Origin: an uncultured Eubacteriales bacterium
GTDB lineage: Bacteria > Actinomycetota > Coriobacteriia > Anaerosomatales > PALSA-660
DNA length: 32,920 nucleotides
NCBI GenBank assembly: GCA_964533555.1
Contig: CAZHMA010000003.1
Coordinates: 2,777-35,696 of the forward strand
Direction: 5' to 3'
Part shown: positions 1 to 32,920 of the stretch, one piece after another
Layout: every line of letters begins with the position of its first letter
Position numbering within the stretch: position 1 is the first letter of the stretch
Translations under genes and position numbers: made by a program
Notes under the pieces: model-generated
The model's database searches: none
What the model was told of the DNA's origin: nothing
What the model saw: only the letters and a program-made list of their open reading frames with translations

Positions 1-2
1 CC

Positions 3-670
<668 letters not shown>

Positions 671-674
<4 letters not shown>

Positions 675-3196
675 TCCAGTTCCGACTGGCCTGGCGCTAT
701 CTGAAGGGGCGCGGTCTGCGGACCCTCCTGACGACGCTGGCCGTGGTGCTCGGGGTCATGCTCATCTTCGGCATGAACGGCGTCCTGCCCGCGATGGTGA
801 CCGCCTTCCGCGCGGCCACTCTGTCGTCTGCCGGTCAGGTCGACCTGAGCGTGACGTCGGACATCGGCGGGACGTTCGGCACCGACGTGTTCCGCGAAGC
901 GGCCCGCGTTCCGGGTGTCGCGGGCGCCACGCCCTCGCTGCGCCGGCTGGCGGCCCTGCCGCAGAAGCCCGGTCCCGCTGATCCCAACGCGGTCGCGTCG
1001 GTGAACGTCATCGGTGTCGATCCGGCCACGGTCTCCACCGTGCGGACCTTCCCGATCTCCGTCGGCCGCTTCCTTGCCGGGAGCGACGGCGACACCGTGG
1101 TCATGGCCCAGGACCTGGCCGTCAGGCTCGGTCTCCGCGTCGGCGACTACTTCGTCATGCCGTCGTCCGTGGGGACCCAGCGCCTCACAGTCGTCGGCCT
1201 GCTCTCGACGCCCTCCATCCCCGGTCAGGACGAGGTGTTCCTGCCGCTGGCGGCCGCGCAGCGCCTGTTCGCGCTGCCCGACCGCATCAACGCCATCGAC
1301 ATCTCGTACGCGAAGGGCGTGGACAGGGCCGCGGTCGAGGCGGCGATCAGGCGCGCGCTCGGGACGGGGTACACCTTCGGCGGGCTCGGCACGACCGACC
1401 AGCTCCTCGCCAGCATGCAGGTCGCCGAGTTCTCCTTCAATCTGTTCGGCGTGTTCGCCATGGTCGCCGGCGGGTTCATCATCCTCAACACGTTCCGCAC
1501 CGTCGTGTCCGAGCGCCGCCACGACATCGGCATGTTGCGCGCGGTCGGGGCGACGCGCGGGACCGTCGTCGGTATGTTCCTTGTCGAGGCGACCTTCCAG
1601 GGGATACTCGGCACGGCGCTGGGCATCCTTCTCGGCTGGGGTCTTGCGGTCCTGTCCATCGCCAGCCTCGGCGGGGTGACGCAGAAGTTCCTGCACTTCG
1701 CGCTGGGACCGCCGGTCTTCACGCCGACGACGTGGGCGCTCGCGATCTCGCTCGGCATCGTCGTGACGCTGGTGTCCGCGCTCATCCCCGCCGTGTCGGC
1801 GGGGCGGGTCACGCCGCTCGAGGCCCTGCGGCCCGCGCTCGGGTCCGTCTACGAGGCGGCGTCCCGCAGGCGCGGCGTGATCGGCGGGGTCATCTGCGGC
1901 GTATCGGTGGCGCTGCTGGCCACGCGTCAGTCGGGCGCCGCCGCCGGAGGGGCCGTGCTCTTCATCATCGGCCTTTCTCTCGCGGCGCCCATGCTCATCC
2001 AACCGCTCTCCGAGGCGATCGGCCGCTTGTTCGACCTCCTCATGTCGCGCGAGGCCAAGCTCGCCCGCTCCAACCTCCAGCGCAACCCGGGTCGCAGCGC
2101 CACGACGGCGTCCGCGGTCATGATCGCGCTTGCGGTCGTCGTCGCGATGCTCGGGGTGTTCCAGTCGATCTTCGTGGGGTTCGCGGGCTACATCGACAAG
2201 GCGATGGGTGCCGACTTCATGTTCATCCCGGGCAACATCGTGCTCGCTCAGGGCAACGTCGCTGCGGGACCGCGCCTTGTGACCGAGATCTCGCACACGC
2301 CGGGCATCGCAGCGGTAGGGACACTGCGGATCACCACCGCGAAGGTCAACGGCGCCTCGGTCCAGGTCGTCGGCATCGACCCGGTGGTCTATCCGAAGGT
2401 GGCCGACTTCGTGTGGCAGACCGGGTCCGCATCCACCGCCGTGACCTCTCTCGGCACGGGGCGCCAGCTCATCGCGAACGCCATCTACGCGTCACAGAAC
2501 GGCCTCAACGTGGGCGACCTCGTCATGCTCGAGACGCCGAAGGGCACGGTCGGCTACCGCGTCGCAGGGATCGGCAGCGACTACCTGAACGCCAAGCTCG
2601 CGACCATCTACATCTCGCAGTCGGAACTCAGGAAGGAGTTCGACGTCACGTCGGACGTGATGGTGATGGCCACGCTCAGACCCGGGGCGGACCGTGCCGC
2701 CGCAAAGCGCGCCCTCGACACGGTCGTCGCGGACTTCCCGGCGTTTCGGCTGTACGAGTCCAAGGCCTGGAAGGCAGAGCAGATGACCACGTTCGACCAG
2801 ACGATGGTCTTCATGTACTCGCTCATCGGCGTGCTCGCCCTGCCGTCGCTGCTCGCGCTCATGAACACGCTCGCCATGAGCGTGCTCGCGCGTACGCGTG
2901 AGATCGGGATGCTGCGTGCGGTCGGTTCCACGCGGACCCAGGTGAAGCGCATGGTGCTGGCGGAATCACTGCTGCTGGCCGCGATCGGCACGCTGTTCGG
3001 CGTGGTGGCCGGCGTCTGGCTGGGCTACGCGCTCGTCGAGGCGACGAACACGCTCTTCCCGATGCCGTACACGTTCCCGACCGGCGGAGTGATCACGGCG
3101 GTCGTCGTCGGCATCGTCTTCGGCATGATGGCGGCTTGGCTGCCCGCGCGTTCGGCGTCCAAGTTGGACGTCGTCGCGGCGCTGCACTACGAGTAG
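671..3196 (+). CDS. ABC transporter permease with two FtsX domains (MacB-type, 841 aa)
   Basis: Long GC3-rich ORF with multiple TM segments. Two copies of the FtsX-type cytoplasmic loop motif (RRHDIGMLRAVGATRGTV and RTREIGMLRAVGSTRTQV). Translationally coupled to the upstream ATPase. Confidence 0.9.
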
Positions 3197-3230
3197 GCGG
3201 TCCCCAGTCCGCTATCATGTGCGCGAGCGC

Positions 3231-3248
3231 ATAAGCGCTCCCGCTTAT
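3231..3248 (+). terminator. Small hairpin after the permease gene (ATAAGCG-CTCC-CGCTTAT)
   Basis: 7-bp perfect stem with a 4-nt loop, 35 nt after the TAG at 3194-3196. There is no U-tract, so function is uncertain. Confidence 0.25.
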
Positions 3249-3276
3249 CGCATACCGCCGGGAGGCGCGAAACCGC

Positions 3277-4506
3277 ATGCCAGTCCGCCGCCACTACGAG
3301 GACGTCCGTGTAGAGGGACACCTCATCGACAGCCTCATCATGAGCCGGATCATGGACGACATCGTCGAGCTCGGCGGCGAATTCGAGACGTTGGAGTTCG
3401 AGGTCGGCCGCACGAACCAGGACCCGTCGCATGCGCTGCTGCGGGTCATCGGCAACGACGCCGAGCACCTCGACCGCATCATGACCGCGGTGCAGGACCA
3501 CGGGGCGGTGCCCGTGGACCCGTCGGACGCCGAGTCCGTGCCGGCGCCCGCCGACGGGGTCTTCCCGGAGGGCTTCTACTCGACCACCAACATGGAGACG
3601 TGGGTACGCATCAGCGGTACCTGGGTGCGTTCCTCCGGCCCGGAGATGGACCTCGGCATCCGCGTCGATCCCGTCGCGGGGACCGCCGAAGGCGTGCCCA
3701 TCAACGACGTCCGGGCCGGGGACCTGTACGTAGTGGGCCACAAGGGGCTGCGCGTGATGCCGGTCGAGCGCCCGCGTGACAAGCAGGCGTTCGAGTTCAT
3801 GAACTCGTCCGTGTCCTCGGAGAAGCCCAAGGCGCAGATCGTCGCCGAGGTAGCGCGCCTGCTTCGCCGGGTGAAGTCCGAAGGCAAGGCCGCGATAGCG
3901 GTCGTCGGACCGGCGGTGGTCCACACGGGGGCGGCGCCGCATCTGGCGAGGCTCTTCGAGATGGGGTATCTCAACGTGCTCTTCGGCGGGAACGCCGTGG
4001 CCACGCACGACGTCGAGTGGGCGCTGTACGGCACCTCGCTGGGGGTGCGGCTCGATGACGGGACCATCGTCCCGGGCGGACACGAGCACCACCTGCGCGC
4101 CATCAACCGCATCCGCGCCGCGGGAGGCTTCGCGGAGGCGGTCGAGAAGGGCGTGCTCACGAAGGGCCTCATGCACACGCTCGTGAAGAACCGGACGCCC
4201 TACGTGCTTGCGGGGTCGATCCGCGATGACGGTCCGATGCCCGGCGTGATCACGGACGTCATTGAGGCCCAGGCGGCCATGCGCGAATGGTGCCGGGAGG
4301 CCGGCGCCTGCCTCATGTTCTCGACGATGCTGCACTCGATCGCTACCGGCAACATGCTGCCCGCGTCCGTGACGACCGTGTGCGTGGACATCAACCCGGC
4401 GGTCGTGACGAAGCTCGCCGACCGCGGCTCGTTCCAGACGGTCGGCGTGGTGACGGACGTGGGGCTCTTCCTGGAGCAGCTCGCCGACGAGCTGGCCAAG
4501 TCCTAG
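3277..4506 (+). CDS. TIGR00300 / LOR-SDH-like family protein (putative ornithine cyclodeaminase-type enzyme)
   Basis: N-terminus VRVEGHLIDSLIMSRIMDDIVELGGEFETLEFEVGRT and the central GPAVVHTGAAP...LFGGNAVATHD...GGHEHHLRAIN...VLAGSIRDDGP blocks match my memory of the TIGR00300 family. GGGAGG at 3260-3265. Confidence 0.7.
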   Translation: MPVRRHYEDVRVEGHLIDSLIMSRIMDDIVELGGEFETLEFEVGRTNQDPSHALLRVIGNDAEHLDRIMTAVQDHGAVPVDPSDAESVPAPADGVFPEGFYSTTNMETWVRISGTWVRSSGPEMDLGIRVDPVAGTAEGVPINDVRAGDLYVVGHKGLRVMPVERPRDKQAFEFMNSSVSSEKPKAQIVAEVARLLRRVKSEGKAAIAVVGPAVVHTGAAPHLARLFEMGYLNVLFGGNAVATHDVEWALYGTSLGVRLDDGTIVPGGHEHHLRAINRIRAAGGFAEAVEKGVLTKGLMHTLVKNRTPYVLAGSIRDDGPMPGVITDVIEAQAAMREWCREAGACLMFSTMLHSIATGNMLPASVTTVCVDINPAVVTKLADRGSFQTVGVVTDVGLFLEQLADELAKS

Positions 4507-4507
4507 G

Positions 4508-4535
4508 AAGGCCGGACCGCGAGGCACCCGGCCTT
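4508..4535. terminator. Hairpin between convergent genes (AAGGCCGG-N12-CCGGCCTT)
   Basis: 8-bp perfect inverted repeat sitting exactly in the 33-nt gap between the stop codons at 4506 and 4540. Confidence 0.4.
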
Positions 4536-4539
4536 GGCG

Positions 4540-5121
4540 CTAGAACAGGTCCGAGATCCCCTGCATCGTCTCGCCCGCGTGCTCCGTCTGCCAGTCCTCG
4601 ACCGTGAAGTAGAACCGCGGGTTCTGGACGACACCCATGCTGCGGGTGAGCTCCAGGACGCCGACGAGGAGCTCCTCGTTCTCGAGCAGCAGATCGAGCG
4701 CGTCCGGCCTGATGAAGTCCGACGTGACCGGCGCCGGCTTCAGGAACGACGAGCGGTCGCCGATGCGGACGACGATGTCGTAGCACAGGTTGCCCTGCCC
4801 GATGATCTCGATCTCCGGCGCGTCGGGTCCTTCGCCGATCCGCTCGACCCACGACTGTCCCCGCATCTCGAGGGGAGCGAACTTCGCGAGCCCCTCGAAG
4901 TCGGTCGCCATGATGAAGGGCGACGACGGGAGCTCGGCAAGCACCTCGCGGAGGTTGAGCGCCGAGACGAGCGTACGGCGGGACACGACGTCGCACAGGA
5001 GTCCGACCGCGACCCCCACCTCGGAGACCGAGGTCGAGTTGATGACCGCCTTGATGAGCGATCCGTCTTCGGAGTCCGCGCGTACCCTCAGCTCGAGGAG
5101 CGCGGCGGTGGCGACATTCAT
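4540..5121 (-). CDS. Hypothetical protein (193 aa, soluble, acidic), family not recognised
   Basis: GC3-rich ORF with an ATG start at 5121 and no competing real gene on the other strand. I see no motif I recognise. Confidence 0.6.
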   Translation of the reverse strand: MNVATAALLELRVRADSEDGSLIKAVINSTSVSEVGVAVGLLCDVVSRRTLVSALNLREVLAELPSSPFIMATDFEGLAKFAPLEMRGQSWVERIGEGPDAPEIEIIGQGNLCYDIVVRIGDRSSFLKPAPVTSDFIRPDALDLLLENEELLVGVLELTRSMGVVQNPRFYFTVEDWQTEHAGETMQGISDLF

Positions 5122-5337
5122 GGTCTCACTGCCAGTTCAGAGTCTGTGATGGATCCGGCTCGATGCACTGATATGTATCGGTGCGCGGCGCCCCGAGGTT
5201 AACGCCTTCAGTCAAACGGTCGGCCCGCTCGTCCGATCGGTACGACCGGAAGTCGCCGCCGCGCGGTCTCCTCGTGAGCCCGTTCGGGCATGCCGCTTGC
5301 TCCTGTGAAGTTCGCGTACCCGCAACAGGAGGCAGCG

Positions 5338-6039
5338 ATGTTCTTGCCAAGCCGCGAAGGCGACTACCGTTCGGTCCCCGCGCTCGACGCCGCGCGCCAC
5401 GACGACGTCCGGACGGCCACCTTCTCACTCGGTTGATTCTGGGGACCTGACGCCCGGTTCGGGAGTCTGCCCGGAGTCATCCGCACGCGCGTGGGCTACG
5501 CCGGGGGCACGACGCCGGATCCGACCTACCACGCGATGGGGGACCACACCGAGACCGTGGAGATCGACTACGACCCGTCGGTGATCTCGTACGACGACCT
5601 GCTGGGGGTCTTCTGGCAGGGCCACGACCCGCGACGCCCGTCGGGTTCGGTCCAGTACCGGTCCGCCATCCTGTACCGGACGGAGGAGGAGCGCGCGGAG
5701 GCGGAGGCCTCGCTCGAGCGAGTTCGCCGTGTTCTCGGCACCGTGGTCACCTCGGTCGAGCCGCTGAAGCACTTCCACCCGGCCGAGGACTATCACCAGA
5801 AGTACTACCTGCGCGCCCGACGGGAACTCATGGCGGAGTTTCGCGCCATGTGTCCGGCGGACGGGGATCTCGTCGACTCGACCGCGGCCGCGCGAGTGAA
5901 CGGCTGGCTGGACGGGTACGGGACGACTGAGGAGATCAAGGACGACCTTCCTCGGACGGGCCTGTCCCATTCGGCCCAGCGCGAGCTGCAGTCCCGCATA
6001 CACCGTTCTCGCGGCGGCCTGTTCGCCCGGACCGGGTGA
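5338..6039 (+). CDS. msrA: Peptide-methionine (S)-S-oxide reductase MsrA with in-frame UGA (candidate selenocysteine, codon 33)
   Basis: ATG 5338 is preceded by AGGAGG (5327-5332, 5-nt spacer). Frame 1 reads [66 protein letters not shown]..., which is the GCFWG active site with TGA in place of Cys. The ORF-track fragment 5491..6039 is the same frame downstream. Confidence 0.75.
5441..5472 (+). promoter_or_regulatory. SECIS-like recoding hairpin downstream of UGA 5434-5436
   Basis: Upper hairpin is 5449-5467: GAC-G-CCC-GGUUC-GGG-A-GUC (3 bp, 1x1 mismatch, 3 bp, 5-nt loop containing GGU). It starts 12 nt after the UGA. A possible lower stem pairs GGG 5442-5444 with CCC 5470-5472. Confidence 0.5.
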
Positions 6040-6074
6040 CGGCGCGTCCGTCGAGCCGGACAAGGGAGCGCACC

Positions 6075-6476
6075 ATGGCATGCAATGTTCGACACACCGA
6101 CGAAGAGTGGCTGCGGATCCTGACGGCCGACCAGTACAGGGTCCTTCGGCAGCAAGGCACGGAGCCGCCGTTCGCCAACGAGTGGTGGGACGAGCACCGT
6201 GAAGGCGTCTACCGATGTGCCGGCTGCGGGGCGCCGCTGTTCGACGGGCGCGACAAGTACGATTCCGGAACCGGCTGGCCGAGTTTCAGCCGTCCCATCG
6301 CGGATGACGCGGTAGAGGAGCACGTGGACCGGGGCGCGGGCATGGTCCGCACCGAGGTGCACTGCGCGCGCTGCTGCGGACACCTGGGGCATGTGTTCGA
6401 CGACGGCCCCGCCCCGACCCGACTGCGCTTCTGCATGAACTCCGCGGCGCTGCAGTTCGAGCCGCGCGCAGACTGA
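6075..6476 (+). CDS. msrB: Peptide-methionine (R)-S-oxide reductase MsrB
   Basis: Motifs: QGTEPPF, two CxxC pairs (CAGCG, CARCCGHLGHVF), GTGWPSF, catalytic RFCMNS. AAGGGAG at 6062-6068 lies before ATG 6075, so the ORF-track start at 6036 is probably too long. Confidence 0.9.
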   Translation: MACNVRHTDEEWLRILTADQYRVLRQQGTEPPFANEWWDEHREGVYRCAGCGAPLFDGRDKYDSGTGWPSFSRPIADDAVEEHVDRGAGMVRTEVHCARCCGHLGHVFDDGPAPTRLRFCMNSAALQFEPRAD

Positions 6477-6497
6477 GGCTTGCCGGTCCGCCCGGAC

Positions 6498-7316
6498 TCA
6501 GCGCACGCCCACCCCGGTCAGCTCCTCGCTCAGCTGCCAAAGACTCTCCTGCAGCCCCTTGTCCGTCGCCGCCGGCGCCGGGTGTGCGGGGTGCTGGTTC
6601 ACGAAGTAGCGTCCGGTGGTGTCCTCGACGTCGGCCGAGGCCGCCAGGTAGACCGAGGTGGCCGCACCGATGCTCGGCGCGGCACCGGTCTGTCCGGGGA
6701 ACCCGGCGTGCAGCAGCTTCGTCTCGATGATCCCCGGGTGCAGGGCGTTGCACGTGACGTCCGTTCCCGCGAAGCGCGCGGCTGCCTCGAACGCGAAGAG
6801 CACGTTGGCCAGCTTGGAGTCCGCGTACGCCCCGTAGCCGTCCCACGCCTTCGCGTAGGTCGGGTCGTCCAGAGGGACGCGGCCGCGGAAGTGCGCGACG
6901 GAACTCACCGCGATCACGCGGGCGGGGGCGCTCTCGAGCAGCAGGCGGTTCAGGAGTCCGGTCAGGGCGAACGCCGCCAGGTGGTTGACCGCGAACGTGG
7001 ACTCGTTGCCGTCGACCGTGAGCGTCCGTTCGGTCATGAACGTGCCCGCGTTGTTCACGAGGACGTCGAGGCGTCCCGCCGCCCGCTCGATCTGCGCCGC
7101 CAGGTCCCGGACGTCGGACAGCGAGGCCAGGTCCGCTGTCAGGGGAACGTACTCGCCTTCGGTCCCTTGCCGCTCCATGGCGTCGGCGGCCTCGATCGCG
7201 CCCGCCCGCGTACGCCCGTGGACGAGCACGCGCGCGCCCATGCGTCCGAGCTGAAGGGCGGTCTCGTATCCTATGCCGCTGGTCGCGCCGGTCACGACGA
7301 CCGTCTTGCCGGTCAT
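6498..7316 (-). CDS. Short-chain dehydrogenase/reductase (SDR) family oxidoreductase
   Basis: Motifs: TGATSGIGYE (TGxxxGxG), NNAG, YADSK (YxxxK). Start set at MTGKTVVVTG (ATG 7316); the 90 upstream codons in the ORF track have no SDR counterpart. Confidence 0.85.
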   Translation of the reverse strand: MTGKTVVVTGATSGIGYETALQLGRMGARVLVHGRTRAGAIEAADAMERQGTEGEYVPLTADLASLSDVRDLAAQIERAAGRLDVLVNNAGTFMTERTLTVDGNESTFAVNHLAAFALTGLLNRLLLESAPARVIAVSSVAHFRGRVPLDDPTYAKAWDGYGAYADSKLANVLFAFEAAARFAGTDVTCNALHPGIIETKLLHAGFPGQTGAAPSIGAATSVYLAASADVEDTTGRYFVNQHPAHPAPAATDKGLQESLWQLSEELTGVGVR

Positions 7317-7512
7317 CACGCCCACTGGTCGCTCCCCCCTCGGCGGTCGCGCGGCGATTGTGCGCGCGTCGTCCGCGGGCGACCGCGGCCTCCCCGCCGC
7401 GGTCTCCTGCCACGATGTTCTCATATCCGGGGTTGTCCGCGGGGGGCATATTCGCCGCGTTCGGGTACCATCGAGTGGGGCCCGACGGGCCCGAGACGAG
7501 AGGGGGCCGACC

Positions 7513-8001
7513 ATGGCCGATGACACCGGGCCGACGCCCGAGGAGCCGACGGCATCCGCGCCTGCCGGCGAGCAGGCCAACGACACCTGGGACGATCTGG
7601 GACGTCAGCTGAACGAACTGGGTGCCGCCATCGGGCGCGCGGTACGGGCCGCGGTGGACGACCCGGAGAACAGGCGCCGGGCCGCCGAGCTGCGCGACGA
7701 GGTCGAGTCCATGGCGCGCAGCGTGGGGGAGGCGCTGGACGAGGCCACCTCGTCACCTCACGGGCAGCGCGTGAAGGAGGAGGTCGGCAAGGCCGCCGAG
7801 TCGGTGGCCGCCGCCGGACGAAAAGTGGCCGAGGACGTTCGGCCGCACCTCATCGAAGCCGCGCGCACCGCGAGCGAGAAGCTCAGGGAGGCCGCAGCCG
7901 GCATGGAGAAGCGGGCGAACGAGGCGCAGCAGGCTGAGAGCGACGCGACCGCCCCGGCTGGCGACTCCGCGCCGGGGGCCCCGAAGGAGGACCAGCCGTG
8001 A
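7513..8001 (+). CDS. Hypothetical Ala/Glu-rich amphipathic-helix protein (162 aa)
   Basis: ATG 7513 follows GAGAGGGGG (7497-7505). Low-complexity helical repeats (AAELRDEVESMARSVGEALDEA..., GKAAESVAAAGRKVAEDV...). The stop overlaps the next start (GTGA). Confidence 0.6.
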   Translation: MADDTGPTPEEPTASAPAGEQANDTWDDLGRQLNELGAAIGRAVRAAVDDPENRRRAAELRDEVESMARSVGEALDEATSSPHGQRVKEEVGKAAESVAAAGRKVAEDVRPHLIEAARTASEKLREAAAGMEKRANEAQQAESDATAPAGDSAPGAPKEDQP

Positions 8002-8405
8002 GCGACGAGACCGGATACGTTCCCGCCCCTGCTCCCGAGCCCGCGCCGGTGACGTCCGGAGGCGGTCGAGGCAAGTCAGGTCCCGGCTGGATCGCCGGGC
8101 TCGTCCTGATAGCGCTCGGCGTGGCGTTCATGCTGCAGAACGTCCTCACACTGCCTGCGCGGTGGTGGACGGTCTTCATCTACATCCCGGCGCTCGTCAG
8201 CTTCTACAACTCGTTCCGCACGTGGCGCAAGGACGGCCGCTTCTCGCCCGCGGCAAGCGGGTCCCTTACCGGCGCTCTCCTCCTGACCACGGTGGCGACG
8301 ATCCTGGCCCTCGATCTCGACTGGGGCCAGGCGTGGCCGGCGATCCTCATCGTGATCGGCATCGGGCTGGTTCTGGGCAGCGTGCTCGGACGCGGGAAGG
8401 CATGA
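7998..8405 (+). CDS. Small integral membrane protein, LiaI/LiaF-TM-like (135 aa)
   Basis: Pro-rich N-tail followed by about 4 TM helices (GWIAGLVLIALGVAFMLQNV..., WPAILIVIGIGLVLGSVLG). GTG 7998 overlaps the upstream stop. The family assignment is from resemblance only. Confidence 0.6.
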   Translation: MSDETGYVPAPAPEPAPVTSGGGRGKSGPGWIAGLVLIALGVAFMLQNVLTLPARWWTVFIYIPALVSFYNSFRTWRKDGRFSPAASGSLTGALLLTTVATILALDLDWGQAWPAILIVIGIGLVLGSVLGRGKA

Positions 8406-9097
8406 CGGGCGGCGCCCGTCTGCGCGTGACCCCGGGCTCCGAGCAGGCGCGTCGGCTCTCGGCCTCGGACCCGCGGATGGCCGCGCTCGTCGACGCGGTC
8501 GGCACAGTGGACGTCGGCCTGACGCCGGACCGCTTCACGTCCCTGGCTCGTGCGATCGTCGGTCAGCAGCTCTCGACCAAGGCGGCGTCCACCATCTGGT
8601 CGCGTTTCGCCGCGCTCGGCCCTGTCGCCCCCGAGGCTGTCCTCGGCCTCGGCGACGCCGAACTGCGGGGCGCGGGCCTATCCGGGGGCAAGGTGAGCTA
8701 CCTCCGCGACCTGGCGCAGCGCATCGTGACCGGCGACCTCGACCTCGACGCACTCGACGAACTAGATGATGACGAGGTGATCTGTGAGGTCACCCGGGTG
8801 AAGGGCATAGGCCGCTGGACCGGCGAGATGTTCCTGATCTTCTCGCTGGGTCGACCCGATGTGCTTGCCTTGGACGACGCCGGGCTCCTGCGGTCCGCGG
8901 GATGGGTCCTCGAACTGGGCCGACCGGCCACCGCAGCAGAGCTTGCCGCGGCCGGCGAGGCGTGGCGGCCGCTGCGCACGACAGCCTCGCTCTACCTGTG
9001 GGCGGCGCTCGATGCGCGGCTCGTCGCGCGAGACGGACAGCCGGGAGGCCTGACGCCCAGGGTTCCGTCGCCCGACGAGGGCGCGCCGGCGGTGTGA
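8402..9097 (+). CDS. DNA-3-methyladenine glycosylase II family protein (HhH-GPD, AlkA-like)
   Basis: Motifs: ARAIVGQQLSTKAA, GLSGGKVSYLRDLA, HhH-GPD block VKGIGRWTGEMFLIFSLGRPDVLALDDAGL. ATG 8402 overlaps the upstream TGA (ATGA). Confidence 0.85.
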   Translation: MTGGARLRVTPGSEQARRLSASDPRMAALVDAVGTVDVGLTPDRFTSLARAIVGQQLSTKAASTIWSRFAALGPVAPEAVLGLGDAELRGAGLSGGKVSYLRDLAQRIVTGDLDLDALDELDDDEVICEVTRVKGIGRWTGEMFLIFSLGRPDVLALDDAGLLRSAGWVLELGRPATAAELAAAGEAWRPLRTTASLYLWAALDARLVARDGQPGGLTPRVPSPDEGAPAV

Positions 9098-9188
9098 GGC
9101 CGGGCGTGTCCACGGCGCCCATCGCGGGTACAGTAGTCGTGGGGCAGGGGTACAGGGGCGACGTGGGAACGCGCGGGGAGGCGCTGCC

Positions 9189-9467
9189 GTGTATCAGGAG
9201 AGCGAGATCGTCGACCTGCTCATGGCACTGTTCCTGACTCCCATCATGTACGCCGCGTTCCGCAACCTCCGACTGCCGGGCAAGAGATGGTTCGTGTTCG
9301 GCTATCTGGCGATGATGGCCGGCTACGTCTTCACGATCGCCGAGGGCTACTACTTCGCGGGCGCGCTGAACCTGGCAGAGCACGCCATGTACGCGCTGGC
9401 CGGCATCGGCTTCGCCGGCGGGACGTGGAACATCCTGGTCGACGCGAGGGCCCGGCGATCGCGATGA
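9189..9467 (+). CDS. Small 3-TM membrane protein (92 aa) coupled to a histidine kinase
   Basis: GTG 9189 follows GGGGAGG (8-nt spacer). Three hydrophobic helices. The stop overlaps the kinase ATG (ATGA at 9464-9467). Confidence 0.6.
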   Translation: MYQESEIVDLLMALFLTPIMYAAFRNLRLPGKRWFVFGYLAMMAGYVFTIAEGYYFAGALNLAEHAMYALAGIGFAGGTWNILVDARARRSR

Positions 9468-10924
9468 GCCCGATCGCACTGGCGGACGTCGCTTGCACCA
9501 TCGGCTTCGGCATCGCCCTGCTCTTCGTGTTCCTGATCCCGCTCGACCCGTCCCGACCCTACATGCGGCCCATCAAGGCCTTCATGGTCGTGGCCATGTC
9601 TCTGTACCTCTTCGTGGGGATCTCGAACGTGCTGGAGTGGGGAGGAGTGACCGCCGCGCTCGACGTGTACGAGGACTACGCGGAGGTCCTGTTCATCCCG
9701 ATCCTCGCGTACCTGGTCTTCTCCCTCGCGACGGCGCAGCAGTATGAAGCCCTCGCCGACAGCCAGATCATGGTGCGACGCGAGCAGGAGCTTCTGACGT
9801 CGGTCGTGGAGGCGAGCCCTGCGGGCATCATGGTGGTCGGGGCCGACGGGCAGGTGACCTTCGCAAACGACATCGCCAGAGACTCGCTCGGGCTGCGCTC
9901 CGCGGATGGCGCCGCGTACTACGGGGCGCCGGACGACGTGCGCTTCGGGCCGGAGCCCGGCAGTGTCACCAGCGTCGCAGACGGCCTGCGCGACCTGGTC
10001 TCGCTCGGAGACGTCCATGACGTCGCGCGCTACGTCGAGCATCCCGGAGGCCGCATCGTCGCGATCGATGTCGGCGTGCGGCCGCTGCGCACCGAGCCGG
10101 GCGGCGCCGGCGGGTCGGTCGTCGCGTTCGTGGACATCACCGAGCGTCTCAGATACCGCCAGGATCTCGAGCGTGCCGTCGACGCCCGGACCCGGGAACT
10201 CATCGAGGTCAACCGCGAGCTTGAGGTCGCCAATGACGCCAAGCGCGACTTCCTGGCGCGCATGAGCCACGAACTCCGCACGCCGCTGAACTCGATCCTG
10301 GGCTTCACCGGTACGCTGCTCCAGGGTTCGGCGGGGGAGGTCGCCGGCGAGCAGCGACGACAGCTCGAGATGATCCGCTCGGCCGGGTCCAGCCTGCTGA
10401 GCCTCGTGAACGACGTCGTCGACATCGCGCTCATCGAGACCGGCCGCACCACCGCCTCTTGGGCCGTCGCGGACGCGTGTGGACTCGTGACCTCGGTCGT
10501 GGAGCTGATGCACCCGATCGCCGCGGACCGCCAGATCGACATTGACACGGACTGCCCGGCCGACCAGGTCGAGCTGCTGACCGATGCGGACAAGCTCGCG
10601 CAGATCGTCCGGAATCTCATCGGCAACGCCATCAAGTTCACGGAGCCGGGCGGATGGGTGCGCGTGGTCGTGAACGAGACGGCCGATGGTGTGTCGATCG
10701 CGGTCGCTGACAGCGGACGGGGCATCGCGGACGATGAGCTGCCGAAGGTCTTCGACGCCTTCAGGCAGGGGCGCGACCGCTCGGGTGTCCGGCCGGAGGG
10801 CACCGGCCTCGGGCTCGCGATCTGCCGGGACCTGGCCGAACTTCTCGGCGGCCGCATCACGGTCGAGAGTTCGCTGGGCCAGGGCTCGACGTTCACGCTT
10901 GCGCTGCCGCGCGGGGAGGAATGA
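9464..10924 (+). CDS. Sensor histidine kinase (3-TM N-terminus, PAS, HisKA, HATPase_c)
   Basis: PAS-like LLTSVVEASPAGIMVVGADGQVTFAN, H-box FLARMSHELRTPLNSILGF, N-box RNLIGNAIKFT, G1 DSGRGI, G2 GTGLGLAIC. No response regulator gene is adjacent. Confidence 0.9.
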   Translation: MSPIALADVACTIGFGIALLFVFLIPLDPSRPYMRPIKAFMVVAMSLYLFVGISNVLEWGGVTAALDVYEDYAEVLFIPILAYLVFSLATAQQYEALADSQIMVRREQELLTSVVEASPAGIMVVGADGQVTFANDIARDSLGLRSADGAAYYGAPDDVRFGPEPGSVTSVADGLRDLVSLGDVHDVARYVEHPGGRIVAIDVGVRPLRTEPGGAGGSVVAFVDITERLRYRQDLERAVDARTRELIEVNRELEVANDAKRDFLARMSHELRTPLNSILGFTGTLLQGSAGEVAGEQRRQLEMIRSAGSSLLSLVNDVVDIALIETGRTTASWAVADACGLVTSVVELMHPIAADRQIDIDTDCPADQVELLTDADKLAQIVRNLIGNAIKFTEPGGWVRVVVNETADGVSIAVADSGRGIADDELPKVFDAFRQGRDRSGVRPEGTGLGLAICRDLAELLGGRITVESSLGQGSTFTLALPRGEE

Positions 10925-10969
10925 GTCACCCCTCCCGGCCGGCGCGTCGCCTCCCGGTTGTCGAGCGGA

Positions 10970-11908
10970 TCAGGGCATGGCCGCCCGCCCGGCCTCTCCG
11001 TGCGCCGACTCCCACATCCCCGCAGCCTGCCGCAGCGCGTGGAGCGCCGCGGCGATCGCGGGGCTCCGGCCGCTGCCTCGACGGATCACGGCGACGATCC
11101 GCCGCATGACCTCGACGTCCGCCGGCAGGTGCGTGACCACGCCCGGGTTCGGGGCGAAGAACGCCATCGGCGGAGCCAGGGCGACGCCGAGTCCGGCGGC
11201 GACCGCCGCCAGGATGACCTGGTAGTCGTTGCTCTGGAGGTCGACCTTCGGCTGGAAGCCGGCCTCGTTGGCGATCCGGACCTGGACCTCGAGGAAGGTC
11301 GAGCCGTCGCGACCCACGATCCACTGCTCGTCGCGGAGGTCGGCGATGTTGACGGGTCCGGCCGCGCGCGGATGTGTCGCCGGCAACGCGACGAACATCG
11401 GCTCCGTCATCAGCAGGTGCCGCTCGACGCCCGGGTCCTCCGGTTCAGGCAGGTGGTCGAACTCGTAGGTGAGCACGAGGTCGAGCCGACCGGTCTTGAG
11501 CGCGGGGATGCTGTCCTCGGGCTCGAGGTCGACGAGCGTGACCTCGAGGCGCGGGTTGATCTCGCGCAGTCGCGTGAGCGCGGGCACGAGCAGTGCGCGC
11601 GCCGCCGTCGGGAACGCGCACGTGTCGAGCCTGCCGGCGACGCCCTTCGCCACCTCGTCGATATCGGCCTGCGCCTCCTCGAGGACCGCGAGGACGCGCT
11701 CGGTGTGCGCGACGATCCGCTCGCCCGCGGGCGTGAGTCGCACGCTGCGGCCGGACCGCTCAAGGACGGGCGTGCCCACTTCCCGCTCGAGGACGGCCAT
11801 CTGCTGGGAGACCGCGGACGCGGTCATGAACAGGTTCTGCGCCGCCCCCGCGATGCTGCCGGCAGCATCGATCTCCCTCAGCACTCGCATGCGGTGGACG
11901 TTAAGCAT
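10970..11908 (-). CDS. LysR family transcriptional regulator
   Basis: N-terminal HTH MLNVHRMRVLREIDAAGSIAGAAQNLFMTASAVSQQMAVLEREVG followed by a LysR substrate-binding domain of typical length (312 aa). Confidence 0.9.
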   Translation of the reverse strand: MLNVHRMRVLREIDAAGSIAGAAQNLFMTASAVSQQMAVLEREVGTPVLERSGRSVRLTPAGERIVAHTERVLAVLEEAQADIDEVAKGVAGRLDTCAFPTAARALLVPALTRLREINPRLEVTLVDLEPEDSIPALKTGRLDLVLTYEFDHLPEPEDPGVERHLLMTEPMFVALPATHPRAAGPVNIADLRDEQWIVGRDGSTFLEVQVRIANEAGFQPKVDLQSNDYQVILAAVAAGLGVALAPPMAFFAPNPGVVTHLPADVEVMRRIVAVIRRGSGRSPAIAAALHALRQAAGMWESAHGEAGRAAMP

Positions 11909-11920
11909 AAGTAGAACTTA
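11908..11920. promoter_or_regulatory. LysR-type T-N11-A dyad (TAAGT-AGA-ACTTA)
   Basis: Perfect 5-bp inverted arms in T-N11-A format. It lies in the AT-rich divergent region and abuts or overlaps the lysR start codon. Confidence 0.4.
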
Positions 11921-12017
11921 CGAGATATTGAAGGAAACGACAATGCTTCTGATGGGTCGCAGGGCCGATGATTGCTTGTGTAGCCACGACGCAGTCGAAA
12001 CACCGAGGAGGTCCGAT

Positions 12018-12119
12018 ATGTTCCAGGACAGTCTGAGCGAGGGAGCCGTCTACTACGGCCGCATGCTCGCCGTCATCGGCGCCGCGATGGTGCTGGCCTA
12101 CCTCTTCTCGAACCTGTAG
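12018..12119 (+). CDS. Possible small hydrophobic peptide (33 aa)
   Basis: GAGGAGG (12005-12011) lies 6 nt before ATG 12018. Product MFQDSLSEGAVYYGRMLAVIGAAMVLAYLFSNL has one TM helix. It is divergent from lysR and followed by a hairpin at 12151-12181. Confidence 0.35.
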   Translation: MFQDSLSEGAVYYGRMLAVIGAAMVLAYLFSNL

Positions 12120-12150
12120 GACCCCGCTCCACCAGGAAGCCCTCCCTGAA

Positions 12151-12181
12151 GCCGTCGCCGGATGCACGTTCCGGCGGCGGC
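12151..12181. terminator. Hairpin GCCGTCGCCGG-N9-CCGGCGGCGGC
   Basis: 11-bp stem (one G-U) between the small ORF (+) and the convergent EF-like gene (-). Followed on the + strand by TCCTCCATTTCC. Confidence 0.4.
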
Positions 12182-12206
12182 TCCTCCATTTCCTGGCGGG
12201 CCGGTC

Positions 12207-12464
12207 CTAGTTGGCGATCACGTACACCTTGTCGCCTTCGCGTACGTGGTCGACGACCCGGATGCCGATCTCGTCGCCTTCGTGCGCTTCTTCGATGTGG
12301 CGGTGCTCCACCTCCATCGACATCACGGGCTGCGCGAGATCGCTCGTGTGACCGACGATGTGCACCGTGTCGCCTTCGTGCAGGACGCCGTGGTCCACGT
12401 GGATCCCGGCGACCATCGGACGCCCGAACCAGTGCGTCACGTGCCCGACCAGCTGCTCGGCCAT
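12207..12464 (-). CDS. Translation elongation factor-like small protein (EF-Tu domain-2-like beta barrel, 85 aa)
   Basis: MAEQLVGHVTHWFGRPMVAGIHVDHGVLHEGDTVHIVGHTSDLAQPVMSMEVEHRHIEEAHEGDEIGIRVVDHVREGDKVYVI matches my memory of this small family. GGGAGGTG lies 6 nt upstream of ATG 12464. Confidence 0.7.
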   Translation of the reverse strand: MAEQLVGHVTHWFGRPMVAGIHVDHGVLHEGDTVHIVGHTSDLAQPVMSMEVEHRHIEEAHEGDEIGIRVVDHVREGDKVYVIAN

Positions 12465-12541
12465 GACCGTCACCTCCCTATGGACAGTTCCCGACCGTGC
12501 GAAGAGCCACGCGTGGTTCTTTCCCACCTTCCGCCGACGAA

Positions 12542-12579
12542 CGACGAGCCCGCGGCCGGTGGGCGCCGCGGGCTCGTCG
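12542..12579 (-). terminator. Rubrerythrin terminator hairpin (13-14 bp perfect GC-rich stem)
   Basis: GACGAGCCCGCGG (12543-12555) pairs with CCGCGGGCTCGTC (12566-12578). It sits 12 nt downstream of the rbr stop on the minus strand, with a weak U-tract. Confidence 0.6.
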
Positions 12580-12590
12580 GACCGTGCGGG

Positions 12591-13163
12591 CTAGTAGGAC
12601 TCGACCCAGAGCTCGTAGTAGGACTGCGGATGCTTGCAGGCCGGGCACTCGAGCGGGGCGGACGTGCCCTCATGCACGTAGCCGCAGTTGCGGCACTTCC
12701 AGCGCATCGGGCGGTCCTTCGAGAACACCTGGTTGTTCACGACGTTCGCCAGCAGCTTGCGGTAGCGCGCCTCGTGCTCCTTCTCGACGTCGGCGATCTC
12801 ACGGAACGAGGTGGCGACGTCGGCGAACCCCTCCTCCTCGGCGGTCGCGGCGAACGAGGGATACAGGGTGCCCCACTCCATGTGCTCGCCGTCGGCCGAC
12901 GCGAGCAGGTTCTCGGCGGTCGTGCCGATCTTGCCGGCCGGATACGAGGCGGTGATCTCGGTGTCGCCGCCCTCCAGGTACTTGAAGAAGACCTTCGCGT
13001 GCTCCTTCTCGTTCTCCGCGGTCTCGAGGAAGAGCGCGGCGATCTGCTCGAGTCCGTCCTTCTTGGCGACTCCCGAGAAGTACCAGTAGCGGTTGCGCGC
13101 CTGGCTCTCGCCCGCGAACGCTTTCAGCAGGTTGAGTTCTGTCTTCGTGCCCTTGATGCTCAC
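12591..13163 (-). CDS. rbr: Rubrerythrin
   Basis: Ferritin-like diiron ExxH motifs (ENEKEH, VEKEH) plus a C-terminal rubredoxin-like CRNCG...CPACKHP. GTG start 13163 with GGAGG 6 nt upstream. Confidence 0.9.
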
Positions 13164-13226
13164 GGCGAACCTCCAAGCTCGGGGGTGGATGCGTCGAGAT
13201 GAGAGATACCCGTCTTGGAGTGGAGC

Positions 13227-13814
13227 CTAGCCCTGCGGCTGCGCTCGGCGCTCGTCGTAGCCGTCCAGGAGGACTTCCAGGGCGCGCGTGAACGCCTCCT
13301 CCGTGAAGTCCACACGAGGCGTGTCCTCCAGCTCCAGCGTGCCGTAGCTGGTGGCGAGCATCGCGTGGCCGAACGACATCGCGAACACGGCCTGGAAGAC
13401 GTCGGCCGCGTCCCCGTCGGAGAAGCCGCGCGCCCTGAGGAACCGGAGCGGACCGGCAATGTACATGGCGGAGGACCCCGGGCCCGTGGGCGGATGCGCG
13501 ACCATGATGGGCAAGGCGTTGGGGTGACGCACGAGCGCCCTCCTGAATCCGACGACCGCGGCCGTCACGACGTCCTGCCAGCGCTCGGGCAGCGGGCCGG
13601 CCGGCGCCTCACCTTCGAGCGCCAGGTCGATCACGCCGGCGAGGATGGCGTCCTTGTTCGGGAAGTGGTGATAGAGGCTCATCGCCTCGATGCCCAGTTC
13701 GCGTGCGAGACGGCGCATCGACAGGCCCGTCGCCCCTTCCTCGTCGAGGATCCGCAGGGCCGCGTCGAGTATGTCGGCGCGGGTAAGGGAGGCGCGTTTG
13801 GAGGTCATGAGCAT
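13227..13814 (-). CDS. TetR/AcrR family transcriptional regulator
   Basis: HTH LSMRRLARELGIEAMSLYHHFPNKDAIL. Start taken at MLMTSKRAS (13814); ATG 13808 is equally possible. Confidence 0.85.
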   Translation of the reverse strand: MLMTSKRASLTRADILDAALRILDEEGATGLSMRRLARELGIEAMSLYHHFPNKDAILAGVIDLALEGEAPAGPLPERWQDVVTAAVVGFRRALVRHPNALPIMVAHPPTGPGSSAMYIAGPLRFLRARGFSDGDAADVFQAVFAMSFGHAMLATSYGTLELEDTPRVDFTEEAFTRALEVLLDGYDERRAQPQG

Positions 13815-13829
13815 TCTTTCTTTCGGGGC

Positions 13830-13859
13830 TTGACCCTTACGGCGTACGGGTGATAGTCT
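13830..13859 (+). promoter_or_regulatory. Sigma-A-type promoter for the SRPBCC operon (TTGACC-N18-TAGTCT)
   Basis: GGGGCTTGACC at 13825-13835 and TAGTCT at 13854-13859, about 60 nt upstream of ATG 13922. It overlaps the operator palindromes. Confidence 0.5.
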
Positions 13860-13884
13860 TACGCCGTAAGCCTTACGGTGTAAG
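13836..13884. promoter_or_regulatory. Three tandem 13-bp palindromic operator sites (CTTACG-N-CGTAAG)
   Basis: CTTACGGCGTACG 13836-13848 (1 mismatch), CTTACGCCGTAAG 13858-13870 (perfect), CTTACGGTGTAAG 13872-13884 (1 mismatch). They lie in the tetR/SRPBCC divergent region. Confidence 0.6.
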
Positions 13885-13921
13885 CATAACACGGTTCCTA
13901 CGGATGCGGAAGGGTACGGTC

Positions 13922-14662
13922 ATGAAGGCAGTTCTGGACGGAGCGCTCGCGGTCCTCAGGTGGGGCGGAATCGGCATCGGCTCGCTCCTGCTCCTGCTCG
14001 TGGTGGGTTTCGTCGTCGTTCCGCCGGTCACGCGGTCGTTCACAGACCGCTGGGGCGCCACGGACGCCGAGGTCGCGGCGACGCTCCCCGGCGACGAGCT
14101 GGTGCGCGATGCGCGGCAGTCGGCGACGCGCGCGATCACGGTCCAAGCCCCTGCCGAGCTCGTGATGAGACTCATCCGTCAGCAGGGCTACAAGCGCGGC
14201 GGGTGGCACGGCTGGGACTGGTTCTACAACGCCACCGGGTCGGGAGAGTTCGTCGACGGACACTTCTCCACCCGCATCGTGCCGGAACTGCAGGACATCG
14301 CGCTCGGCGACAGGATCTTCATCAACACCGCCGTCTCCTACGCCGTCGAGCAGGACACCATGCCCACCGCGACGGAACCCGGCGTCTTCCTGCTCTATGG
14401 CGGCGGCGCCGGTGGGAAGGACCTGCGGGCCGTCGACGCGGACAAGGCGACCGATGCTTCGACGAGCTGGGTCTGGCACGTGACGCCCCTCGGGCCCGAC
14501 AAGACTCGCGTCGTCCTGCGGATCCGGGGCGACATGCGCGGGCAGGGAGCGTTCGTGGCGTGGCTCTTCGACAACCCGCTCGACTTCGGCGGGGCGCTCT
14601 TCGCCAACAAGACACTGCACGGGATCAAGGCGACCGCCGAAGCGCTCGCGGCGTCGGAATAG
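13922..14662 (+). CDS. Membrane-anchored SRPBCC (START/polyketide-cyclase-like) family protein
   Basis: N-terminal TM, then ATRAITVQAPAELVMRLIRQQGYKRGGWHGWDWFYN, which is typical of SRPBCC proteins. GGAAGGG lies 7 nt before ATG 13922. Confidence 0.65.
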   Translation: MKAVLDGALAVLRWGGIGIGSLLLLLVVGFVVVPPVTRSFTDRWGATDAEVAATLPGDELVRDARQSATRAITVQAPAELVMRLIRQQGYKRGGWHGWDWFYNATGSGEFVDGHFSTRIVPELQDIALGDRIFINTAVSYAVEQDTMPTATEPGVFLLYGGGAGGKDLRAVDADKATDASTSWVWHVTPLGPDKTRVVLRIRGDMRGQGAFVAWLFDNPLDFGGALFANKTLHGIKATAEALAASE

Positions 14663-14670
14663 GAGACGAG

Positions 14671-15393
14671 ATGTTTCGCATGCAGGCGTGGCAGTGGGTG
14701 GTCGTGGCTCTCGTGGCGGCAACGTGCGTGGGTTGGATGTCGGTGACGGTGGGCCGGATGTTCGGGCGCCGCGCCTCGGGGCCCGCGACGCTTCGTGAGG
14801 CGACCGCGTTCGAATCGGCCCGGGTGGGTGCGCAGGCCCCGGCCGCGGCGCGGGCGTTCGACGGGTTCTCGTACAGGGTGCCCGGTCGCCTGGCGGGCCG
14901 GATGCGCGTCATGGTCTCGGACGGACGGGTCTCCGTGGCGGGCCCCCGGGTGCCTTCCGGCCTCTACCAGGCGTGGATATGGGTGCAGGCGCTCCTGCTT
15001 GCGCTGGTCCCGGCGGCGTTCACCGCGGCCGCGGTGAAGCTGGAGTGGCGGTGGGCGGCGGTGGCCGTCGCGATCTTCGTCGCGGGGCAGCTCTTCTCGG
15101 CCGCCGGAGCGGGCATCTGGCCGGGCCTGGGCGAGATGGACTTCATCGACGCCGGGCGCTTCAAGGCCGTGGAGTTCGGCGTCTCTGAGGTGCATGACGT
15201 GAAGATCGGAGAAGGCTGGGCCGACGGCGGGATCGACGCGGTCCTCCTGCCGGTGAAGGGCGGGATCGACGCGATGTCGAAGGGCAGGGCCGTGTCCTTC
15301 TTCGCCCCGGACGACGAGGGCCGCGATGTGCGCTATGCCTTCCACATGCCCAGCGACGCGGACGCGGAGGCCCTGGCCGGACTCCTGCGCTGA
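14671..15393 (+). CDS. Hypothetical membrane protein (240 aa, about 3 TM)
   Basis: AGGAGA (14661-14666) before ATG 14671, 8 nt after the upstream stop. GC3-rich. No recognised motif. Confidence 0.6.
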   Translation: MFRMQAWQWVVVALVAATCVGWMSVTVGRMFGRRASGPATLREATAFESARVGAQAPAAARAFDGFSYRVPGRLAGRMRVMVSDGRVSVAGPRVPSGLYQAWIWVQALLLALVPAAFTAAAVKLEWRWAAVAVAIFVAGQLFSAAGAGIWPGLGEMDFIDAGRFKAVEFGVSEVHDVKIGEGWADGGIDAVLLPVKGGIDAMSKGRAVSFFAPDDEGRDVRYAFHMPSDADAEALAGLLR

Positions 15394-15409
15394 CCCGCCG
15401 CCTCGCGGG

Positions 15410-16552
15410 TCAGGCGTCGGGTGTCGCGTTCGCGGGCAGGGGTAGCGGCCGCATACCGAACAGGAAGCGGACCGGCCCCGCGCGCCTTATGCCCTCGTAG
15501 AGCGCGAACGTCGCGGCCACGGCCCCCGCGAGCAGCAGAAGCCACTGCACGAACCACGTCAGCGGCAGCGTGACTATGACCGCGGCGAGGATAACGATGA
15601 CCGTCTGGTGGAGGATGTACACCGGATAGGAGGCCTCGGCGAGATACCCCAGCACCGGCGAGGGCCGATCCAGATAGCGCTTCCCAAGCCCGATCAGTCC
15701 CATGACCACCAGCCACGACCCGAGGAACCCGACGTACGCGGCGAGGGCGAGCTGGATGGACGGGTCGGGCTGGGTGTCCCTCCAGAACCCGGTCGCGACC
15801 CACAGCGCGCAGATCGCGGCGCCCGCGGCGAGCGCCCAAGCACTGTGACGCTCGGCCGTCTCCGCGACCTTCGGGTCATGGATCATCACGTAGCCCAGCA
15901 GGAAGAACGCGAGGTAATAGAAGGGGTTCTTGCCGACCGGGTCCGGCAGGGCGTCCGCGAGCAGGATGACCAAGGGCGGCAGAAGCCACCATGCCGGTCT
16001 GGCCAGCCGTCCGGCCCAGCGCGTGGCCCACGCCCGCCCCGCCTCGCGCCGCATGAGCATGACGAGCGGGAGGGCCAGCAGCGAGACGAAGAGCAGCCAG
16101 AGGATGAACCACAGGTGGCCGATCCCGAACCCGCCGTAGTAGTCGCCGCCGTTCTGGATGTTGAACACGAGCCACTGACCGCTGGCGATGTAGGTCCACA
16201 ACGACCCGGTGTAGCCGCTGTTGAATCGTCCGCCCAGCCACGTCTGGGGGGGGATCAGGACGAGCCAGCCGAACAGGAACGGCACGAGCAGGCGCTTGAC
16301 GCGCTCGCCAAGATACTGGCCCGCGGAGCGCTTGCGGAAGGCGAAGTACGTGGACGCGCCCGCGAGCAGGAACAGCAGCGGCATGTGCCACCGGTCGATG
16401 AACGCGATGGCGTATCCCAGTGCCATGGAGGTCGTGGCACCCTTGATGTAGAACGGGTCGCCGAAGTTGAACACGCGCCCCGTATGGAATGGGAACAGCA
16501 GGAGTACGGCCAGGACTCGAAGCCAGTCCACCCAGTACACACGATCCCTCAT
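15410..16552 (-). CDS. Acyltransferase family 3 membrane protein
   Basis: MRDRVYWVDWLRVLAVLLLFPFH...MPLLFLLAGAS with about 10 TM helices, as in PF01757-type acyltransferases. GGGGAGGGG lies upstream of ATG 16552. Confidence 0.8.
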   Translation of the reverse strand: MRDRVYWVDWLRVLAVLLLFPFHTGRVFNFGDPFYIKGATTSMALGYAIAFIDRWHMPLLFLLAGASTYFAFRKRSAGQYLGERVKRLLVPFLFGWLVLIPPQTWLGGRFNSGYTGSLWTYIASGQWLVFNIQNGGDYYGGFGIGHLWFILWLLFVSLLALPLVMLMRREAGRAWATRWAGRLARPAWWLLPPLVILLADALPDPVGKNPFYYLAFFLLGYVMIHDPKVAETAERHSAWALAAGAAICALWVATGFWRDTQPDPSIQLALAAYVGFLGSWLVVMGLIGLGKRYLDRPSPVLGYLAEASYPVYILHQTVIVILAAVIVTLPLTWFVQWLLLLAGAVAATFALYEGIRRAGPVRFLFGMRPLPLPANATPDA

Positions 16553-16665
16553 GGCGCCCCTCCCCGGATCGCCTCGCATACGGCACGAGGGTACGACTTC
16601 GTCGGCCGTTTTGGGATATGTGGCGACAGGGATTCGTGGGTAGAGTCACCAGCGGAGGTGAGGAC

Positions 16666-17547
16666 ATGTCGGAAGGGCCGGTCCTGGGATCCCTCGACGA
16701 TCGAGTGGACATCGCGCCGGGTGTCTCGATCGCCCGGCTCGGTCTGGGCACGTACAAGTCCGACGACGGCCCCGACGTCGAGGGCGAGGTGTCCTACGGC
16801 CTCGAGCTGGGCTACCGCCACGTCGACACCGCCGCGATGTACGGCAACGAGCGCGGGGTCGGGCGGGCGCTGCGCGCCAGTGGGCTCGCACGGGAGCAGT
16901 ACACGGTCGCGACGAAGGTGTGGAACTCGGACCAGGGCTACGACAGCACGCTGAAAGCCTTCGAGGCCAGTCTGGCGCGACTGGGTCTGGACCCCGTCGA
17001 CCTGTACCTGATCCCCTGGCCGATCCCGGGCCTCGGCCGCGACACGTGGCGGGCCATGGAACGACTTCACGCCGAAGGCCGGGCCCGCGCCATCGGGGTG
17101 TGCAACTTCCTCGTGCACCACTTGGAGGAACTGCTGACCTTCGCCGAGGTGCCGCCCGCGTTGGACCAGGTCGAGCACCATGTGCGGCTGCAACAGCCCG
17201 AGCTGCGCGACTGGTGCGCGGACCACGGGGTCACGCTGCAGGCGTGGGCTCCGATCATGCGGGGCAGGGTCGCAGGCATCCCCGAGGTGGTGCGGATCGG
17301 CGAGCTTCACCGCAAGTCGGCGGCCCAGGTCGCCATCCGGTGGATCCTCCAGCATGGCGTGACCACGATCCCCAAGTCGGTCCACCGCGAGCGCGTGGCG
17401 GAGAACGCCGACGTCTTCGACTTCGAGCTGTCGCCGGACGAGATGGCGATCCTGGACGGGCTCGACCGGGGTGAGCGCATCGGGAGCCACCCCGACCAGT
17501 TCGCGCTCTTCGGCGGGATCACGAGACTCTTCCACCCGCCGGCGTAG
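16666..17547 (+). CDS. Aldo/keto reductase (2,5-diketo-D-gluconate reductase-like)
   Basis: Motifs: LGLGTYK, GYRHVDTAAMYGNE, VATKVWN, IPKSVHRERVAEN. GGAGGTGAGG lies before ATG 16666. Confidence 0.9.
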   Translation: MSEGPVLGSLDDRVDIAPGVSIARLGLGTYKSDDGPDVEGEVSYGLELGYRHVDTAAMYGNERGVGRALRASGLAREQYTVATKVWNSDQGYDSTLKAFEASLARLGLDPVDLYLIPWPIPGLGRDTWRAMERLHAEGRARAIGVCNFLVHHLEELLTFAEVPPALDQVEHHVRLQQPELRDWCADHGVTLQAWAPIMRGRVAGIPEVVRIGELHRKSAAQVAIRWILQHGVTTIPKSVHRERVAENADVFDFELSPDEMAILDGLDRGERIGSHPDQFALFGGITRLFHPPA

Positions 17548-17573
17548 GACCGCCGCCGGCGACCGGATCAGCG

Positions 17574-17602
17574 GGACGGGACGCTGACGCGGGCGTCCGT
17601 CC
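17574..17602 (+). terminator. Hairpin after the AKR gene (10-bp stem with one bulged G)
   Basis: GGACGG(G)ACGC 17574-17584 pairs with GCGTCCGTCC 17593-17602. It sits 27 nt after the TAG at 17545-17547 and 17 nt before the next ATG. Confidence 0.35.
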
Positions 17603-17618
17603 TGTAGGATGTCGGCCC

Positions 17619-18461
17619 ATGGAGACCGTCATCCTCGCCACCACCACCGCAGCGCTGTTCGGGTTCTCGGACTTCTTCGGGGGACTCGCCAGCCGGAAGG
17701 ACACCGCGCTCGCGGTGACCGCCCGCGCGTACCTGCTCGGGGTCGTCGTGATGGCCGCGGCCGTGCTCCTCTTCCCCGGCTCGCGCGTGACGCCTGTCGA
17801 CCTGCTCTGGGGCACCGCCGGCGGTCTGTGTGGCGGACTGGGCGTGATGTCGCTCTACGCCGCTCTCGCCTGCGGGCGCATGTCCATCGTGGCGCCCACA
17901 ACCGCGGCGCTCTCGGGGTCGCTCCCTGCGCTGTTCGACCTCGTGCGCGGTACGGCGATCCGCCCGTTGGCGCTGCTCGGTCTCGGGCTCGCGATCGTCG
18001 CGGTCGTCGTTGTCAGCACGACCGCCGGCGAGAAGGAGGAGCACGAACTGCCGAAGCGCGCGCTCGTGCTCTCGATCATGTCGGGCGTGCTGTTCGCCGG
18101 CGCGTTCCTGTCGTTCTCGTTCGCGGGCAAGGACAGCGGGTTCATGCCGCTCGTGGCCGCGCGCATCGTGTCCGGCGGCCTGCTCACGGTGCTCGCGTTC
18201 GTGCGCCTGAAGCGGGTGCGGCTCGCCCCGGGCGCCCTGGCGCCCACGCTGGGCGCGGGGGTCCTGGACGCGCTGGCCACGGTCACCATGATCACCGCCA
18301 TCAGGATCGGGCCCCTGGCGATCGCGTCGGTGCTGGGATCGCTCTACCCCGTCGTGACCATCCTGCTGGCGCGCTTCGTCCTCGGGGAGCGGCTGAAGGG
18401 CCTCCAGCGGGTCGGCATCGCTCTCGCCCTGGCGGCGGTCCTGCTCGCCGCCCTCGGCTGA
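17619..18461 (+). CDS. EamA/DMT family transporter
   Basis: 280 aa with 10 predicted TM helices in two EamA-like halves (FGFSDFFGGLASRK..., GSLYPVVTILLARFVLGERL). Confidence 0.8.
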   Translation: METVILATTTAALFGFSDFFGGLASRKDTALAVTARAYLLGVVVMAAAVLLFPGSRVTPVDLLWGTAGGLCGGLGVMSLYAALACGRMSIVAPTTAALSGSLPALFDLVRGTAIRPLALLGLGLAIVAVVVVSTTAGEKEEHELPKRALVLSIMSGVLFAGAFLSFSFAGKDSGFMPLVAARIVSGGLLTVLAFVRLKRVRLAPGALAPTLGAGVLDALATVTMITAIRIGPLAIASVLGSLYPVVTILLARFVLGERLKGLQRVGIALALAAVLLAALG

Positions 18462-18729
18462 CATCCCGTCGGCGATTCCACGCGAATCGGCTCGCGGGTT
18501 GCTGGGCACGGTGTCACGGGAGCGGTCCCGAGGGCGCGATACGGCGACCCGCCGACTCGGAGGAGGTGATCCAGCAGATGCATAGTACGGGCATCGCTGA
18601 GATGGCAGGGAACGACACCGAGAGGGTGGAGGTCCCTACCTCCTAGGACGGTGACGCTCGGCGAGACTCACGTCCCGGGCGTCGAACGCCACCAGCAAAG
18701 GACGAACGTCGCTGTCCTTCAGCGATGAG

Positions 18730-18757
18730 GAGAGGGTCGCCTTCGGGCGGCCCTCTC
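18730..18757 (+). other. Very stable hairpin with a C(UUCG)G tetraloop
   Basis: GAGAGGGTCGCC-TTCG-GGCGGCCCTCTC gives 12 bp including one G-U. It lies in the 480-nt non-coding spacer and has no U-tract. Confidence 0.5.
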
Positions 18758-18810
18758 TGCGTCTCAGGGGGGGCGCAGGGCGGGGTGCGAAAGAAATCCA
18801 AGAAGGGGTG

Positions 18811-18838
18811 TTGACTAGTGCGAAGTTCGTAGTAGTAT
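18811..18838 (+). promoter_or_regulatory. padR promoter P1 (TTGACT-N16-TAGTAT) with embedded dyad ACTA-N3-CGAA-G-TTCG-N3-TAGT
   Basis: Near-consensus -35 and -10 boxes. The imperfect 23-bp palindrome 18814-18836 fills the spacer, making it a candidate PadR autoregulatory operator. Confidence 0.5.
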
Positions 18839-18843
18839 GCGCT

Positions 18844-18871
18844 TTGGCTAGTAGCACCTTCACAATAGTAT
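18844..18871 (+). promoter_or_regulatory. padR promoter-like unit P2 (TTGGCT-N16-TAGTAT)
   Basis: Lies 33 bp downstream of P1 and matches 19/28 positions, including TTG-CTAGT, TTC and TAGTAT. Contains the palindrome GCTAGTAGC (18847-18855). Confidence 0.4.
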
Positions 18872-18940
18872 CAAGTCAAGACAACCAGTCCGACCCGGGA
18901 TCCGCCGGGCCGGCGTGACAAGTCAAGAAGGAGGTGGGCC

Positions 18941-19312
18941 GTGGACATCGCGGACGAGGCCACGCTTCGCAAGTTCCAGAAGGAGCTGAACTCGGGCACC
19001 GTCTCGCTCGTCCTGCTCGCCATTCTCGACAACTCTTCGGAGCCGCTGTACGGCTACCAGATCGCGAAGAGCATCGAGGGCGGCTGGCAGGAGGGCGCTC
19101 CGGTCAAGCAGGGGACGCTCTATCCGGTCCTGCGCTCCATGGAGGAGCAGGGCCTGTTGGGAAGCCGCGTGGAGCCCAGCGTCTCGGGGCCGCCGCGCAA
19201 GTACTACACGATCACCGAGCGCGGACGTGCCGTGCTCAAGGACTGGAGGGCCGCCTGGGAACGGACGAGCGCCTTCGTGAACGAGACATTGGAGGGGAGG
19301 AACGGTGCCTGA
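18941..19312 (+). CDS. PadR family transcriptional regulator
   Basis: Motifs: LYGYQIAKSIE, GTLYPVLRSMEEQGLL, KYYTITERGR. GTG 18941 follows AAGGAGGTGGG. Confidence 0.9.
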   Translation: MDIADEATLRKFQKELNSGTVSLVLLAILDNSSEPLYGYQIAKSIEGGWQEGAPVKQGTLYPVLRSMEEQGLLGSRVEPSVSGPPRKYYTITERGRAVLKDWRAAWERTSAFVNETLEGRNGA

Positions 19313-20252
19313 GACCATCGAGGGATACCTCGTAGAACTGCGGACGGCGCTTGCGGGCGCCGATCCCGCCCTCGTGCAGGACGCGGCGTACGACGCGGAG
19401 GAGTACCTGCGCAGCGCGGCCGCGGAGGGCGGCAACACTCCGGAGGCGATCGCCGGTGCGATCGATGCCTACGGATCGCCCGCCGAGATCGCGGCGGCCT
19501 ACCGTGAGACCGAGCGGACCGTGGTCGCCGCACTCAGGCGGCCCGCACCCGTGAAGTCGACGAACCCGGTCGCGCGCTTCTTCGGCGTCATCGGCGATCC
19601 CGGCGCGTGGGGAGCGCTGTTCTACATGCTGCTCGCCCTGCTCACGGGGATCCTGTACTTCACGGTCGTCGTGACCGGACTGTCGCTCTCGCTGGGGCTG
19701 ATGGTCCTCATCATCGGCCTGCCGGTGGCGCTGCTCTTCATCGGCGCCGTGCGGGCGATCTCGCTGGCCGAAGGGCGGCTGGTCGAGGGCCTGCTCGGCG
19801 TTCGGATGCCCCGCAGGCCGCGCACCGTCGGCGTCCAGGGCAGCCTCATCGAGCGCGTGAAGTCGTGGTTCACCGACTGGCGCACCTGGACGACGATGCT
19901 CTACATGCTGCTCATGCTGCCGCTCGGCGTCACGTACTTCTCGGTGATCGTCACGGGGCTCGCCACGTCGTTCGCGCTGATCGCGGCGCCGTTCGTCCAG
20001 GTGATCTTCGACGTGCCGATCGCGCGCACGTTCGACTACGTGTACTACCTGGAGCCCTGGGCCATGCCGCTGGTCATCGCGGGCGGAGTGCTCGGCTTCT
20101 TCATCACCCTGTGGCTGGCGAAGGGCATCGGACTGCTGCACGGGGCCTTCGCCAAGGCGCTGCTGGTCGGCCGCTTCGAGAGCGACTCGGCCGGTGCGCC
20201 GGTCGGACCGATCGGCGCGGGGCCCGCGGTGGGCGCGGGCACGCAGGGATAG
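19305..20252 (+). CDS. Membrane sensor protein: N-terminal HAAS/DUF1700-like helix domain plus duplicated 2-TM putative-sensor modules
   Basis: IEGYLVELRTALAGADPALVQDAAYDAEEYL resembles PadR-partner HAAS domains. There is an internal repeat: GALFYMLLALLTGILYFTVVVTGLSLSLG versus TTMLYMLLMLPLGVTYFSVIVTGLATSFA. 8-nt overlap with padR. Confidence 0.7.
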   Translation: MPETIEGYLVELRTALAGADPALVQDAAYDAEEYLRSAAAEGGNTPEAIAGAIDAYGSPAEIAAAYRETERTVVAALRRPAPVKSTNPVARFFGVIGDPGAWGALFYMLLALLTGILYFTVVVTGLSLSLGLMVLIIGLPVALLFIGAVRAISLAEGRLVEGLLGVRMPRRPRTVGVQGSLIERVKSWFTDWRTWTTMLYMLLMLPLGVTYFSVIVTGLATSFALIAAPFVQVIFDVPIARTFDYVYYLEPWAMPLVIAGGVLGFFITLWLAKGIGLLHGAFAKALLVGRFESDSAGAPVGPIGAGPAVGAGTQG

Positions 20253-20283
20253 ACACTCGGACCTCTTGAGGAGGGGACGACAA

Positions 20284-21027
20284 ATGCTTCGCAGGATGAT
20301 CACTATCGCGCTCGTGGCCCTGCTGGCCACGCTGGCGCTCGCAACGACCGGGTGCAGGGCGGTCAGAATCGCCGACAGCAGCCGGGTCAAGACCGTCACG
20401 AAGGATGTGCCGCTCGATTCAGCGGCCAAGATCGATGCGGACGTGGAGATGGCGGTGGGCGAGCTGACTCTCTCGAGCGAGCCGACCGGGACGTCTGCGT
20501 TCAGCGGCGACTTCACGTTCGGTGATCCGAGCTGGGAGCCGGAGGTCAAGTACGTGGTCTCGGGAGGCACCGGATCGCTGGACGTGCGCATGCCCGACTC
20601 GCTCAAGGTGCCGTCGTTCAAGGACGTCACGAACAAGTGGGACGTGAAGCTCGCGGGCGGCGTGCCGACGGACCTTCGGCTCACGCTGGGGGTCGGCAAG
20701 GGCGATGTGGACCTGAGCGGCGTCGATGTCCGCACGCTCAAGATGGTCTGCGGTGTCGGCGAGACGGTTCTCGATCTGAGCGGTCCGCGCACCGACGGCG
20801 TCTCGGCGAAGATCGACTCCGGCGTCGGCGACCTCACCATCAGGCTGCCCAAGGGCGTCGGCGTGAAGGTGGACGGACGCCAGGACGGCCTCGGCGACAT
20901 GACGGCCGACGGCTTCATCGCCCAGGGCGATGCGTGGGTCAACGAGGCGTATGCGGGCAGCGGCCCGAAGATCGAGATCGACCTCACCCGAGGGGTCGGC
21001 AACGTCACCCTCGTGCTCGTTGACTGA
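20284..21027 (+). CDS. Toastrack (DUF2154/DUF4097-like) putative lipoprotein
   Basis: Signal peptide with a lipobox-like LALATTGC. Repeated beta-strand units: GVGKGDVDLSG, CGVGETVLDLSG, SGVGDLTIRLP, RGVGNVTLVL. GAGGAGGGGA lies before ATG 20284. Confidence 0.7.
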   Translation: MLRRMITIALVALLATLALATTGCRAVRIADSSRVKTVTKDVPLDSAAKIDADVEMAVGELTLSSEPTGTSAFSGDFTFGDPSWEPEVKYVVSGGTGSLDVRMPDSLKVPSFKDVTNKWDVKLAGGVPTDLRLTLGVGKGDVDLSGVDVRTLKMVCGVGETVLDLSGPRTDGVSAKIDSGVGDLTIRLPKGVGVKVDGRQDGLGDMTADGFIAQGDAWVNEAYAGSGPKIEIDLTRGVGNVTLVLVD

Positions 21028-21090
21028 CAGCAGTGGATCGCGGCGGCCCGCGAAGGGGTCCGCCTCGAAGTGGAAGGCAGGTAGCTTCAG

Positions 21091-21408
21091 ATGCACGAGT
21101 TCATAGCAGCGATCGTTGGCGGGACGGTGATCACGCAGGTCCTCTTCTGGACGCTCGTGACGATGGTCGCGCCGGTATTCTGGGTGTGGATGATGATCGA
21201 CGCGGTGCTTCGCGAGGAGCGTGAGTACCCGGGCGGCAGCTCCAACGAGAAGCTCATCTGGGTGCTGGTGATGTTCTTCTTCAACGTCACGGCGCTGGCG
21301 TACTACCTCGTGGTGTACCGCAAGGTGCGGCGCGGCACCGTTCCCGCCGGTTCGGTGGGCGCGCCGGCGGGCTACACCGCCGCGGTGCCCGCGACGCCCG
21401 CGGCCTAG
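21091..21408 (+). CDS. PLDc_N-domain small membrane protein
   Basis: Two TM helices flank WVWMMIDAVLREEREYPGGSSNEKLIWVLVMFFFNVTALAYYLVVY, the typical PLD-nuclease-N-terminal-domain pattern. Confidence 0.65.
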   Translation: MHEFIAAIVGGTVITQVLFWTLVTMVAPVFWVWMMIDAVLREEREYPGGSSNEKLIWVLVMFFFNVTALAYYLVVYRKVRRGTVPAGSVGAPAGYTAAVPATPAA

Positions 21409-21435
21409 CGACCGTCGGATCACACCGCAGCACAC

Positions 21436-21466
21436 GGCCCCGCTCCCCGCACCGGGGGGCGGGGCC
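21436..21466 (+). terminator. Operon terminator hairpin (13-bp GC stem)
   Basis: GGCCCCGCTCCCC-GCACC-GGGGGGCGGGGCC (one G-U), 28 nt after the TAG at 21406-21408. Confidence 0.6.
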
Positions 21467-21550
21467 GCGCTATAGTGGCATGCGCCTTGCGCAAGCAGTG
21501 CACGGCAACACCCCGGCCTTTCACGTTCCCGCCCCAGAAGTGAGCTTCGC

Positions 21551-21997
21551 ATGCCCCGACCCATCAGCCTGGAAGTCGATCGACGCTGGCTCTTCGCCAT
21601 CGGTGGAGCGCTGTGGACGGCTGTCGGGATCCTGCTGCTGTCGTACGCGGTGGTCTGGCTGATCCCCGTGACCGTTCCGCTCGAGCTCGCGCTCGGCGGG
21701 CTCGGGGTCGTCCTGGCGTTCGTCGCCGCGCGCTTCATCTTCCGGGGCATCGCGCGCAAGAACATCAGGCGCATCGACGACGGGCCGGCGCGGGCGAGCG
21801 TCTTCGCGTTCCAGCCGTGGACGAGCTATGTCGTGATGTTCTCGATGATGGCCCTCGGCATCGTGCTGCGGCGCTCGGGCGTGCCGAAGCCCGGGCTGGC
21901 AGTGGTCTACGCGGGAATCGGTGGCGCGCTCGTGCTGGGTGGCGGCCTGTACCATAGGCGCCTTCGCCGGGGCGCGCCGACGCAGGGCGACAGCTGA
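21551..21997 (+). CDS. Hypothetical 4-TM membrane protein (148 aa)
   Basis: GC3-rich ORF with hydrophobic helices. No recognised motif and a weak SD. Confidence 0.55.
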   Translation: MPRPISLEVDRRWLFAIGGALWTAVGILLLSYAVVWLIPVTVPLELALGGLGVVLAFVAARFIFRGIARKNIRRIDDGPARASVFAFQPWTSYVVMFSMMALGIVLRRSGVPKPGLAVVYAGIGGALVLGGGLYHRRLRRGAPTQGDS

Positions 21998-22001
21998 CGC
22001 G

Positions 22002-22796
22002 TCAGCTGGTCGGCACGAACCTCGCGATGTCCGGAGCTGACATCGGCTCCCAATGGCCGCGCACTCCCGCATGCATGGCGCCAAGCTCCGCGTGCAGCAT
22101 GGCGATACCGAAGTCGAGCTGCGCCGTCCAATACGTCTTGTCGGAGCGCCCGACCACGATCGAGCCGTCCTCGAATCGCAGCCGCTGCGGCTGGCCGTTC
22201 CCGCCCGTCGGCGCCCAGCGCGCGGCTTCCGCGGCGTCGGTCGCCCACGCGGGCCACGCGTCCGTCCCGGCCCCGGGGGCCAGCACGGATAGCGGCTTGC
22301 GCGCGGACGCGCGCACGATCCTGCGCATGAGCCGCTCGTCGGCGGGCTCCTTTGCGGCCGCGTAGCCCAGCGGCGTGAGCGACAGGATCCTCTCACCCTC
22401 GGCCATTTCGGTGATGGCCGCGGCGCGCTTGCGGTCGTACGATCCCGCGACCCAGCAGGTCGCCAATCCCAGGCTCGTCGCCTCCAGCACGAACGCCTCG
22501 CCGACGTAGCCCACCGCCACCTCCTCCCCCTCGGGGGCGATGAAGACGGCAGCCGTCGGTGCGCCCTTGACCTTGCCGTAGTTGCCCGCGTAGCCGGTGA
22601 ACAGATCGTCGTCGTGCACCCCGACTAGCTGGATGCGCACCTGAGGGATCGGGCGGAACGTGTCGACGAACGCGCGCATGGCGGCGAGCGTGTCGGCAGC
22701 GACCGGACGGTCGTCGAACGTCCGTTTCGACGTGCGGGCCGGGATGGCGTCGAACCAGGCGGCGTCGAGTTCGGTGCCTGAGGGGGGCAGGAGCAT
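22002..22796 (-). CDS. Nitroreductase-family-like protein
   Basis: ARTSKRTFDDRPV at the N-terminus, GLATCWVAG, and RWAPTGGNGQP in the second half resemble nitroreductase-fold proteins. Start taken at MLLPPSG (22796). Confidence 0.55.
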   Translation of the reverse strand: MLLPPSGTELDAAWFDAIPARTSKRTFDDRPVAADTLAAMRAFVDTFRPIPQVRIQLVGVHDDDLFTGYAGNYGKVKGAPTAAVFIAPEGEEVAVGYVGEAFVLEATSLGLATCWVAGSYDRKRAAAITEMAEGERILSLTPLGYAAAKEPADERLMRRIVRASARKPLSVLAPGAGTDAWPAWATDAAEAARWAPTGGNGQPQRLRFEDGSIVVGRSDKTYWTAQLDFGIAMLHAELGAMHAGVRGHWEPMSAPDIARFVPTS

Positions 22797-22940
22797 GGTT
22801 TCGGTTCCCTTCGGGGCGCGGGTGCCGCGTTGCGGCCGGTCCGTCAGGGGACTATACCCGCCGCCCCGAAGGCAGGCCAGAACGGCCCGGTGCGTGAGCC
22901 TCCCGCAGTGGCACAATCACCTGTGAAGGAGGGACCACGT

Positions 22941-23900
22941 ATGTGCCCGAAGACCAGCATCCTCCGCGCACCGCACGGCTCGCGAGCTGTCGTGGTCGGC
23001 GGCGCCAACACCGACGTGGTCGGAACGCCGAACGCAGCGCTGGTGGCACGCGACTCGAATCCGGGTCACGTGCGGACGAGCGCCGGCGGGGTGGCCCGCA
23101 ACATCGCCGAGAACCTCTCCAGGCTCGGCGTACCGACCAGGCTCATCACCGCCTTCGGCCGTGACGAGGCCGGCGCCGAGCTGGCCGCGGCCTGCAGGGT
23201 CGCCGGCGTCGACGTGTCCGCATCGGTCGTGGACGACGTGCTGCCGAGCGCTCGCTATCTGGCCATCGTCGACGGGGCGCACGACCTGTATGTCGCAGTG
23301 AACGACATGCGCGTCATCGAGCTGCTGACTCCGGAGGCCCTCGACGACCAGGGCCGCGTCGACGCACTGACCGGCGCGGACGTCGTCGTCGCGGACACCA
23401 ACCTGTCCGCCGCGACGTTGACGTGGCTGGCCCGGCACGCGGCTGGGCGGCTCGTCGTCGATCCGGTGTCGTTCGCCAAGGCCGGACGGCTGGCGGGCCT
23501 GCTCCCGGCGCTGGCAGCGGTCACCCCGAGCGCGGCCGAAGCCGGCGTCCTGCTGGGTCGCGACGTGACGGGTCTGACGGACGCCCGCGTCGCCGCACAG
23601 GACCTCGTCGCCGCGGGAGTCACTTCGGCATTCGTCACGTGCGGTCCGGAGGGAGTCGCCTGGGCGGACGCCTCCGGGTCGGGCACGCTGCCGCCTCCCC
23701 ACATCGAGGTCGCGAACACCAACGGGGCGGGCGACGCGTTCGCCGCGGGAGTCGCGTATGCCGTGCTGTCGGGCGCCGGTGCGGAGGCCGCAGCGCAGCT
23801 GGGCTCGGCGATGTCGGCCATCGCCCTGGGTGACGAGGAGACGGTGAGCCCGCACATGGACGTCGAGACGGTCTTCGCATCGATCGAGGAGCAGGCATGA
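22941..23900 (+). CDS. psuK: Pseudouridine kinase (PfkB family)
   Basis: Motifs: VVGGANTDVVG, DSNPGHVRTSAGGVARNIAENLSRLG, TNGAGDAF. GAAGGAGGGA lies before ATG 22941. The stop overlaps psuG (ATGA). Confidence 0.8.
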   Translation: MCPKTSILRAPHGSRAVVVGGANTDVVGTPNAALVARDSNPGHVRTSAGGVARNIAENLSRLGVPTRLITAFGRDEAGAELAAACRVAGVDVSASVVDDVLPSARYLAIVDGAHDLYVAVNDMRVIELLTPEALDDQGRVDALTGADVVVADTNLSAATLTWLARHAAGRLVVDPVSFAKAGRLAGLLPALAAVTPSAAEAGVLLGRDVTGLTDARVAAQDLVAAGVTSAFVTCGPEGVAWADASGSGTLPPPHIEVANTNGAGDAFAAGVAYAVLSGAGAEAAAQLGSAMSAIALGDEETVSPHMDVETVFASIEEQA

Positions 23901-24832
23901 ACGGTCATCTGAGGCTGTCGGACGAGGTACGGGAAGCGCTGGGCTCCGGCTCGCCGGTCGTGGCGCTGGAGTCGACGATCATCAGCCACGGCTTCCCGTA
24001 CCCCGCCAACGTGGAGTGCGCGCTCGAGTCCGAGCGCGTGGCGCGGGAGGAGGGCGCCGTTCCCGCGACCGTGGCGATCCTGGGCGGCGTGCTGCGGGTA
24101 GGCTTGAGCCGCGAGGACATCGAGCATCTCGCCACGGTGAAGCCCATCGCGAAGGTCTCGCGACGCGATCTCGGGGTCGTGGTCGCGCGCGGCCTCGACG
24201 GAGCGACGACGGTCGCCGGCACCATGGCGGTAGCCGCGATGGCCGGTATCCGGGTGTTCGCCACCGGGGGCATCGGCGGCGTGCACCGTGGCGCCGAGCG
24301 CACCTTCGACGTCTCCGCCGACCTGCTCGAGCTGGCTCGGACCGAGGTCGCCGTGGTGTGCGCCGGTGCGAAGTCCGTCCTGGACCTCGCACTCACGCTC
24401 GAGGTGCTCGAGACGCATGGCGTGCCGGTGCTCGGATACCGCACGGACGAGTTCCCGGCGTTCTACTCGCGCTCGAGCGGCCACGGTGTCGACGTGCGCC
24501 TCGAGACGCCGGAGGAGATCGCCGTCGTGCTGCGGGCACGCCACGACCTCGGTCTGGGCGGCGGTACGGTGATCGCCAACCCGATCGCGCCCGAGCACGA
24601 GATCGCACGCGAGACCCTCGATGCGTGGACTGCCACGGCGCTCGAGGAGGCCGACTCGGCCGGCGTGCGCGGCAAGGGAGTCACACCGTTCCTGCTCGCG
24701 AGGCTGCATGCGCTGTCGGGCGGGGCCACGGAGACGGCCAACAAAGAGCTCGTGTGGTCCAACGTCCGGCTCGCCGCGAAGGTCGCTCGTGCGCTTGCGG
24801 CCCAGCAGCCGTCCGGGAGGAGCGAGCGCTGA
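23897..24832 (+). CDS. psuG: Pseudouridine-5'-phosphate glycosidase
   Basis: Motifs: VVALESTIISHGFPYP, GATTVAGTM, FATGGIGGVHRGAERTFDVSADL, VVCAGAKSVLD, TDEFPAFYSR. Confidence 0.9.
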   Translation: MNGHLRLSDEVREALGSGSPVVALESTIISHGFPYPANVECALESERVAREEGAVPATVAILGGVLRVGLSREDIEHLATVKPIAKVSRRDLGVVVARGLDGATTVAGTMAVAAMAGIRVFATGGIGGVHRGAERTFDVSADLLELARTEVAVVCAGAKSVLDLALTLEVLETHGVPVLGYRTDEFPAFYSRSSGHGVDVRLETPEEIAVVLRARHDLGLGGGTVIANPIAPEHEIARETLDAWTATALEEADSAGVRGKGVTPFLLARLHALSGGATETANKELVWSNVRLAAKVARALAAQQPSGRSER

Positions 24833-25239
24833 TGGACTTCTCCGTGCACCACATCGCGATCACGGCGAGCGATCTCGAGCGCTCGACAGCGTTCTACGCG
24901 GCCTTCGGCTTCCGCACGGACTTCGAGTGGGAGGCGCCGGACGGGTCGCGCAGGCTGCGGCAGATGCGCCTGGGCGACGGCATGATCGAGCTGTTCGCCT
25001 ACCCCGACTCCCCGCCCGCTGGTGACCCCGCGCCGTCGAACGCGATCGGGCTCAAGCATCTGGCACTCTCGACACCGGACATCCGCGGGGCGCTGCGATC
25101 GCTCAAGTCGCTGGGTCTGGCTTCGCCCGATGTCGAGGCCTTCGACACGCCCGCGGGGATGACGATCGCCTTCATCGCCGACCCGGACGGTGTCTCCATC
25201 GAACTCGTCGAGGAGCATGCTCCCCGCTCCGACCGCTAG
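24832..25239 (+). CDS. VOC (glyoxalase/bleomycin-resistance fold) family protein
   Basis: Motifs: HHIAITASDLERSTAFY, GLKHLAL, DPDGVSIELVE. The ATG shares one nucleotide with the psuG stop (TGATG). Confidence 0.8.
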   Translation: MDFSVHHIAITASDLERSTAFYAAFGFRTDFEWEAPDGSRRLRQMRLGDGMIELFAYPDSPPAGDPAPSNAIGLKHLALSTPDIRGALRSLKSLGLASPDVEAFDTPAGMTIAFIADPDGVSIELVEEHAPRSDR

Positions 25240-26081
25240 ATGCCCTTCGCGCGCACGTAGTCCGCGACGTCCACGTTCAGGCGGATGTCCTCGAGCGTGA
25301 ACGTGGCCCACGGCTTGCCGTCGTCCATCCATGTGGCGGTGCCGACCGTGTTGGTCAGCACGCCGCCCAGTTCGGCCCACGTCGTGGCGTGGGTCATCCA
25401 CAGGGTCTTCTCGGGGCTCGTCGATGCGTGATAGCGCATCGTCTCGGTCCACGTCGGCAGGCCGGTCCCGGGGTCGAAGCGCACGACGAAACCCTGGGTC
25501 TCGTCCTTGAAGGGCACGACCAGTACGGCGGTGTCGCCGTCGACCGGCTCCCACTTCACGCGCGGATCGGTCACGAACAGCGCCGGGAACTGCCAGGACT
25601 CGGCCCACATCCCCTGGTTCGCCGACCACTCGACCTTGGGCCCCGAGTCCTTGCCGATGGCCGGGATCTCCATGAGGCTCGTCCCGTCGATGTAGCGCTC
25701 GTTGACGGTGATCACCGGGATCCCGAACCAGCACGCCTCTATGTAGTGGCGGTAGTCCCTGCCCGCGACGTGGGTGAAGCGGTAGCGGGCCGGGAACTCG
25801 ATGGGACCGGCCGGCCGGATTGTCGCGCGGCCGGTCAGCACGGCGGTCTCGGTCACCGGGACTGCGTCGCCGTAGATCCTGCGGTAGAAGCGCGCCACCG
25901 GCGCCGGGAGTCCGGCCGGAAGGGCAGTCGTCTCGATGGACGCCGGCTGGACCCCCGGGTAGTCGGGGAACGGGGCCGGCTGCACCCGCAGGCCCAGCCA
26001 CCCGACGAACAGCAGGGCCGCAAGCGCCCCTGTGACGATCAGTACGATGTTCACGATCTTCCTCGCCTTCATGACGCTCAT
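25236..26081 (-). CDS. Hypothetical N-terminally membrane-anchored protein (281 aa)
   Basis: MSVMKARKIVNIVLIVTGALAALLFVGWL is followed by a soluble domain. Family not recognised with confidence. The stop overlaps the VOC stop by 4 nt (CTAG). Confidence 0.6.
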   Translation of the reverse strand: MSVMKARKIVNIVLIVTGALAALLFVGWLGLRVQPAPFPDYPGVQPASIETTALPAGLPAPVARFYRRIYGDAVPVTETAVLTGRATIRPAGPIEFPARYRFTHVAGRDYRHYIEACWFGIPVITVNERYIDGTSLMEIPAIGKDSGPKVEWSANQGMWAESWQFPALFVTDPRVKWEPVDGDTAVLVVPFKDETQGFVVRFDPGTGLPTWTETMRYHASTSPEKTLWMTHATTWAELGGVLTNTVGTATWMDDGKPWATFTLEDIRLNVDVADYVRAKGI

Positions 26082-26101
26082 CCCGTCTTTCCGAAAGGGG
26101 C

Positions 26102-26130
26102 TTGACGCCCGTGTGTCCGGTCCGTAGTAT
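26102..26130 (+). promoter_or_regulatory. Promoter of the TetR-led operon (TTGACG-N17-TAGTAT)
   Basis: GGGGCTTGACG at 26097-26107 and TAGTAT at 26125-26130. This is the same architecture as the promoters at 13830 and 18811. Confidence 0.55.
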
Positions 26131-26150
26131 GCAAGCAAGCACTTGCATAC
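26127..26150. promoter_or_regulatory. TetR-type operator (GTATGCAAG-N6-CTTGCATAC)
   Basis: Perfect 9-bp inverted arms overlapping the -10 box and the predicted start site. They are nested inside the outer inverted repeat CTTGACG (26101-26107) / CGTCAAG (26150-26156). Confidence 0.6.
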
Positions 26151-26169
26151 GTCAAGAGGGAGCGTGGAG

Positions 26170-26772
26170 ATGACCGCAGCGGAACGAGAGGCCGGCGACG
26201 CCATCCTGGTCTCCGCCGCCGAGCTGTTCGCGGAGCGCGGGTACAAGGGCACCACCACCCGGGCTATCGCCGAGCGCGCCGGGGTGAACGAGGTCACGAT
26301 CTTCCGCCGGTTCAAGAACAAGCAGGGTGTCCTCGTGGCCCTTGGCGCGTCGTGGGCCGGTCGCATGGCGGGGTTCGCGGTGACGAGCATCCCTGACCCC
26401 TCGGACACGAGGGGGACCCTCGAGGCGCTCGCGCGCCTGGAGGTGCTGCAGGCCGTCGAGTTCGGAGGTGTGGCGATGCGGCTGGCGATGGACGCCCGCT
26501 CGAACCCGGAGGTCGCCGAAGTGATGGGCGGAGGCCCGGGGCAGAACTTCGCGGGGCTCGTCGCCTATCTGAAGGAGCGCCAGAAGGCGGGCGATCTGCG
26601 CGGCGACATCGATCCGCGCGTGATGGCCGAGGCGTTCTTCGCCTTGACGTCCCAGACGGTGATGTCCAGGCAGGTGCTCGGAGACACGACCGAGTACGAG
26701 CTGCCGGTGGAAGCCGTGAGCGGTCCGCTGTTCGAGCTGTTCATGAGCGGTGTCACGAAGGGCGTGGAGTAG
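26170..26772 (+). CDS. TetR/AcrR family transcriptional regulator
   Basis: HTH TTTRAIAERAGVNEVTIFRRFKNKQGVL. GAGGGAG (26155-26161) lies 8 nt before ATG 26170; the ORF-track start at 26143 lies inside the operator. Confidence 0.85.
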   Translation: MTAAEREAGDAILVSAAELFAERGYKGTTTRAIAERAGVNEVTIFRRFKNKQGVLVALGASWAGRMAGFAVTSIPDPSDTRGTLEALARLEVLQAVEFGGVAMRLAMDARSNPEVAEVMGGGPGQNFAGLVAYLKERQKAGDLRGDIDPRVMAEAFFALTSQTVMSRQVLGDTTEYELPVEAVSGPLFELFMSGVTKGVE

Positions 26773-27420
26773 TTGAGCGAGGAGATCACGCGGCGACGGT
26801 TCCTCAAGCTGGGAATCGGCGCCGCAGCGGGAATCACCGTGTTCGGAGCGGGGTATGCGGCAACATGGGCGCCGGAGCTGGAGCAGCCCCGGTCGAAGAT
26901 GGGAGCGGGCATGAGCAAGGTACTGGTGGTCTACGGAACGGGCAGCGGCTGCACGACGGGCGTCGCGGAGCGTATCGGCAAGGCGCTGGCCGAGAAGGGC
27001 GCGTCCGTCGAGGTCGTCCCGGCGAAGGACGCACCGGCGCCCGAGGGCTACGACGCGGTCGTGGTGGGAAGCGGCATCCGGGCGGGCCAGTGGCACGCGC
27101 CGGTCAAGGAGTGGGTGGCGAAGAACGCCGGGACGCTGAAGCAGACGCCCGTCGCGTTCTACACCGCATGCCTCACGCTCGCGCAGGATCCCGGCAAGAC
27201 CGACGAGGTGCGCGCCTACACGGACCCCGTCATCACGGAGACGGGCGTGGAGCCGGTCGACACCGGGATGTTCGCAGGGTGGAACGAGCCGAAGCGGTTC
27301 TCCTTCATCGAGCGCACGATCCTCAAGATGATGAAGGCGCCCGAGGGCGACTTCCGTGACTGGTCGAAGATCGATGCCTGGGCGGCCGAAACGGCGCCCA
27401 AGCTCGGGCTGACGGGCTAG
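26773..27420 (+). CDS. Flavodoxin-like (HemG/Flavodoxin_5-type) protein with N-terminal twin-arginine signal
   Basis: TRRRFLKLGIGAAAGITVFGAGYA is a consensus Tat signal. The flavodoxin core starts at MSKVLVVYGTGSGCTTG. TTG 26773 abuts the upstream TAG. An alternative internal ATG 26911 has GGGAG 5 nt upstream. Confidence 0.7.
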   Translation: MSEEITRRRFLKLGIGAAAGITVFGAGYAATWAPELEQPRSKMGAGMSKVLVVYGTGSGCTTGVAERIGKALAEKGASVEVVPAKDAPAPEGYDAVVVGSGIRAGQWHAPVKEWVAKNAGTLKQTPVAFYTACLTLAQDPGKTDEVRAYTDPVITETGVEPVDTGMFAGWNEPKRFSFIERTILKMMKAPEGDFRDWSKIDAWAAETAPKLGLTG

Positions 27421-28260
27421 GTGGCCGGGATGCAGCGCCACAAGACCGGTTTCGTGCTGTCCTGGATCGTTGCGGCGCTGGCGACCGTGGTGTCGGTCGG
27501 CGGGCTGTTCTGGGGCGGGCTCTACCGCGACAACGCCATGATCAAGGCGGCGATGCAGGGCAACGACCTGGTCACGCTCGTGCTGGTCGTGCCGCTCATG
27601 ATCGTGGCGATGGTGTTCGTGCGGCGCGGCTCGCAGCGCGCCGAGCTCGTCTGGCTCGGGACGGTCGTCTACATGCTGTACAACTTCGCGTTCTACTTGT
27701 TCGGCTGCGCCTTCAACCGCTTCTTCTGGCTCTACGTCGCGCTGTTCTCGCTTTCGATCTGGGCGCTCGTGTTCTCGGTGCCGCGACTGGACGTGGCGGC
27801 GATGGTACGCGGCATGCGCGCGAAGACGCCGGTGCGGTGGGTCGCCGGGTGGATGTTCGCGCTGGGCGCGCAGCTGGGTGTGATGTGGTTGGTGCGCTCG
27901 GCGTCGTTCTGGACGACGGGCGTCGTGCCTGTCGACGTGACGCAGACCGGCAACCCCACGGCCATCGTCTACGCCCTGGACGGGTCGATCCTCATCCCGG
28001 CGTTCATCATCGCCGCCGTCATGCTGTGGAACCGCAAGCCGTGGGGCTATGCGATGTCGGTGATCGTGATGGTCAAGGGCGTCGCGTACGCCATCGGCCT
28101 GCAGGCCATGTCGTACTTCGCCAACGTCCAGACGGGCACGCCCGATCCGCTCACGCCGTTCTACGCGTATCTCGGTCTGTTCAGCGCGCTGGCGCTCGGG
28201 GCTATGCTGGTCGGCATGCGGCCGGCGGCGGCATCGGGCGTCGTGACGGAGGGAGTGTAG
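27421..28260 (+). CDS. Hypothetical polytopic membrane protein (about 7 TM)
   Basis: GC3-rich and hydrophobic throughout. GTG 27421 abuts the TAG; ATG 27430 with AGGTGG 5 nt upstream is an equally good start. Confidence 0.65.
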   Translation: MAGMQRHKTGFVLSWIVAALATVVSVGGLFWGGLYRDNAMIKAAMQGNDLVTLVLVVPLMIVAMVFVRRGSQRAELVWLGTVVYMLYNFAFYLFGCAFNRFFWLYVALFSLSIWALVFSVPRLDVAAMVRGMRAKTPVRWVAGWMFALGAQLGVMWLVRSASFWTTGVVPVDVTQTGNPTAIVYALDGSILIPAFIIAAVMLWNRKPWGYAMSVIVMVKGVAYAIGLQAMSYFANVQTGTPDPLTPFYAYLGLFSALALGAMLVGMRPAAASGVVTEGV

Positions 28261-29079
28261 GTGGGTCTGCATCTCGAGGAACACGGAACGGAAGGCGCGC
28301 CCTCGATCGTCTTCCTGCACGGTGGCGGAGGAGCGGGCTGGATGTGGCGCCCGCAGGTCGAGGCGCTGAAGAGCGACTTCCACCTGCTGGTGCCGGACCT
28401 GCCTGAGCAGGGGCGGAGCACCGACGCCGGGCCGTTCACGATGGCTTCGGCCGCCGGACAGGTCGCGGACCTCATCCGGTCGCGGGCGCGTGGCGGCGTG
28501 GCCCACGTCGTCGGCCTGTCGGAGGGTGCGCAGGTCGGGGTCGAGCTTCTTGCCACGGCACCGGAGGTCGTTTCGACCGCGGTGCTGTCGAGCCCGCTCG
28601 TTCGGCCGATCCCCGGCGGATCGCTGATGACACCGGGAGTCGTGCGGTGGTCGTACCGGCTCTCGGTCGCCCCATTGCGCGGCTCCGACTGGTGGATCCG
28701 GCTCAACATGCGCTCGGCGGCCGGCGTCCCGGACGCCTACTTCCCGGAGTTCCGCGAGAGCTTCCGGACGCTGACCGAGTCGGGATTCGTGGACCTGATG
28801 ACCGCGAACCAGAGCTACCGGCTCCCGGACGGACTCGGCCGCGCGCAGGCCCGGACGCTCGTCGTCGCGGGTGCGAACGAGTACCGGGCCATGCGGGAGT
28901 CGGTCCGCGAGGTGGCGGCGGCCCTTCCCAACGGGACGGCGCGGCTCGTACGGCACCCGGGGAAGATGAGCCTGGCTCAGGAGCACAACTGGAACATGAC
29001 CGCGCCCGAGCTGTTCAACCGCGTGGTGCGCGAGTGGATCTCCGGGGATGCGCTGCCCGCCGAACTGGTCGAGGCCTGA
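28261..29079 (+). CDS. Alpha/beta hydrolase fold protein
   Basis: Oxyanion-hole region IVFLHGGGG and nucleophile elbow GLSEG. GGAGGGAG lies 6 nt before GTG 28261, which abuts the upstream TAG. Confidence 0.8.
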   Translation: MGLHLEEHGTEGAPSIVFLHGGGGAGWMWRPQVEALKSDFHLLVPDLPEQGRSTDAGPFTMASAAGQVADLIRSRARGGVAHVVGLSEGAQVGVELLATAPEVVSTAVLSSPLVRPIPGGSLMTPGVVRWSYRLSVAPLRGSDWWIRLNMRSAAGVPDAYFPEFRESFRTLTESGFVDLMTANQSYRLPDGLGRAQARTLVVAGANEYRAMRESVREVAAALPNGTARLVRHPGKMSLAQEHNWNMTAPELFNRVVREWISGDALPAELVEA

Positions 29080-29080
29080 T

Positions 29081-29494
29081 GTGATCCACCCGAACGACCG
29101 CGACGAGACCGACCTGTGCGGCGAATGCGGCGGCCTGTGCTGCGCGCTCTATCTGGCGCACGACGAGAACGGCGACTACATCGGCGACGGCTGGCTGCCG
29201 GACTACATCGACGTGTGGACGCAGCGGCTTGTCGCGAGCGGGGCCTTGGCGATCGACACGGACGGCTCGATGGTCGCGGGCGAGGCGGGCGTCGAGCCGC
29301 TGCACGACCCACGGCTCAGCCACCGGCCGGATGCCGAGGGGGAGGCCTACCGGGCGGCGCTGCCTGAGTGGGTGGACGTGCGGAAATGCCAGTTCTGCCA
29401 TCCGGAGACCGGCTGCCTCCTGCCGCGGAGCCACCGCGCGCCGATATGCGGAGAGTGGGTCTGCGGTCTGTGGGAGGAGCGGGAGCGGCGCTGA
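29081..29494 (+). CDS. YkgJ-family cysteine-cluster protein (putative Zn/Fe-binding)
   Basis: CGECGGLCC (CxxCxxxCC) near the N-terminus and CQFCHPETGC...ICGEWVC near the C-terminus. GTG 29081 is 1 nt after the upstream TGA. Confidence 0.6.
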   Translation: MIHPNDRDETDLCGECGGLCCALYLAHDENGDYIGDGWLPDYIDVWTQRLVASGALAIDTDGSMVAGEAGVEPLHDPRLSHRPDAEGEAYRAALPEWVDVRKCQFCHPETGCLLPRSHRAPICGEWVCGLWEERERR

Positions 29495-29501
29495 CGGGCG
29501 T

Positions 29502-30077
29502 TCAGCCCACCGGCGCCCGACCCTCCAGGGCCGCCGCGACGGTCTTGGCGATGCGCCGCGCGCGGGTCTCGGGCCGTTTCGCGCTCGCGATCCAGTAGAG
29601 CCCGATGCGCCTGGCGCCCGCCGGGAGCGCGGCGAAGCGCGGAGATGCGCCGGGTGCCGCTTCGAGCGCGACGGCCAGGTCGACCGGCACGGTGAGGTCA
29701 TCGATGTCGTTCAGGAGGTTCCAGGAGCCGTCGACCTTGGCCCGCTCCACGACGGCGCGGCCCGCCGGAGTCATCATGCCGAGCTCCTCGAGCCGGGCGA
29801 TCCGCGCCTTGTTCGTCGCCGCCCACACGCTGCCCGGCTTGCGCGGGGTGAAGAGGACGGTGTAGCGGTCGTCGTCCAGCCGGCGCGCGGTGCTGTCGAT
29901 CCAGCCGAAGGCCAGCCCCTCCTCCACGGCGTCGTCGTACGTGAGTGAGGTGATCGTCCTGCCCTTCTTGCCGACGGCGAGGAGCACGCCGCGAGAGGTC
30001 GCGTGGTTGTTCGCGAGCCAGGCGCGCAGCTCGGCGCGGGAAGCGGGCTCCAGCAGGGGGTAGCGGGCGGGTGGCAT
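29502..30077 (-). CDS. YdeI/OmpD-associated family protein
   Basis: ELRAWLANNHATSRGVLLAVGKKG...YDDAVEEGLAFGWIDSTARRLDDDRYTVLFTPRKPGSVW...N is typical of YdeI/DUF1801-type proteins. Only the last 191 codons of the 1079-aa track ORF are taken. Confidence 0.75.
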   Translation of the reverse strand: MPPARYPLLEPASRAELRAWLANNHATSRGVLLAVGKKGRTITSLTYDDAVEEGLAFGWIDSTARRLDDDRYTVLFTPRKPGSVWAATNKARIARLEELGMMTPAGRAVVERAKVDGSWNLLNDIDDLTVPVDLAVALEAAPGASPRFAALPAGARRIGLYWIASAKRPETRARRIAKTVAAALEGRAPVG

Positions 30078-30200
30078 GGCGTCCTCGAGGCGGCGTGGCG
30101 GGTCTCCGCTCGGATAGTACCCGCAGCGCCGCGGTGTTGGAGGTCCCGCTCGCCGAAGGGCGCGGGGTATACGATGTATGCCGGAAGGATCGGGGGGTGC

Positions 30201-32798
30201 ATGGCCGGCGGAGGGGCGATAGGTCCGAAGGCGGAGTCGCTGAAGCGGCTCGGCGACTCCGGTCTGCCGGTGCCCGCCCCGCGGTTCCTTGGCGTGGACG
30301 CCTACCACGAGCAGGCGGCGCGAGCAGGCGTCGCTGCCCTGCTTGCGGCGAACGTTCCAGCCTCCGAGGTCCGCGCGGCGATCCACGAGACTCCCTTGGC
30401 CGATGACGTCGCGGCGCAGCTCAGCTCCTGGCATGACGAGCTGGGCGCCGGTCTTGCGGTCCGCTCGTCCGGCACCGCTGAGGACCTGCCGCACGCGAGT
30501 TTCGCCGGTCAGCACGGCACCTTCTTCGTCACGAACGCCGACGACCTGGCTGCGCGCGTCCGCGACTGCTGGGCGTCGCTCTTCTCGGACCGCGCGGTCG
30601 CGTACCGCGACGTTCGCGGGATCAGCACGGACGGCGCCGCGATGGCCGTCATCGTGCAGCGCCTCGTTCCGGCGGTGGCGGCGGGCGTCGCGTTCACGCG
30701 CGATCCGGTCACCGGCGCGGAGGACGTCGTGGTCGAGGCGTGTCTCGGCATCGGCGAGGCGCTGGTGTCGGGCAAGGTCACGCCCGATCGCTTCACGTTC
30801 GACCCCGCGGGGCTCGAACTGCTGGCCGCCGACCTGGGGCAGAAGCGCGTCCGCGTGGCCGTGAACCCGTGGGGCGGCGTGACGGAGACCCCGGTGCCGC
30901 CCGACGAGGCGTCCGCCGCGTGCATCGACGAGGGAGTCGCCCGGGAGGTCGCGCGGCTGGCCTTGTCGGCCGAAGGCGTCTTCGGCTGCCCCATCGACGT
31001 CGAGTGGGCGTGGGACGGCGAGCGCGTCTGGCTCCTGCAGGCCCGGCCGATCACCGCGTGCGCTCCGGTGTCCGGATCGCACTCCGCCGCCGTCCCGGCG
31101 ACCGGGCCGGCCCCGTCGGCGGAACCGGCTATCTGGAGCAACGTCAACACGGGCGAGATCCTGCCCGACGTGGCCACGCCCATGACGTGGACGATCATCC
31201 ATCATCACGCCCAGGAGATCTTCGGCGGCATGATGGGGGCCTTCGGCGTGCGCATCGACGCGCAGAAGGCGATCGGTCTGGTGGGAGGGCGGATCTACTT
31301 CAACCTCACCCTGCTTCGCGAGGCCTTCGATCACCTTCCGGGCGTGGACCTCGATGTGGTGCTCGGCGGGATGCACGACTTCGTGGAGCTGCCGCCGCAT
31401 GCGGTGCGGCCGGTGCCGCGATGGGCGAAAGCGCTGGCCGTGACGAAGGCCGCATTCGCGATGCCCGGCTATGTCTTGCGCCACACGCCGAAGAAGGCAC
31501 AGCGCTTCGCTGCGTACATGCGGCGAAGGACGGACGGGGCGATGCGCGAGATCGCGGCCGGCCCCGACGCGGCAGAGGCCTACCGGCTCTTCGTCTCGCT
31601 CAACGACGACTTCTCCGAGTTCAACGACACGCTCGCGTTCATGGCGGTCGCGATGTTCGGCTTCGGCCTCCTCGGCGGCCTCACCGGACGGTGGCTCGGT
31701 GACGAGTCCGGAGCGCTGGCGAACAGGCTGGTGTCGGGGCAGGGCGACGTGGCATCGGCGGACGCGGGACACGCGCTGTGGGGCCTGAGCGTGCTCGCGC
31801 GAGGCGCGCAGAGCGTCGCCGGAGCGGTGCTTGTCGGCTCCGGATGGAGCGATGTGCGGGCGCGGCTCGTGGCGACGTCGGAAGCCGGCGACCGGGACGC
31901 GGCAGCGTTCCTCGCGGCGTGGGACGTGTTCATGTCCGAGTACGGGCATCACCGCCGCGGCGAACTCGAGTTCGCGAACCCCGGCTGGGCCGAGCAACCC
32001 GACTATGTCCTCGGGCTGGTGCGCTCCTATCTGACCGAAGACCGTGGAAGCGACCCCATGGCGGCCTACGCCGAGCGCGCGGCGGGAGCCGAGCACGCGG
32101 GCGCCGAGGCCCTCGAGCGGCTCGGCGGCCTGAAGCGTGTCATCTTCCGTCACGTGCTCGCATGGGGCCGCGCGAGCGCTCGCACGCGCGAGAACGTGAA
32201 GAGCGAGGCGGTGCGGTGGCTCATGGCCATCAGGCACTCCCTGCTGGCACTCGGTGCGCGGATGGTCGAGGCGGGGACGCTCGGACGCGCCGACGACATC
32301 TTCTTCCTGGAGTACGGTGAGCTGCCGGCCCTTGTAGCGGGCGAGGCTCGCGATTGGCGTTCCTTGACCGCCTCGCGCCGGACGGAACACGAGCGTCTGG
32401 AGAAGCTCTCTCCGCCGCCCGTTGTGCTCGGAGAGTGGGACGAGGGGTCGGGCCCCTGGACGGTCGCGTCGAGTGTCCGGGTGCTCAAGGGCATCAGTGT
32501 GAGCGCGGGCGTCGCGCGCGGTCGCGCGCGCGTCTTCGCGACGGTCGACACCAATGAGGCGGTCCTGCCCGGCGAGATCCTCGTGGCCCCGTTCACGGAC
32601 CCCGGTTGGACGCCCTACTTCGTTCCCGCCGCCGGCATCGTGATGGACATGGGCGGGCTGCTCAGCCACGGCAGCATCATCGCGCGCGAGTACGGGATAC
32701 CGGCGGTGGTGAACGTCGGCCCCGCCACGCGGATCATCCACACCGGGGACCTCATCGAGGTCGATGGTGAGAAGGGCGAGGTCCGGATCCTCGAGTGA
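30201..32798 (+). CDS. PEP-utilising enzyme family protein with rifampicin-phosphotransferase-like architecture (865 aa)
   Basis: N-terminal ATP-grasp/PPDK_N motif VRSSGTAEDLPHASFAGQHGTF and EWAWDGERVWLLQARPIT. C-terminal swivelling His domain APFTDPGWTPYF...GGLLSHGSIIAREYGIPAV. Start is 30201 or 30174; earlier starts would overlap ydeI. Confidence 0.8.
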   Translation: MAGGGAIGPKAESLKRLGDSGLPVPAPRFLGVDAYHEQAARAGVAALLAANVPASEVRAAIHETPLADDVAAQLSSWHDELGAGLAVRSSGTAEDLPHASFAGQHGTFFVTNADDLAARVRDCWASLFSDRAVAYRDVRGISTDGAAMAVIVQRLVPAVAAGVAFTRDPVTGAEDVVVEACLGIGEALVSGKVTPDRFTFDPAGLELLAADLGQKRVRVAVNPWGGVTETPVPPDEASAACIDEGVAREVARLALSAEGVFGCPIDVEWAWDGERVWLLQARPITACAPVSGSHSAAVPATGPAPSAEPAIWSNVNTGEILPDVATPMTWTIIHHHAQEIFGGMMGAFGVRIDAQKAIGLVGGRIYFNLTLLREAFDHLPGVDLDVVLGGMHDFVELPPHAVRPVPRWAKALAVTKAAFAMPGYVLRHTPKKAQRFAAYMRRRTDGAMREIAAGPDAAEAYRLFVSLNDDFSEFNDTLAFMAVAMFGFGLLGGLTGRWLGDESGALANRLVSGQGDVASADAGHALWGLSVLARGAQSVAGAVLVGSGWSDVRARLVATSEAGDRDAAAFLAAWDVFMSEYGHHRRGELEFANPGWAEQPDYVLGLVRSYLTEDRGSDPMAAYAERAAGAEHAGAEALERLGGLKRVIFRHVLAWGRASARTRENVKSEAVRWLMAIRHSLLALGARMVEAGTLGRADDIFFLEYGELPALVAGEARDWRSLTASRRTEHERLEKLSPPPVVLGEWDEGSGPWTVASSVRVLKGISVSAGVARGRARVFATVDTNEAVLPGEILVAPFTDPGWTPYFVPAAGIVMDMGGLLSHGSIIAREYGIPAVVNVGPATRIIHTGDLIEVDGEKGEVRILE

Positions 32799-32803
32799 AC
32801 CGG

Positions 32804-32920
32804 CTACCCCCGGGTCGCCGGGATCGCCGTTCCGCCCAGGCGCGCCAGCGCCTCTCCCAGGTCGATCGAAGCAGGCATCCGCTCAGTCCCGCTGATCGCG
32901 GCCCGGTCGAGCGCCGCCGA
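32804..32920 (-). CDS. Possible 3' end of a minus-strand gene (38 codons, 5' part outside the window)
   Basis: The open GC3-rich frame reads ...SAALDRAAISGTERMPASIDLGEALARLGGTAIPATRG-stop (CTA at 32804-32806). It is too short to identify. Confidence 0.3.
   Translation of the reverse strand, partial: SAALDRAAISGTERMPASIDLGEALARLGGTAIPATRG

Follow-up and report, generated by a model that had tools for sequence, protein, structure and literature searches.

The closest described system to the gene discussed here is that of CoMsrA, the selenoprotein methionine sulfoxide reductase A (MsrA) of Clostridium (Alkaliphilus) oremlandii OhILAs (PDB 4LWJ-4LWM, 4U66). The Sec version of this enzyme is 20-fold more active than the Cys version, it is recycled by glutaredoxin and not by thioredoxin, its active site has been named as GCFWG, Y47, E55, Q89, Y90, H137, and Y140, and changes at its termini collapse the active site (PMC4333827). 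Classical MsrAs carry a catalytic Cys together with resolving Cys residues and are recycled by thioredoxin (PMC13188914, PMC4333827). MsrA with a GUFWG/H motif is included in a 2026 review among the experimentally verified prokaryotic selenoproteins (PMC13188914), and in 2006 the Actinobacteria were counted among the selenoprotein-rich phyla, while MsrA of Syntrophobacter fumaroxidans was listed as a bacterial selenoprotein (PMC1794560). In this work a stretch of 32,920 nucleotides, referred to throughout as the window, was analyzed, in which positions 5338-6039 very probably encode a further enzyme of this kind, a selenoprotein methionine-S-sulfoxide reductase A of 233 residues in which the UGA at 5434-5436 is decoded as Sec.

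The frame in question lies on the plus strand and opens with the ATG at 5338-5340, 5 nt downstream of a Shine-Dalgarno (SD) sequence AGGAGG read from the sequence at 5327-5332; a similar AGGAGG likewise precedes the ATG of the homologue at locus L091. After 32 sense codons the frame meets a TGA at 5434-5436 and then stays open until the stop TGA at 6037-6039, giving a full msrA CDS of 233 codons plus stop (5338-6039) with codon 33 as the UGA. This predicted selenocysteine codon (U33) occupies the catalytic position of the motif G-U-F-W-G. All of these coordinates had been given in a preliminary description of the window and were borne out, as was its remark that automated gene calling had hidden the active site: the program-made list of open reading frames contains for msrA just 5491-6039, a model of 182 aa with a GTG start. 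The same description had taken TGA to be an ordinary stop in this DNA, and the stop usage of the 33 confident genes of the window agrees with it (19 TGA, 14 TAG, and no TAA). TGA is the commonest stop and normal in 19 of 33 genes, which excludes a reassignment of the genetic code. A scan of the window for a second in-frame TGA with protein-like coding on both sides found none, the msrA site standing alone.

The epidemiology of the codon was addressed by comparison with homologous loci. The homologous codon is TGA in loci L001-L004, L086-L088, L091, and L093, whose products have 60-78% aa identity to the window protein, and every close relative fetched carries TGA at this site. A scan of GTDB with one genome per species returned 80 homologous loci, 74 of which have TGA at the site and six TGT or TGC. 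According to their record titles the carriers of TGA belong to the Dehalococcoidia, Anaerolineae, sulfate reducers, Syntrophales, Synergistaceae, and Spirochaetaceae, and further to the Planctomycetota, Nitrospirae/Nitrospirota, Acidobacteriota, and clostridial Firmicutes; cultured strains with the TGA form include Desulfosarcina widdelii PP31 and Desulforamulus aeronauticus DSM 10349. Eight Actinomycetota-labelled MAGs (Coriobacteriia/Coriobacteriales, Thermoleophilia, Gaiellales, Actinomycetes, and Actinomycetota) are also among them. The family presents a Sec/Cys pair, TGA being conserved in the orthologues and Cys being present in other homologues. As read from these codons, the predicted Sec form is the majority state of this MsrA subfamily among the retrieved homologues and is present in several Actinomycetota lineages. 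The preliminary description had argued that a TGA on the redox residue is no random hit and had proposed a search for TGA or TGC in related genomes; both points find their answer in a codon shared by all close relatives and by 74 of 80 independent loci. Its view that Sec-MsrA is rare and would be odd in a high-GC Gram-positive background did not stand, given the TGA majority in the subfamily (74/80) and the eight Actinomycetota MAGs.

Database models of these proteins are frequently affected by the codon. Of the 120 database proteins nearest to the window protein, about 40 are shortened models of 160-194 aa which start immediately past the site. The JGI model from locus L003 (P0002, full-length, 74% identity) carries Trp there and thus reads GWFWG. 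It should be noted that this Trp corresponds to a TGA at L003 283-285, and that genetic code 4 was evidently applied to the 1.7-kb high-GC contig, with a falsely full-length MsrA as the outcome. A different kind of artefact was seen in L001, a 1.84-Mb long-read contig in which a 1-nt insertion at about 2930-2945, in the N-terminal region of msrA, distinguishes it from the otherwise identical short-read L002; this insertion is an assembly frameshift, and the adjacent ArgZ-like gene is fragmented too. In the homologue of an "uncultured Alcaligenaceae" MAG (L055, about 3070-3130) G-U-F-W-H replaces GUFWG, which fits the published GUFWG/H motif (PMC13188914).

The codons ahead of the TGA provide information on whether the frame is translated across it. 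Over the 32 pre-TGA codons the substitutions among close relatives number 89, 83, and 167 at codon positions 1, 2, and 3, respectively, and the N-terminal pattern MF.P...DYR..P.LDA....RTATF.LG is kept in L003, L086, L087, and L091, while the region 5' of the ATG is unalignable among close relatives. This pattern indicates that the 32 codons evolve as protein, under purifying selection. No damage is seen in the SD sequence, the start codon, any active-site residue, or the downstream msrB. Codon conservation, selection at the protein level upstream of the TGA, and the lack of other damage together lead us to regard the TGA as a recoded codon and not as a lesion.

Downstream of the codon, every TGA form reads UUC UGG GGN CCN before a hairpin begins. 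In the window this structure, GAC-G-CCCG/GUU/CGGG-A-GUC, lies at 5449-5467 (plus strand) and starts 12 nt past the UGA, its apical loop with an invariant G-U-U starting 20 nt past the UGA; the energy of the sub-hairpin is -9.5 kcal/mol, and the window copy has one G.A mismatch (pair 19-31 of the alignment described below). We take these distances of hairpin and loop from the UGA to be the geometry of SelB-dependent bacterial SECIS elements. Spacing and the G/U of the loop are known determinants of SelB recognition. Folding of the window sequence on its own (5425-5500, 76 nt) gave z = -0.88 against shuffles, which is unexceptional at 70% GC, and with a fold indistinguishable from shuffles the case for the hairpin is a comparative one. 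It was built on an ungapped alignment (A2) of 75 distinct TGA-form sequences, in which an 8-bp helix between columns 16-23 and 27-34 was tested. Paired cells make up 80.5% of this helix, covariation is seen at pairs 18-32, 19-31 (UA:38, GC:15), and 23-27 (GC:51, AU:8), and none of 500 shuffles matched the observed percentage of pairing and covariation. The register is best at slide 0, shifted registers reaching 22-59% paired. At the codon level, Gly GGG and Ser/Ala NCC are fixed in 73 of the 75 Sec forms, the synonymous Phe codon UUU is seen only with A as its partner, with no G-U at pair 23-27, and the 3' arm in the window uses the Ser codon AGT, which makes up 3.2% of Ser codons in the window genes.

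The conserved peptide PD(A/S)(R/Q)FG partly constrains the hairpin as well. Seven Cys-encoding homologues have a nearly identical peptide, yet their Gly/Ser/Ala codons vary; on average 3.29 of the 8 pairs are formed in them vs 6.46 of 8 in Sec forms, and the mean local folding energy is -5.0 vs -11.5 kcal/mol. The frozen synonymous codons, the coupling of UUU to A, the rare AGT, and the poorer pairing of the Cys forms show that the pairing is not a mere by-product of the conserved peptide. A hairpin as expected of a CoMsrA-type selenoprotein gene is present, and its covariation and fixed codons are confined to TGA forms. Neither a SECIS nor any other credible RNA family was returned by Rfam, whether for the whole window at the gathering threshold or for 5300-5600 at E<=10. 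From its position, form, and covariation, the hairpin at 5449-5467 is predicted to act as a bacterial SECIS element and SelB binding site.

When Cys is put at the TGA, the translated protein of 233 aa matches the Pfam family PMSR (PF01625) over aa 26-162 (E 1e-40, 139.9 bits vs a cut-off of 23.7), corresponding to a catalytic domain at 5413-5823 (plus strand), and the NCBIfam model msrA TIGR00401 with 117.1 bits vs a cut-off of 108.1. The nucleophile motif G32-U33-F-W-G36 and the substrate residues Y64, E72, Q106, Y107, H153, and Y156 are invariant in relatives (alignment A1), these residues aligning with Y47, E55, Q89, Y90, H137, and Y140 of CoMsrA. The closest solved structures by sequence are those of the C. 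oremlandii selenoprotein MsrA, 4U66 and 4LWJ (phmmer, E 1.3e-50, aa 24-210), in a match which, running to aa 210, extends past the catalytic domain. The 200 residues that follow the UGA were modelled with AlphaFold (pLDDT 83), and the model has full-length CoMsrA as its best fold match in Foldseek, with TM 0.83/0.81 over 193 columns and a helical C-terminus, while ordinary one-domain MsrAs match the catalytic domain only (about 125-150 columns, TMq about 0.53-0.60). The Pfam family PF20939 MsrA_helical ([quoted passage not shown]) gives a weak match of 16.9 bits, below its cut-off of 23.7. According to the phmmer alignment and the predicted model, the window protein thus appears to carry a C-terminal helical domain of the CoMsrA type, typical of selenoprotein MsrAs, at 5824-6036 (plus strand). 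Its sole other Cys, C172, is replaced by Tyr or Phe in P0002-P0006, P0010, P0018, and P0026; since it has no conserved resolving Cys, the window MsrA is of the 1-Cys type like CoMsrA. An alignment to known MsrAs, which the preliminary description had called for, has given the Sec-type CoMsrA as the best match by both sequence and fold, with the active-site residues kept.

The gene lies next to a Cys-type msrB at 6075-6476 (plus strand; RFCMNS motif, two CxxC pairs, Pfam SelR E 3e-50), its operon partner. The ATG of msrB at 6075 is preceded by AAGGGAG at 6062-6068, and an alternative GTG at 6036 overlaps the stop codon of msrA. An identical 133-aa protein is predicted on an independent 953-nt Logan contig, which ends short of the TGA, and the 146-aa version is without match, so that ATG 6075 is the more probable start. 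The gene order around msrA in the window (ABC/MacB permease, ArgZ-like (TIGR00300), divergent hypothetical, msrA, msrB, SDR) recurs in L087 and L093. The latter is a 2.67-Mb contig from a related organism (ENA ERZ25039554 contig_9706, 2003700-2024926) whose synteny with the window is extended, comprising ABC/MacB, the ArgZ-like gene (80.6% nt identity), a TGA-containing msrA, msrB, and genes for a sensor kinase, for rubrerythrin, and for an aldo-keto reductase. For the ArgZ-like neighbor the sole named close homologues are from "Coriobacteriia bacterium" MAGs, with 81% and 75% identity. An anaerobic way of life is suggested by the rubrerythrin and nitroreductase genes of the window and by genes of the radical-SAM and BcrAD/BadFG types in L093, and the host would seem to be an anaerobe among the actinobacteria that is related to the Coriobacteriia. 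Two further features of the window were recorded. At 26143-29079 (plus strand) genes for a TetR regulator, a TAT-signal flavodoxin_5 protein, a 279-aa protein without Pfam match, and an alpha/beta hydrolase lie in one reading frame, each ending in TAG with the next start abutting it (TAG/TTG at 26770, TAG/GTG at 27418 and 28258), a zero-spacer layout which is unusual. On the minus strand an ORF of about 106 aa (12207-12527), just downstream of rubrerythrin (12591-13163), has sub-threshold Pfam matches to the domain 2 beta-barrels of EF-Tu/EF-G and is far too short for SelB.

The machinery for Sec insertion was searched for in the window and around the homologous loci. ARAGORN found no tRNA in the 32.9-kb window and only tRNA-Met and tRNA-Glu, with no tRNA-Sec, in the flanks of 91 loci; Pfam and NCBIfam found no SelA, SelB, or SelD domains in the approximately 33 window genes, and tblastn with E. 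coli SelA, SelB, and SelD gave no match in the window or in any fetched locus. The Sec-decoding capacity of the host genome is inferred from the msrA gene itself.

Four kinds of observation made here, the conservation of TGA in orthologues, protein-level selection upstream of it, a covarying hairpin specific to TGA forms, and the position of CoMsrA as closest relative by both sequence and fold, support the reading first made in the preliminary description, namely that ORF calling has hidden a Sec codon which occupies the catalytic position of MsrA. Other explanations have nevertheless to be weighed. A Cys-type msrA that is decaying or mis-assembled, and that yields no full-length protein, could owe its TGA to a nonsense mutation or to an error of sequencing or assembly. 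Gene callers do halt at the TGA and give 5491-6039 only, and assembly errors do occur in the msrA family, as the 1-nt indel of L001 with respect to L002 demonstrates; such an origin is nonetheless at odds with a TGA that every close relative shares and that recurs in 74 of the 80 independent species loci, with purifying selection on the 32 N-terminal codons, and with an intact start codon, SD, set of active-site residues, and downstream msrB. The conservation of the codon effectively refutes the reading of this TGA as pseudogene or error, whose probability we regard as negligible. It is no more credible that translation ends at the UGA and that the functional product is a nucleophile-less MsrA-like protein made from the downstream ORF, starting at GTG 5491 or at another internal start. 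This would leave the conservation of the 32 upstream codons and of the hairpin unexplained, and the product would be without the GUFWG motif and the first beta-strand and helix of the PMSR fold, in a family where terminal changes collapse the active site of CoMsrA (PMC4333827). The ORF at 5491-6039 exists, and databases hold many models of this sort with 176-188 aa, but there is no SD ahead of 5491, and internal initiation was rejected on this and the preceding grounds.

A reading in which the UGA is translated as something other than Sec deserves separate attention, although we consider it very unlikely. The amino acid could be Cys, delivered by SelB with a tRNA(Sec)-like tRNA(Cys), or else reassignment or near-cognate suppression could give Trp or Gly. 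For some bacteria a SECIS-dependent insertion of Cys through tRNA(Sec)-like tRNAs has been suggested, the JGI pipeline gave Trp for the corresponding TGA of L003 (P0002, GWFWG), and neither the 32.9-kb window nor the fetched flanks contain a sel gene or a tRNA-Sec. Against this, TGA ends 19 of the 33 window genes, a normal stop by which genetic-code reassignment is rejected, and Trp or Gly as nucleophile would inactivate MsrA. [quoted passage not shown] We see only a slim chance for the broader alternative that the UGA and its SECIS are read without canonical Sec, for example by SelB-dependent insertion of Cys via a tRNA(Sec)-like tRNA, or for the related idea that the near-invariant SECIS within the PD(S/A)(R/Q)FG codons may mark a self-contained Sec-MsrA gene which has spread horizontally over many anaerobic phyla, including Actinomycetota that recycle the enzyme with an as yet unknown reductant.

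If the gene encodes a selenoprotein, as we favor, translation would initiate at ATG 5338, the hairpin at 5449-5467 would recruit SelB-GTP-Sec-tRNA(Sec) as the UGA enters the A site, and Sec would be inserted at 5434-5436. By analogy with CoMsrA, Sec33 of the GUFWG motif would attack Met-S-sulfoxide, with formation of a selenenic acid, and an external thiol reductant would then recycle Sec33, possibly a glutaredoxin and not thioredoxin as in that enzyme. The msrA gene would be co-transcribed with the Cys-type msrB.

Selenoprotein MsrA is already known, and the window gene is a mis-annotated further member of a characterised family; as this family has been described both biochemically and structurally, no new biological question is opened. 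The chief value of the finding is one of annotation, the gene being modelled as a 182-aa MsrA fragment without nucleophile, and shortened or Trp-containing models of this sort understate the methionine-sulfoxide repair and the selenium dependence of uncultured anaerobes. The msrA gene would imply a Sec-decoding system in the Coriobacteriia-related lineage and serve as a marker of selenium use there. The family-wide alignment also yields a clean covarying SECIS consensus which could seed a covariance model for the detection of Sec-MsrA.

When compared with known systems, the window protein is most like CoMsrA, with which it has about 40% identity. The two share the UGA at the GUFWG nucleophile, the PMSR domain followed by a C-terminal helical domain, and the Tyr/Glu/Gln-Tyr/His...Tyr active site, and neither has a resolving Cys that is conserved. 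Unlike CoMsrA, the window protein has an N-terminus longer by 17 residues, a longer, Arg-rich C-terminal tail, and one non-conserved Cys, C172, which has no counterpart in CoMsrA. The pairing of the gene with msrB is a further difference, and the host would be an actinobacterium-like anaerobe of about 70% GC as opposed to a low-GC Firmicute; the reductant of CoMsrA is glutaredoxin, including a Sec-Grx. The hairpin resembles bacterial SECIS elements such as that of E. coli fdhF, read by SelB, in lying within the CDS directly 3' of the UGA and in having a G+C-rich upper stem and an apical loop, here with an invariant G-U-U. It differs from them in the family-specific sequence CCC(G/A)GUU(C/U)GGG, which derives from (S/A)-(R/Q)-F-G codons and has no Rfam model, and in that its SelB role is a predicted one. 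Classical two- and three-Cys MsrAs (E. coli 1FF3, M. tuberculosis 1NWA, C. diphtheriae 4D7L) have the PMSR fold and the G-C/U-FWG motif in common with the window protein but are without the helical domain, and in the fold comparison no more than about 135-150 of their columns align (TMq about 0.53-0.60). The Cys-type MsrAs of the same subfamily (P0007/L089, L006, Microcoleus L054/L063, and archaeal L064/L067/L074) have the same domain architecture, and differ in having TGC or TGT at the site, variable Gly/Ser/Ala codons, and a degraded hairpin with a mean of 3.3 of 8 pairs. Among these L089, with 62% identity, also has the ArgZ-like/msrA/msrB synteny in common with the window. In its TGC-containing segment 1644-1685 six of the eight hairpin pairs remain, and the sequence of L089 suggests that Sec was exchanged for Cys recently and that the SECIS is decaying.
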